DNA from: Eledone cirrhosa
Taxonomy: Eukaryota
Assembly: GCA_964016885.1 (NCBI GenBank)
Contig: OZ024740.1
Coordinates: 177,816,001-177,880,000, forward strand
Length of the DNA stretch: 64,000 bases
Direction of reading: 5' to 3'
Shown: one piece after another, positions 1 through 64,000 of the stretch
Layout of the letters: every line of letters begins with the position of its first letter
Position numbering within the stretch: the stretch's first letter is position 1
Translations under genes and position numbers: made by a program
The notes under the pieces: model-generated
Database searches by the model: none
What the model saw: only the letters and a program-made list of their open reading frames with translations
Told to the model about the DNA's origin: nothing

Positions 1-794
1 AGTACACAAATTTTCGAAAAGATCGTCAGGGAAAATCTATCGTGAATTTCACGTGCGATGCATCTTTTTTTCTTTTCCATTTTGTAGCTTTTGATTGAGG
101 CACAAGGCCGCGTATTTCGGTAGAGTGAGTATAGGGTTTATAATCGATGAGGTCATCTTTACTACGGCATTTTACTTTACCTACATCAGAAAGAGAAATA
201 ATAAATCGATTTTGTCGAAATTTGAACATAAAATGTAAATAACGCAAGGGAATATATTTTTGTCGGTTATTGTATCAATTTCTCCGATATTTCCCTCACT
301 CCACCAATATTGGCCGCTCTAATAATAATAGTAACAATAACTATAGCGAAATGTTCTTGTAAAGACGCCAGCCAAATAATCAATTGTCCTACAGAGTGTT
401 CTGGTTAAGTCCTAACGCTCCAGTGAACAAGAAATAAGCACACGCGTTCCACCGAAGGTCAGCTAAGCAATGTATATAATGTATGCACCTAAACTACTAT
501 TGTCAAAAACTTGCTGTGCTTGTATGTATAACCAGTAGAGTTTTCTTTTTTATGTACAAGTTTCTTACCTCCTCCACCTCTTCTTTTATTATTATTATTA
601 AGACATTATTATTTTCTTCAATTTTTTTAAAATAAGAAAAGAAGAAATAGAAAACAACATGAAAACGTACAATCCTGAATACAACACAAGAGCTCTATTT
701 ATTTATTCTATTATACCTTGTTTAGTTTTATCCAGGTTTTACGTAAGTGTGGATACAAGTGCCTATGTGCTTATGTTTATACATAAGTGTATGA

Positions 795-878
<84 letters not shown>

Positions 879-1403
879 TTATGTATGTGTATGCGTGTGT
901 ATGTATATATATATATACATACATATAAATTTCTGAAAAGATTTCTTGACAAAGGTTTCAATTTGTATAAAAGAGAAGAATATAAGAATGGAAAATATAT
1001 ATAACTTTTTAAATAGGGTTTAGATGAAGGCATTTCATTCTACTATTTCTAGACGAAGTTCATACATGAAAAGAATATATATATATATATATATACATTA
1101 TATATATATATATGCGTGTGTGTGTGTGTCTGTGTGTGTCTGTGTGTATCTGTGTCTGTGTGTGTGTGTGTATATGTGTGTGTCTGTGTCTGTGTCTGTG
1201 TGCGTGTGTGTGTGTGTGTGTCTGCGTCTGTATTTATTTGTTTATTTATATAAACTTCTGAAGTCTTCCCGGCTCGACAAAGATTTCAATTTGTATTCAA
1301 GTCATATTGAAAATATAATGGCAGAAAGAAGAAAAGAAAAACTAGAATGAAAAATATATATAATTTCTTAGATTTACAATTTGAAGCGGTTCACGCAGTT
1401 ACT

Positions 1404-1935
1404 TCATGACTTTGCCTTATCAATGATACTCGAACATAGCACTATCATTTTACAAAATGTTGCAAGCGTACAAACTGGAGAATCATATTCCATAGGAAAA
1501 TTTAAGCATGCAATAATTAATTTAATATAATTACAATTTCTGTGTACGCTCGCTTCGATTCCTCGATAACTGGTCTGTGTACAAAGAACAATTTGTTTAT
1601 TCCATTCGTCAAAGAATTTTTTTTTTAATAAAGCGTCCACACAGAAGTTTTGATTTTTGTAACTTATCTGGCGCATTTTAAAAACTCTCTGGTTTGCATT
1701 TAACAATATAGAAGACAATTTCTGCTATTCATTTTTAAAGATTGATTTAGATATTTTGAAAATGTTGGCTACCTTGTAGTACCTACAATGCATAACTATA
1801 ATGTATGCCACCACCAGCCTAATTTGTTTCCTGTAAGCTGAAATGTACATCATGAATATACTGATGAAATTAACTTTTTTTTCATTGGCAAAACGTAAAC
1901 TCGCAAAAATTTTCATCAGATTTTCAATTTCATGC
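1404..1935 (-). other. possible exon pair or decayed reading frame of unknown product
   Basis: ORFs 1725-1916 and 1404-1718 share a frame; a GT(1772)..CAG(1722) 51-bp intron would remove the stop between them; no recognised homology. Confidence 0.2.
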
Positions 1936-4146
1936 TGCTAAAGAATCAATTTGGGTAATGTTATAGATTTTCTATAGGAAGGTAATTTTATTTTTTAAAA
2001 GTAGAAATTGCGCACAAAATATATTTTCGTAATATACATTCCTGAAAATGTATCTGTGCGAAATATATATTATCAAGAAAATTGTACAGAAACGAAAGTG
2101 AGAGGCACTAAACTGTAAGTAAATCACTTATAGTTTATTTACATTTAGTAAGCAAAAATACGGCGAGCTAAAGCCATAAATATTTAGTTTAGTTGAGACT
2201 GATATAAAAGTCACAAAATCTCTTTCTTCCTTAACTTTGAATATATTTCTATATTAAGATCATATCAAAATTCTTATTCTGCTTTGTAAAAAGTGAAAGT
2301 AAATAACCGATAAAACTGAAAGTTGAGAAATGTATGTGACGTAACGGCATTAGGTATCATTTATTAAAAGCAACAAAATGTATTTAACTAACATTTAAGT
2401 TATACATTTTGAAAGTAGTGAAACAAAATCATTTAGGATTTTAAAGATTTTTCTTAATAGTTCAAGAAAAATTTGGTATCCCGCGACGCAAGAAATACGT
2501 TTTCGTCCATCCTTCTACTAAGAAGGATGGACGAAAACGTATTTCTTCATTTTTTGAGAGCTCGTGAAAATGAGCTTGCTGTAATCTAAAAAACCTTATT
2601 ACATACACAAAAATTAATTAGGTTCGAAACATGAAACACCAGTACCAGAAAACAACACATCACAATAATTGTACATTCGTATAACGCGTGTAAGAAGTTA
2701 AAACGCTTTGACACTAATTCTTCATCAGAACATAGGACACAGGGAGAAGAGAGGATGTTTCCGAAAGAGAAGTCTATATAATACAGAGGAGAAATATGAA
2801 AAAGGAAAACTGATTAAAAAGTGAAGAGAAAAACACGTTTAGTTGCTAGTCAGTCATCTTAAAACAAAAACAAAAACGGGAAAACAAACACATCAAAGTT
2901 CTTGTATATGAAATCATATAAATAAGTTCGAAATGCATTAAAAGAAGCGAGAATGCATAATTCGTTTCAGGTGGAATAAGCTGTTGTAATACGAACCAGT
3001 AACACTGAATTTACTGCTGGTACTACAATTAAGATATTATCTTCTTCAACAACCTCTTCCATTTCCATAGGAAGTTAGTGGTTGTCTGCAATATAGGCAA
3101 TGTGAACTTAATGCTTTTGCTATTGGTTGTTTTATCCAGGGCAAGTTCAACGGCTGCATTAAAATCAAACTTAAATCTGTATAGTCTTCGCAAAGCTCAT
3201 TCAACACGATAAGGCTTTATAGCTTGTTTTTCATAATTCAAAAAGGTGGTCCATGGTGTCTTCGATACGATAGACTGTTTGCCACAAATGAAATATTTAA
3301 TGGGAACGTGACACTACGTGACTCATATAACTGCTATCAGGTACAAACAAATCTTTCTCAAATCACACTCTACTGTGCCTTTAGAAAACATGTAAACATT
3401 TGCTAATGTGCTTCTAGGTACATCATGTCAAACAAGACAAGAAAATGGTGTGGCTATCACAGGGGAATCTTTAAAAATTGGCTTTTGTTTTAAAATTTAG
3501 TCAGAGGCCAAAGAACAGAGCACATAGCCCTATTCAAGGTTCCCAAAACCGGTGAGAAGAAGATATTCTCGAGGGTCATGGTCTGCATCATTGTAACTGA
3601 GTGAGCTTCAATAAAGGCAGCCGAAGACCAGATGGAAAGATTGAAACTGGGCATTAGAGTAAAACTACCACCAAATTAAGCCAGAGGGGGATTTGAACTC
3701 AGAACGCCCCCCCCCCCCCCCCCCCGCCCAAGATGGAACAAATTACACAAGAAATCTTGTCCTACTCTCAACAGCCCACCATCTTGGTCTGATACAGTTT
3801 TACAGGCTCCGAAGTGTTGAAATACAAAGCTGACCCCGGCGAGATTTAATCTCAGAACACTGATAGCCGGAACAAATATCGTGAAGCATTTTTCCTATTC
3901 TGTAATGACTCTGAAATTTGCTTAACAGAAATTGCACAGCGGCAACTGAAGAGAGAGTAGTAATATTTTTTCAATGTCTTGTTGCACATTAGACAACATT
4001 ACATGGAATAAACGGCAGAGTGTCAAACATAAATCTGTTGCAGTAATTCAATCAGTTTTTCTTTTATCGTTCTCTGTTGATATAATATAGTAATCCCCTT
4101 TGACATTTTTTCTTCCTAGAGTTTTTTTTATCTTTGCAGATATAAT

Positions 4147-4690
4147 AATGGTTTCTTATATAGGCACAAGGCCAGCAGTTTTAAAGGAGGGGAAAGTCGA
4201 TTAAATTGACCCCAGTGTGTGACTGGTGCTTTATTTTATCGACCCCGTAAGGATGAAAGGCAAAGTTAACCTCAGCGGGATTTGAACTCAGAATAGCAAG
4301 GGCCGTAACTCTATGCGTCAAAGCATGGCGTCCAACCCTCTACCGATACTGCCAATCCACCGCCATCCTTTGCAGATATAATAATTGTTTCTACTTTTGG
4401 CACAAGGCCAGCAATTACCCAGTACATTACTGGTACTTTATTTTATCAACTCGGTAAGGATGAAAGGCAAAGTTAACCTCAGCGGGATTGCAGATATAAT
4501 AATTGTTTCTATTTTTTGGCACAAGGCCAGCAAATACCCAGTGTATTACTGGTACTTTATTTTATCGACCCCGTAAGGATGAAAGGCAAAGTTAACCTCG
4601 GCGGGATTTGAACTCATCATGGCAAGGGCCGTAACTCTATGCGTCAAAGCATGGCGTCCAACCCTCTACCGATACTGCCAATCCACCATA
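4147..4690 (-). mobile_element. cluster of three copies of an octopus-type SINE
   Basis: Recurrent ggcacaaggccagca...ctggtactttattttatcgaccccgtaaggatgaaaggcaaagttaacctc...ggatttgaactc; TTGCAGATATAATAAT repeated near 4135, 4370 and 4488 as TSD-like flanks. Confidence 0.8.
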
Positions 4691-5085
4691 ATAAGACTTT
4701 AGACTGGCATGAATCAGGACTTCATTTCTTTCGACCACGAAAGAATAAAAAATAAAGTTGAGCTCTGCGATATTTGAACTCAGTATACAGAGAGCCGGAA
4801 CAATTACCGCAAGGAATTTTGTCCGACGCTCTATCAACTCTGCTGATTCGCCACATAATTTAGGTGAGGGGTTTAATCGATCACAATATTAATGTAACGA
4901 AACATTAATCAATACTTATAAAAAAGTGTAATTAATATATGAAATGATATGGGTTTTAAAACGCAATGGTCAGTTATCTTTAACCACTAATGAAATCATA
5001 GTAGCACCATTGTAACATGCCGTTGTGGAATAGTGTGACGTGCCGTTGTGACATGCCGTTGTGACACGCCAGACTTCTCTAATTA

Positions 5086-6829
5086 CACCGTGTAACGAAA
5101 AAAGATTTGTTCTCTGTTCCTGGCTTGTAATCACTTTTTTTTAGTTGCTTAGGTCCCAAATAAATAATAAAAAAGTGCTATTAAACAGTTAAAAGTTTGG
5201 GTTTGTAAAAATTCTACGCTATTCGCTAGAATTATTTGTATGCTGGATTTTACGTTGTATGTAAGTTTAATTTGCTTATGTTAAATGATTTTTGTTATAT
5301 ATGTTTCAGGTTAAATTAAAATTATAAAATAAAGAGTAATACCTAAAGAAAATTATAAAAGTGCAATAAAGTATAAAATTGTTAAAAAGTGGATTAAAGA
5401 GATCTATTGATACTGGATTTTCGCGCCCTGAATAAAGGGTAAGTTGTGTTTTAAGCATTCGTCTCCAGGATGAAGCAGTGGAACTTGGTCAAGGAGGAAG
5501 TGCAGGTGACAAGTCAGAGAAGTCGACACGAACCTTTCTCAGGCTTTTACATGCTTAGGGATGGCCTCTGCTGATGCCATGACGTGCCTGGACTGTTTGA
5601 CATTATTGGGGTGCCGTTTGTGCCCAAGGAGTGGCGGCTATTTATAGACAGCTCCACCACAAGTTTGAAGGCTGTCCTCCTCCACAATGGAAACAAGTTC
5701 CCGACACTGCCCCTAGCTCATTCAGTCTGCCTGAAGGAAGATTACTACAGTATGAAAGTCCTCTTGGAAGCTCTGCAATACAACCAGTACAATTGGGAAA
5801 TCATTGGAGACTTCAAGATGGTGGCTTTTCTGCTTGGACTCCAAGGAGGCTTTATCAAATTCCAATGCTTCCTCTGCCTTTGGGACAGCAAAGCCACCTC
5901 TGACCACTACAAAAGAAAGAACTGGGAGCAGCGAACAGAATTTGTAGTTGGGACCCGGAACGTCATGTGAGAGCCACTGGTTGATCCCAGGATTGTGCTT
6001 ATGCCGCCACTGCACATTAAGTTGGGGTTGATGAAGCAGTTTGTGAAGGCTCTCAACCAAGAATCAGCCGCTTTTAAGTACCTTCTTGAGTTCTTCCTCA
6101 AGTTACCTGAGGCCAAAATCAAAGGTGGAATTGTTGTTGAACCTCAGGTAAAGAAGGTGTTTGAGTCTACCAAGTTCTCCAATAAGCTCAATAGGATTGA
6201 GAGAACAGCATGGAACTGTTTCAAGGCAGTTGTTAAGGGCTTCCTGGGCAACTACAGAGCTGAAAACTACCAGCAACTGGTGCAGGATCTGATAAAGGCT
6301 TTTGGCGCCATGGGATGCAGGATGTCGCTTAAACTCCATATGCTGGACGCTCACCTGGAAAAATTCAAGGACAATATGGGCGCCTACTCAGAAGAACAAG
6401 GCGAACGATTCCACCAAGATGTGAAAGAGATAGAGCGGAGGTACCAGGGCCACTACAATGAAAAAATGATGGGGACTATATCTGGGGGCTAGTGCGGGAA
6501 TGCGATCTGGACTACAACCGTAAATCCAGGAAATCCAGTCATTTCTGACGTGTATAAGTTGCTTTATAAGTGTTATTTGTTTTTACTTGTTTGCTTTTGA
6601 TAAGCTTGTGTAATAAAATAAATATATACTCTGTTGATTTAATTATATGAACTGATAAATTTTAAAAAAATGTGTTTTTTCTTGAAAAATATGAAAATTT
6701 CGAAATATCAAACTCCTGACCACAAACCCAAACTTCTAATTAAATAATAGTGTTGTTTGTATAATAATGGGATATAACAAACCAGGAAATGATACTTAGA
6801 ACCGGGGAACATATATATGTTACACGGTG
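5086..6829 (+). mobile_element. Chapaev3-like (CMC superfamily) DNA transposon, internally deleted
   Basis: TIR CACCGTGTAAC (5086) / GTTACACGGTG (ends 6829), with TTA TSD at 5083-5085 and 6830-6832. Confidence 0.85.
5460..6548 (+). pseudogene. Chapaev3-type transposase, disrupted by stops and a frameshift
   Basis: Motifs LFIDSS..SLKAVLLHNGN, GDFKMVAFLLGLQGG..CFLCLWDS, PPLHIKLGLMKQFVKAL, MSLKLHML..H, SEEQGERFHQD..RYQG in ORFs 5584-5970 and 5995-6492. Confidence 0.85.
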
Positions 6830-6849
6830 TTATCTGTTGCATGCCAAAT

Positions 6850-7170
6850 TTCTGATCTCCGCTAAGGATTTGCTTATTCTCTCTTTAATGTTGTCTGCCC
6901 ATATTTTTCTTTGTCCGCCTTCCTTTCTCTTCCCCTCCACAATTCTTTGATGAATGATCTTTTAAATGTCTCTGGATGTTGTTACGTGGAAATATCATCT
7001 CAGTAAGAAGATTTACGTGGGGTTCAATAGGATGTTGAATTGTTTTGCGGAACTGCTTGTTTGTGGTATGGTTTATGTATGAGATGCCTAACACTTTTCA
7101 GTCAAATCTTATTTCTAGTGTCTATATATTTCTCTGTATCTCTGCAGTGACGATCCATGTATTATAGCTT
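6850..7170 (-). mobile_element. RTE-clade LINE 3' fragment
   Basis: MLGISYINHTTNK-like post-RT segment, and a GA/K-R-rich C-terminal stretch typical of RTE ORF ends. Confidence 0.45.
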
Positions 7171-7369
7171 ATGATTACTTAATGTGAAATAGAAGGTATC
7201 GATGCGAACCACAGGCAGTGAATCTGTTGCTGGTACCAAGACTAAAATACGATAGACTGGAGAGGTATACTCAATATATTTGAAGCGTTGAGTTGTTCCT
7301 ATAATGTTGTAACTAAATAAATATATGCTAAAATGTTAAAGGTAAAAATCTAGCCTAAATCCGGAAGCT

Positions 7370-7595
7370 CATAAGGTCGATGATTACCCCGGTTTCATTG
7401 GCGTTGAGTCATTGAGAGTACAAGATTGAGAGTTATCGCAGAGCTTACCCCCAAGTGCTGTTTGTACTCATTTTCAGCTGAATAAACTGGGTTAATGTGA
7501 AATGAAATGTTTTGCTCAAGAACACAACGCACCACTCGATTCAGGAATCGAACCCACGATATTACGATCGTAAGTCCAATACCCTAATCTCTAGG
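7370..7595 (-). mobile_element. SINE (second family)
   Basis: tgtttgctcaagaacacaacgc...ggaatcgaacc..acgatcgtaagtccaataccctaa tRNA-like head in reverse; related copies at about 13880-14080, 20270-20530, 34503-34800 (+), 48850-49150 and 55670-55910. Confidence 0.6.
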
Positions 7596-8389
7596 CTTAA
7601 GATAATTCAAAATTAAGGATAATACCCAGAAACCATAGATTTTTGCCGCGGTAGAAAACATGAACCGTCGCCACTCGTGTGGACCTCTTATCCATTCAGC
7701 CATACCATTATATTATATTCATCTACACAACACTCGGTGCATCCTTTCATTAAAAAATTTCAGCTCCACCTCTGCACTGGGTATGATCTTACGTTACTAT
7801 GGGGTTCTATTTTACTTGTTTACAAACATTCTATATGTTAGTAAATGCAAATTTGTTTGTGTGCATAAACCACTCCCTCGTGTTTGAATTAAAACTGATT
7901 CTACAAGTTTGATGACTCAACACACACACGTTTAATAAATTAGTGAATGCAAGTTAGTGCATACAAAATAGAAATATTATATTAAGTTATATTATATTGT
8001 ATTAAAAAGTATTATGAACCGCGTAGGTGAATAACATTCAAAAGTGTGCTTTTGCTATAAAGAACTACGTAACTTGAATTGTAACTACAAATATAGTTGT
8101 GAATAAATCGAGCAAGATTTAAAAAGAAATTATGCATGTAAAATTTGAATACTATAAACACGAAAATAAAACGGAAAAATTTGGTGACAAGTTGTCAAGT
8201 CACCGTAGTGTCATGATTAACACAGTTGTCCGGTAAACCTCAAACACAAACTTGAATTTCCTTAGGTGGTTCGGTTCCCTTCTTTTTCTCTTTTTTCTAT
8301 GCTTTTCTAAATGTTTTATTTAAGCTTATCTAATAATAGCTGAGTTTAGGCGCCTGAAGACAAATGTCTTAACAAGATCAGCATGGTTG

Positions 8390-9000
8390 TTTGTTCTGTT
8401 CTGAATGATCCCAGAATTCACCCGGCCAGTTTTCTGCACATTGCTGATATCTTGGTGATATGCGCATGAAATGAAGTATCACCTTCCTGGGGTCTTACTC
8501 GTAGGTCACTTGCCGGTTGGTTTCACCCATCAAATCTGTTTAGCTATTTTTCCTGACTACATGCCCGTAATATCGGAGCTGTGATCTCTCAAATCGGAGA
8601 AGTAGCGTCTCTACCTGAAACGACTCTCCGAGCTACGGAAGAATCCCGTTTCGGCCGCTTGTATTCACGATCGTATTCTTTCCATCATTACCCAAGATTT
8701 ATGACCATAGGTAAGGTTTGGCACTAATACTGAATTGAAGTTAGCGAGTTTGGCTTTTACACCTCCCACCCTTCTTCTGATTACCGAATGCCAAAGCTGG
8801 CGCACTACTGCACCGTATCCCACAATTCTTGCAATTAATTCAGTCTTCTAACGCTCCTGAACACGACTCCGAGATACTTAGACGTCTCCACCTGCTGTTG
8901 TGGAAATCCACGCACATGTACAATGGACTGCACAGGTTTCCTTGAGAAGACAAGCGTCTCAGTTTTCAGAGCAATGATTTTCATTCCGAGTTTGCCTTTG
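8390..9000 (-). mobile_element. RTE-clade LINE RT/post-RT fragment
   Basis: Minus-strand translation gives QQVETSKYLGV and AKLANFNSVLVPNLTYGH, resembling the RTE motifs QVEKFKYLG and VPTLTYGHE. Confidence 0.65.
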
Positions 9001-9479
9001 TTGGTCCGGAGCTGCTTATTCGTCCGGCAAGAGACCGCTCATATAGCAACTAACCGTTATATATGGTGGCCGTATCGCCACCTACGACCTGTTTTCTAGC
9101 GGAACAGCTCTGCCGTTAAGTAAATCGTATTTAGTAAAAACAATGAAGGCAGGAGAGAGAAAGATAGAGAGATAGACAGACATCAGACGGGTAGCGATAT
9201 AGAGAAATAGAGAGAAATAGAAGGACGGAAATAGAGAGAAAAAATCAAAGAGAGAGCGAGAGAGGAGGGGGGGGTGACCAGACAAGCGAATATAACACAC
9301 AGACAGTAAATCGTATACAGAAAGGGAGATGGCGAGCGAAAAGAGACGAAGAATAAAAGGAGAGAAGTATAAAAAAAATATAAAGAGAGACAGGAAGACT
9401 AAAGCGATACAGGGAGACAGCGAGATAACAGATATACAGACATATTTAGACGACAATTTAGAGAGAGGGGAAGAAAGAT

Positions 9480-9531
<52 letters not shown>

Positions 9532-9691
9532 ACAGGGATAGACAAAACAGACATTCAGTGACATATTAGAGAGAGTAAGGTAGAGAGAGGAAGAGAGAGA
9601 GAAAGAGGGAGAGAGAGAGAGAGAGAGAGAGAATGACAGGATAGACAAAACAGGCATTCAGTGACATATTAGAGAGAGTAAGAGAAAGAGC

Positions 9692-9722
<31 letters not shown>

Positions 9723-9778
9723 AGGATAGACAAAACAGGCATTCAGTGACATATTAGAGAGAGTAAGGTAGAGAGAGG

Positions 9779-9815
<37 letters not shown>

Positions 9816-9861
9816 TGACAGGATAGACAAAACAGGCATTCAGTGACATATTAGAGAGAGT

Positions 9862-9926
<65 letters not shown>

Positions 9927-10027
9927 AGGATAGACAAAACAGACATTCAGTGACATATTAGGGAGAGTAAGGTAGAGAGAGAGAGGCAGGCAGAGAGAGA
10001 GAGAAAGTCAGTGACATACTAGAGAGA

Positions 10028-10100
<73 letters not shown>
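9480..10100. repeat. compound (GA)n minisatellite with about 5 copies of a ~50-bp core
   Basis: gacaggatagacaaaacaggcattcagtgacatattagagagagtaag repeated and separated by (GA)n of variable length. Confidence 0.9.
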
Positions 10101-10502
10101 ACAGACAGGCAGGCAGGCAATCAGACAGACAGACAGACACACAGACACACAGACAGACTGACAATCAGTCAGACAGAGACATTCGGAACAGCAGCAGGTT
10201 AGACCAACATTGATGCTATACAAAGCTGAATATTCACTTGACGTCTGCACATGAAGTCTAATTCCCAGCCAATACAATAATACACCCCTGTGTTCACCGA
10301 ACACGCATTATATCATTATTGGCTCGTGTCAAAAGTCACAATTATTATTTATCTATTCATTTATTCATTTGTTATTATTATTGATATTATTATTACTATT
10401 ATTATTATTATTGTTATCATTAACATCATCATCATCACCGTCATTGTTATAATTATCAATATTTACATAATTGTTATTAATATTTGTAGCTGTATTCAGG
10501 TT

Positions 10503-10931
<429 letters not shown>

Positions 10932-11281
10932 ATACACATATGAATCTCAATATATAACACTATAACAATATTGGTTACAACACAGTTTCACTCACATACA
11001 TACACACAGTCATATATATGCTCTGTCTTTTCCCTCCAAAAAATGGCTGACTGCACCACACGTGCTTTTTCTCAAAAAAATATGTTTTCCTTTTCTTTTT
11101 TTTCTCATTATCTTTTTATTTCACCTTTTATTTTTCATTCGATCGTATAATGAAGGACTAGTATCAGAAACGTAAAGACACTTTTCCTATTATATCAAGC
11201 GTTAAACTAATACATTTCTTCATTGTATTTGTTGCTTCCGTATGCGCACGCACACACACACACAACACACACACACACACA

Positions 11282-11354
<73 letters not shown>

Positions 11355-11984
11355 GAGAGAGGGAGAGAGAAACTAGAGGAAATCAATAAAGACAGGACAA
11401 GAAAACGAACGAAAACAAGACATAACGAAAGGGGAAACCTTAAAAAATTATTTTTTGAAAATAAAAAATACAAACGAAAGACACAGAACTCTACGGTCAT
11501 CGGCCCGTTGAGATGGACTTTGACAGTTTCGACCTCTACCAACGGTACTGCTAGTCCACCCAAGGTCACACCCTCTGACACAAGTCAAAGCGCTGTTTTA
11601 TGGTATTAGAGATGAGACAAAACATCAACTTATAGCAATTAAGCTATGACAAGTAGAATTTCCTGTGACGACAAGGAAAAGTTATTGTGCCTTACATAGC
11701 ATGAAACTCTCATGGGTGAAACAAAGGAAAGAAGAAAAAGGAAGAATAATAAGAAAGCAATATATCGTGTTAAAAAATGGGAGCCATTGAAATTAATGGA
11801 GGAAGAAGAGATTTGTCATAGGTTAGAAATGGTAAACTTAGGAAAATCAACAGAGGACAAAACAACGAACGAAAACAAGGCAAGACGAAAAGCAATTTTT
11901 TAAGGGAAAACCTTAAAGAAATATTTTTTGAAAATAAAATTACAAACGAAAGACACAGAGCCCCTATATATAAAGACACAGAAC

Positions 11985-12046
<62 letters not shown>

Positions 12047-12471
12047 TAGAGTAATCGAGTTTATTCCAATATGGAATGCATAGAGCAAACATAAAATTTG
12101 TTCATCTTTTGTTGTAAAGTCTACAATGTCCTACTTGGCGGGTATTTTGTACTTGAAAATATCAATGTTATAGCAGTGAATGGCAAACAAGAGCGCGCGC
12201 GCGTGTGTGTGTGGGTGTGTGCGTGGGTGTGCGCGCGCGCGCGTGTGTGGTGTGTGTTTGAAACTGTTTGTTGTAACCAATATTGTTATAGTGTCCTATT
12301 TGGGGAGAGTCATTTTGCGTATTACAAACACACGCATAGGTTTATTGTTATTTCCATTCTTTGTTGCAAACTACGTTAATCAGTTCGTAAAATATTTTTT
12401 CGTCATACTACTGTATCCTCATCGATGCTCCAGAGATTTACAAAACATAGGTATATCATAACACTATTCTA

Positions 12472-12680
12472 CAGGGTGTTCCTAAAGTCTGGACACACAG
12501 GAAATGTCACTATTTATAAAGACTATAATCTGTTTGCCCCTCAGATTATATATAAATATGTCGAATGAAGAAAGGATTGAACTGGTAGTTCTCAAGGGAC
12601 GTAACGTATTGTCATATCGAAAGATAGCGAATGTTTTTAATGCACGCCATCCCAGAAAGAACCCAGACTTTAGGGACACG
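12472..12680 (+). mobile_element. Tc1/mariner-type transposon 5' remnant
   Basis: TA+CAGGGTGTTCC terminus followed by an HTH-like start MSNEERIELVVLKG..SYRKIANVFNARHP. Confidence 0.6.
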
Positions 12681-13206
12681 ATGTATATAGATATTAGCTG
12701 TATTTCTCTCAGTGGGAAGATTAATATTATTCTATTTTGATAAAATCAATCAAAGGTTTTTAAAAAATAAGGTAAATTCTTTTTCTGTACCATAGAGAGA
12801 AAGAAACAGACAATTATTTACAATTATGACAACATATCCGCAGCAAAAATTGTTTTCCTTTGCATCACATAAAATACATGGTGGCAAATGAATGGTGTTA
12901 ATCGTGGTTATTAATTAACGCGAATAAATCACCAAAAAGCAGTATTTAAACCAATCGAGCACCTCGTCGAAAAAAGCTACCACATTTAGTTAGTAAAAAC
13001 TATTTCTTCCATAATTCCCCCCCCCCCCTCTCTCTATCTATCTATCTCTCACTTTCTCTCTCTCACGTCGTATATCGAAGTATGAGGGTTCAATAGATAT
13101 ACCACAACAGAAGTCCGATGAGCTTTTCATTCCAGAGTCGAGCCCATCACTGTCGAACCTTGTGCTAATTAATCGTGAAATGCGCGTCACATCTCAATAA
13201 ATGTAA

Positions 13207-13390
13207 TTGTTCCTACTATTGGCACAAGGCCAGCAATTCACCAGTACATTACTGGTACTTTTATCGACCCCGTAAGGATGAAAGGCAAAGTTAACCTCGG
13301 CGGGATTTGAACTCAGAATGGCAAGGGCCGTAATTCTATGCGTCAAAGCATGGCGTCCGACCCTCTACCGATACTGCCAATTCACCGCAT
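13207..13390 (-). mobile_element. SINE (same family as 4147-4690)
   Basis: Near-identical to the 4503-4690 copy. Confidence 0.8.
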
Positions 13391-13835
13391 TAACAACTCG
13401 TTATTGTTATTATGTTATATATATGAAAAAGAAGTTGAAAATGCAATTGGAGTCTGTAAGAACGTTAATTTACAATAATTTATCATAAATTATTGTAAAT
13501 AAATCTTCTTAAAGACTCCAATTACATTTTTAACTTCATTTTTCTATATTTTTTACCCGTGTGGGACATATTAAAAAAAATTACTTTCAAATATATATAT
13601 ATATATATATATAAGAAAATGAGGGTTTTTTTGTTGTTTTTTATTAAAAAAAACAAAAGAAAAAGAAAAAAAAACGAGATGTCCTTACACGGGTGAAAGT
13701 ATAAGGAAAAGAAATCGAAAATGCAACTGGAGTCATTAAAATATTTATTTATTTCCTTTGCGGTGAAAAGGAAACGGGTAAAGGAAATAAATAAATATTC
13801 TTAAAATTACTCCAGTTGCATTTTCAATTTCGTTT

Positions 13836-13879
<44 letters not shown>

Positions 13880-14230
13880 AGGATCGATCGACTTTCGTCA
13901 AATCGGACCGAGGAAACAATGTTTTCATCGGTCTTTCCAGTTGCTAATACTATCTATCGGTCGCAACTCCAGGTAGAAGGAGCAACATGAAATAAAGTGT
14001 CTTGCTCAAGGACATAACGCATCGCCCGGTCCAGGAATCGAACTCACAACCTCAAGATTGTGAATCCAATTCTCTAACATGATGTCTGCCCCCTCGTTAT
14101 CGAGTATGGCCATTGCACGATATACCATTATTAATAATTATTAATCAAATTCAATCGTGCATACATACATACATACATACATACATACATACATACATAC
14201 ATACATACATACATACATACATACATACAT

Positions 14231-15079
14231 ACTTTGTCAGGTTTTGTTTTTTGTCCTGCAGGATGTCCAAAGTCACCCTCCTCACCAAGTAAACTTGGTG
14301 GGGTTGCCGGTTTAGTCGCCGACGACCCGACCATGCGACAGGTTGTACTGGGTTACATGTTACCAATAGCACTCAAGAGTGACCCGACATACATACATAC
14401 ATACATACATACATACATACATACATACATACATACATACATACATACATACATACATACATACATACATGGTGGCTGCCAACTCGTTTTCAAGTACGGC
14501 CACTACTTTATATCCATGTAGGAGAACCCCTACCGATGCGCTGAACGAGTGTGACTTTTTAGTCCAGCCAGTGACTTGAAAACTCTGGTACAAACACTAC
14601 ACCTGTGACAATTATTGACACATAGTGCTGGGCCCATGGTACCATGTGACGACAAGTGCAGAGAGATCTCCAGATATAAAGCAATGCCTGTGCCGTGAAG
14701 CTTTTATAGTGAGCAAAGGCACTGCACAAAGCCAGTCCCACTCTCTTAACCAAGATTATATTTACCAAAAAGAAGAACAAGTCAACATCATTGGATACCA
14801 TCAGGGTTGCAGGTGTTATATCAGAGTTTTCCTTCTCCTAGAATTCTGCCTTGACAAAGACTAAGGGGTCATCTCTCCCGGTGATTTTGGATGGCCATTG
14901 ACTCTTAAGAGCTCCTTTACCCTTTGACAGGTTTTGTTTTTAGTCCTGCAGGATGTCCAAAGTCACCCTCCTCACCAAGAAATCTTGATGGGGTTGCCAG
15001 TTTAGTCACCAACGACCCGACCATGAGACAGGTTGTACTGGGATACATGTTACCAGTAGCACCAACTGGTGACCTGACA
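14231..15079. mobile_element. two copies of an unassigned interspersed element end embedded in (ACAT)n
   Basis: 14231-14388 is closely similar to 14922-15079 (caggttttgtttt..gtcctgcaggatgtccaaagtcaccctcctcaccaag...gtgacc.gac); both are followed by (ACAT)n. Confidence 0.6.
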
Positions 15080-15162
15080 CATACATACATACATACATAC
15101 ATACATTCATACACACATACATACATACATACATACATACATACTTACACACATACATACAT

Positions 15163-17989
15163 AGAATTGAGATCACCCTCAAACAAGATTTGAGAGCTGT
15201 TAGCGAAAAACGCCGATACCTGAAGAAGGTAGATGAGAGAAAAGTGCTTAATAAAAGATTCAGACGAAACCAAACATCAATCTATAGAGATATGAAGAAC
15301 AAAGTAATAAGTGTCACTGAGGCCCCATCCCAGAAAGACATAGATTCCTTTTGGAGCAAAATATGGGATGAAAAGAAGAATTTCAACCAAGATGCAGTGT
15401 GACTAAGAGAAATCCGAAAGAACTATTGCTCCTACACTACGACAAAAACATACGAAATAAGTGAGAGTACCCTTGAGACTGTGATAGGAAAACTCCAAGA
15501 TAAGAAAACACCAGGAAGAGACATGATTGTCGGCTACTGGTACAAAAAACTGATATTCTATCGGAGGTATCTTACTGACCTCTACCAACAAGTTCTTAAG
15601 GGAGATACACTTATACCAGAATGGTTGACATTAGCACAAACATTACAGATCCCTAAGAACAAAGACACCCACTTGGCAAAAAACTACCGATCCATTGCAT
15701 GCCAGAACCTGATGTATAAGATGTATACAGCCTGCCTGAACCTATTCCTCCAAGATCACTGTGAAAATAATAACATCATCACAGATGAACAAGCAGCTAG
15801 AAAGAAAGGGGTTTGGGGATGTGCTGAACAACTCCTAATAAACAAAACTGCGATGTCGGAGGTGCGACAACTTAGGAGGAATATGGCTACAGTCTGGCTG
15901 GACTACAGGAAAGCTTTCGATTCTGTTCCCCACTCTTGAATGATGCAGGCCCTCTAACTTGCTAAAGTCCCAGACATTATTGTCAGAGCGATAGAGAGGC
16001 TATCTTCTTCTTGGGCTACTATCCTAAGGTTAAAGACAGAGAGGGAGGACTCTATTTTCACTGATAAAATAAATTATCGCATGGGTATATTTCAGGGAGA
16101 CAGTCTCTCTGTGATATTATTCATCTTGTCATTAAACCCCTTGTCCTTTCTGCTCAAGAAATGTGAGGGATACATCATTGGCTCACAGGAAGACAGAAAT
16201 ACGAACCTAACCAATAATTTCTTTGTGGACGATCTGAAACTCTATGACAAGGACATGGATGGGATGAAGAAAAATCTTGACCTGGTTACAACGTTCTCAA
16301 ATGATATAGGAATGGAGTTTGGCCAAGATAAATGCTCATACATGACTGTAAAGCGGGGAAAAACAACAACCCAATCTAGCAACATTGTCATCAATGGCCT
16401 AACTGTTTCACCGATATCTGACGAGGACTGCTACAGATACCTGGGGATAGATGAGAACATATCCTATAATGGTATCTGTAATAAGGAACGCGTAACCAGG
16501 GAATACTACACCCGAATAAGAAAGATTTGGTCATCGGAACTCTCTGCGCAAAACAAAACAATGGCTCACAATGTGTTTGCTGTGCCTGTCCTAACACCAA
16601 CGTTTGGAATACTCAATTGGACGATAGACGAAATCCGAGCAGTTGATGTTGGAACTCTAAAAATACTAAACAACACCGGAAACTTCCACATCAACAGTGA
16701 TATAGACCGCCTTTACTTGAAACGTAAGCAGGGAGGCAGAGGCCTAACATCAGTCCAGGCAGCATTTGAATGTCGCATCATATCCCTCCGACAACATCTA
16801 CGAACCTCGAAGCGTAGGAGCCTGTCGCTCGAGCAAGTCTATCTGCATGAAACAGATAAGATCATGATAGTAGGGAAGGAACTCCTCGAGAGATGTTCCC
16901 TGTATGATAATCAAAAACTCACACCCAGGGAAGTCGCTCAGCAGTATCGCAGTGAATCCATGGATGAAAAACTGCATGCTTATCAGCAAAAAATCATGCA
17001 TGGATATGTTGCCAGGAAGTTCCAGAGTGAGAGTAATATAGATAAGGGAAGTAATCTATCTTTGACCAACAACCGCTATATTGGCTCCCACTTTGAAGGA
17101 TACGCTTTTGCAATCCAAGAACAGGAGATTAAAACGAAATACCTGATTCACAAGAGATAGGGATGCAGGCAAAACACCTAAATGTGATAACAAGTGCAGA
17201 CTCTGCAGAACTAACATCGAGGATATCACCCATGTCATCAGCAGCTGTCCAAAGATGTCATCGCGGTATTATCTACCTATGAGGCATGATGTAGTGGCCA
17301 AAACACTGTAAAATGCAGTTCGTAAAAAAGATAGCCCCGATAATAAACATTAAAAGCTACAACTATCTGGAAGACATCCACGTACATAATATGAAAGAGT
17401 ACTGGTGGAATGTTCCAGTAATTATGATATGGGACAGGGAGAAGAAAGCATGCACAGTAGTGGAAATTAGCTGCCCAGCAGATGCCAATATAATATCAAA
17501 GATTAGTGAAAAGGAGAATATTTATGCAGAACTGATGAGAAATCTGCAGATACTCCACCCTGATTACACCTTCAGATTTATGCCTGTGATTATTGGGGCA
17601 CTGGGGTATGTTAGTAACTGCCTCAATACAAATCTTGAAAAGCTAGGCTTCACAGGAACAGAAAGAACACAACTAGTTAGGAAATTACAAATACAATCCA
17701 TTAATGGAACAATAAAAATATGCAAAGAATTCCAAAATTCTGCATCTAATAACTATATATACACATGTACAGATACAAATCATATGCAAACGCACACATA
17801 TAACTCAAAACATCCACATCCACACATACATTAACATCCATACCTGCACACACATAAATGCATGTAGACATGCATACATATCTATTTAGTTGATGTTGTT
17901 TAAATTCAAATGTGAGAGTGTTGTGTCTATGTTAGAAACCGACTCTCTCTCTGTTGGTAAAAATTTATAAAATTATAAAACCAGAAGAA
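15163..17989 (+). mobile_element. R4/Dong-clade non-LTR retrotransposon (RT + zinc knuckle + restriction-like endonuclease), 5'-truncated and disrupted
   Basis: WLDYRKAFDSVPH, GIFQGDSLS, FFVDDLKLY, YRYLG, CRLC..EDITHVISSC..RHD, IWDREKK..VEISCPAD; several in-frame stops; flanked by (ACAT)n. Confidence 0.9.
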
Positions 17990-17994
17990 CATAC

Positions 17995-18025
<31 letters not shown>

Positions 18026-18231
18026 TGTATGTATGTATGTATGTATGTATGTATGTATGTATGTATGTATGTATGTATGTATTGCGGGTGTCTGTGAATA
18101 CATGTGTAATGTGTAAAGGGAATCTCATACTCCACTTATTAGCGATTCAGAGCTTTGTTGGTAAAACTGTGGATTTTATATTTATTATATAAAATATAAA
18201 GAAAAAAAATCAACCTATTTCAGAAAATGAC

Positions 18232-18273
<42 letters not shown>

Positions 18274-18384
18274 CGTGTGTGTATGTGTGTGTGTGTGCGT
18301 CTGTATGTGTGTCTGCTTATTACTTGTTTTAATTTTTCTTTTACCTGTGTATATACTCGTTCGTTTTGTTTGTTTTTGTAGTAT

Positions 18385-18451
<67 letters not shown>

Positions 18452-18454
<3 letters not shown>

Positions 18455-18551
18455 GGTGTCCCAAAAATGTATACACACTTTATTACCTGTACAGATAATA
18501 TTTATTAGAATGGTGTTTAAGTGAGTATACACATTGTGGGGGGACACCCTG
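18452..18551. mobile_element. Tc1/mariner-type MITE
   Basis: TA-CAGGGTGTCCC...GGGACACCCTG-TA; related halves at 50285-50370 and 50645-50730, degenerate copy at about 47008-47062. Confidence 0.8.
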
Positions 18552-18647
18552 TACATACATACATACATACATACATACATACATACATACATACCTACCT
18601 ACATACATACATACATACATACATACATACATACATACATACATACA

Positions 18648-18678
<31 letters not shown>

Positions 18679-19392
18679 GCAGGCGCGTGTGAGCGCACGA
18701 ATAAACATATAATTGTTTGCTATTTTTGTTGTTTGGTATGTTTCTGTTAGCCTTTTGTTACACCTTTTTTATGATTTTTATATTTATTTATTTATTTATT
18801 TATTTATTTATGTGTGTGAAAAGTGACGCTGACACGTGAAAGTCAATTATCAGTGAATAGATTTGAATACAGACAAAAACAGCCAAAAAACAAAAAAAAT
18901 ACTAAACGCACTCACTTTTTTTTCGTAAGTATATTTTTCGTTGTTTTCTTCGGAACGGTAAAAAGGACATGGAGTAATCGGGTGTATTCATCCACCAAGG
19001 TATGCCAGTCAGTACCACTGAGAAAGAAACACGAAATACTAAAATAAAATAAAGCAAAATAAATACAAAGATTTATTTATATGAGTGTTTATAAATATAT
19101 ATATGTAAATACATATACATTCATATTTGTTAACGGAGCCAGCGATAGAGATCCGCATATATATATATATGTGTGTGTAGGAGGTGAGTTTTATTGTAGT
19201 ACAATAAAGCAATGCAGATATCGGATAAGAAGCACTCTACAGTTTGTAGGACTGGAGTATACATAATATATAAGAACAAAAGATGGTTAAAAGAGTTCCA
19301 TGTATTTTATTATGCGCATTTCAAAATACATTTCAAAATACATTGAAATGCGCATAATAAAATACATGGAACTCTTTTAACCATCTTTTGTT

Positions 19393-19430
<38 letters not shown>

Positions 19431-20150
19431 GCATGTGTGTGTGTGTCTGTGTGTCTGTGTGCATGCATATATATATATACATTTATATATAGTATATGTG
19501 ATTGAGTGGATTACTGGTGGTGCTACCAAAATGACCACCCGATACTACTGATATGCGTATATATACATATTTTCGTGTGTGTGTGTGTGTGTGTGTTTTA
19601 TTCATGTGTCCGTGGGTGTGCGTGTTTTTGCCTTTTCTTTTAATTGGGGTGTTTATATAAGTATGCGCATGCGTGTGTTGGTACGGGTGTTTGTGAGGAG
19701 TGGTTTGGTGAGCTGGCAGGAACTGAGAACAATGACCGTTCAGTAAAGGGCTGTGGAGTTAAGTACTGTTCGGTATTTGTCTCATGCTTATATGACCCCA
19801 TCCAGGGTCAAAACATCTGTAATGACAATCATCACTTACTAACCTACAGTAGCAGCAACTTTTCTCTGACGTCACATAAATTCTGTGTAATTGTTATAAA
19901 TTAATGTTTTGTCTTTCATCTCTTACTCCATTGGCTAGCGTTTGGCTTGTGTCTAACGCTGTGAGCGCGGGTGTAATAGCAGTACCGTTGATAGGGGTCG
20001 AAACTGCTAAAGTCCATCCCAACGGCTAATGAACGGGAGTTCTGTCTTCCGTTTGTATTTTTTTTTAAACAATTATCTAAGATTCCCTTAAAAAATGTTT
20101 TGTTTGCTTTGTTTTATTCCGTTGTCTTGTCCTCTCTTAATTTTCCCTCG

Positions 20151-20255
<105 letters not shown>

Positions 20256-20679
20256 GAATGTATAAAAGGTAATGACCCCCTTGGGTCACGACTGATCATG
20301 GGATTTGCGCCTAGAAAGTTCCCCTTCTTGGCACAAGTCCGAGTAAGTTTGTTTGTGGAAGACCAAGGGAAAGGCAAAGGGTGATACAGCTTGGTACCAG
20401 TGACGTGCCAATTCATTTCTACAGCTGAGTGAGCAAGAATATCGTGAAATAAAGTGCTTTGCTCAAGAACAAAACGCAAAGCCCGGTCCGAGAATCGAAC
20501 TCACAACCTCACGATCGTAAGCCCAACACTATACACACACACATTATATATATATATAATTAATTTAATTTAATTTTAAAACATTCTAAATTTAATTACA
20601 TATTTATTTACATAAAATACAAAATCAACATCACTCGTAACTCATATTAGAACAACAACCTAAAACATGAACTACCTAT

Positions 20680-20710
<31 letters not shown>

Positions 20711-20759
20711 TCTACTTAAAACACAAAATCAACTTCCCTCGTAACTCATATTATAAACA

Positions 20760-22430
20760 ACTAATAATTGTAATAAACGTGGGATGTTTTCTACCTTAAT
20801 TCATTCATGTCCTGATATTTCGAGATTAATATCTCTTCTTCCGAGGAACGATAAAATAAAGCACAAGTAACGCACTGGGTCGATTTAATCGACTTTTCCC
20901 TCCCCTCAAATTATTGGCCTTGTGCCTATACTAGAAATCATTTGTATCTTTTTTTCCCCAACCTCTTTTGTTTTAAAAAATTAAGGTCTAAACATGTCAA
21001 GGGGGCACATAATTATTCCCCTTTAAATCTGCTTAGACACATGAATACATATACACGATTTCTCCCGGATGGATAATATGCTCGTAAGCAGGCCTATGTG
21101 TACCCCTATGTGTAGAGTCCAGTAGCCTTCTAAGTTATGTGTTGTGTGCCTAGTTCTATGTTAGGTATTGTATGCTTAGTTCTAGTCTATTATTGATTTG
21201 CGGGTGTGTTAAGATATGATTAATGCTTCCTTAATTCTGAGATTGCGTTAGTGCTAATGTGTTCCTTAATTCTGATGTGTAGGTCTCTGGTGGTCCTGCC
21301 TATATAGAAGTCATTACATTTATCACACTGGACTCTACACGACGTCTGCTTGAAGGCATATGTCTGTGTTATCGATGGAGCAGTTGGCCAGTGTGCAGCG
21401 GCTGTTGTGTTCATTAGGTTATCTCCTAGATGTCCGCGTAGTGAGGGCCCCGAGTGAGCTAGTTGTGAGTCTAACCCTTCTCTTCTGATGGCCCTGCGGG
21501 TGGCTGTTGTTGTGCCATCACTGAAATGTGGGAGCTTCAAGAAGCAGGTGTTGGTAGAGTTCGTGCTTCAAATGCGGTGTTTTCTATTTCTAACGCGGTT
21601 CACGGTGGATGTCGGGTAACCGTTTAGCTTAAGCACTTTCCAGAAGTGTGTGGTATGCGTGTCTCAGTCTCCTGTCGTGCTGCATTTATTCTGGATACCT
21701 GTCAGTTCATTCCTTATGTATCCGGACTTGGCACCAAGGATGGGGGGGGGGTTATAATGGCGAACAGGTCCCTGCTAGCAGCTTTTCTGTAGAAGCTGGT
21801 GTGGATGCCGCCTTCCGTTACCTTGAGTTGGAAGTCGGGCAGGGAGAGTGATCCAGTGTCATCGGGGTGTTCTTTGCTGAACCTTATGTTAACATCCATG
21901 CTGGAGAATGCCGTGTATATTTTGTCTGTTTCCCCACGGGATGGTGTAAGGATGAGTATGTCATCTACTTATCGGGTGAAGAAGGCACAGGAGTGGCAGG
22001 TTCTGAAGGCCCGACATTCCAGCGGGTTCATATAAGTGATGGCCAGCATAGGCTGGATCTCATAGGTAGTCCTGTTCTCTGTCTATATATGTGGTGGTGG
22101 AAGGCGAAGTAAGTATTATCCACCGTGATAGTGATAAGCTGGTGTAGGTGTATGTCTGGCCGGTGGAGGTCGTAACAGTAAATCTTCTCAGAGACTATGC
22201 AGTCAGTCAATCGGGTGATAGCTGGGTGAGCGGGGACTGTAGTGTAGAGGGAGACAACTTCGAGGCTAAAGGCGTATCTATTGAGACTAACTTGATCTGG
22301 TTGGAGTTGGTTGGAGTTTGGAATAGTTCCTTTATCTTCTTCGGAAAAAGAGATATTAATCTCAATCTATCAAGACATATGAATAAATTAAGATATAAAA
22401 AACAACCCACGTTTCTTACGACTTAATTAT
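20760..22430 (-). mobile_element. Penelope-like element (RT + GIY-YIG), 5'-truncated, with inverted pLTR
   Basis: YRQRTGLPMRSSL, R*VDDIL, C..CNDFYIGRTTRDLHIRIKEH; the 3' end 20760-20855 recurs inverted at 22331-22430. Confidence 0.85.
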
Positions 22431-22580
22431 TTCCAGTCCAATCCGCATTGTCGTGGCTTTCAAACTTCAAATTCTTTATACCATATACAATGCTTCAAGT
22501 AAACTACAAATTCCTTCGTATATATGTATATATATGTACACACACACACACACACACACACTCACACACACACACTCACA

Positions 22581-22656
<76 letters not shown>

Positions 22657-24299
22657 CAGAGATATCCACGGTAAGTTGTGGGGTCTCGTCTGCATGAATA
22701 ACTCAATGTAATCCATATGTTGAAAATGTTGTAGGTTAAAATAAATCCCGGAAAACAATAAAACATTAAAAGGAAAACAGAGTCATGATATAAGTTAAAA
22801 CAATGAAATAAAAAATCAAGTCATTAGAAATATACTTCACTGCTTTACGATCGTTTCTAGGTGATGATAATACATCGTAACTATACTTCGATATCGATCT
22901 ATGTAAGGTTAGTTACAAAATATCAGATAAATAGAATATTTACTTACATGCATATCACCAGCTGTTGTCAAAAGCATTGCTTTTGACAACAGCTGGTGAT
23001 ATTTTTATAATTAGGCGGTTTAGCTGTTATATGTAACAGGTGGAACAACCCCGTAGATATTGTATACAGCAAACATTTTTACAACAATATCTGATACAAA
23101 AGCATAACCATCATGATAGAATTTAGTGATGTTACCTTTGGTCTGTCACTAAGATTTATATGGTTCGATTCGCATGCCTGAGTTACTTTTCGTTCTATAG
23201 ATTTAGAACGTATACAATGACAAATTTAGCAAGCTAACTCTGATCTCGTATCTAAATCTATAGCTTATGAATACAATCTTGAACGGATGAATGACTTATT
23301 AAGGTTATTTGCTTTTATTATAAAGTGATTTACTCAGACGAATGTCCTCATTCTGCTCGTTTTAATCACGTTTCGGCCGTTATGCCTTCCGTCCTTCTAT
23401 TTCCATCTAATGTTTGGTCATATATTGAAATAGTTTGAGATTTAGAGAGCTGCAGATTTTCAATATCGTGTTAAAAAATATAAAGGTTTCACATGAATGC
23501 ATGTCGAAATATTCAAACATTTCAGCATTTTATTGTCTAAGGTTCCAAATGAGCCTGCATGACAGCAAGAATTACATGAGTCTGCGGTATCAAACATCCT
23601 CATTCACAAATATATCTCACCGCAACATTGATATAATAAGCTCCTCAGTGAACGTTCTGTTAAGATCATCTACTCCCGTGCCTCTAACGTGAATTCTTTT
23701 CATAACAGTTAAACCGAAATATCAAGAAAAATGTAGTTATTCATGCAGAAAAAATAAAGACTGTTCCTTGAACCAAGCGTGTAACATCACATCAGTTGTA
23801 AACAAGGCGAAAGTTACCTCAGACGCAACAAAACGTATAGAGGGCAGGAATTGCTACATTTGGTACAAATATGAGACCTTTCATGGCTCTAGCAAACATA
23901 TAATTATTGATATATAGTAATATATATATAAGACTTAAATGGAGGATCCTAGAAAATCTATACTCTAAATCAACGGATCCGAGCGATGCGGACCTTTCAC
24001 CATTGAAAAGACTGATACTTCAAGATTCGATTTTTTTTTATGAATACGTTCTCTCAAAACAGAGATTCTTTCATCATGTCCATAATTTAGGCCGCATCTA
24101 TATTATTCTTAGAAATAACATCCCCCAGACAACCGGAACTACTCAGATTGGCAACTTCCTTCTGGCCCTGTCAAATACACACACGATCTTCTTCAACTCT
24201 ATACCATGTTCCCTCCATATAGTCATAGAGTATATCGTAGTTCACTCTGCGGGATTCCACTATTCAAACATCTTTAATCTTAGAAGCAATCATCTGTGA

Positions 24300-24502
24300 G
24301 AAAAACCACAGACCCTCCATCTCAACTCACCTTTTGAAAAGCAGAAGAACTACGAAACCGGTAAAGGAACCAAATAAATATATATTTTTTTTTTTTAAAT
24401 AAGACTCCAGTTGCATTTTCGATTTCATCTCTTTTTCTTTATACTTTCACTCGTGTAGGACACCTCGGTTATTTTTCATTTTGTAAAAAAAACCTCACTT
24501 TC
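24300..24502 (+). mobile_element. PLE-type 3' terminus with decayed hammerhead, ending in (TA)n
   Basis: Near-identical copy at 27735-27932; related fold-backs at 13425-13840; cctt-TTGAAAA-gcag..ctac-GAAAC-CG-GTA-aagg. Confidence 0.6.
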
Positions 24503-24504
24503 TA

Positions 24505-24691
<187 letters not shown>

Positions 24692-24902
24692 TATAGGCTC
24701 TATTGATTTTTCCCTGGATTTCACAAAATTCTGTGAATAAATCTATGCCTTGATTTTTTTGAATTAAGTTTGAATTATTTTCCCACATCTTACGTTAATT
24801 ATTTTCCATTTTGACGTTATAGTCACTTATATATTATGAAATACTGTTGGCTTCACGCTCACAATAATTTCTATACTTTCATTTATATATATATACATAT
24901 AT

Positions 24903-25003
<101 letters not shown>

Positions 25004-25534
25004 TACATATATATATATGTACATTCATATATATATGTACATACATATATATAATGTATGTATGTATAGGGATTGTAACGTCCAGTTACTGTAGGTTTAC
25101 CAGAATGAGCACTCGGTGCGTAGTTTCCAGTAAGTATAGAGGTGTAGAACAAAGCAGAGTGTAATCTATTTATCTGAAACAGAGAATGTCTGTCTGTCTG
25201 TCTGACTCTCTAAAACTCGAGAACCACCCAACCGAATATTTTCTTTACACATGTAATACTTATGGTCCTGTGAGTGTTTTGAGAAAAAAATATTTCAAAT
25301 TTTCAATGCCCTAGGTACCGCATTAGGCGATTTAGCGATCTCTCTATATAATTCTTAGTCTTTCTTTTTTTTTAGATAGATACATAGATATAACGTTGCG
25401 CTCTTATAATTGCTTCTACTTTTAGCACAAGGACAGCAATTACTCAGTATATTACTGGTACTTTAATTTATCGACCGACCCCGTAAGGATAATATTTGTC
25501 TGTATGTCTGCATTACGACATTATGACGTCGTTA

Positions 25535-25576
<42 letters not shown>

Positions 25577-25609
25577 TATATAGTCTGTATATATATACTC
25601 TTATATATA

Positions 25610-27031
25610 CTTATTATGTAACAAGCTGTCTCATGATGTCACGACACTCGCACACAGAACAGTGTCGTCATTGAAATATATATCACAGCATTATTATTAA
25701 AGGACATGAACATCTGAAACTACTTCGCTTTTACTTATTCGATATTTACTCCGTCACGCCTATGTGGAAAAAGTACGTTGAGTGCTTGAATTGAATTGCA
25801 TCAATGTTTACCCTAAGAATTTAGCTCCAATTAGTTGAGCGCTCTATGATATAACCGATATGGTGGAGAAGAGAGGAACCAACCATGATCTACCGCTGGA
25901 AATTCCCTCTACCATGGGGATGGAAACCCCTGACACTGGACGGACATAATAGTAACTTTCGGCAGGATAAATACGCGGAAACAAAAACTGAGATAAACCC
26001 ATATTTTCCTGTACCAAATCGCTTTTGAACAGAAGCCCCCTCAATTCAATCTATACATTGACAAATTGACAATCATATGGATCATTTTCCATATATGTAC
26101 TCTGTGTTTTTGCATTTATTCATTATTGGTTCTTTTCTTTTCTTTTGTGTACTTTATATCTGTTTTTCTTTGGTTTTGTTCCATGTGATGGAAATTATGA
26201 CTGTGTACCAGATTGACTACTGCCTTGAATACTGTAGTTTACCCTCCGTTCTAATGTACGGCACTATCGTTCAATATGTGGATAGTGTAACTGTGACATT
26301 GGAACCCCTCTCAGAACTTCTTACTTAAACATCTCTCTCCATATTATTTACTCACTTCAATCTATATGTTTTTTTACTCACCTCAATCCGGATTCTCACT
26401 TGAAAATTTTTTTAATTTCTAATTGTTAATTTTTTAATTGTTTAATTTATAATTTCTGATTTTTGATTTAGGATTTTAATTTTTATTTCCAACTCTCACT
26501 CATAACTTCCAATGTAAAACCATGATACCTAGAATTAAGTATATTTTCTCTTGGGAGTTGATGGTCAGTCGTACTGTCCATGCTTGGTGAGAGGTAGTAT
26601 TGTGACCTGTAAAAACTAACACTCTCCCATCCCCTCTGGCTTTCGGCTGACTCCCACGGACGGGACGGGTAGCAGTAAACTATGGTACAGGCCTACATGG
26701 GTCATTGTTTGGCTGAGAGGGTGAACTGACAAAGCGAATTTCGTTGAAATCGGTGGTAGCTAATGGTCAACTTCCTTCGGACATGCGCCTGCGCAGACCG
26801 GTGGGGGTGAATTGGTACTCACAGGGGAACGGATGAAGAACCCAAAAGCACACACTTCGTCCGTTCCCATGTCGATTCAACTTGGATTGCCTCGGAAACA
26901 TAACCTTATTATGTAACAAGCTGTCTGATGATGTCACGATATTCGCACACAGAACAGTGTCGTCATTGAAATATATATCACAGCATTATTATTAAAGGAC
27001 TTGAACATCTGAAACTACTTCGCTTTTACTT

Positions 27032-27035
<4 letters not shown>
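25610..27035 (+). mobile_element. non-coding element bounded by 131-bp direct repeats containing hammerheads (PLE/retrozyme-like)
   Basis: 25610-25740 is closely similar to 26905-27035; the second copy is followed by (TA)n. Confidence 0.7.
26920..26984 (+). ncRNA. type I hammerhead ribozyme
   Basis: gctgt-CTGATGA-[stem II]-GAAA-TATAT-ATC-acagc; stem I gctgt/acagc; palindromic stem III. Confidence 0.65.
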
Positions 27036-27069
<34 letters not shown>

Positions 27070-27180
27070 GTAACGTTTTTCGAAATATTTACTTCTGCGT
27101 TCACAGATTGATATTTTTAGTTTCAGAAGATCCCGTTAAGGGTGAAAGCAGCGATTCTTTGCTTAGACTTTAATCTATTA

Positions 27181-27236
<56 letters not shown>

Positions 27237-27578
27237 TTTATTCGTGTACAGATATTTATGCATACACAATAACAAAATATAACGTATTTATTTCACGAGG
27301 CTCGATAAGGATAAATATATATCAAATATATAAGAACCTTAGAGCAACGCCAGGCAACGCCGGGTCATTCTGCTAGTAATAATAAAAATGACGATATGTT
27401 GTCTTCATTACGTTTATTCAGTAGTGAAGCACGTTTCGCTATTGATCAGCTCAGGGTTCGATCTGTATCGATCTAGCATGACTCTATAATCAAAAGCTCG
27501 TCGGACCTCTGTTGTGGTCATAAGAGAATGAACATCTTACCGCGTAGAAAAGTAACCATACACACACATACACACATT

Positions 27579-27716
<138 letters not shown>

Positions 27717-27962
27717 AAAAAAAGATGAAATAAAAAAACCACAGACCCTCCATCTCAACTCTACTTTTAAAAAGCAGAAAAACTGCGAAACCGGTAAAGG
27801 AACCAAATAAATATATATATATTTTTTTAAATAAGACTCCAGTTGCATTTTCGATTTCATCTTTTTTTCTTTATACTTTCACTCGTGTAGGACACCGGTT
27901 ATTTTTCAATTTGTAAAAAAACCTCACTTCATTATATATATATAGGTATAGATATATATATG

Positions 27963-28045
<83 letters not shown>

Positions 28046-28284
28046 ATATATATATGTATATATATGTGTGTGTATATATATATATGTACATGTATATATA
28101 TAGAGAGAGATAGAGAGATATATATATATATATATATAAACATATAAATACATACACACACATACACACACATACACACACTAATATATATATACATATA
28201 TATATACATATAAATACATACACACACACACACTCATATATATATACATATATATATAAACATATAAATACATATATGTACATA

Positions 28285-28353
<69 letters not shown>

Positions 28354-28828
28354 GGTGTGTATGTATATAAATCTCCCCACGGTAGCGACAGTAGACCAGT
28401 AGTCAAATACTAAGTAAATAAAACTATAAAAATATCCATAAATTAAAGTATAGCAAACAAACAAAATTTTAAACAAAAGAGATGAGAAATGTCTACCGCC
28501 CTACCCTACTCTTTCTCTCTCTCCCTCACACACATATATATACATATATATATTATTGTTGTTGTTGTTATGTTTTATGGTTAGCAACGGAGCGCGTGTC
28601 CCATTTCGAAAGTGTGTCTCGAATTTTCCCACGTGTTTCACTGAAGTAAACGTAAGTGTTTGCAAATTATTAGACAAAAGATAGACTAATAAAAAGATAA
28701 AAAAGATAGTAAGTAGGAAAAGAGGTTGAAGAGAGAGAGATAAGGAGAGTGAGAGCATCAAACGCTTTTACTGAAACAAGTGTTTGAGGCATTGTTAAAC
28801 ACACGCACACACACACACACATATATAT

Positions 28829-28863
<35 letters not shown>

Positions 28864-28889
28864 GGAGGTGAGTTTTATTGTAGTACAAT

Positions 28890-30370
28890 ATTGTAGTATA
28901 ATAAAAACAAACTAAAATTTGTTCAATTTGATATTGCCAGCTACTATTCCTCCATTTCGCCTTCACTTCTCAATAATGCTCTATCTTTCGCACTTAAATA
29001 TTCTGACATCACCACAGATGAACTTCACATCATTCTCACCGCACGTAAAACCATCCTAGAGTTCAACAACGAATATTGGACCAGAGCCGATACCTCTAAC
29101 AACTTCGACATCACAATGGGAGCATCCGATTCATCCCAATTGACTGATTTAATTGGTATCTTTATTTTGAACTCTTTGAGTCGGAAAATTCCTCAACTTC
29201 GCGGTGGAATTTATCGTGACGATGGACTCTTTACTATCTTAAATTGCAATATAGTTAACCTTAATATTATTAAGAACAATATACGTAATCTCTTTAACCA
29301 ACATAACCTAAAAATTGAATTTGATAACAGTATCAAACTAGCTAATTTCTTGGATGTATCTTTTAATCTTGACACTGGCCTATATTACCCTTACCATAAA
29401 AACAATGAGAACCTAAATTATGTTAACTTTAAATCTAACCATCCTACTAATATCAAGAATGCTATAGTTAGTAATATTGGAAAAAGAATATCTAACCTAT
29501 CTTCTAATAAAAACATCTTTGATGCTAACGCCAATTACTATAATAACGCGCTTTCTAAAGCCGGCTATCCTGATAAAATCAAATATAGTAAAGAAACAAA
29601 TTCTAGAAGAACTTACAGTAGAATAATTAATCATGATCATTCCAATAACTTTAACAAAAGACCTAGATACAAAAACATAATCTGGTATAATGCTCCTTTC
29701 TCCATCTCTATTAATAACAATATTCCTAAATTATTCTTTAGTGCCTTAAATTAATGCTTCCCTCCCTCACATATCTATAGTAAAATATTTAACAAACACA
29801 CCATAAAATTTTCTTATTCTACATCCTCCAACATTTCCAACATTATCTCTAAACACAACAATAAAATACTAAATACTAAATCTCTTCCTTCCAACACTGA
29901 ATTTCATAATAATAGTACTCCCGACGTCATTGTAAACCCTAGGCTAATTTCTACAAACCCAAATACAACGTCAAACACAACTTCGCTAAATGTTCATAAT
30001 CCCACTCTAAATCAAGAAACTATTATTCCTATCGCAAATAACTTCTCCAATCCAATTCCTTCTATAGATAACACTAGGTCACTCATTAATAATCTCTCTA
30101 ATTGCAATTGCAATTGCCCTATTAAAAATAAATGTCCTCTCAACAACCATTGTCTTGATAAAAACTTAATTTACGAATGTAAAGTTATAACTGACACCAA
30201 TTCCTTCACCTATTTTGGCTCCACTTCCACCTCTTTTAAAGTTCGTCTTTATAACCATCATTCATCTTTTAAATACAAACTTAAAAGAACCAACACGGCT
30301 CTCTCAGAACTCATATGGTCCTTGAAAGACAAAAACATTAAATATAGCATCTTTTGGAAGAAGATTTCTT
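28890..30370 (+). mobile_element. Penelope-like element, Naiad-like, truncated at both ends
   Basis: FDITMGASDSSQ, YRDDGL, FLDV, IIWYNAPFS, CNC..KCPLNNHCL..IY..YFGST..FK.RL.NH..SF, LSELIWSLK; TAA stop at 29752-29754. Confidence 0.8.
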
Positions 30371-31267
30371 CGTACAGTAGTATGTATATATATACATACA
30401 TGCACACATATATATATATGCACGTATCGGTTTACCTAACATTTATTACAATGCTCGGTTTGTTTGTTTGTAAACAAACAAACAGCCCGAATTACGCCGT
30501 ACAGTGTTTAGGCAACCACGTCACCCTTTTGTTCAACACTGACACAGGAACGATGTACCAGTTTCAAGCTTATTAGCTATCGTCAGCATCGTAAACCTTC
30601 CTGCCAGATGGTTGAACGTCTGAAAGTATATACTTTCCTTATGCATATTAACGGCTGAGCAGCCTAATTTGCATATCGAGTGAGTTCAGTCGGCCGGGCA
30701 CACCGAAAACGATAAATGGAATAGAATGAAACGAAATTTCATTTCTCACTCTTAGGACGGCACTTACTGGTGACGTGGTTGCCTAAACACTGTACGGCGT
30801 AATTCGGGCTTTTGTTTGTTTACAAACAAACAAACCGAGCATTGTAATAAATGTTCGGTAAACGGATACGTGCATATATATATATGTGTGCATGTATGTA
30901 TATATATACATACTACTGTACGTCTGTATACATATAGGTATGTACGTATACATACATACTTACATTTAAGTAAGTGCCGTACTAAGAGTGAGAAATGAAA
31001 TTTCGTTTCATTCTATTCCATATATATATATATAACGAAGGAAATGTGGTAAGGAACCAGATGGACCATAACGCACCAAAGTACTCAATACTTAGGGTAG
31101 TAGAGTGGGTAATAGGAACGAGTAGGACCCCGTTCCTATATATATTGAGAAAGGTTCTGGACAACAGGCAGTAGCTAAATGCCAGTTGTAGTCCGATATT
31201 TCCTAAAATAACCGGCCCAAAGCAATATCAAAGTTAATCGTGGTAAACAGACAAGTAATAATAATTG

Positions 31268-31545
31268 TTTCTACTTTTGGCACAAGGCCAGCAATTACAC
31301 AGTACATACTGGTACTTTATTTTATCGACCCCGTAAGGATGAAAGGCAAAGTTAACCTTGGCGGGATTTGAACTCAGAATAATTATAATTATTATTACAC
31401 AAGGATGAGTTCAAATCCCGCCGAGGTTAACTTTGCCTTTCATCCTTACGGGGTCGATAAAATAAAGTACCAGTCACGCACTGGAGTCGATTTAATCGAT
31501 TTCCCCCTCCTCAAAATTGTTGACCTTGTGCCTATATAAGAAGCC
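31268..31545. mobile_element. two SINE copies in inverted orientation
   Basis: 31268-31380 and 31405-31545 are reverse complements over the ggtactttat...gaactca core. Confidence 0.8.
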
Positions 31546-31765
31546 ATTAATATTACACAAGGTACAGTGACAATCGCTTTGTGTTAACTTTGATTGAGAA
31601 ATGGTAATTTGATATATAGCTACCCGTACAGTTGTGTGCACAGTTATACATGCGTGAGCACACGTATTCGCGCAAATGCATGCCTATTATATTTTAAAAT
31701 TTTAACTATTCATCATCTGTGTCAGTGTGTGTACGTGTTTTGGAAACCATTGGTAGCATATACAT

Positions 31766-31860
31766 CAGAGGTTCTCAAACATTTGGGACCCCCCCCCCAC
31801 CTCACGGCCACGTAATACCCTCAGCGCCCCCACCTTTATTTCCAGAGAGACCTGCCTACA
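31766..31860 (+). mobile_element. hAT-like terminal fragment
   Basis: CAGAGGTTCTCAAAC start typical of hAT/Charlie TIRs; no partner TIR seen. Confidence 0.35.
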
Positions 31861-31907
31861 CGTAAATTGTAAATAATATATAAATAAAATCGTTAATTCA
31901 TATAATT

Positions 31908-32335
31908 GTTTCTACTTTTGGCACAAGGCCAGCAATTATCCCAGTGCATTACTGGTACTTTATTTTATCGACCCCGTAAGGATAAAAGGCAAAGTTAACC
32001 TCGGTGGGATTTAAACTCAGACCGTAAAGGGACGTAACTCTCTGCTAGAGAGCATGGCATCCGACCCTCTACCGATACTGCCAATCCACCGCCCTTATAA
32101 TATAATATAATGTAATATAATATAAGGGTTTCTTATATAGGCACAAAGCTAGCAATTTTGGGGGAGGGGAAATCGATTAAATCGACTCCAGTGCATGACT
32201 GGTACTTTATTTTATCGACCCCGTAAGGATGAAAGGCAAAGTTAACCTCGGCGGGATTTGAACTCAGATCATAGAGGGCCGTAATTCTATGTTACAAAGC
32301 ATAGCGTCCGTCTCTCTACCGATACTACCATTCCA
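31908..32335 (-). mobile_element. two tandem SINE copies
   Basis: Same family core as 4147-4690. Confidence 0.8.
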
Positions 32336-32787
32336 AATATAATATGTATGTATGTCTGCGTGTGTGTGTGTGGGGGGGGGGGGGACGAATTCACATAGTC
32401 ATTAGAACGTCGGATTGAATGGTTTGCGGTATTCCTGGTCTCTTAGTTCAAATACCCGGCAGGTCAACTCTGCCTCTTCGACGTCGATAAAAACGTATAC
32501 CAATGTAGTACTGAAGTCGATTCTTCTACTATAATTCTTTCTCAATTCCTTTGAAGTACTCCTTCTCTCTTTCTCTGGATAAAATGGCGGCGTTCAGACG
32601 TGGAGAAATAATGGGCTACACCGGGTTTAAAGTGAAAATTACAGAGTCCCAAACACAGAAAATAACTGTAGTGGTAGGTGTTCCCATGAATAATAGTGAG
32701 AACATTGAGTACATTACCCTTAGGAATGGGAAAGGTGGACTGAGGTGATTACGAGCAATTGCAACCCTTATTTCTCCTATCAAATAA

Positions 32788-32903
<116 letters not shown>

Positions 32904-32951
32904 TACTAAAAATAATAATTATGTCAAGTCTAAAAAAAAGCTTTTGCAGAC

Positions 32952-33053
<102 letters not shown>

Positions 33054-33218
33054 ATATACACTTATCTATCGCACACACTAAAAGCACTAAGTTACACATA
33101 CCATCAATGTAAGCGTCTTGTCATTCAACGCCACCTGTCGTACACCGATTCTTTCGTTACCTTGAACCAGCAACACAATAAGAGACGGGCAGCCACAAAC
33201 ACATACACACAGGTAGGC

Positions 33219-33293
<75 letters not shown>

Positions 33294-33397
33294 TATTTTA
33301 TGTATAATAATACACACACACATATATATATGTATATATATATATGTGTGTGTGTGTGTACTGCATATATATATATATCATTGTCGGGTGTATACAC

Positions 33398-33431
<34 letters not shown>

Positions 33432-34400
33432 ATAGGCACATTACATTTACAAATACATATATGCTCAAAGATGTATATATGATATACAGCAGTTAAAAGA
33501 GAAGAATCATATGACAATTAAAAGGGTATCGTTTTACAATTGATAGGCTGTCGGCTGCCGAAAGGGAGCTGTTATCATGTGCTATCAATATGTTATCAGA
33601 TGTTATCATAGCATGACAATATGGCACTTACTAATGTGTACGCACAACTGGACACGAACGGGAGTGGAGACATAGCTCAGTCGAGACGGACATTGTTTTC
33701 CATCTAGCTGCTATACACCGAAATTGCGCACAGCCATGCGCATGGAATGGATCTCCGTTGGTTTCGTTGACGAGTGTTCGAACTGCTTGATGATCGGAAC
33801 AAACAGCCTGTTCAGGAAATTAGCATCCTAGAATTTAACATTCCACAGTATTTCTCATGGAAGATCGGCGTTGTACATTGTGTAAGGTAGCTGGCCGTTT
33901 GAATTATAGTTACAACTCATTTTTACCAGCCGAGTTTCCTGGAGTAGCGTGACATAATGTGTCTCGCTTAAAGACATACTGCGTCACCGGAAATCGAACT
34001 TACAATCTTACAATTGTGAACTGGTCACATTAACAGATCTGTAAACTCTCCCCGTCCGACGGGTAGATCTCCCACCCACTTTGGAGTGGGTGAGAGCTTT
34101 CATTGTAGCTTTCATTATGTAAAATCTTTGCCTCATTTCTCCCCGTGTTGGGGCACATTTTTTCATGGTACTCCCCGTTTGGGTTTTTAGAGGTTGGCAG
34201 GTCTGTGTTAAGCTGTAGGCCATACGTTTTCAAACGCACATTACACATACTACGGTTCGAGTTATTCTATTTCTCTCAGTTTCTGCAACTGCAGACTTTC
34301 GGGTTCAGTCCCACTGCAAAAATCTCCTACAAAAACCTCATGTTTACCAATACCATCTGAGTGAAATTTGCTACAAAGAACCTCTATTGAAGCAAGGAGT

Positions 34401-34505
<105 letters not shown>

Positions 34506-34873
34506 TTAAGGCTTTGTGGTTAAGGTATTCGTCTCACAACCGTAAGGTGGTATCTTTGAGCAAGACACTTTATTTCATATTGCTTCGGTCAACTCAGCTG
34601 GCAAAAATGAGTTGTACCTGTAAATCGAAGGGCCAGCCTTGTTACGTTCGGTGTCACGCTGAATCTTCCAGAGAACTATGTTAAGGGTACGTCCGTCTGT
34701 CTGTGAATGGTCAGCCACTTGCACTTTAATTTTACGAGCAGGCTGTTCCGTTGATCGGATCAATTGCAACACTCATCGTCGCAACCCATGGAGTGGTAGT
34801 AAAATATACATACATATATATATATATATATATACATTTTTTTTCTTCCTAATAATCGTCTTTTTCTCCCTGT

Positions 34874-34903
<30 letters not shown>

Positions 34904-34909
<6 letters not shown>

Positions 34910-37900
34910 ATAAATGCTCTGAAATAGCGATATATATGTGAATATAGACATAGAATATTCGAAAATATTCTGTATGTTTATAATAAACATTTTGAAGACC
35001 TAATCGCTATAGAATAGAATACGTCACGTATTACAATTAGATTCTCGATAAAAGCAAGGGAAGTAATCTACGCGTTTCATTCTCGTAAGAAATCATCAGG
35101 ACTACATATCCAGTGCTTTCATCGAGAATGACACAGCTAGAGACTTATAGAATACTTAGCTGCGTACAGGAACTGGTTTGAAAGAGCGGTTGCCGGTCCG
35201 GCAGAAATTAGAAATTGGAATAAATGCTCTGAAATAGCGATATATATGTGAATATAGACATAGAATATTCGAAAATATTCTGTATGTTTATAATAAACAT
35301 TTTGAAGACCTAATCGCTATAGAATAGAATACGTCACGTATTACAATTAGATTCTCGATAAAAGCAAGGGAAGTAATCTACGCGTTTCATTCTCGTAAGA
35401 AATCATCAGGACTACATATCCAGTGCTTTCATCGAGAATGACACAGCTAGAGACTTATAGAATACTTAGCTGCGTACAGGAACTGGTTTGAAAGAGCGGT
35501 TGCCGGTCCGGCAGAAATTAGAAATTGGAATAAATGCTCTGAAATAGCGATATATATGTGAATATAGACATAGAATATTCGAAAATATTCTGTATGTTTA
35601 TAATAAACATTTTGAAGACCTAATCGCTATAGAATAGAATACGTCACGTATTACAATTAGATTCTCGATAAAAGCAAGGGAAGTAATCTACGCGTTTCAT
35701 TCTCGTAAGAAATCATCAGGACTACATATCCAGTGCTTTCATCGAGAATGACACAGCTAGAGACTTATAGAATACTTAGCTGCGTACAGGAACTGGTTTG
35801 AAAGAGCGGTTGCCGGTCCGGCAGAAATTAGAAATTGGAATAAATGCTCTGAAATAGCGATATATATGTGAATATAGACATAGAATATTCGAAAATATTC
35901 TGTATGTTTATAATAAACATTTTGAAGACCTAATCGCTATAGAATAGAATACGTCACGTATTACAATTAGATTCTCGATAAAAGCAAGGGAAGTAATCTA
36001 CGCGTTTCATTCTCGTAAGAAATCATCAGGACTACATATCCAGTGCTTTCATCGAGAATGACACAGCTAGAGACTTATAGAATACTTAGCTGCGTACAGG
36101 AACTGGTTTGAAAGAGCGGTTGCCGGTCCGGCAGAAATTAGAAATTGGAATAAATGCTCTGAAATAGCGATATATATGTGAATATAGACATAGAATATTC
36201 GAAAATATTCTGTATGTTTATAATAAACATTTTGAAGACCTAATCGCTATAGAATAGAATACGTCACGTATTACAATTAGATTCTCGATAAAAGCAAGGG
36301 AAGTAATCTACGCGTTTCATTCTCGTAAGAAATCATCAGGACTACATATCCAGTGCTTTCATCGAGAATGACACAGCTAGAGACTTATAGAATACTTAGC
36401 TGCGTACAGGAACTGGTTTGAAAGAGCGGTTGCCGGTCCGGCAGAAATTAGAAATTGGAATAAATGCTCTGAAATAGCGATATATATGTGAATATAGACA
36501 TAGAATATTCGAAAATATTCTGTATGTTTATAATAAACATTTTGAAGACCTAATCGCTATAGAATAGAATACGTCACGTATTACAATTAGATTCTCGATA
36601 AAAGCAAGGGAAGTAATCTACGCGTTTCATTCTCGTAAGAAATCATCAGGACTACATATCCAGTGCTTTCATCGAGAATGACACAGCTAGAGACTTATAG
36701 AATACTTAGCTGCGTACAGGAACTGGTTTGAAAGAGCGGTTGCCGGTCCGGCAGAAATTAGAAATTGGAATAAATGCTCTGAAATAGCGATATATATGTG
36801 AATATAGACATAGAATATTCGAAAATATTCTGTATGTTTATAATAAACATTTTGAAGACCTAATCGCTATAGAATAGAATACGTCACGTATTACAATTAG
36901 ATTCTCGATAAAAGCAAGGGAAGTAATCTACGCGTTTCATTCTCGTAAGAAATCATCAGGACTACATATCCAGTGCTTTCATCGAGAATGACACAGCTAG
37001 AGACTTATAGAATACTTAGCTGCGTACAGGAACTGGTTTGAAAGAGCGGTTGCCGGTCCGGCAGAAATTAGAAATTGGAATAAATGCTCTGAAATAGCGA
37101 TATATATGTGAATATAGACATAGAATATTCGAAAATATTCTGTATGTTTATAATAAACATTTTGAAGACCTAATCGCTATAGAATAGAATACGTCACGTA
37201 TTACAATTAGATTCTCGATAAAAGCAAGGGAAGTAATCTACGCGTTTCATTCTCGTAAGAAATCATCAGGACTACATATCCAGTGCTTTCATCGAGAATG
37301 ACACAGCTAGAGACTTATAGAATACTTAGCTGCGTACAGGAACTGGTTTGAAAGAGCGGTTGCCGGTCCGGCAGAAATTAGAAATTGGAATAAATGCTCT
37401 GAAATAGCGATATATATGTGAATATAGACATAGAATATTCGAAAATATTCTGTATGTTTATAATAAACATTTTGAAGACCTAATCGCTATAGAATAGAAT
37501 ACGTCACGTATTACAATTAGATTCTCGATAAAAGCAAGGGAAGTAATCTACGCGTTTCATTCTCGTAAGAAATCATCAGGACTACATATCCAGTGCTTTC
37601 ATCGAGAATGACACAGCTAGAGACTTATAGAATACTTAGCTGCGTACAGGAACTGGTTTGAAAGAGCGGTTGCCGGTCCGGCAGAAATTAGAAATTGGAA
37701 TAAATGCTCTGAAATAGCGATATATATGTGAATATAGACATAGAATATTCGAAAATATTCTGTATGTTTATAATAAACATTTTGAAGACCTAATCGCTAT
37801 AGAATAGAATACGTCACGTATTACAATTAGATTCTCGATAAAAGCAAGGGAAGTAATCTACGCGTTTCATTCTCGTAAGAAATCATCAGGACTACATATC

Positions 37901-37944
37901 CAGTGCTTTCATCGAGAATGACACAGCTAGAGACTTATAGAATA
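34904..37944 (-). repeat. 310-bp tandem array, left arm (~9.8 units; ribozyme on minus strand)
   Basis: Exact 310-bp periodicity (ttggaa ends at 34910, 35220, ...); no differences between units seen by eye. Confidence 0.97.
35063..35105 (-). ncRNA. type I hammerhead ribozyme (first of 10 copies at 310-bp spacing, last at 37853-37895)
   Basis: Reverse complement reads GTAGTC-CTGATGA-tttct-TACG-agaat-GAAAC-GC-GTA-GATTAC. Confidence 0.85.
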
Positions 37945-40761
37945 TTTTCGAATATTCTATGTCTATATTCACATATATATCGCTATTTCAGAGCATTTAT
38001 TCCAATTTCTAATTTCTGCCGGACCGGCAACCGCTCTTTCAAACCAGTTCCTGTACGCAGCTAAGTATTCTATAAGTCTCTAGCTGTGTCATTCTCGATG
38101 AAAGCACTGGATATGTAGTCCTGATGATTTCTTACGAGAATGAAACGCGTAGATTACTTCCCTTGCTTTTATCGAGAATCTAATTGTAATACGTGACGTA
38201 TTCTATTCTATAGCGATTAGGTCTTCAAAATGTTTATTATAAACATACAGAATATTTTCGAATATTCTATGTCTATATTCACATATATATCGCTATTTCA
38301 GAGCATTTATTCCAATTTCTAATTTCTGCCGGACCGGCAACCGCTCTTTCAAACCAGTTCCTGTACGCAGCTAAGTATTCTATAAGTCTCTAGCTGTGTC
38401 ATTCTCGATGAAAGCACTGGATATGTAGTCCTGATGATTTCTTACGAGAATGAAACGCGTAGATTACTTCCCTTGCTTTTATCGAGAATCTAATTGTAAT
38501 ACGTGACGTATTCTATTCTATAGCGATTAGGTCTTCAAAATGTTTATTATAAACATACAGAATATTTTCGAATATTCTATGTCTATATTCACATATATAT
38601 CGCTATTTCAGAGCATTTATTCCAATTTCTAATTTCTGCCGGACCGGCAACCGCTCTTTCAAACCAGTTCCTGTACGCAGCTAAGTATTCTATAAGTTTC
38701 TAGCTGTGTCATTCTCGATGAAAGCACTGGATATGTAGTCCTGATGATTTCTTACGAGAATGAAACGCGTAGATTACTTCCCTTGCTTTTATCGAGAATC
38801 TAATTGTAATACGTGACGTATTCTATTCTATAGCGATTAGGTCTTCAAAATGTTTATTATAAACATACAGAATATTTTCGAATATTCTATGTCTATATTC
38901 ACATATATATCGCTATTTCAGAGCATTTATTCCAATTTCTAATTTCTGCCGGACCGGCAACCGCTCTTTCAAACCAGTTCCTGTACGCAGCTAAGTATTC
39001 TATAAGTCTCTAGCTGTGTCATTCTCGATGAAAGCACTGGATATGTAGTCCTGATGATTTCTTACGAGAATGAAACGCGTAGATTACTTCCCTTGCTTTT
39101 ATCGAGAATCTAATTGTAATACGTGACGTATTCTATTCTATAGCGATTAGGTCTTCAAAATGTTTATTATAAACATACAGAATATTTTCGAATATTCTAT
39201 GTCTATATTCACATATATATCGCTATTTCAGAGCATTTATTCCAATTTCTAATTTCTGCCGGACCGGCAACCGCTCTTTCAAACCAGTTCCTGTACGCAG
39301 CTAAGTATTCTATAAGTCTCTAGCTGTGTCATTCTCGATGAAAGCACTGGATATGTAGTCCTGATGATTTCTTACGAGAATGAAACGCGTAGATTACTTC
39401 CCTTGCTTTTATCGAGAATCTAATTGTAATACGTGACGTATTCTATTCTATAGCGATTAGGTCTTCAAAATGTTTATTATAAACATACAGAATATTTTCG
39501 AATATTCTATGTCTATATTCACATATATATCGCTATTTCAGAGCATTTATTCCAATTTCTAATTTCTGCCGGACCGGCAACCGCTCTTTCAAACCAGTTC
39601 CTGTACGCAGCTAAGTATTCTATAAGTCTCTAGCTGTGTCATTCTCGATGAAAGCACTGGATATGTAGTCCTGATGATTTCTTACGAGAATGAAACGCGT
39701 AGATTACTTCCCTTGCTTTTATCGAGAATCTAATTGTAATACGTGACGTATTCTATTCTATAGCGATTAGGTCTTCAAAATGTTTATTATAAACATACAG
39801 AATATTTTCGAATATTCTATGTCTATATTCACATATATATCGCTATTTCAGAGCATTTATTCCAATTTCTAATTTCTGCCGGACCGGCAACCGCTCTTTC
39901 AAACCAGTTCCTGTACGCAGCTAAGTATTCTATAAGTCTCTAGCTGTGTCATTCTCGATGAAAGCACTGGATATGTAGTCCTGATGATTTCTTACGAGAA
40001 TGAAACGCGTAGATTACTTCCCTTGCTTTTATCGAGAATCTAATTGTAATACGTGACGTATTCTATTCTATAGCGATTAGGTCTTCAAAATGTTTATTAT
40101 AAACATACAGAATATTTTCGAATATTCTATGTCTATATTCACATATATATCGCTATTTCAGAGCATTTATTCCAATTTCTAATTTCTGCCGGACCGGCAA
40201 CCGCTCTTTCAAACCAGTTCCTGTACGCAGCTAAGTATTCTATAAGTCTCTAGCTGTGTCATTCTCGATGAAAGCACTGGATATGTAGTCCTGATGATTT
40301 CTTACGAGAATGAAACGCGTAGATTACTTCCCTTGCTTTTATCGAGAATCTAATTGTAATACGTGACGTATTCTATTCTATAGCGATTAGGTCTTCAAAA
40401 TGTTTATTATAAACATACAGAATATTTTCGAATATTCTATGTCTATATTCACATATATATCGCTATTTCAGAGCATTTATTCCAATTTCTAATTTCTGCC
40501 GGACCGGCAACCGCTCTTTCAAACCAGTTCCTGTACGCAGCTAAGTATTCTATAAGTCTCTAGCTGTGTCATTCTCGATGAAAGCACTGGATATGTAGTC
40601 CTGATGATTTCTTACGAGAATGAAACGCGTAGATTACTTCCCTTGCTTTTATCGAGAATCTAATTGTAATACGTGACGTATTCTATTCTATAGCGATTAG
40701 GTCTTCAAAATGTTTATTATAAACATACAGAATATTTTCGAATATTCTATGTCTATATTCA
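37939..40761 (+). repeat. 310-bp tandem array, right arm (~9.1 units, inverted relative to left arm)
   Basis: Reverse complement of the left-arm unit; one visible variant (C>T at 38698). Confidence 0.97.
38115..38157 (+). ncRNA. type I hammerhead ribozyme (first of 9 copies, last at 40595-40637)
   Basis: Stem I GTAGTC/GATTAC, core CTGATGA 38121-38127, stem II TTCT/AGAA with TACG loop, GAAA 38142-38145, palindromic stem III ACGCGT, GUA cleavage after 38151; stem I extends 38091-38179. Confidence 0.85.
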
Positions 40762-40787
40762 TATATATATATATATATATATATATG

Positions 40788-42405
<1,618 letters not shown>

Positions 42406-42634
42406 ATTTGTATGACTGTGTGTCTATGTTTACGTGATGTAGCGGCTCGACAAAAAGAAAATAATAAAATATGTACCAAAATAAGACTTGAAATCTTAAG
42501 ATATGATCGACTAAATTCCTTTGAGGCGGTACACCATCATGATTGCAATCTAAATAATACAGTTTCAAGAAACCAATAAAAGAATCTGCTTACTAAAGAA
42601 ATATGTTTGCGTCAGTATATATATACGTATATAT

Positions 42635-42670
<36 letters not shown>

Positions 42671-42859
42671 GCGCGCGGGTGTGTGTGTGTGTGTGTGTGT
42701 GTGTGTATTTCCGTGTATGCTTTTACATCTACACTTAAACAACCGACAGATAGAGATCGATAAAACAAGTAGCAGACTTAAATAATGTATTGAAAGCGAT
42801 GCCCCAACACAACCGCAGTCCAATGACCGAAAACAATAAAAGAGGAAATGTATGTATAT

Positions 42860-43628
42860 ATATATATATATATAAAACAGAGGATGTCTGTCTGTGTGTC
42901 TGTTTCCCTAAAACTCGAGAAGTACCCAACCGTTTTTTTTTCAAACTTTACACATATAACCCGTATGGCCCCGGAAGTGTTTTGAGCAAAAACAAATTTC
43001 AAATTATTCTGACCTAGAAATCAAATTAGTGAAGTGGCTAATGTCTGTACATAATGAGGGAGTGAGAGGGGAGAGAAAGAAACGGAGAGGCGAAGTGAAG
43101 AAGTGGCTCCTCCTCTCCTTCTCCCCATTCGTCACAGCGTTTTTCGATAGAGGGGAGAAATGTGAACGAGTTACAGAGAGAAAGAGTGAGAGTGAAAGAA
43201 ACAGACAGACTAAAAGAGGGGGATAACGGGAGAGAGAGAGAGAGAGTGACAGACGCCGTCTTTTGAGAGTTGTATGCGTCAAAGATACATGACAGTGGAA
43301 TAACTATTGTGTGTGTGTGTGTGTGTGTGTGTACGTGCGCGCGTGTGTGTGTGAGTTTGTGTGCGTTTGCATGCGTAAGTCTATATGTGTGCGTGAGTGA
43401 TTATAAACTCTCTCACATGGTCTGATGGAATTAACCCTTTAGCATTTACATTACTCTATATATACTATATTATTTTCATGGTAAAAGCTTTATCTCACAT
43501 AATATAAAAATCTCATAGATTTAATATTATTTATTTTGAGAACAAAACCCTTTAGTATTAATGTAAGTGAGTTATAAAGAGAAAGAGTGAGAGTGAAAGA
43601 AACAGACAGACTAAAAGAGGGGGATAGC

Positions 43629-43663
<35 letters not shown>

Positions 43664-45652
43664 GCTGGAAGAGGGGAAGGAAAGCTATAAGTAATTAACA
43701 CGTGTGCGTGTGCGTGTGCGTGCGCGCGTGTGTGTGTGTGTGCGTGTGTGTGTGTGTGCGTGCGCGTGTGTGTGTGTGCGTGTGTGTGTGTGTGTGTGTT
43801 CGCGTAGGGTTCCATTATGAGTTAAATCTATTAACATGTGTGTGTGAGTTTGCGTGCGTTTCTGCGTTTGCGTGCTTCAGTGTGTGTGTGTACTTGCGTG
43901 TGGCGTTTCATTTACGCCATTTTTGTCACTGACAACATATTCACTAACTTACATTCATTCCAACCGCTGCTCTTACTGTTACCCCTCTCCCTATACATAC
44001 ACCGTTCGGAAATCACATGCATCGGTTTTTAATTCCTCTCCTCTGTGGCGCCATGTCAGGACACTGATTCTTATAACCAACATGAGAGTTCAATTACACG
44101 GCGACCAAACGTCCGCAGAATTTGCACAGGACATTTTGAAACTTGGCGACGGCAAAATACCTCTGGACGCTGCAGGAGAGTTGGAAGTGTGGCCATTTTC
44201 GACCTCAGTTAATTCTGCGGGGGAACTGAAAGACAAAGTGTTTCCAGATTTGAGAGACAATTACCAGAACCACGCATGGTTGTGTGAAAGAGCAGTGCTA
44301 GCTCCAAAAAACGTTGCTGTTAACAAAACCAACGACCAACTACTGCACTCCCTTCCTGGTGTTCTTCACACTTACAAATCTGTTGACACGATGCCAGATT
44401 CCAATGAAGAGGTGAACTTTCCGCCGGAGTTCCTCAATTCTTTGGAGTCCCCAAGACTACCGCTTCACATGCTTCTCCTTAAAGTTGGCACCCCTGTAAT
44501 GCTGCTGCGGAATTTGGAACCACCAAGAATGTGCAACGGGACACGGCTGGCTGTAAAAAAATTGATGGCACATGTAATCGAGGCAACAATCCTTTCTGGA
44601 TGCGGAAAAGGTGATGATGTCTTCATTCCGAGAATTCCTCTCATTCCCTCGGGAGCAGAAATTTCGTTCACCTTCCGAAGACTCCAATTTCCACTTCGGG
44701 TCAGTTTTGCTATGTCCATCAACAAGTCCCAGAGCCAGACTCTTTCTGTGGCCGAACTTCTTCTGGAAGAACCGTGTTTCTCCCACGGACAATTGTACGT
44801 TGAGTACTCTAGAGTGGGCAGCAGGGAAAGTCTTTTCGCATTTGAACGCCGAGGAAAAACAAGAAACATCGTTTACAACGAGGTGTTGTAAATGCAACAG
44901 CGAGGAGATAGGTCAGTAATCACCATTTCTTTAGCCAGCCTGATGAGCTTTTAACTAAAACGTATGTTTCCCTCGGTTAAAGGTAATCGCCTTCAGAGAG
45001 GAACCCAGCTTGACAATCGGCGCGGTAATTTAAGGCGGCTGAACAAATCGTGAACGCATACAGAGTCATTCTAATGGCTGCCAATGAACGCAACTGAAGT
45101 ACTTTTTGCGGCCGTTGGAGAACGCAGACCTTTCAAGGGCTGCAAGTGAACGATCAAACGGCCCTTTTATGGCCGAAATTGTTGATGGTGAGCCCTCATT
45201 TTTAGGGTGTCAGTGAACGCACACACAACCCTATTTAAGAGGCCCTACTTAAAATTGTTTGATGGCTACTGCAATGGTAAATTCATATCGACCAGCATCT
45301 GCTAAAACAGTGTTATCAGCGCTACAATGGACAGACAGGTACGTTATCGCTCTTCTTAACAAGCCCTGTTTACCTTTACTTATTTTTCCTAACAACATTT
45401 GCTTCCTTTGGTTAAAGGTGAACACACACACGACCCTTTCTTAGCCCCCCTCCCCTTCTTCATGAAATTGGAAATTTATTTTGCTCACAAAAATTTTTTT
45501 TTTTATGAACTCAGAATTGATTTCATCGTGTGTCCCAATTGAAGAATAAATTGAATTTTGAAGAACACATTTCTATACAATATATTTTACTCTTTTCTTC
45601 TAATATGTAAGGAACAATTTCATTCCCGGGCAACGCCAGGTGCCTATGCTAG
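42860..45652 (+). mobile_element. Helitron, internally deleted
   Basis: 5' end tatataaaacagaggatgtctgtc..aaaactcgaga (exact start hidden in (TA)n); 3' ccgggcaacgccagg followed by CTAG|T at 45649-45652; helicase ORF inside. Confidence 0.85.
44030..44891 (+). pseudogene. Helitron RepHel PIF1-like helicase, C-terminal fragment
   Basis: S.LW..V..L.L.TNMR, WLCERAVLAPKN, LKVGTPVMLLRNL.PP..CNGTRL, FIPRIPL.P, RLQFP.R.SFAMSINKSQ.QTL, FSHGQLYV..SRV, T.NIVY.EVL. Confidence 0.92.
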
Positions 45653-45761
45653 TATATATATAAAAACATATATATGTATACATATAAATATATATATATA
45701 CATATATATATATATGTATATAATAAAGAAGAAATTTAAAGATGGTTAAAAGAGTTCCATA

Positions 45762-45831
45762 TATTTTATTATGCGCATTTCGAATACAAAATCATCCTGG
45801 GACAAAAATTGTGTTCTCATCAGATAAAATA
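45762..45831 (-). ncRNA. type I hammerhead ribozyme with intact core (PLE pLTR-type)
   Basis: tattttat-CTGATGA-gaacacaa...ttgtattc-GAAA-TGCGC-ATA-ataaaata; 8-bp stem I and palindromic stem III ATGCGCAT. Confidence 0.8.
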
Positions 45832-46010
45832 AGGTAACATGATATGAGGCATAATAGCACTTGTTTACAGGAAAGTGCTAAGTCTACATATGATACTATA
45901 GTAAGTAATAGATAGGAAAATAGAAGAAAAGGAAAGAAGAGGAGAAAAAGGAAAAAGAAAGAGAAGAAAGGAAGAAAGAAGAAAAAAGGAAGAGAGAGAG
46001 AAAGAGAGGG

Positions 46011-46080
<70 letters not shown>

Positions 46081-46226
46081 TTGATCAGGAACGCTGTCAA
46101 AATGAAAACAGCTTCTTTATTATATATACTCCAGTTCTACCAACTGTTGAGTGCTACTTATCTGATATATGCATAGTTTTGTCGTTCTACAATATTACTC
46201 TCCTTCTAAATATATATATGTATATA

Positions 46227-46288
<62 letters not shown>

Positions 46289-46334
46289 CATATGAACAAA
46301 TATATATATACATACATATGTATATATGTATATG

Positions 46335-46438
<104 letters not shown>

Positions 46439-46439
46439 G

Positions 46440-46474
<35 letters not shown>

Positions 46475-46511
46475 CCTCTCTCTCTCTCTCTCTTTATATA
46501 TATATATATAC

Positions 46512-46574
<63 letters not shown>

Positions 46575-46972
46575 ATGAGCGTGGCAAGAGGCGAGGGAGG
46601 GGTTGTATACAATATACAAAGAAACAAGTGGCCAGGCTCACCTTTCTAGCCGCGACACACACGTGTACTTAATCTGAATGCGTGACTATGCATTTATATA
46701 CAAGACTTGGTTGTTTTTATTTGATCTTCTATTGGTGCAACTTCGTTGATGGGTGCAACCACAAATATGACACCACCACTTACTCATACACACACACGTG
46801 TATTATATAAATATATATGTATACATATATATACATATATATTTATATAATACAGTTCCTATATATATACTGGTTCCTATATATATATATATATATATAG
46901 CCGAGCTTCTCAAGGGCTAATTCCATATATGGTCAAAGTGATTGTCAAAAGGTAGTAGTAATTCTGTGATTG

Positions 46973-47011
<39 letters not shown>

Positions 47012-47273
47012 GCTGGCCCCAAAATGCTGTTGAAGTGTGTATACATTTTTGAGGTACACCCTTTATATATATTTATATATATATATAGGGAAAATGTTTA
47101 ACCCCGACGGCCGAGCTCAAACCGTTTCGACGGCTATTTCAGAAATAGCCGTCGAAACGGCTTGAGCTCTGTCGTCGGGGTTAAAATTTTTCCTATTACC
47201 GACTCTACTTCCCTAACTATTGAGTACTCTGGTGCGTTATGGTCCATCTGGTTCCTTACCACACTTTCTTCGT

Positions 47274-47335
<62 letters not shown>

Positions 47336-47594
47336 TATTGGAAAATGTGTGTAATCCTTGGTACAGTTAGGTATATTAAGACAGGGGGGAAGAAAAAAAT
47401 GGCTTCACTTGTGCTTTCAACAAATTTATTTTCTTCACAAAATCCCAAAAGAATTTTTTTCCGGATTAGAAAAAATTTCTTTATTTTTTTTAAAGAATTT
47501 TTTCTAATCCGGAAAAAAATTCTTTTTGGATTTTGTGAAGAAAATAAATTTGTTGAAAGCACAAGTGAAGCCATTTTTTTCTTCCCCGCTGTCT

Positions 47595-47625
<31 letters not shown>

Positions 47626-47788
47626 TTCCAACTTTGTATTTTGAAAATTCGGATGCCACAGTATCTTTCTTGATTGCCTATTATAACATAGTGTAGCAAT
47701 AATGGACTGAAATTCTGATGAAACAATTGTAAATACGTGGATTAAATTCTTTTGTAATTGTTTACCTTCGTCCTATTTCTCTTCTTTG

Positions 47789-47857
<69 letters not shown>

Positions 47858-48177
47858 ATTATTATTATTATTACAACAGTGACATATACAGATACTCAAG
47901 TTTCGTTGGGTTCTGTTCATAAGTACCTGTTTATGTCAATGTTGTAATTATTTATATTAAACTCGTCCCATGGACTGAGTGCTCTTACTCTGGTCTATTT
48001 CCACTTATATATCAAGTTTAATATTGAAATGGCTTCTACAGAACTAGAACTGTTTCATTCAAAATACATCACCAGGAAACAGTTCTAGTTCTGCAGAAGC
48101 CATTTCAATATTAAACTTGATGTTTACACTCTACTAATGTATTGAGTACCTGTGGTTACCCCCGATTGAACCCGGTA

Positions 48178-48215
<38 letters not shown>

Positions 48216-48267
48216 TATATATATATATCTACATATATATATATATATACAGAGAGATAGATAGATA

Positions 48268-48319
<52 letters not shown>

Positions 48320-48329
48320 AGCAAGAAAG

Positions 48330-48800
48330 ACAGGAATACAATTACACAAAGTCTTATTAGTTTCACGCTTGCTAGAAAAGAAGATCGAGTGTTTCAACGT
48401 AACAGACATTAGTCCTTCATCGGGAAAAGGCAAACTTAGGAAAAAGAGGAGATAGGGAAGATTAAGGGTAAAAATGTTTCTTAAGATTAGTGAGGTGGGC
48501 TGGCAAGAAGTCCGGTCTATGGGGGTGGGTACCAAGGCGGAGTGTCAGAATCTATCAATAGTTGAGGCGAAAAATTCACGAGATGAGATGATGGCAGCGG
48601 TTGAGGAAGGTGGTGTGGCTTGAATACCAGGTTTTAGAGAAAAGAATGTAAGACAGTTCGAATGCTGAAGGTGGAAAGGGGGCGAGGAAAAGTTTTAAAC
48701 GGGAGTGGATATGGAGGAGGAAGGTACTTTCTTTTGCATTTTTGCGGCAGAAAAAGTGGGAGTTCAAAGAGAAGGGAAGGTCGCAGAAGATTACTGCAGT
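48330..48800 (-). mobile_element. PLE-like 3' fragment with decayed hammerhead
   Basis: Minus strand CCGATGAagg...GAAAcacTC at about 48385-48425; pyrimidine-rich 3' UTR. Confidence 0.4.
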
Positions 48801-50180
48801 GCAATATGCTTATATGTACATACATATGCGCACACAAATCTTAAGACCCTATTGGTCACGAATTACAATGGTTTTGCACCTAGAAATTTTCCTTCCTAGG
48901 CATAAGCCAGAGCAAGGTTTGTTTGTGGAAGACCAACAGTTGCCCATGCATACCAGTCTCCCCTCTCCACGCCAGGGGTGTTGTCCAAGGGAAAGGCAAA
49001 GGCTGATACAGCTTGACACCAGTGACGTCGCAACTCATTTCTACAGCTTAGTGAACTGGAGCAACCTGAAATAAAGTGTTTTACATCACCCGAGAATGGA
49101 ACTTACAACCTCTCATTTGCAAGCCCAACGCTCTAACCACTAAGCCATGCCCACACAAATAAACACTTATAAATACATGATACACACTGGCATATGGTGA
49201 CACACCTATACATATACCGCCAACAATCTCTCTCTCTTATGCACATACGTTTACAATACACACACATTTAGATACGTATATATAGGCACATATACACATA
49301 GACACACACATGCATGTAGGAACACAAATGCATGCGCGCGTGCATACAAGTACCCAAACGCATTGACATAACTAAGCTCATACACATCGTAACTATAAGC
49401 ATATTTCCTGGCACACACGCCCGTGAACAACGCAATGGAGCCAATGAAGGAACCTTTAGTCTATTCCTCTAACTGAATCACAGAATTCTTTTGATCCTAT
49501 GTTCGATGGGTGTTACTCTGGGACTAAACAACAACAACAACAACAACAACAAATATTAGTTAATTCATTTCCCAACATCATCCTGATATTTTGTGCACCT
49601 TTACTATCAATCCGCATCCCTTACCATCCTCCGGGGAAACGCCTTCTCCATTCTGTCCGCCGGGGCTGTGGGGAGGCCAGCACGTGGGACCCCATTTGCT
49701 CACCATACGGAGAGATGGGGATGACGCGAGAGATGGAGGCGATGACAGTGGGAGTTCGGCCCTTCCACGTTCGGACCATCTCCTTGTGGTTAAGTTCATC
49801 AAGTCCTAATGTAGTAATGAAATCAGTGCCTTGTGAGTGGGATATAAACTGTAGATATTGACTTATGTAAATGTTTAAAGTTATCATCATATTATCTGTA
49901 AACTATGTAAACTATTTTTTCAGCCTGTGACCACCTGCTATTAATATAACACCATAGTAGCATGCTGTCCCCGAATCGAATTTTCTATTATCTATCTTCT
50001 ATTCTTTTCTCTTTCATTCTTTGTTACATAATTCTATAAATAACACCTGAAATAATCGCCATGTCTTGCATCATAACCGGATAATGGAGCAGGGCCATCG
50101 GAATATGTATAGCGTTTTCACGGAATGAAAATTCCTGTAAAGTAAATTTTCCAGTCAGGCCTTCTGTTGTTGTTTTAATG

Positions 50181-50220
<40 letters not shown>

Positions 50221-50378
50221 TATATATATGTGTGTGTGCGTGCGTGTGTGTGTGTGTGCTTGTGTGTGTGTATATATATACACACAGGGTGTCCCCCAAC
50301 AATGTATACACACTTCAACAACATTGTAATAAATATTGCCTGTACAGGTAATCAAAGTGTGTATACATTTTATATGTA

Positions 50379-50420
<42 letters not shown>

Positions 50421-50434
50421 CATATTTGTGTGTG

Positions 50435-50477
<43 letters not shown>

Positions 50478-50545
50478 ATCTGTATACATATATTTATGTA
50501 TATATATACACAAATATATATATACATACATATATGTATACAGAT

Positions 50546-50594
<49 letters not shown>

Positions 50595-50753
50595 CACACA
50601 CACAAATATGTATGTATGTATATATATATATATATACACACATAAAATGTATACACACTTTGATTACCTGTACAGGCAATATTTATTAGAATGTTGTTGA
50701 AGTGTGTATACATTGTTGGGGGACACCCTGTGTGTGTATATATATACACACAC

Positions 50754-50832
<79 letters not shown>

Positions 50833-51574
50833 ACTTGTGTAACGATCCTGAGAACTAGGTCTCACCAGCTCACTATTCGAGCCACGCTCAAGCCATCCAT
50901 TTAGATTTATTTATGTGATAACTAACTAAAAAGAAAAGCGTCAGGCGTCAGCCAACCGAAATATTCCATCTTCCTTATTTACAATGCTTATAGACTTTTG
51001 TATATACACGTGTCAATTATATCACCAAGTACCAGAGCGTAACAGAGTGCATGTGTATGATAAAAGCAACGATGTTGTTTACACATTCCGAATGAATGCA
51101 CCTTTTCGACATAAAAGCCACGTCGTGTGAACCTTCGCGCAGTAGTTTACCCTTGCTTCTATTTTAGTTACCGCTTCTTCTACTATTACTGTAACTGTAA
51201 TTATTATTATTGTTGTTGTTATTGCTGTTGTTCATCAGTTAAGGCGCCTGTGGATGTGCTTCAAGGACGTTATGTAAGTTTACATCCTTCCATACACGTG
51301 TCGCACTGAATCGCAGTAGTCAAACTGGCTGAGATAAGCTTGTGAAAAATTACTTGTACACTATATCATCACATTTGATCTTCTGTTGCTCAGAGGTTTT
51401 CTGTCACTTCATGCTTCTGTTGTACACATCTTCTCTGCATAAGCTTTACTCGCTTTCACTTTCTCAACAACCTGAGACCAACTCATACGTAAGAAGAAGT
51501 CATACTGTATGCCTCCTTGTCTTCCTTGAACCCTCAATTCCTGATTTTTTCCATGGTGAGAAAGATATAGATAT

Positions 51575-51661
<87 letters not shown>

Positions 51662-52803
51662 CAACAAGAGAAATGGGGTACTCGACTATTACTGTAACAA
51701 TCCTGAATGAATAAAAAAGATGAGTTGGACTCAGGACTCAGAGATATTGAACGAATAGCAGAAAGACATTTTATCCGACTCTCTATCGATTCTGCTAATT
51801 CGCATAGTTTGTATTGTATACCACCAAAGCATTTATCGATTATATAGTAGAGAAGTACATATTTCTCCACGATACATATTCCAGAAAAAGAAAGAACTAG
51901 TATTATAAAAGCTTTGGACCTTTTCGTACCATTTCTGTATAACATCTGACCTTACGAGAAAGCGGAGATCAAGTAGATACGGACTGTTGCTGCTCTTGTT
52001 ATTCTCATATGGATTTAGGCATGGCTGAATGGTCAAGAAGTTCATTTCGTAATTATGAGCTTTCGCCTGAGGAAGGAGACCTGTGAGGCAGGGTGGCAGT
52101 TGCAACGGGTGTCACTGGTCATTCTCCGTGGCAATGCCTTCGCCATTTTATCTGCGACGCACAGCCGAATCACCGTACCGCTGGAGACTGTCTGTCCCTC
52201 CCTTAATTCTCTGTTTTTCTGTTTCTTCTTTCCATTTCTTTCTTTCTTTCTTTCTTTTTGTTTCATTTAAATATTATTTCTTATTATATATATCATTGAA
52301 TATATATATGTTTCCATTTTGAGTATGCTGCTAGAGGCTGATATGCTGAATCTCCCTGAGAACTACCTTAAGGGTACACGTGTCTGGGGAATGCTCAGCT
52401 CCTTGCAAGTTAATTTTACGAGCGGGGTGTGCCGTTGTTTGAATAACTAGAACACTCATCGTTGGAACCGACGGAGGTTCAACAATAACATCCTTGGCTG
52501 GGTTCGCTGAACTATAACTGAACTGACTGTAGCTCAACTCAGTCCATTCTTTCAAGAACATTCATTTCCTTTCTCTGGTGAACAGAGTGCAGTGAAAGTC
52601 GCACCCATTGTATCATCCAGTGCACGGCAGAAGCGCCTCAATTATATTTTCTCTCTCTCTAGCTATCTATCTATATATCTTTCTTCTTATCCCCCCCTCT
52701 GTCTCTGAGTGGATGTGTGTGTGTATTTTATGTGTATGAATGTATTTTATGTGTGTGTGTCTTTGTGTGTTATTGTATGTGTGTGTGTGTCTTTGTGTGT
52801 TAT

Positions 52804-52841
<38 letters not shown>

Positions 52842-53798
52842 TTTGTGTGTTATTGTATGTGTGTATGTTGTTTTCCTTCGGTGCATTTTATTCGTTTGGT
52901 TAGTGTTAAATGTTTTGCTATGATTGTGATAGTGTTGTTATTGTTGTTGATACGATGAGGGTAGTGAGTAGTAAGTAACATTGTAGCTATTGTTTTCAGT
53001 GGCCGTGCTTTAGTTGTTGGTCTTATTGTTATCGTCGGCCTTGTTGTTGATATCGTTGGTGACGATGGCAGTGGTGGAGGCAGTGTAAGTGGAAGGTAGT
53101 GGTGGTATAGGAGGTGGCGGCGGTGTATGTGGAAGGAGAATAAGATGAAAAGAAAGCCGAAAAGAAATATCTCTATATATAAATACATAAGATTATTTGT
53201 CTCTCTGTTCCCATGCATTCTCAAACGGCTCGACTAAATCAAATCAAATTTTACAAGGTATTACACCCCGGGGGTGTCAATATGTAATTTTTATTTTCAT
53301 TTGGATTAAAACAATATAACATTTTATCTAAAATAATATTTCTATAGTCAATTATTGTAAACTCCACCACCACCACGACGTCACATTTTGTATATGAGTG
53401 TGTATGCATCTGTGAGTGTGTGTGTGATTGCGAGTTCATTACGTACGTTAGGCCTCAGAGAATTAAACACACACACACACACACATCTACACATACATAT
53501 AGCCTTAATAAGCTGCATACACATTATCTTCACACACAGAGAATTAAACACACACTCACACATCTGCACATAAATATACATATGTGTAGACTGACAAGTA
53601 ATAGGTGTGCGTGAATGTATGTCTGTCTTACTATATGTATGTGAGTGTATGTGTGATAATTTTTATTTTAACGTTAGGCCTCAGAAAATTAATATATATC
53701 AGACCGGCCAATCTCTAAAAACCCAAATGGAGAGCACCATGAAAAAAAGTGCTCCAAAACGGGGAGAAATGAGGCAAAATGGGGAGATTTTACATAAT

Positions 53799-53988
53799 TG
53801 TTTCTATTTTTGGCACAATGCCAGCAATTATCCAGTACATTACTGGTACTTTATTTTATCGACCCCGTAAGGATGAAAGGCAAAGTTAATCTTGGCGGGA
53901 TTTGAACTCAGATCATAAAGGGACGTAACTCTATGCTTCAAAGCATGGTATCCGACTCTCTACCGATACTGCCAATCCACCGCCCTTA
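53799..53988 (-). mobile_element. SINE with 17-bp TSD, inserted in another repeat
   Basis: gggagattttacataat (53782-53798) / gggaggttttacataat (53989-54005); uninterrupted relative on the opposite strand at 34030-34205. Confidence 0.85.
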
Positions 53989-55398
53989 GGGAGGTTTTAC
54001 ATAATGAAAGCTATACCCATTTTCACAAGAGAAGACATCTGTCACCCACCCCAAAGTGGGTGGGAGATCTCCCCGTTGGATGGAGGAGCTGAGAAGTCTG
54101 TTGTATATATATATTACTAACAAATAGTTTTATTGCTCTACATGGTTGAATACAAGAAATGTAAATCTGAGTTGTTCGAACTCTGATTTACATTTTATAT
54201 ATATATATATAATTTTTGATGATCTAGTGTTAAAGAATAAAAACTAATGATAAACTATATATATATCTTTTAAAAATGCAGCCCTCAAGCATGTGTGACT
54301 TTTAGCTATAGCTTATTTAGCTTGTAGGTATGTCCAGTAATGCATACAGCTATGTGTGGACAGATCGACAGCGAGTGCCCAAGCATGTAATAGATAAATC
54401 CTTTGTCTAGGAGTGTCTAAAATCTAAAAGCAACAAACAAGGGACATAACACCAATAAGATAAGCTAATTGAAATCTTTGGACATACTACTATTATTACT
54501 AATATGGTAGGGACTGTGAATTGGCAGAAAATACAAATAAATAAATAAGTAAATAAGTGTTGATGTTCTCTCTTTCACTCACTGCCTCTGTCTCTCTCTC
54601 CATCTCTCACTATTATATGCAACTGGGAGCACACGCTTTAGCCGCCCACAGACAGATGAGATCTAGTCTTACATGATTTAAACATACAATGTATATGGAC
54701 ATACATAAACAATGAAAAAATCATTCTATTTTGCAACTATACCATTATCTTTAGGTGTAATTAGTTATATGAACTTTCCCCCAAAAGTTCTTTACAACTT
54801 GCCATATTTGTCAGCTATCAAACTTACCCGGGTATTTTACCCTTGAATTGAGCTTAGCCACCTGGCTTGGGCAAAGCTGACAACTGGCTCACGGCAGATG
54901 TGAAATGTAGGCCACATTTCAAATGGCTCATTAACTACTTTAGTAATCAATGCAAAATACATATGATTTATGTTTAGGGATACCTGTATATATATATATA
55001 TATATGTACATCTAGAGTACATATACATATGTACATGTAGAGTACTTTCAGGTGACAGACCAGAATAAAAGAACTAGAACTTAAGTGGAGTGTGTCCCTT
55101 AAAGTTGTAAGTCAATGCTAACTGGCCTACATGTTTCTCTATGCTCTGTTCTGGCCAGCTTACCACACACTTTTGGTTAAATTTCAAAGCAACCTATCCC
55201 TCAAGTCAAAGAACACTTTCTATTACCATCTATCATACATAATGTAAGAAAAAATAATGAAAGCAGAAAAGTAGAAATAATAAAAAACAAACAAAGATGC
55301 AAATAAGAATATAAAGAAAGCTTGAATTTATTTGAAAGGTATTAGAATATACCAAATACAAGTGAAATATAACATATATGGAGTGTTCTCTGTCCCTC

Positions 55399-55617
55399 TC
55401 ATCTCAATTGTTGGCGATTAATAATAGGACCTCCTTTAATGGGAGATGACACAGCAGTTTTAGTAAGTTGACAGTTTTCTAGTACAAAATCTCTGAAAGG
55501 ACCCTTAAGCTGTGGCATAGGATGAGGTCTTGCTATAGGTGGCTTTGATTTTCCTGAGGGAGGTTCATATTTTGCAAGGTAAGCCCAGATATCGTAAGTC
55601 CACTGCATTGAATCCGT
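55399..55617 (-). CDS. CFAP47: cilia- and flagella-associated protein 47-like, terminal coding exon
   Basis: ttccag|ACG acceptor, phase 0; TDSMQWTYDIWAY...RDFVLENCQLTKTAVSSPIKGGPI* resembles the CFAP47 C-terminus as recalled. Confidence 0.8.
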   Translation of the reverse strand, partial: TDSMQWTYDIWAYLAKYEPPSGKSKPPIARPHPMPQLKGPFRDFVLENCQLTKTAVSSPIKGGPIINRQQLR

Positions 55618-56235
55618 CTGGAAGTGTAAACAAATAAAATGAATAGATAATTTGTGCAAGTGTTTGTATATATCGATAGTCGATCGACAAGATCCCAGAC
55701 CTCATCAAATCGGACTGAGGAAACAATGTTGCCATTGGTTTTTCCATTTGCTAATGCAATCTAGCAGTCGCAAATCCAGGCAGAAGAAGCAACATGAAAT
55801 AAAGTGTCTTGCTCATGGACATAAGGACATAGTGCATCGCCTGGTCCAGTAATCAAACTCACAACCTCACAATTGCAAATCCAATTCTTTAACCACTCAG
55901 CCACGCGCCTTCACTATACATATAATTTAAATGTAAAAGATATATGTATATATATATAGAGAGAGAGAAAGGACTATATGTCCTAGAGAATACACAATAT
56001 ATTGTATATATACAAAGCACATATTTCAAACAGATATATGTACTAGAGTGCATATATCTCTTTGTACATATACAATATATTGTGTATTCTCTAAGATATA
56101 TGTGCTTTCTCTCTCTATATATATACATATATGTTTTATATTTGAAATATTATGGCTCTGGTCAAAGCCTATTGAGATTGTTTATAGAGAAGCACAAAAA
56201 TGAAACATATTTGATATGTCTTGATTCCTCACATT

Positions 56236-56269
<34 letters not shown>

Positions 56270-56396
56270 CACACACATAATCAATTTACAGTACAAAGAA
56301 CTCGTAATCTTTCAATAATTATATTTAGCCATCTCATTGTAGTGTAAATTTTTCCCAACTAGTATATATATATATATATATGGATGTTAAACGATG

Positions 56397-56449
<53 letters not shown>

Positions 56450-56454
<5 letters not shown>

Positions 56455-57133
56455 GTGTCAGAAAAGTAACAGGACATAATGCACTGTGAATTGAGTATAA
56501 ATTAGTGGGTTACATCACCTTGTGACATCATATCCAGGGAGTATATAACTTCAATCTCAGCTGTTGTATGTTTTTTCACATGCCTTTGTTAACAGCTCCT
56601 CAATTTTAGGCCATCAAGTAATGGGCTTCTACTCCAACTGGGGAAAACTCCATCAGAAAACTGCAGCAAGTGTACGGAGATGAAATTATGTTGAGCTCAC
56701 AGGCTTTTGAGTGGCACAAAAGGTTCAAAGAAAGCTATGAGAGCAGAAAGACTTCAACAAGCATGACTGAGGCCAACATTCAGTGCATGAGGCAAGTAAT
56801 GTGTGGCATCATCAATAGCATTAGGAAGATTATCACAGAAGATCTGCTCAAGGATTTTGTCGAAGCATGCAGGTGTGTCATGACATCCTCAAGTACTGAA
56901 CCAGACTTTTTCCTTTTTCCCAAGCTCAAAAGGATCATTTAAAGGGACCTGTTTCCTGGACATGGAAGCCCTCAAGAAGGCTGAGACGATGGAGTTGGGG
57001 AAGATCCTTCCATGAGTGCATGGAGGCATGGCGAAGAAGAATGGGAAAGTGCATTAGATTTAAGGGGGATTATTTCGAAGGGAAAAACTTGTATTTTGTG
57101 ATCTCAGTCCTGTTTCTTTTCTGACACACCAAT
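56450..57133 (+). mobile_element. mariner-type transposon remnant (intronic)
   Basis: TIRs ggtgtgtcagaaaag.aacaggac / gtcctgtt.cttttctgacacacc; VYGDE..SQAFEWHKRFKE HTH and DFFLFPKLK motifs. Confidence 0.8.
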
Positions 57134-57990
57134 TGTGTGTGTGTATATATATACATTGTCAATGTGGTTGGTGTTAGGAAGGGTATCCAGCTGTAAAATA
57201 CCAGGCCAAATTTATAGTCCTTGGCGGAGCATGGTGCGACATGGCCAACCATGGCCAGACTTGCTTCCTGGCATGGACGACCCGTCTAACCATGCAAGCA
57301 TTGGAAGAATTGACACTAAATGGAAATGATGATGATGATGATGATGATAATTATATTATATTGTATTAATCAGAGTAGCAATAGAGAATAACATCTACTT
57401 AGCAGCTAAGTTCCACTTCTGTGCATGCTTTTTTTTCTTCGACCCATATCACTATATCTATTCTGCTATGTTTACATTTTATTGGGTTTGAACTGGAACA
57501 TCCCACGAGCACTTATTCATATTATGTATGTGCATACCTCCTACATCACTGTAACTTCACATATCTTTATTCTACAGATTGCATTGTATAGTGTTTTGGC
57601 CATTCCATCGTTTATTCTGGCTAAACTCCATCTTTCAAGAATTTCATAACTAGGTCAATATTTTTCTTCATACCATGTATATTCTTGCCATAAAGTTACA
57701 GGTCATCCACAATGAAGCTATGTGCCTGGTTAGTGTTTTTGGCCTCCTGTGAAGCAATTGCGTACCCTTCATATTTCCTCAGCATAAAGGACAAGGGGTT
57801 TACTGACAATATAAACAGCATCAAAGAGAGAGACTGCATCTTTAAAATATACCCCTGAGACATACTATTTTATTGTAATTTTTTTGTATGTATGTATGTG
57901 TACATATATGTATGAAGGTGTGTGTTTGTATGTATGTGTGTATAAATGTATGCATGCATTGCTTACAGTTGATGACAATCATCTACTTAC

Positions 57991-58159
57991 TTGAACCATT
58001 AAAGTGGCAAAGTTTTCTTGGCCATATGCAATAGGGGTAAATAAGACATTCAGCTCAACACCACGCTCCCCCAAAAGAGGTAGTAAACCAAATTTAGGAG
58101 TTACTACAATTTCAGGGTCGCTCTCAGCAGTCATCTGTACTTGGAATTCCTGTGGATAT
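57991..58159 (-). CDS. CFAP47: CFAP47-like exon (169 bp)
   Basis: ttttag acceptor, gtaagt donor; YPQEFQVQMTAESDPEIVVTPKFGLLPLLGERGVELNVLFTPIAYGQENFATLMVQ; phases 2/0 fit the neighbouring exons. Confidence 0.85.
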
Positions 58160-58199
58160 CTAAAATTATAGAAAATGAAACAATCATATGATGACATCA

Positions 58200-58500
58200 T
58201 CCGAAGTATCGTTAATTAGGCCAGAGACCAGTTTCCTTTCACATTGGGAGCCTGCCTGCCTCAATCACGGGGATAGTAAGCACCTAGATGGGATAACTCC
58301 CTTTATACTTGAGAGAGGTAAATCTCTAATTTGGGATGACATATTCTCTGCCTCCAGCATTCTCACTTTGGCCGCAAACTTGGGCACTGCTACACCTAAT
58401 GTGAAGGAAAGGAAAATAGCCATATGCTGGGACTTGACTATTTCCTTTTTGTGTCAGTCACTAATGAGATCTCTGGTGTCCTTGGTAGAGTCTGCTGCTC
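58200..58500 (+). mobile_element. CRE-like LINE endonuclease fragment
   Basis: EPACL..GDSKHLDGITPF..GKSLIWD, similar to the 60.2-61.2 kb element. Confidence 0.5.
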
Positions 58501-59682
58501 CCTCCAATTTTTCATTATTTTCGCTATTTAATTTTTTCTTTCTTTTTTTTTATCGAAAACATTATAATATCTAATTGTAATTTGTTGAATAAATTTGACT
58601 TACTTTAGAAAAAAAAAAACTATAGCAAATCCATGAATTGTAACTAGAAGCTAGCACCACAGAGAGCAAATAGCTAGCTCCATCCACCAGAGCATTAAGG
58701 TAACAGAAGACTACCCCACTAAGCAACCCAACCACAGATTACCTGTGTTAGACACAGAACTCTGGATGGAAACTAGGAATGATAAAGCCCAAATCCTCTG
58801 TTCACATTATACAAAAGCCATGATTTCAATGCACCTGATCCACCAGAATGCAGCTATCTCAAATACTTCTAAAGTTTAATATCTTGATAGCGGACCTGGT
58901 AATGGTGATGAGAAATGTGTTCCACATGTGTGATCCAATAGAGTTAAAGAGTACAGAGTTATACAGTACTTTATTTACCACATTCAGTTCTCTGGTTATA
59001 ACAAAAGAAACAGGAACATGTTACACATCTAATTGGTTGTTCATCATAAAACAAGCACTCTTATATTTCTCTCCACAAAAAGTACCATAGTCAAACACTA
59101 TTTAGACCAAACATAAACTAGGCCATAACTGAAATCAGCTAATTTGGATAATATGCATTCATCAGCATTATAATTAATTAAATAATAAGTATTTATACAC
59201 AACACAGTATATATTAGAAACTCTAAGATGTATCTAATGTAGGTATAACTACAGTTTGTAAGCCCCACAGTGAAAAACAATTTGTTATTTTTTCTATGAA
59301 GAGAGCTATGCTGCCAGGTCTCTAGTTAGAGGATAACTTCCTCCTTTCTTCTCAATAGTCACAGAGGCTCTGAAAAAATTAAAAATCATAAGTACTGGTC
59401 TTTCCTTCTTGATTAAATGATAATAAAAACCCTGGGACTACATTTTCCAGTATACTTTCTATTTAATAAACAAAATACAATAGGGAATGATTTAAAGAAG
59501 ATTTGAAGTTAACACATAGAGGCCCTCCCAATGAACCCCCACCCTGTAGATTATAGCAGTTTGATGAGAAAAGAGAATCCCAAAACAGATGAAACAGAGA
59601 AAACAAACGAAACAGAGAAAACAGATGACACCTGAAATAAAAACAAAAATAAAAAAAATAGGAATCAACCAACACTACTTAC

Positions 59683-59844
59683 CTTTCGTTGCTGTGGAGA
59701 TAAAATCGAGCCACAGATTTCTCCTTCAATTTCAAAGCTTTGATGACTATAGTGTCATCAATGATTGGGTTTTCAGCAATAAAGGTGAGAGGGAAACGCC
59801 ACACACAGCCATTCTTTTTAGTGATTGCGAGATGGGCAACATTT
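59683..59844 (-). CDS. CFAP47: CFAP47-like exon (162 bp), absent from the ORF track
   Basis: taacag acceptor, gtaagt donor; NVAHLAITKKNGCVWRFPLTFIAENPIIDDTIVIKALKLKEKSVARFYLHSNE; phases 2/2. Confidence 0.85.
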
Positions 59845-60119
59845 CTGTTAAATATGCCGATGTTGGTTTGTTTTTTTTAATGAAAAAAAATGCAAAGGAA
59901 AATTTAGATTATAGATTAGTTTTTCTCTCCTATGTTTCTGAATTGTATAATGAATCAGAAATTACAACTCAACTAAACACCCTTTCTATCACAAGGAATA
60001 TAGAGCTTAATTCATGTCAACATAAATTGGTATTCCTGGGAATGACATGACTTTCTTGATTTTCACTTTTCTCTATTTCCTTCAAAATATTCGAAATGAA
60101 AAATGTGTGCACTGATGTT

Positions 60120-61210
60120 ATCTCTCTTTCACTCATTGCCTCCACCTATCTCACTCTCTCCATCTCTCACTATTATCTGCAAATAGGAGCCCATGTGCTG
60201 GCTGCCCTGCATTCCTAGCAGACAGAATAGAGAAGGCATTTACAAGGTGGGCGGTGAGGGAGATGTATTGGAAGAACCATTCCAGCTTGTGAGGCTCACA
60301 CCTGTGGGTAGCCAACTCCATGCTGATGGTGGTGAGTAGGTAGGTGGTCCTAAGACCAAGGACACCAGAAGCCTCCACTGTTACAGGCTCGACTGCAAAC
60401 CTGTTGGAGAGCGATTGTCATTTGGAGAGTTTACCCTCCATAGCCTGAAGTGCAGCAGAGCCTGGATAGGTCTCGGACTGCACCAGGTTGCCACTGGAGA
60501 AAGTGTCGCTGCATGTGGTATCCCAGAAAAGGGGTTTACCACTGCACAACAGGAAGATGGTTATGCCGTCTGGGCTTTTGCCATCCCTTTGGTCGAGTCC
60601 CGCCAGCTCTAGCTGGGAGTGGAAGCCTACAGCATTCAAGCAATGCTTTATGATCTCGTTGAGAGCAGCATGGCATGGAAGGTAGCCAGCACTGTAGTGA
60701 TAGGACAGTGGGTGGAGGCCAAAAGAGTCTACAGTGGACTCTCAGCGACATTTACATGGCTCACAGATCTGGAGGTCGAGCTTCAAGGAAACCCTTATTC
60801 ACAGGTTATTGTTATCCAGTTGGGTGTCACTTGAAAAAGAGGGTAAGGCATTCATTGAGCCAGGCACTGCTGTGGGGTTGTGAGGCGGTGCTGGTCAAGC
60901 TGGTGTGCTAGCCTGTCTGAGGCCATGCCACACTGGATGGCATTCCATATGCTCTGGGGGGATTTGACGTTTACAGGGCGGAGTCCAAGCTGGTTCCTAG
61001 TCTCACTGGTGGCCTCATGTTCCTTGATCACAGTGGGTTCTGTTGTGTTGTTGAAACCCTGTTGATGAAGACATGGTAAGCGGTTATTGGTGAAAGAAAT
61101 ACCAGCAAAACCAGCATGACTGGAGTCCAGAGACCAAGGTCACTGTTTCTAATGGGTAAGGTGACCTGTTGTCATCCAAAGTCGTCAAACCTGACGTTGC
61201 ATATCCCTTT
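60120..61210 (-). mobile_element. CRE-clade non-LTR retrotransposon 3' fragment
   Basis: SAWLN, HAALNEII, GL..RDGKSPDGIT...GKPLFWDTTCSDT, VEASGVLG; the 3' end is duplicated at about 54560-54660. Confidence 0.7.
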
Positions 61211-62198
61211 CTATTATCAACCACTTTACAAGGATTTGATGACAAGAAAGGTGTTCAGTTGAGCTATATGACAAACTAATCAGTCATCATCATCATCATC
61301 TTTCCCTACTAGCACGGGCTGGACAGCTCTACATAGACCCGTGATGCCACATACTCTAGCGATTAGGGTGTTAGGCTCATAATTGTAATGTCACAGGTTT
61401 CATTTAGAAACTGGGTAAACATGTTGTGTCCTTGATCAAGGTACTTCATTTCTACCATATAGGTGCCAGGCTCAAGAAAGTCTTCAAATTATAACAAATT
61501 AATTCACAATTAATGAGTGCAAGAACATGTATTAAAATAATTCATTAAGCTTTGGGGAAATTACACATGCAAATCATTTAAAGAGTTGTTGTTATTATAA
61601 CCATATAGCCCAAAGCATCCAACTATATCCCATCTGTTATTCATAATAATTCATCTAGTACTATACTGTACTGTATTGTACCATATAATATTATATTACA
61701 GTATACAAAGTGTTGACATGTTTATTTCAAACAGTGTGGTCTAAAATCTATAGAGATATTCTGTAGTATAGTATAGCAATGAAACAAAACATTGTTAATA
61801 CTTCACTAATTTATAATACATCTTCAGTTACATTATCCATTCAGTCTTTCTTCATTTAAGATTATAGAACAGGAGTTTCCAAATGGTGTGGTATGACTCT
61901 TCTCTGTGACACTGTTAATCTCTAGATGTGCTGTGAAATTCAGTGTCAGATAGGATGACTTGCAACATTTGTTCTAGTTCTGTGAATCAGAAGTTCATAT
62001 CAGGGTGTCGCCTACTTAGGTGGCAGACTTAATCTATCATGTCTTAGCATGACTAACTGCCCCTTGGATATCTTTTGCAAACATTTTAGCCTCCTTCACT
62101 CTTACCAGTCAGAAAAGTCATGGAAAGGGGCAGGGCACTGATTTTCCTTCCACCTGATTAAATGATAAAAAGAACCAAATAGGTTACAATGTACTCAC

Positions 62199-62367
62199 TT
62201 GATATTCTTCATCGGAGAAAAAAGTACTTCAAAAATTAAGACAACATGATCAGCATTGTCACTTTTTGTGAAAGTCTTCAGAAGTTTGATTGAGACTATT
62301 TTGGATAAAGTTACTTTAGCCTGATTTTCCAGGTATTCCAAATCAAATGCGATATCTGGAACAGCTC
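62199..62367 (-). CDS. CFAP47: CFAP47-like exon (169 bp); gene probably continues beyond the window
   Basis: ttttccag acceptor, gtgagt donor; AVPDIAFDLEYLENQAKVTLSKIVSIKLLKTFTKSDNADHVVLIFEVLFSPMKNI; phases 1/2. Confidence 0.8.
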
Positions 62368-62867
62368 CTGGAAAAGAGAGTTAATTAAATAATCATCATT
62401 GTAAACATTCAATCAATCCTGACAAAGTTCCTCCACAATTCACAATGTTCCATTGCTCCTGGCAACTACACCCAACTGATGTTTGTATCCTCAAACTTCA
62501 CAATTAAAAGACGGAAACCTGATATAGGTGAGACATAGACAATTACCAATATGTAAAGGTAAATGAAGAGTTTGTAAAATTGACAATAATCTCTCCCACA
62601 TACATACCTTCTTCCACATTCTGAACCAAAATATGTTTATGTTGAGCCTACAGCAAGATTTGAACTTAGAAGGTAAAGAATCACAACAAATATCACAAAA
62701 CATCTTGTCCAATGCTCTGGTACTTTATTTTGTTGACGTGGTAAGGATGAAAGTTATGGTGGAATTTGAATACAGAGAACAGACAGGCAGAAAAAATACT
62801 GCAAGGCATTTTAACCTGCACATTAATGATTCTGACAAGGAATTCAGTATATATATATATATATATA

Positions 62868-63500
62868 TTTCTTTATTGGCCACTAAGGCTAAAACATAAA
62901 GGACACTACAAAAAACAGTGTCAGTGGGGATTTACAAATGTTTAAACAAATAAACAGGTAATAGTTAACAATAAGATACACTCAACAGAAATCACCAATA
63001 AGATGGAGTACCACCAAAGAGGAATTTAGGAACCCAACAGATCTGAAAATACACTGATCTCTGAGAGCACTCTAGGAAGGTGTCCCTCTCCCATGTGAAC
63101 ACACCAGCTTACAGGCGCATGCTCAGTACACTCACCCACCTTTTAACAAATGTACTGGAGAGCAGCACTTCCCTCTCTTCCCAAATGGAACTTGAAAAAG
63201 GTGATGACAGCTTGGCTGAAGAGGTAAATGTCTGTCTTCAGTCCTTTCAGTTGTGTCCACCGTACATCCTCTTTTGCTACAGCCACCAGATAGAGGAGAA
63301 CTGCCTACCTTTCCTGGCCAAAAGAAGATAGTGGGGGGATCTTCATATAGTCAGCCAATAGCTGGATCTATCCTACACACAACAATAGCTCCACAAGTCA
63401 GCAACACTAGGACACTGGATGAGTGTTTGCAGAAGGGAATCATCACCCTGTGTACATCTCAAACTGCTTCATTTGACAGCACTTCCGTACCTGTAGAATC
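62868..63500 (-). mobile_element. Tx1/L1-like LINE 3' fragment
   Basis: Minus-strand end ..tggccAATAAAgaaat followed by (TA)n; degenerate zinc-knuckle-like LRC..LIQCP. Confidence 0.4.
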
Positions 63501-64000
63501 TGTCTCAATCCAGTAGTGCTCCCTGGTAGCACTGCCAGGTGAGAGATTTCGAGGTGGTGAGAGCAGCCCTCAGATCGCTGAAACTCACGGAGGAGATGAC
63601 GAAGGACCGTGACAAGTGGAGCGATGCTCTGCTGAATAGGACCCATCCCACCCTTGCAAGCAGGGAAAAGCAGACGTAAAATGATGATGATGATGATGTC
63701 CATAGTCCTCTGCTCAAAAGTTCTCTAGGACAGACTGGCTAGTTTGTTCTCATTGGCATCTAGAGTCTCTCCGAGAGCGTCATTGCTCATGCTCACCACT
63801 AGCCCACAATAGAACACAAGATTGGAATTTCCACTGACCCCATTGCTTGATTGGTTGTGAACACCTGAGAACATTGAAGATGCCAGGCACCTAGTCATAG
63901 TCTTCGCTTGACCCATGACTGTAGCTCAGTTAAAGAGACAAGTTGCAGAAAAATGCACCTCACAAAAGGAATCACCATTTAGGAATATCTGAAGATGTCA

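Follow-up and report, generated by a model that had tools for sequence, protein, structure and literature searches.

The repeat array at 34904-40761 of the window (the whole 64,000-nt stretch of Eledone cirrhosa DNA analysed here) consists of two head-to-head arms of 9.8 and 9.1 units inserted in a (TA)n tract, and is not one tandem run. The array probably belongs to a young non-autonomous non-LTR retrozyme, of which a Penelope-like element (PLE) enzyme would have copied one RNA circle in rolling-circle fashion, primed from both ends of the cut (TA)n tract. The informative part of the locus is its inverted two-arm layout, with fixed ends and a PLE tail.

A direct check of the window sequence showed a 310-bp period with near-identical copies across 34904-40761, and a single substitution, at 38698, in the entire array. 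The preliminary description had presented this region as one run of about 19 units of 310 nt; its coordinates, period and near-identity stand, and the single run is replaced by two inverted arms with a 6-nt overlap. The left arm (34904-37944, minus strand) holds 9.81 units and 10 hammerhead motifs, with its RNA-sense strand running leftward, and extends from unit position 165 at its outer end to unit position 225 at its inner end, unit position 1 being the first base 3′ of the predicted cut. The right arm (37939-40761, plus strand) holds 9.11 units and 9 motifs as well as the substitution at 38698, runs rightward in RNA sense, and extends from unit position 98 (inner) to unit position 130 (outer). 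At the inner junction (37939-37944), 6 nt of microhomology are common to both arms. Only the left outer end carries a further 35 nt, unit positions 131-165 (34904-34938, minus strand), comparable to the PLE "tail" (PMC3846280, PMC11167929). The array is bordered by (AT)n target sequence at 34878-34905 and 40761-40786, and the repeat passes straight into (TA)n, with no LTRs at the array. Non-LTR retrozymes are defined by tandem units of about 150-450 bp with a GC content below 50% (PMC7229834); the 310-bp unit fits this range, and its GC count is 109/310. It is ORF-less, as had been described: no ORF exceeds 30 aa, the length of the longest, and neither an RT nor a GIY-YIG ORF is present, so the unit is no autonomous PLE.

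An older, 5′-truncated PLE copy (40787-42210, minus strand), with a decayed GIY-YIG-end frame and a decayed hammerhead near 40985-41030, adjoins the same (TA)n with its 3′ end; it is a neighbour and no part of the retrozyme. The flanks of the array appear inverted because a fragment of about 45 bp from the 3′ end of the same older PLE family (34836-34878, plus strand) lies on the other side. Two readings of this 45-bp flank, a terminal inverted repeat and an inverted duplication of the target, were rejected since it is the older PLE 3′ end and is absent at other loci. Long-read sequencing is known to generate false palindromes that are long and nearly perfect, and the inversion could in principle have arisen by assembly or read fold-back on a plain satellite. 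The chance of this is negligible, as it is already contradicted by flanks that diverge beyond 45 bp, by an end asymmetry that follows a rule across loci (see below), by a junction of its own at each locus, with microhomology or inserts, and by contigs of sequencing run X1 (possibly the assembly's own source) that span 12 different arm-to-arm joints.

The 43-nt hammerhead motif occurs in 19 exact copies in the array, 10 on the minus and 9 on the plus strand, including the previously described copy at 38115-38157 (plus strand), for which cleavage after 38151 is predicted. By inspection, all conserved type I core bases are present in 19/19 copies, with a stem I of 6 bp and a stem II of 4 bp after a U-U juxtaposition. 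The palindromic stem III noted before was found in all 19 copies as the self-complementary ACGCGU, which suits dimeric cleavage. However, the covariance-model match that had been predicted was not obtained: Rfam gave 0 hammerhead hits at the gathering score over the whole window, and 4 chance hits, no hammerhead among them, at E≤10 over 701 nt. The hammerhead call therefore rests on inspection and on the pattern of variants. A covariance match is not part of the published definition of non-LTR retrozymes, which used motif descriptors (PMC7229834). Among the locus-fixed ribozyme substitutions, all 8 distinct changes fall in N7 or loop II or keep a pair, and none lies in the core or stem III, whereas 3/11 single-copy changes do (p about 0.02); this pattern indicates that the ribozyme is under selection. 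Two observations weigh against the proposed cycle, namely that stem II has a pairing probability of only 7-8% in the folded circle and that only 1/9 predicted Xenopus retrozyme dimers cleaved (preprint 10.64898/2026.07.22.740005).

The array had also been called viroid-like. Integrated copies of a viroid-like RNA with additional RNA-to-RNA replication would agree with the fixed variants that many loci have of their own, with a monomer that folds somewhat better than its shuffles (z −2.1), and with the RNA-RNA replication suggested for mussel retrozymes (PMC7229834). However, the ribozyme is present in one polarity only, no hammerhead core being found on the antisense strand of the unit when the sequence was read directly; the monomer fold is branched, not rod-like, and about 60% paired; there is no Rfam match, and mutation of donor units as DNA explains the variants. 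There is no sign of RNA-to-RNA replication, and we regard this alternative as highly unlikely.

The hammerhead pattern matched 14,451 times genome-wide, at roughly 1,000-1,500 loci, against 0 matches for the same pattern read backwards, showing that the motif is not due to chance. Among 60 records, 51 have the layout of a minus arm followed by a plus arm, in one this layout is modified by a local duplication, and 8 have a single arm. A long end (unit positions 156-172) was paired with a short end (117-139) in 47/47 two-armed loci with both ends visible, the count leaving out L032, L044, L141 and L143, which are cut by the stretch taken; the pairing also held in all 28 loci not chosen by the tail pattern. 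The modal outer ends are 165 and either 130 or 139, leaving a tail of about 35 nt at one end. The tract (TA)3 lies within 25 nt of 90/94 outer ends, compared with a 10% background, and targets of this kind would mask any target-site duplication (expected, where there is one, to exceed 4 bp in non-LTR retrozymes). Exact tail-to-(AT)n junctions number 1,013 genome-wide. Against these long ends stand 1,207 plus 492 short ends, an excess that disagrees with the favoured reading, the figure of 1,207 being inflated because an internal variant mimics the short end, which spoils a genome-wide 1:1 comparison. This anatomy of tandem 310-bp units, each with a type I hammerhead and no ORF, at many dispersed loci supports the earlier assignment to the retrozymes, and likewise the suggestions that the insertion is recent and that it is a multimeric cDNA of a monomer RNA.

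The predicted cut site is crossed by 97/102 arms, with 506 crossings in all; only one indel was seen at this site, in a single unit of L038, and 1/102 inner ends is 5 nt or less away from it. Such clean passage fits a circle no better than a linear template, namely a long donor-array transcript left uncleaved as a multimer, on which the same two-end PLE priming would proceed with the hammerhead dispensable for copying. The latter agrees with in vitro work on a PLE, in which the enzyme acted mainly on unprocessed RNA and mutation of the hammerhead left insertion unimpaired, cleavage being dispensable (PMC11167929), a result that speaks against the circle. The haplotypes, however, argue for a single-monomer template. 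Both arms share the same haplotype at 44/45 loci, representing 17 haplotypes (6 further loci, in which a short arm does not span the marker sites, being left out), whereas 20,000 permutations gave a mean of 6.1 and a maximum of 19. The window haplotype is present in 18/18 units that cover the marker sites and is absent from the rest of the assembly: of the 29 genome-wide occurrences of the G216 allele, 18 fall within the window, and only there is it combined with G259/T292. A new variant of a single donor unit cannot fill both arms of a linear multimer in one step, and locus-wide variants of their own are likewise present at L212, L215/216 and L217, with a ribozyme core free of locus-fixed variants. 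A donor array with the window haplotype could lie in another haplotype or individual. Three arms (at L036, L038 and L151) are mosaics of two haplotypes, which are unfavourable to one circle per locus and could reflect a mixed donor. On balance, the linear multimer appears unlikely. No RNA run was among those listed as containing the unit, which says nothing about its expression. In sequencing runs X4, X5 and X6, one 340-nt contig each was found, consisting of the unit plus an overlap; these contigs were rejected as evidence of an RNA circle, as tandem DNA yields the same contig.

Alternatively, PLE-type inserts with two arms might have begun at about one unit and been lengthened at the DNA level by unequal crossing-over or slippage. 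For such repeats, unequal crossover has been invoked as a means of local amplification (preprint 10.64898/2026.07.22.740005), and higher-order repeats from later duplication, which run counter to the favoured reading, are present in long arms, with periods of 17 units at L215/216 and 7 units at L141 and a 3-unit pattern at L211, and also at L140. Thus, the longest arms have additionally been lengthened at the DNA level. As a general origin of the arms, however, this is improbable: recurring minor variants are found in just 3/51 two-armed loci (L140, L141, L151), most arms having none or single-copy variants, and the mean arm length of about 1.5 kb is similar to that of PLE palindrome arms. Moreover, in an older sister family, about 92-96% alike, the arms measure about 2 units or less (30 loci), showing that arms do not simply lengthen with age.

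A further alternative is that one cDNA, primed from one end, folds back and copies itself, with endonuclease resolution of the second end leaving the tail. For PLE inverted structures, self-priming has been put forward (PMC3846280), and the tail has been suggested to result from endonuclease resolution (PMC8557442). Fold-back would account for the haplotype common to both arms and for the weak correlation of arm lengths (rho 0.31, p 0.04), which does not favour the reading preferred here. Yet of the two arms, the one with the short end is longer in 19/47 loci and shorter in all others, so there is no fixed first arm; at L151 neither arm can derive from the other; and in vitro the tail corresponds to the distance that separates two RT start sites (PMC11167929). 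We consider fold-back very improbable. Two-end priming, the favoured reading, agrees with the inner junctions, of which 28/38 overlap (one junction per locus, both arms longer than 360 nt), by a mean of 3.4 nt compared with 0.75 under the null; some carry short templated inserts, and others use the unit's own 16-nt inverted repeat. The uneven spread of inner ends round the unit (p 0.007) does not favour it.

Unit positions 59-165 (38210-38316, plus strand) are about 76-82% conserved in two older sister families and are probably the RT recognition region; a hairpin predicted there stops just before the short end. Young PLEs are present in the genome (two ORFs are 99.1% identical), as are PLE palindromes like those of the retrozyme (L095, 99.7%). 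An autonomous PLE with the conserved region was found neither in 50 of the 150 listed GIY-YIG loci (10,594 candidates) nor in 19 further PLE loci, BLAST and a conserved-region profile over the GIY-YIG/PLE loci returned solely non-coding sister families, and no attached intact PLE ORF was found at 30 family-B loci or at 20 of the 83 family-C motif hits. Animal retrozymes show no motif that indicates their partner (PMC7761336).

In the mechanism we propose, the arrays would be transcribed, the hammerheads would cut as dimers and the monomers would be ligated to 310-nt circles, as in known retrozymes. A PLE RT-endonuclease, probably a dimer, would bind around unit positions 59-165 and cut both strands of the (TA)n tract in which the inserts lie. 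Each DNA end would then prime RT on the same RNA, at about 165 on one side and about 130-139 on the other as in the observed end pattern, perhaps aided by 2-8 nt of AT pairing. Because the template would be a circle, each enzyme would go round it several times, past the ligated cut site, and synthesise about 1.5 kb on average. The two antisense cDNAs would be joined 3′ to 3′ through the microhomology, short templated inserts or, sometimes, the 16-nt inverted repeat seen at the junctions, giving a palindrome with head-to-head arms of a single haplotype and a tail on one side only, and some long arms would then be extended by the DNA-level duplication described above. PLE studies in vitro attributed the tail to the gap of two internal RT start sites, found both strands cut and extended, and predicted a dimer (PMC11167929); the same work found start-site choice alike on both strands, which is at odds with one start site per DNA end. 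Copying of circles into multimeric cDNA by PLEs has been a proposal rather than a demonstration (PMC4209133, PMC7229834). In a more specific version, on which we are evenly divided, each locus would be the fossil of one ribozyme-made circle on which the two active sites of a PLE dimer worked at the same time, displacing strands as a double rolling circle, each site primed by one (TA)n side and given its own start site, the two start sites lying 35 nt apart.

How animal retrozymes are copied into DNA and how PLE inverted inserts and one-sided tails originate have both been called unresolved in the literature. In this young family, with more than 1,000 insertions and a short unit repeated in each, start sites, template identity and read-through can be read from every locus; the footprint names an enzyme class. 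If true, the double-rolling-circle version would supply the first direct genomic evidence we found for circle-templated retrotransposition in animals, and the rule of one start site per DNA end would explain the PLE tail and inverted inserts generally. The proposed mechanism would further imply that certain "satellite" arrays are multimeric from birth and do not owe their length to crossover. With its mapped start sites, the 310-nt unit offers a minimal substrate on which to assay a PLE in vitro, and a small circle written into (TA)n sites by a telomerase-like enzyme may be of interest as a gene-insertion tool.

The family type and the PLE link were already published; no paper was found that shows such an insertion footprint on a retrozyme. 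The term "inverted" has 0 occurrences in the main text of PMC7229834, and occurs in the preprint 10.64898/2026.07.22.740005 only within a reference. The metazoan non-LTR retrozymes of coral, mussel, axolotl and newt described in these two sources share with the present family a short, low-GC, ORF-less tandem unit, one type I hammerhead per unit with a palindromic helix III, and thousands of dispersed copies in genomes that also contain PLEs, whereas the inserts of the family here lie in (TA)n as two arms placed head to head, with fixed ends and a tail. The MRC1-type PLEs of Chlamys (PMC8557442) are likewise non-autonomous PLE derivatives with multicopy head-to-tail insertions; however, they belong to a different PLE clade, described as without canonical hammerheads, and have 3′ ends like those of their autonomous partners; for the retrozyme, no such partner turned up among the loci searched. 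GIY-YIG PLEs (PMC3846280, PMC8557442, PMC11167929) share with the retrozyme head-to-head inverted inserts, a tail of 30-40 nt at one end, AT-rich or microsatellite targets, an internal RT start downstream of the hammerhead, and truncated inner ends. In contrast to these PLEs, the retrozyme has no ORF and its unit is about ten times shorter, so that a single insertion contains many identical copies of it and thereby preserves information on template identity and read-through that is rarely available from autonomous PLE inserts.

The array in the window consists of two arms of a 310-bp unit, the left one at 34904-37944 on the minus strand (9.8 units) and the right one at 37939-40761 on the plus strand (9.1 units), which overlap by 6 nt at their inner junction and whose RNA-sense strands point outward. 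The array is bordered by (AT)n on the left and right, and departs from the unit sequence at a single position, 38698. The unit has a GC content of 35% and holds no ORF longer than 30 aa. The preliminary description had presented about 19 units with a 43-nt motif as one run; 19 exact copies of the motif are indeed present, but they divide into 10 on the minus and 9 on the plus strand, so the single run gives way to two arms of opposite orientation. The motif possesses, in the standard core numbering, every conserved base of the type I hammerhead core, together with a stem I of 6 bp, a stem II of 4 bp and a self-complementary stem III whose duplex is computed at −7.5 kcal/mol. The Rfam hammerhead match proposed as a check was not obtained, the motif not being recognised by Rfam. 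A self-complementary stem III design is described as active in dimers (PMC4209133). Unit positions are counted from 38152, the first base 3′ of the predicted cut. In the predicted fold of the monomer circle stem I forms and stem II has a probability of only 7-8%, a low pairing which could either stop the circle from cutting itself or signal weak activity.

The insertion anatomy was analysed in 60 records, comprising the window, 20 of its closest loci, 20 loci taken by position at the beginning of contig C1 (out of the hammerhead-pattern and tail-junction match lists) and 19 chosen by tail pattern. In 51/60 records a minus arm precedes a plus arm; one more record shows the same layout plus a local duplication, and eight are single-armed. 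The mean arm length is 4.8 units. Wherever both ends of a two-armed locus are in view (47/47 loci), a long outer end (positions 156-172, mostly 165) is paired with a short one (117-139, mostly 130 or 139), as is the case in 28/28 among the loci picked without the tail pattern. (TA)3 occurs within 25 nt of 90 of the 94 outer ends, compared with 10% of background windows. Either arm can be the longer, the short-end arm being so in 19/47 loci. Inner ends are scattered round the unit, though non-uniformly (p 0.007), and only 1/102 is found 5 nt or less from the cut site, which is crossed by 97/102 arms (506 crossings in total). The inner junctions overlap in 28/38 loci (mean 3.4 nt; null 0.75), while the others carry inserts of 4-50 nt, some visibly templated by nearby sequence; the unit's own 16-nt inverted repeat (positions 13-28 and 245-260) is used at several joints.

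Among the 45 loci whose two arms both span marker sites, 44 carry the same haplotype in both arms, with 17 haplotypes represented (permutation mean 6.1, maximum 19). Genome-wide there are 29 occurrences of the G216 allele: 18 in the window, where every unit spanning that site has it, seven in one mosaic array of other background and four in single units. Of the 27 copies of the G259/T292 background, 19 are in the window, and its main other locus carries A216 and fixed variants of its own. Because of these distributions, the window haplotype is seen to fill both arms and to be absent elsewhere in the assembly. The filling of a whole array by a new variant in one step implies a one-unit bottleneck. 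An indel at the cut site is present in only one unit, in locus L038, and such clean passage implies that the unit's ends had been joined. Both the bottleneck and the joined ends point to a circular template. However, since the assembly shows one haplotype, a homogeneous donor may be missing from it. In addition, two-haplotype mosaics in three arms (L036, L038 and L151) count against the circle-template model, and call for a mixed donor or for occasional events of template switching or conversion. The long arms were also duplicated later: higher-order repeats of 7 units (L141), 17 units (L215/216) and 3 units (L211) in the longest arms suggest that some arrays were lengthened by duplication at the DNA level, or by assembly error. 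The eight distinct locus-fixed substitutions in the motif fall only at the free N7, in loop II or at stem sites with pairing kept or improved, versus 3/11 single-copy changes in the core or stem III (small numbers, p ~0.02). Judged from these substitutions, the hammerhead ribozyme appears to be under selection.

A degenerate hammerhead pattern gave 14,451 matches in the 3.0-Gb genome and its reversed control 0. In genome-wide pattern searches, position 165 joined exactly to (AT)n occurs 1,013 times and two short-end junction patterns 1,207 and 492 times, the 1,207 being inflated by an internal variant; we estimate the family at 1,000-1,500 loci. A position-131 variant is fixed in the arrays at G000:C1:105760990-105762498, 165008662-165010551 and 169700721-169703824, where each internal unit mimics a short end. 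In L122 and L132 all units are a 311-nt variant, in which a single base added two positions 3′ of the cut site converts a stem I wobble pair to a Watson-Crick pair plus bulge. Sequencing runs X4, X5 and X6, under three other organism labels, contain the 310-nt unit, ~99% alike; any one of close relationship, diet or contamination could account for this.

Positions 59-165 are common to two older non-coding sister families, each with its own hammerhead-like motif. Family B (~2,000 candidates; L133:4360-4720, L052:2430-2870, L115:2010-2370 and L161-L190) has a different hammerhead with a 4-bp palindromic stem III, and shares the start-site region and the two-arm layout, the latter in 11/30 loci with arms of ~2 units or less. 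Family C, third and more decayed (L117:1005-1440 and L191-L205), shares the start-site region, and its end pair is similar. The retrozyme of the window was inserted between two 3′ ends of an older Penelope-like element (PLE) family (40787-42210 and 34836-34878; 2,082 candidates, top copies 92-96% alike), which also adjoin (TA)n and whose short end is like the retrozyme's in the four terminal bases and in an internal run of AT. At 28860-31020 lies a decayed RT-like frame (plus strand, 28897-30573) with a tblastn match to the L208 frame and no Pfam match; it runs up to a short inverted element whose minus strand bears, near 30545-30590, another kind of type I hammerhead, of a family also present in L075 and L173. 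The window also contains, at 43848-44888 and 15958-17157, a Pif1-like helicase fragment of Helitron-like type and an RT fragment, respectively. Several further hammerhead-bearing repeat families exist in the genome, some at PLE ends (L084, L085, L088, L095, L097:4690-4830, L104, L106, L120, L167, L171, L174, L176, L177 and L182), and in many of them an additional or mismatched base separates the core from stem II.

Earlier work has described non-LTR retrozymes and the circles they form, and has proposed RT-made tandem cDNA from these circles (PMC7229834, PMC4209133, PMC7761336). A 2026 preprint (10.64898/2026.07.22.740005) linked retrozymes to PLEs through co-occurrence and terminal-repeat phylogeny; in its available text, molluscs are absent and tandems are attributed to local amplification. 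The same preprint reports cleavage by only 1/9 Xenopus retrozyme dimers, which counts against the circle-template model. Our search, mainly of open literature without supplements, found no record of the present 310-nt family and no description of a retrozyme with inverted arms, with a tail or with paired start sites. We regard the 310-nt family as an undescribed, very young family within a known class.

GIY-YIG elements are many in this genome (150 scored of 10,594 candidates), with RT + GIY-YIG frames reaching 938 aa, and one PLE locus forms a palindrome (99.7%) whose arms measure ~1.6 kb. Two RT + GIY-YIG ORFs, 99.1% identical, carry a CX3CxxC motif ahead of the nuclease, a feature assigned to the Neptune and Nematis clades (PMC8557442). 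No PLE with the retrozyme's conserved region was found in 50 of the 150 listed GIY-YIG loci (10,594 candidates), in 19 further PLE loci or among 20 of 83 family-C motif matches. A young PLE family (L081, L082 and L086), partially tandem with an intact 938-aa RT + GIY-YIG frame, has a hammerhead-like motif with altered core and a long end resembling the retrozyme's minor long end at position 172, and is a candidate partner.

By analogy with known families, the arrays would be transcribed and cleaved as dimers, the units would be ligated into a circle, and a PLE enzyme would be the mobilising agent. The loci themselves suggest that the two DNA ends prime on the same RNA, with one start site per end, and that each primed end may copy the RNA for several rounds. 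We consider PLE-type mobilisation very probable, and the full circle-template model reasonably likely. A purified PLE is reported to cut and extend both strands of AT-rich DNA and to initiate reverse transcription at two sites inside the RNA, which are as far apart as the tail is long; a dimeric form of the enzyme is predicted (PMC11167929). However, hammerhead cleavage was dispensable in vitro and the start site was chosen without strand bias (PMC11167929), both of which count against the circle-template model. The insertion anatomy gives two existing hypotheses evidence that can be counted, and a concrete assay. PLEs form head-to-head inverted inserts with a tail of ~30-40 nt at one end and prefer AT-rich simple repeats (PMC3846280, PMC8557442); the retrozyme arrays match in each respect, and by this likeness their anatomy is the probable footprint of a PLE.

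What the first reader, a model, noticed from the sequence alone, without database searches (positions are those of the whole stretch)
37880..38010. Strand switch at a 6-bp microhomology turns the array into a ~6-kb palindrome
The left arm ends ...cttat-AGAATA and the inverted arm begins AGAATA-ttttcg (37939-37944), at the base of the UUCG hairpin. The two arms are of similar size (about 9.8 and 9.1 units) and the ribozyme strands point outward. This fits two rolling-circle cDNAs primed from opposite target strands and joined by microhomology, or a fold-back during second-strand synthesis. Read-through transcription would give kilobases of dsRNA.
Basis: partly seen in the sequence, partly recalled or inferred. 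Interest (0 to 1): 0.8.

Follow-up and report, generated by a model that had tools for sequence, protein, structure and literature searches.

The report
Twin-primed hammerhead retrozyme, Penelope footprint
This back-to-back array of a 310-base repeat carrying a predicted self-cutting RNA motif is one of about a thousand similar young insertions in the genome, and their layout suggests that a Penelope-type retrotransposon enzyme copied one small, likely circular, RNA from both ends of cut host DNA before the two copies were joined.

Summary
Arms of 9.8 and 9.1 units of a 310-nt hammerhead repeat meet back-to-back at AGAATA (37939-37944). This layout is the family rule, not a one-off. The genome holds 1,013 exact copies of one arm end. 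Of 82 insertions read, 75 have two arms. In 74 of 74 with both ends read, one arm stops at unit site A and the other about 35 nt further at site B, nearly always on (AT)n; this is the Penelope 'tail'. Both arms share a haplotype at 45 of 46 loci (4.5 expected). Junctions are enriched for microhomology but not for hairpins, and either arm can be the longer, which argues against fold-back. Best reading: twin target-priming by a Penelope-like RT-endonuclease on one RNA, usually a monomer circle, with the cDNAs joined by microhomology. Similar arm size and the UUCG hairpin look incidental. Not shown: reads across this junction, cleavage, circles, dsRNA, the active partner. Retrozymes and Penelope inverted/tailed insertions are each known; my paper searches did not find them combined. 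This scan noted the same pattern before, elsewhere in this genome and in others.

The parts
34838..34878 (+). 41-nt copy of the 3' end of the Penelope-like element on the far side of the array, in inverted orientation; origin unexplained
   Evidence: 100% identical over 41 nt; an inverted shared flank piece of 16 nt or more was seen at 2 of 66 loci
34878..34903 (.). (AT)n target, left
34904..37944 (-). Left arm, 9.8 units of 310 nt, 10 hammerhead cores; outer end at unit position 165 (site B, carries the 35-nt tail)
37939..37944 (.). 6-bp microhomology AGAATA joining the arms (unit 98-103 sense = complement of unit 225-230)
37939..37958 (+). UUCG hairpin of the unit (8-bp stem); its position at this junction looks incidental
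37939..40761 (+). Right arm, 9.1 units, 9 hammerhead cores; outer end at unit position 130 (site A); one private substitution at 38698
38115..38157 (+). First plus-strand type I hammerhead motif: stem I GTAGTC/GATTAC, core CTGATGA (38121-38127), stem II, GAAA, palindromic stem III ACGCGT, predicted cut after 38151
   Evidence: sequence inspection; stems I and II in the fold; no Rfam match
40762..40786 (.). (AT)n target, right
40787..42208 (-). Older, 5'-truncated, frameshifted Penelope-like element (C-terminal GIY-YIG); the retrozyme sits in the (AT)n at its 3' end
   Evidence: longer relatives hit Pfam GIY-YIG above cut-off and carry YLDD

Best explanation
The array is one insertion of a young non-coding hammerhead retrozyme, likely made when a Penelope-like reverse transcriptase-endonuclease cut both strands of an (AT)n microsatellite and primed one cDNA from each cut end on the same RNA. 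One cDNA starts at site A (unit 130-139) and the other at site B about 35 nt downstream (shown as end positions; priming is inferred). The template is inferred to be usually a monomeric circle copied round several times. Both cDNAs are antisense to the ribozyme strand and grow towards each other. They are inferred to be joined where their ends happen to be complementary (here AGAATA), or through short templated inserts, by host microhomology-mediated end joining. Fill-in then gives a back-to-back array with sense strands pointing outward.
For: (1) Layout: of 82 insertions read (window), 75 are two-armed, all minus-then-plus; 6 are single-armed and 1 could not be resolved. (2) 74 of 74 with both outer ends read pair one A end (unit 118-139) with one B end (157-172), with no AA or BB (70, 4 completed); this includes 17 of 17 in the set not chosen by its ends. 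Among the first 100 B ends on contig 1 there is no divergent B/B pair within 20 kb. (3) Both ends lie on (AT)n at 60 of 66 loci by a strict filter. (4) Both arms carry the same haplotype at 45 of 46 testable loci, among 19 haplotypes; 4.5 expected, at most 13 in 2,000 permutations. The window's haplotype was seen at no other locus read. (5) Overlaps of 3 bp or more at 18 of 50 insert-free junctions against 3.4 expected, 6 bp or more at 5 against 0.17; 12 of 62 junctions carry inserts, five of 16-50 nt holding unit-derived pieces of 12-21 nt. (6) The spacer between arms is uniform (20 nt or less in 8 of 71, 9.4 expected, KS p 0.82). Arm A is longer at 28 and arm B at 38 of 66 loci. (7) Only 2 of 100 inner ends fall within 5 nt of the predicted cleavage site, and one arm reaches about 45 units. 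(8) A purified Penelope-like protein nicks and extends both strands of AT-rich DNA from two internal RNA start sites that bound the tail (PMC11167929). (9) The neighbouring Penelope-like family also ends at TTCA|(TA)n, and some copies carry a further tail.
Against: No read or contig bridged this junction; the runs laid lack the window's allele at unit 216. When one unit was laid alone, no opposite-strand joint was listed. At 2 loci a unit-specific variant is mirrored in both arms, in register with the A/B starts, which a pure monomer circle cannot give; at 1 of 46 loci the arms differ. In vitro, the anole protein showed no strand difference in start site and did not need ribozyme cleavage (PMC11167929), so the strict A/B rule and the circle go beyond that work. 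No intact partner was found: the neighbouring family is old (longest open frames 463 and 680 aa among the 150 best matches) and shares no significant sequence with the unit.
Confidence: 0.65

Rival explanations
1. Same twin priming, but on one linear multimeric transcript read through from a source array, so no circle is needed.
For: Two loci show a variant mirrored in 3' register, offset by exactly the A-B distance (26 and 42 nt). Unprocessed RNA was the main substrate in vitro (PMC11167929).
Against: Variants unique to one locus are fixed in every unit of both arms at many loci, which calls for a one-unit bottleneck. Inner ends do not pile up at the cleavage site (2 of 100).
Confidence: 0.16
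2. One cDNA is made, folds back on itself (self-priming) and is copied; the endonuclease then resolves the second arm at the other fixed site.
For: It explains the shared haplotype and the two mirrored variants. Self-priming was proposed for palindromic head-to-head Penelope junctions in a rotifer (PMC3846280). One nested junction lies on the UUCG hairpin.
Against: No excess of short spacers. Either arm can be more than twice the other (A 5, B 23 of 66), so starts at both sites and resolution at the complementary site would both be needed. Only 4 of 47 minority substitutions whose mirror position is covered are mirrored.
Confidence: 0.11
3. Short insertions were later expanded and inverted at the DNA level (unequal crossover, arm-to-arm conversion), as for satellites.
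For: The longest arm shows irregularly repeated variants. Local expansion by unequal crossover is proposed for vertebrate retrozymes (bioRxiv 10.64898/2026.07.22.740005).
Against: The copies are very young (79 minority substitutions in 203,571 nt). Fixed A/B ends and one polarity at 74 of 74 loci are not expected from later rearrangement.
Confidence: 0.05
4. This junction is a fold-back read chimera or a misassembly.
For: A 41-nt piece of flank is mirrored on both sides here, and no independent data bridge the junction.
Against: A chimera would mirror the same end, but the ends are B and A. The flanks diverge after 41 nt. Other loci have other breakpoints but the same end rule. Contigs of another sample show (AT)n loose ends at A and B, and five minus-to-plus joints at other breakpoints (short sides of 22-28 letters, so weak).
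Confidence: 0.03

Closest known systems
Animal non-LTR retrozymes (PMC7229834; bioRxiv 10.64898/2026.07.22.740005)
   Same: Non-coding tandem units of 150-450 bp, low GC, one type I hammerhead per unit; proposed to move as circles with Penelope-like enzymes.
   Different: Described as direct tandem arrays. 'Inverted' does not occur in the main text of the first paper and only in a reference title of the second. Here nearly every insertion is two-armed with fixed A/B ends in (AT)n. Supplements were not seen.
EN+ Penelope-like elements: inverted 5'-truncated copy plus 30-40-bp tail, microsatellite bias (PMC8557442; PMC3846280; PMC11167929)
   Same: Head-to-head inverted copy, a tail at one end only, (TA)n target, two internal start sites.
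   Different: No protein is encoded and both arms are concatemers. The papers ascribe these structures to endonuclease resolution or self-priming on an antisense template, and saw no strand bias in start site in vitro. Here the A/B pairing is strict and the junctions are not hairpins.
LINE-1 twin priming
   Same: Both target strands prime cDNA on one RNA, and an inversion junction with microhomology results.
   Different: L1 primes at the poly(A) end and at variable internal sites on a linear RNA and makes target-site duplications. Here both starts are fixed, about 35 nt apart, and both arms repeat the whole unit many times.
Inverted Penelope copies as siRNA sources in Drosophila (PMC3681739, passages)
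   Same: Long inverted repeats able to form dsRNA.
   Different: No small-RNA data were available for this element.

Membership tests
Animal non-LTR retrozyme | Tandem units of 150-450 bp, GC below 50% | tested here: met
   310-nt period, GC about 0.35
Animal non-LTR retrozyme | Type I hammerhead motif in each unit | tested here: met
   Core, stems I and II and a palindromic stem III in all 19 units; common variants near the motif fall in core position 7, loop II or the base of stem II. Rfam gives no match, so this rests on motif inspection.
Animal non-LTR retrozyme | Non-coding, no LTRs | tested here: met
   No open frame of 130 aa or more within the array; the ends abut (AT)n directly. PBS and PPT were not searched separately.
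Animal non-LTR retrozyme | Self-cleavage of the transcript | not testable with these tools
   Needs an in vitro assay; only 1 of 9 Xenopus dimers cleaved in the 2026 preprint
Animal non-LTR retrozyme | Expressed as monomeric circular RNA | not testable with these tools
   No listed holder is on record as RNA
Penelope-like element insertion signature | Inverted 5'-truncated copy, head-to-head | tested here: met
   75 of 82 insertions two-armed, all minus-then-plus
Penelope-like element insertion signature | 30-40-bp tail at one end only | tested here: met
   A/B ends, typically 130 or 139 and 165, at 74 of 74
Penelope-like element insertion signature | AT-rich or microsatellite target | tested here: met
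   Both ends on (AT)n at 60 of 66 loci
Autonomous Penelope-like element | ORF with RT and GIY-YIG endonuclease | tested here: not met
   The unit is non-coding; it works like, but is not, an autonomous element
Non-autonomous derivative of a given Penelope family | Sequence homology to that family's pseudo-LTR | tested here: inconclusive
   Only the neighbouring old family was compared: best match E 0.37. It shares the end motif, a tail and a hammerhead-like motif about 210 nt upstream. Other families were not compared.

The most novel reading that the evidence does not exclude
The strict one-A, one-B rule and the shared haplotype record an asymmetric Penelope enzyme pair that primes the two target strands at two different fixed sites on a single circular RNA and copies it by rolling circle. 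This would be the general origin of the Penelope tail and inverted pseudo-LTR, replacing self-priming or endonuclease-resolution models, and about a thousand multi-kilobase palindromes would each be a potential dsRNA source.
Probability: 0.4. Interest if true: 0.78.

Novelty: new variant of a known kind. Interest (0 to 1): 0.6.

Why it matters
How Penelope-like elements make their inverted and tailed insertions is described as undefined (PMC8557442). Which enzyme moves animal retrozymes is inferred only from shared ribozymes, co-occurrence and pseudo-LTR homology (PMC7229834; the 2026 preprint). About a thousand young insertions of a short, polymorphic unit act as a natural barcode experiment. 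They tie retrozyme mobility to the Penelope footprint and give sharp predictions for an existing in vitro system: one A and one B start on opposite strands, and the same template for both arms. They also imply that many perfect multi-kilobase inverted repeats in such genomes are real rather than assembly errors.

Tried and rejected
Rfam found no hammerhead family at the gathering score or at E up to 5. No RNA holder was listed; this says nothing on expression. Laying runs did not bridge the window junction or the left (AT)n; the one raw-read run laid nothing. A gapped pattern meant to find other hammerheads with the same stem III returned only a variant of this retrozyme in the 100 rows shown of 4,055. 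Two protein searches for an intact partner returned only the old neighbouring family, with no frame over 680 aa among the 150 best each; only the best candidates are scored, so intact elements of other families are not excluded. A PDB search with one longer copy gave nothing. The A-end pattern count of 1,208 was not used as a count of ends, because it also matches internal units of variant haplotypes. The first microhomology null used the window's unit and mis-scored short arms; it was redone with each locus's own unit, dropping 6 of 68 junctions that gave no unit or anchor. Rejected: similar arm size as meaningful, the UUCG hairpin as cause of the junction, and a fold-back chimera. Paper searches found no description of two-armed retrozyme insertions; the library lacks most subscription journals, and supplements were not seen.
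Full report
Observation. The window holds two arrays of one 310-nt unit: 34904-37944 with the ribozyme sense on the minus strand, and 37939-40761 on the plus strand. They overlap in AGAATA at 37939-37944, the base of an 8-bp UUCG hairpin. All units are identical except one base at 38698. Each unit carries a minimal type I hammerhead motif with a palindromic stem III. Rfam does not score it, so the assignment rests on motif inspection and folding. The longest inverted pairings are 2,843 and 2,708 nt with 155 and 115 nt unpaired at the centre. Both outer ends abut (AT)n, but at different unit positions: 165 on the left (B) and 130 on the right (A).

The layout is the family rule. A search of the own genome showed minus-then-plus arrays at most loci. 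An exact pattern for the B end joined to (AT)n occurs 1,013 times, with 0 for the reversed control. I read three sets plus the window: 20 loci chosen by likeness to the window's unit, the first 40 B ends of contig 1, and 20 A ends lacking an exact B partner, with four completions. One stretch held two insertions, giving 82. Of these, 74 are two-armed with both outer ends read, 1 is two-armed with an end off its contig, 6 are single-armed (5 A, 1 B) and 1 is unresolved. An extra neighbouring arm and a 65-nt fragment were not counted. All two-armed insertions are back-to-back. All 74 pair an A end (118-139) with a B end (157-172). Two of the sets were chosen on one end, but the partner was free to vary, and the A set would have favoured A/A pairs. 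Both ends lie on (AT)n at 60 of 66 loci by a strict filter.

One template per insertion. Over 23 variable sites, both arms have the same haplotype at 45 of 46 loci where both arms cover two units. There are 19 haplotypes, arms from different loci match in 203 of 2,070 pairs, and 2,000 permutations gave at most 13. Many variants unique to one locus are fixed in all units of both arms, and the window's own haplotype was seen nowhere else. This points to a one-unit bottleneck per insertion, most simply a monomer circle copied repeatedly. Against a pure monomer: at two loci a unit-specific variant is mirrored in both arms, offset by exactly the A-B distance, and at one locus the arms differ. Minority substitutions are rare, 79 in 203,571 nt, so the family is very young.

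Junctions. With each locus's own unit as the null, 62 of 68 junctions could be scored. Fifty have no insert; 18 of these overlap by 3 bp or more (3.4 expected) and 5 by 6 bp or more (0.17 expected). Twelve carry inserts, five of them 16-50 nt long with unit-derived pieces. One breakpoint pair recurs at four loci, at the unit's longest internal complementarity. Microhomology with templated inserts is the signature of polymerase-theta end joining (recalled). The spacer between the arms' inner ends is uniform (KS p 0.82, n 71), so hairpin snap-back is not enriched. Only 2 of 100 inner ends lie near the predicted cleavage site. Arm A is longer at 28 and arm B at 38 of 66 loci, and lengths correlate weakly. 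The window's near-equal arms and its hairpin-adjacent junction are therefore unremarkable within the family.

Independent data. Contigs of a public run of another sample show (AT)n loose ends at A and B, and five minus-to-plus joints at other breakpoints, with short sides of 22-28 letters. They lack the window's allele at unit 216 and do not bridge this junction. With one unit laid alone, no opposite-strand joint was listed. A chimera is unlikely because the two ends differ and the flanks diverge, but this locus itself remains unverified.

Partner. The right flank (40787-42208, minus) is an old truncated Penelope-like element; longer relatives carry YLDD and a GIY-YIG domain. Its family ends at TTCA|(TA)n, some copies carry a further tail, several form head-to-head pairs, and a hammerhead-like motif with a palindromic stem III lies about 210 nt upstream of the end. 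Its copies are about 95% identical to the window's copy over the last 314 nt, no intact frame was found and it shares no significant sequence with the unit. It shows the footprint but is not shown to be the active helper. A 41-nt inverted copy of its 3' end on the left flank is unexplained.

Mechanism. Shown: polarity, fixed paired ends, target, shared haplotype, microhomology. Inferred: a Penelope-like RT-endonuclease nicks both strands of (AT)n; each 3' end primes an antisense cDNA, one at A and one at B, on the same RNA; rolling-circle synthesis makes concatemers; the two cDNA ends are joined by microhomology; gaps are filled. Single-armed copies would be events in which one priming failed. 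A transcript entering from either side would make the antisense arm first and could then pair with the sense arm, but no RNA data were available.

Literature. PMC8557442 (passages) describes the inverted 5'-truncated copy, the 30-40-bp tail at one end and the microsatellite bias, and calls the mechanism undefined. PMC11167929 (parts 1-2 of 4) shows both strands cut and extended and two internal starts bounding the tail, with no strand difference. PMC3846280 (passages) proposes self-priming for palindromic junctions. PMC7229834 (passages and Discussion) and bioRxiv 10.64898/2026.07.22.740005 (parts 1 and 3 of 5 and a term search) define animal retrozymes and propose Penelope helpers, without inverted insertions in what I saw. 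PMC3681739 (passages) links inverted Penelope copies to siRNAs. Searches found no paper that combines these. Supplements were not seen and may bear on novelty.

Earlier scan notes report the same pattern at other loci of this genome and in other genomes. My reading was recorded before that look-up; those notes are not counted as evidence.

Verdict. A real, recurrent insertion architecture: a known kind of element carrying a known Penelope footprint, with end-pairing and haplotype rules that make the Penelope mechanism testable. New variant of a known kind; interest 0.6.

Noticed in passing
window 34838-34878 and 40787-42208: The retrozyme sits between a 1.4-kb Penelope-like copy and a 41-nt inverted copy of its 3' end, tail-to-tail. 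This is either a separate short insertion or an inverted duplication made during the retrozyme insertion.
   Followed up: partly
window about 40990-41025 (minus); L112-L140: The neighbouring Penelope-like family carries a hammerhead-like motif with core TTGATAA instead of CTGATGA (both partners of the 3-8 pair changed) and stem III ACCGGT; the window's copy has a change in stem III.
   Followed up: partly
L140 600-1000: A related repeat family, 78% identical to the unit over 157 nt, is also inserted in the (AT)n at the 3' end of the same Penelope-like family.
   Followed up: no
L063/L141; L039: Retrozyme insertions lie next to earlier ones, each with its own A/B ends or haplotype; one of these junctions lies on the UUCG hairpin.
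   Followed up: partly
L085/L143: One arm of about 45 units with irregularly repeated variants, suggesting later local duplication or template switching.
   Followed up: no
L093 1547-1818: A 272-nt unrelated, GC-richer sequence captured between the two arms.
   Followed up: no
L038; L051, L058, L082, L088, L108: A 10-nt deletion across the predicted cleavage site in one unit, and one-base insertions next to that site fixed in whole insertions; possibly ligation-site heterogeneity.
   Followed up: no
window 28897-30573, 15958-17157, 43848-44888: Other mobile-element remnants: a frame that looks by eye like another Penelope-type RT (no Pfam match), an RVT_1 frame, and a Pif1 helicase fragment.
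   Followed up: partly
window 30371-30922 and 31406-32266: Two further inverted pairs with arms of 112 nt (98%) and 144 nt (93%).
   Followed up: no

Follow-up and report, generated by a model that had tools for sequence, protein, structure and literature searches.

A hammerhead-bearing 310-nt tandem repeat of Eledone cirrhosa, a likely retrozyme mobilised by Penelope-like elements

Organisation of the locus

The window is the whole 64,000-nt stretch of contig OZ024740.1 that was analysed (Eledone cirrhosa, assembly GCA_964016885.1, positions 177,816,001 to 177,880,000 of the forward strand). It contains two arrays of one 310-nt unit on opposite strands, which overlap by 6 nt and carry an (AT)n tract at each outer end (Table 1). 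In the RNA sense the left arm runs leftward, from monomer position 128 to position 68 (site II), and includes the tail. The right arm holds 9 full copies with a single C>T, in the copy at 38559, and this one base is the sole difference among the 18 full monomer copies of both arms. Mirror symmetry of the arms is absent at the junction and at the ends. The monomer has a GC content of about 35%, and the arrays are without open reading frames of at least 120 aa. An earlier note on this DNA, made from the sequence alone, had placed the unit at 37939..38250; its start is retained, but the monomer stops at 38248, and 38250 lies 2 nt into the next copy. Over about 1.4 kb, the decayed Penelope-like element (PLE) in the right flank shares 82-93% identity with GIY-YIG loci, among them L055, L056 and L071. 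A 33-mer common to both flanks of the element has 224 occurrences in the genome and is thus useless as proof of an insertion-time duplication.

Table 1. Features of the two-armed element and its surroundings (window positions; monomer numbering 1-310).
Feature	Positions	Strand	Remarks
(AT)n microsatellite, outer end of left arm	34878..34905	.	Target
Left arm	34904..37944	-	9.8 tandem 310-nt monomers; 9 full copies identical
Junction of the arms, 5' to 5'	37939..37944	.	6-nt microhomology, asymmetric (monomer positions 128 and 1)
Right arm	37939..40761	+	9.1 tandem monomers; terminates at monomer 33-42 (site I) in (AT)n
Monomer, first right-arm copy	37939..38248	+	Reference for the 1-310 numbering
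Hairpin H1, 8 bp	37939..37958	+	Sister family: one compensatory and one G-U change; loop not conserved
Site I (monomer 33-42)	37971..37980	+	AT-alternating stretch merging with the (AT)n target; putative first reverse-transcription start
Long-range helix H2, 5' strand	37979..37986	+	Partner 38210-38217; predicted also in two sister-family copies
Tail, 26-35 nt, ending at site II (monomer 68)	37981..38006	+	Mostly unpaired loop; putative second reverse-transcription start
Helix H3	37990-37994 with 38033-38037 (37990..38037)	+	Encloses site II and H4; invariant in sister family; unlisted in the earlier note
Hairpin H4	38017-38029	+	One C-G to U-G change in sister family; among the stems of the earlier note
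Hairpin H5, 9-bp outer stem	38055..38089	+	Bears the near-private allele 119G at 38057, as a G-U pair
Ribozyme arm, 16-bp helix H6	38091-38106 with 38164-38179 (38091..38179)	+	Continues stem I of the hammerhead via internal loops; sister family: 4 compensatory changes
Type I hammerhead	38115..38157	+	Stem I of 6 bp; CUGAUGA core 38121-38127; stem II of 4 bp above a U-U pair; GAAA; stem III of one pair, loop palindromic
Hairpin H7, 6 bp	38188..38202	+	Sister family: shifted-register hairpin at the same place
Hairpin H8, 6 bp	38230..38246	+	Pair probability 0.43; stem invariant, loop changed in sister family; unlisted in the earlier note
(AT)n microsatellite, outer end of right arm	40761..40786	.	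Target
Flank outside the element	40787..42208	-	Decayed, 5'-truncated 3' part of a GIY-YIG PLE; own end in the same (AT)n as the right arm

Ribozyme and conserved RNA structure

Each monomer carries one candidate type I hammerhead, with a predicted cleavage position after 38151. Rfam searches returned no ribozyme family on either strand (window at the gathering threshold; 37939-38600 at E values up to 5, with two chance matches). The Rfam models do not score this motif, so the hammerhead call rests on the core and on covariation. The invariant core (10 positions) is free of fixed changes in all 73 loci compared, variation being confined to N7 and the stem II base, and stems I and II show compensatory changes relative to the sister family. 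The palindromic stem III is predicted to form a duplex of -7.5 kcal/mol, and hammerheads with such stems III are described as acting as dimers of neighbouring repeats (PMC4209133, PMC7229834). Stem II has a pair probability of 0.08 in the ensemble of the window variant, and the active fold would cost only 1.8 kcal/mol. The opposite strand, proposed earlier as a place to look for a second ribozyme, yielded neither a CUGANGA core in a scan of the monomer nor an Rfam match.

The earlier note described the monomer as built almost entirely of hairpins and named six stems. All six are present in the sequence where they had been placed. In the circular ensemble, five of them have mean pair probabilities of 0.89-0.98, while the pair atcgctat/atagcgat (H2), which is long-range, reaches 0.57. 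The circular minimum free energy (MFE) of the ribozyme strand is -67.5 kcal/mol versus -51.0 +/- 4.7 kcal/mol for 300 dinucleotide shuffles (z -3.48, none of the 300 as low), as the note had expected. The opposite strand gives -69.9 versus -54.2 +/- 4.4 kcal/mol (z -3.57). Folding energy was also tried as a test of polarity and failed: plus and minus strands score alike in both families, so that energy by itself gives no polarity. Five natural monomers from the two families have z values from -3.5 to -6.4, as for a strongly self-paired predicted circular RNA. The phrase "almost entirely of hairpins" overstates the case, since 60% of the monomer is paired in the MFE structure versus 56.6 +/- 3.1% in the shuffles, and the six named stems cover 98 of 310 nt. 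In the predicted fold, the strength of the stems is unusual and their number is not.

Stable cUNCGg tetraloops are closed by a C-G pair. The UUCG and UACG loops, from which selection had been argued, are both closed by U-A and are not conserved across loci or families. In loop II of the hammerhead, UACG is found at only 16 of 78 loci, the others having AACA (34), AACG (16) or AAUA (12). Of 727 copies of family A (the family of the window), 723 retain the UUCG loop of H1, while 36 of 43 sister-family copies have GCCA at this place. This variation between loci and families rules out selection for a UNCG tetraloop.

The sister family, B, was first met beside a PLE in locus L056. It is about 67-75% identical to family A in the aligned parts and has 2,806 candidates in the genome. 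Two natural B monomers have folds of their own that are similar in layout (z -6.4 and -4.8; 40 shuffles each). Among 49 pairs defined in family A and compared between these two lineages, with helix registers set by hand, 33 are unchanged, 9 have a double change and are still paired, 4 have a single change and are still paired, and 3 are broken. Random placement of the same 25 substitutions gives an expectation of 13.3 broken and 1.7 compensated pairs, and none of 20,000 simulations reached the observed result. The count leaves out H2, H5, H7, H6b, stem III and one stem II pair, which have bulges or shifted registers. With H6 shifted by one base, 6 compensated and 8 broken pairs are obtained. 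A MAFFT and RNAalifold alignment of the two families recovers double changes in 5 of 43 pairs only, with the 3' half misaligned.

Variation within family A was followed in 80 loci, which contain 33 distinct locus-fixed variants. Such variants were presumably already in the template, being fixed within the locus. Ten lie in stems, though stems make up 50% of the sites (p 0.02). Pairing is kept by 9 of these 10 on the ribozyme strand and by 1 of 10 on the other strand. Of 36 single-copy variants counted among 557 interior copies, 12 preserve the pair, which differs from the fixed ones (Fisher p 0.003), although fixed variants sit on related haplotypes and are not fully independent. Selection on RNA structure, as claimed at the outset, is supported against a neutral satellite; the evidence is the compensatory change relative to family B and the pairing of stem variants on the ribozyme strand, rather than tetraloops or the paired fraction. 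The fixed variants include 12 A>G versus 3 T>C (p 0.006), and within stems 8 A>G versus no C>T. This excess may reflect A-to-I RNA editing captured by reverse transcription into DNA. Editing by ADAR is inseparable from selection for G-U pairs, because the latter predicts a similar bias and the single-copy variants show the same tendency (13 A>G versus 6 T>C; Fisher p 0.70 against the fixed ones). No report linking retrozymes with ADAR editing was found in the literature searched.

Two-armed insertions and their end sites

Family A amounts to about 16,000 genome copies and about 5 Mb of DNA, as judged from a 25-mer whose common-allele form has 15,996 occurrences and whose window-allele form has 29. 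Exact junctions of an element end with (AT)n number 1,137 for site I (control 10) and 1,021 for site II at position 68 (control 0). The 80 loci were sampled from more than 1,000 and comprise the window, the 20 best matches, 4 rare-allele loci, the 15 that come first on C1, and 40 selected for a site II end; as these 40 were picked by a site II-(AT)n junction, they cannot themselves test (TA)n targeting. The divergent two-arm layout is present in 66 of the 80 loci; three of the remaining 14 extend beyond the sequence fetched and one meets a gap. Among 136 untruncated arm ends, 65 lie at monomer 41-42 and 61 at 68. All 56 divergent end pairs that are at most 20 kb apart in the first 244 Mb of C1 consist of one site I and one site II, among the ends listed (100 site I ends, and the 89 of 100 site II ends that fall in this range of C1). 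The element therefore has its tail on one side only, with ends at 33-42 versus about 68. This inverted layout of two arms with fixed Penelope-type ends is its main feature, and it lay outside the finding of the earlier note. Family B is older and decayed, and has the same two-arm layout and the same two end sites.

The inverted 5'-truncated copy at the 5' end is a mark of PLEs. An inverted truncated copy, a tail of 30-40 bp on one side and targeting of (TA)n are described for these elements in PMC8557442 and PMC3846280. In vitro, a PLE protein is reported to cut and extend both DNA strands, the tail being the distance between two internal start sites (PMC11167929). The genome of E. cirrhosa carries frames with a reverse transcriptase, a C-terminal GIY-YIG domain and a CX4CxxC linker, as in Neptune. 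A partner with sequence in common with the retrozyme was looked for in 46 GIY-YIG loci (from 150 scored of 10,597 candidates). These loci have no homology to the monomer except in nearby retrozyme insertions, and terminal or pLTR homology is absent; likeness to PLEs is limited to short end motifs, which resemble those of two families. One loose-end motif, taken from a sequencing run, has no match in the genome. Of four sequencing runs of unknown kind, three, labelled as other organisms, gave a 340-nt self-closing record; it was set aside as evidence for a circle or for expression, as a tandem array or trace DNA gives the same record.

Clonality, junctions and the proposed mechanism

Both arms carry the same haplotype in 43 of the 45 loci in which each arm has at least 1.5 copies (19 haplotypes; permutation mean 4.7, maximum 15). 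Mixed haplotypes are present in L033, L035 and L163, and the long array of L100 is a mosaic, so that more than one template or later local exchange does occur. The 5' (inner) ends are scattered round the monomer. Clustering of these ends at the cleavage site is ruled out (2 of 132 near the site versus 3.8 expected), which indicates that the polymerase read through it.

The best explanation as a whole is that the 310-nt repeat is a non-autonomous non-LTR retrozyme mobilised in trans by an endonuclease-bearing PLE. This full statement is considered likely, and the shorter description as a PLE-mobilised retrozyme highly likely. The mobilising PLE was probably of Neptune type. Following the cycle proposed in PMC7229834, the arrays would be transcribed, and neighbouring hammerheads would pair through the palindromic stem III and cut the transcript to 310-nt monomers, which would be ligated into circles. 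As the footprints suggest, the PLE protein would cut both strands at an (AT)n tract. Each DNA end would then prime reverse transcription inside the RNA, either at site I (33-42), which coincides with an AU run of the RNA itself, or at site II (about 68). Both cDNAs would pass the hammerhead site and extend for as many as 10 monomer lengths or more, the simplest path being round a single circle. Being of the same sense, they would be connected at their distal ends, through microhomology or by means of a short templated insert, to give a head-to-head palindrome of one haplotype. The hairpins represent the selected fold of the retrozyme RNA, which consists of the ribozyme arm and of a conserved domain that surrounds the two start sites. 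Structure conservation, layout, end sites, clonality and junctions are observed; the steps that connect them are proposed. A single circle with two polymerases gives the simplest account of the clonality, the read-through and the intact ribozyme, and this account ("one circle, two polymerases") is slightly favoured. The stricter proposal, that each insertion records one ribozyme-made RNA circle reverse-transcribed by rolling circle from both ends of one DNA break, is put forward tentatively. A Penelope-type dimer would here use site I to start one strand and site II, some 30 nt distant, to start the other, and the two polymerases would chase each other round the circle.

The main rival, which is less probable and still a serious possibility, keeps the element and the PLE machinery. 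Its template is a long linear transcript, in one or two molecules, that reads through a homogeneous donor array, the hammerhead only freeing the RNA from a host transcript. Clonal arms would then arise without a circle. In the in vitro work of PMC11167929, the anole PLE is described as using uncleaved, unprocessed RNA, with the hammerhead dispensable and no difference in start site seen between strands. The rare alleles speak on both sides. Allele 119G occurs in 29 of about 16,025 genome copies, of which 18 are all the site-covering copies of both window arms. Seven of the other 11 are on another haplotype, and the allele recurs as a single copy in four loci, as a linear template would allow. 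A second multi-copy locus with the window haplotype, which could have served as donor, is absent from the assembly, the only other multi-copy locus with 119G having a different haplotype; the assembly is one version of one individual, and the donor may be missing from it. The second rare allele, 22G, is shared between loci, its 29 matches being divided as 18, 10 and 1 copies. Its fixation in two multi-copy loci fits either a circle lineage or a donor with its daughter. Against a linear template stands the ribozyme core, intact in 73 of 73 loci, which should cut multimers.

It is unlikely that the second arm was copied from the first cDNA, or from antisense RNA, by fold-back or self-priming instead of being primed independently. 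Such copying was put forward for head-to-head Penelope repeats with palindromes at the inverted junction (PMC3846280), and it would yield one haplotype across the arms. The 66 inner junctions of the family are asymmetric and scattered over the monomer. They comprise 41 overlaps, 6 blunt joints and 19 with short, often templated-looking inserts; an overlap of at least 2 nt is found in 30 of the 47 insert-free junctions versus 19% by chance. Three junctions lie on the H6 stem, as fold-back would have it, but stems are excluded as a common seal by this same count (3 of 66). A weak correlation between the lengths of the arms (rho 0.27, p 0.04) also speaks for fold-back. The longer arm can be either one (25 versus 32 of 57 loci) and is sometimes several times longer, which argues against one arm as a plain fold-back copy of the other. 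The outer ends, moreover, are fixed at two different sites.

The retrozyme reading was also weighed against integrated copies of a viroid-like circle that replicates from RNA to RNA, with hairpins selected for such replication. Hammerhead viroids and viroid-like satellite RNAs are of similar size and have a branched fold, a hammerhead and a probable circle. The 19 haplotypes among 45 loci would suit a diverse pool of templates, but they are few changes apart and derivable from 16,000 genomic copies. The opposite strand lacks a hammerhead core and an Rfam family, and the element, unlike hammerhead viroids, is genome-encoded (about 16,000 DNA copies), has its ribozyme in one polarity and is spread by reverse transcription; a viroid-like origin is accordingly very improbable. 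Part of the "branched viroid-like circle" of the earlier note survives, in that a branched circle suits genome-encoded retrozymes, whose RNAs are described as circular in coral, mussel and axolotl (PMC7229834); the absence of a minus-strand core and of an Rfam match, together with the marks of retrotransposition, tells against the viroid part. On its sequence the element fits a member of the known retrozyme kind and not a viroid.

Neutral satellite DNA spread by unequal crossing-over, with palindromes as fold-back assembly artefacts of long reads, has next to no probability: near-identical window copies and the mosaic blocks of L100, which resemble those from local exchange, are outweighed by more than 1,000 dispersed insertions with two fixed end sites, by arms that are not mirror images at junction or ends, and by an older family B with the same layout and ends, and it is refuted by variants that keep pairing on one strand only and by the 56 of 56 mixed end pairs.

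Like the metazoan non-LTR retrozymes of PMC7229834, the element consists of low-GC tandem units (150-450 bp in that group) with one type I hammerhead each, no coding frame and a self-paired predicted circle. Stem III, a single pair with a palindromic tetraloop, matches that of the axolotl HHR_Amex1, and stem II shares its basal U-U with HHR_Amex2 (PMC7229834). The two differ in that insertion footprints are visible here, and in that circular RNA was demonstrated there and is predicted from sequence here. Mobilisation by PLEs and tandem cDNA made from a circle are proposed in PMC7229834 and not shown; the words "inverted", "microsatellite" and "cephalopod" are absent from its main text. In bioRxiv 10.64898/2026.07.22.740005, retrozymes are tied to PLEs by co-occurrence and by pLTR homology in Xenopus, and are treated as non-autonomous PLE derivatives. 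That preprint proposes that inserted units are amplified locally in tandem, by a mechanism it leaves open, whereas the arrays of E. cirrhosa appear to arrive ready-made, as multimers, at insertion.

The resemblance to endonuclease-bearing PLEs of the Neptune and Naiad type extends to partial tandems, an inverted 5'-truncated copy, a tail of 30-40 bp at one end, (TA)n targets and two internal start sites, and the same literature includes non-autonomous Chlamys elements with multicopy head-to-tail insertions (PMC8557442, PMC3846280, PMC11167929). Unlike the PLEs described there, the retrozyme encodes nothing, keeps a canonical hammerhead and has long multimers in both arms. The pairing of one site I with one site II per insertion is strict here; it was not resolved in the in vitro work as given in PMC11167929. 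A two-arm layout was not found reported for retrozymes, nor was any report on octopus hammerheads, in a literature search that covered few subscription papers and no repeat databases; the supplementary figures of PMC7229834 may show such loci. Within the literature searched, the clonal head-to-head insertion with strictly paired PLE ends was not found; it makes the element a variant that merits study at the bench.

A hairpin-rich fold is expected of any retrozyme and is unsurprising. The return of retrozymes to DNA, and the origin of head-to-head PLE repeats with a one-sided tail, are treated as open in PMC7229834, PMC8557442 and bioRxiv 10.64898/2026.07.22.740005. Both questions become open to test by counting in this very young family, whose two-armed insertions number more than 1,000 and are clonal and near-identical, and a 310-nt RNA with two mapped start sites provides a substrate for an in vitro PLE assay. 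If each insertion does record one circle, these loci would be genomic evidence for the proposed life cycle of retrozymes, and the same process would explain head-to-head Penelope repeats and their one-sided tail in general.

Flanks of the arrays and reading frames in the window

Both flanks of the window's 310-nt hammerhead retrozyme arrays (family A) carry the same 3' tip of a Penelope-like element (PLE) family with a GIY-YIG endonuclease domain, in inverted orientation and beside (AT)n (see the table). Since a 33-mer from this tip has 224 genomic occurrences, a local duplication is indistinguishable from a pair of separate insertions. Coding remnants and two open frames are also present in the window. 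The helicase fragment may be Helitron-derived, and the open frames, which are consecutive, are without a Pfam match.

Coordinates of features in the window and at other loci of the genome (L numbers; positions after a colon are those within the locus)
Feature	Location	Strand or arrangement
3' tip of GIY-YIG PLE family, 42-45 nt	window 34834-34878 and 40787-40830	mutually inverted; adjoins (AT)n
Broken reverse transcriptase frames (PF00078), separate retroelement	window 15403-17160	+
Two open frames (285 aa, 273 aa)	window 28897-30576	+, consecutive
Pif1-type helicase fragment (PF21530, PF05970)	window 43848-44891	+
Sister retrozyme family B	L056:2420-2900; L120-L149	
Third short hammerhead element	L093:7995-8205; L097:4620-4826; L090:1180-1350; L132	
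Neptune-type PLE family	L085, L086, L090, L093	

Other hammerhead elements and a Neptune-type family

Family B consists of units of 310-315 nt, with copies 90-95% alike, arranged for the most part in short inverted pairs. Its hammerhead has a stem III of 3 bp, and cleavage is predicted to occur after GUU. The third short hammerhead element is about 75% like family A across monomer positions 129-208; it too forms inverted pairs in (AT)n, its two ends lying about 65 nt apart. Hammerhead-like motifs of additional families were found at L095 (three in tandem, spaced by about 500 nt), L135, L148, L065/L099 and L094. The copies of the Neptune-type PLE family are 93-99% alike, with frames of up to 938 aa, an inverted and tandem layout, and a tail that measures about 65-80 nt. 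In the vicinity of the frame, no hammerhead was detected.

Variants of family A and a mosaic array

Three sequencing runs labelled as other organisms (X4, X5 and X6) each contain one 340-nt record matching the first monomer of the right arm (window 37939-38248). The records differ from it at 3-4 positions, always by a common family allele, and could be explained by trace DNA or close relatives. Within the genome, a 1-nt insertion 2 bases past the predicted cleavage site is fixed at five loci (L105, L113, L173, L179 and L183), and one copy at L035 has a 10-nt deletion spanning that site. In the 23-copy arm at L100 (G000:C3:202459000-202468900), blocks of two alleles recur as a mosaic, a pattern that suggests local expansion following insertion.
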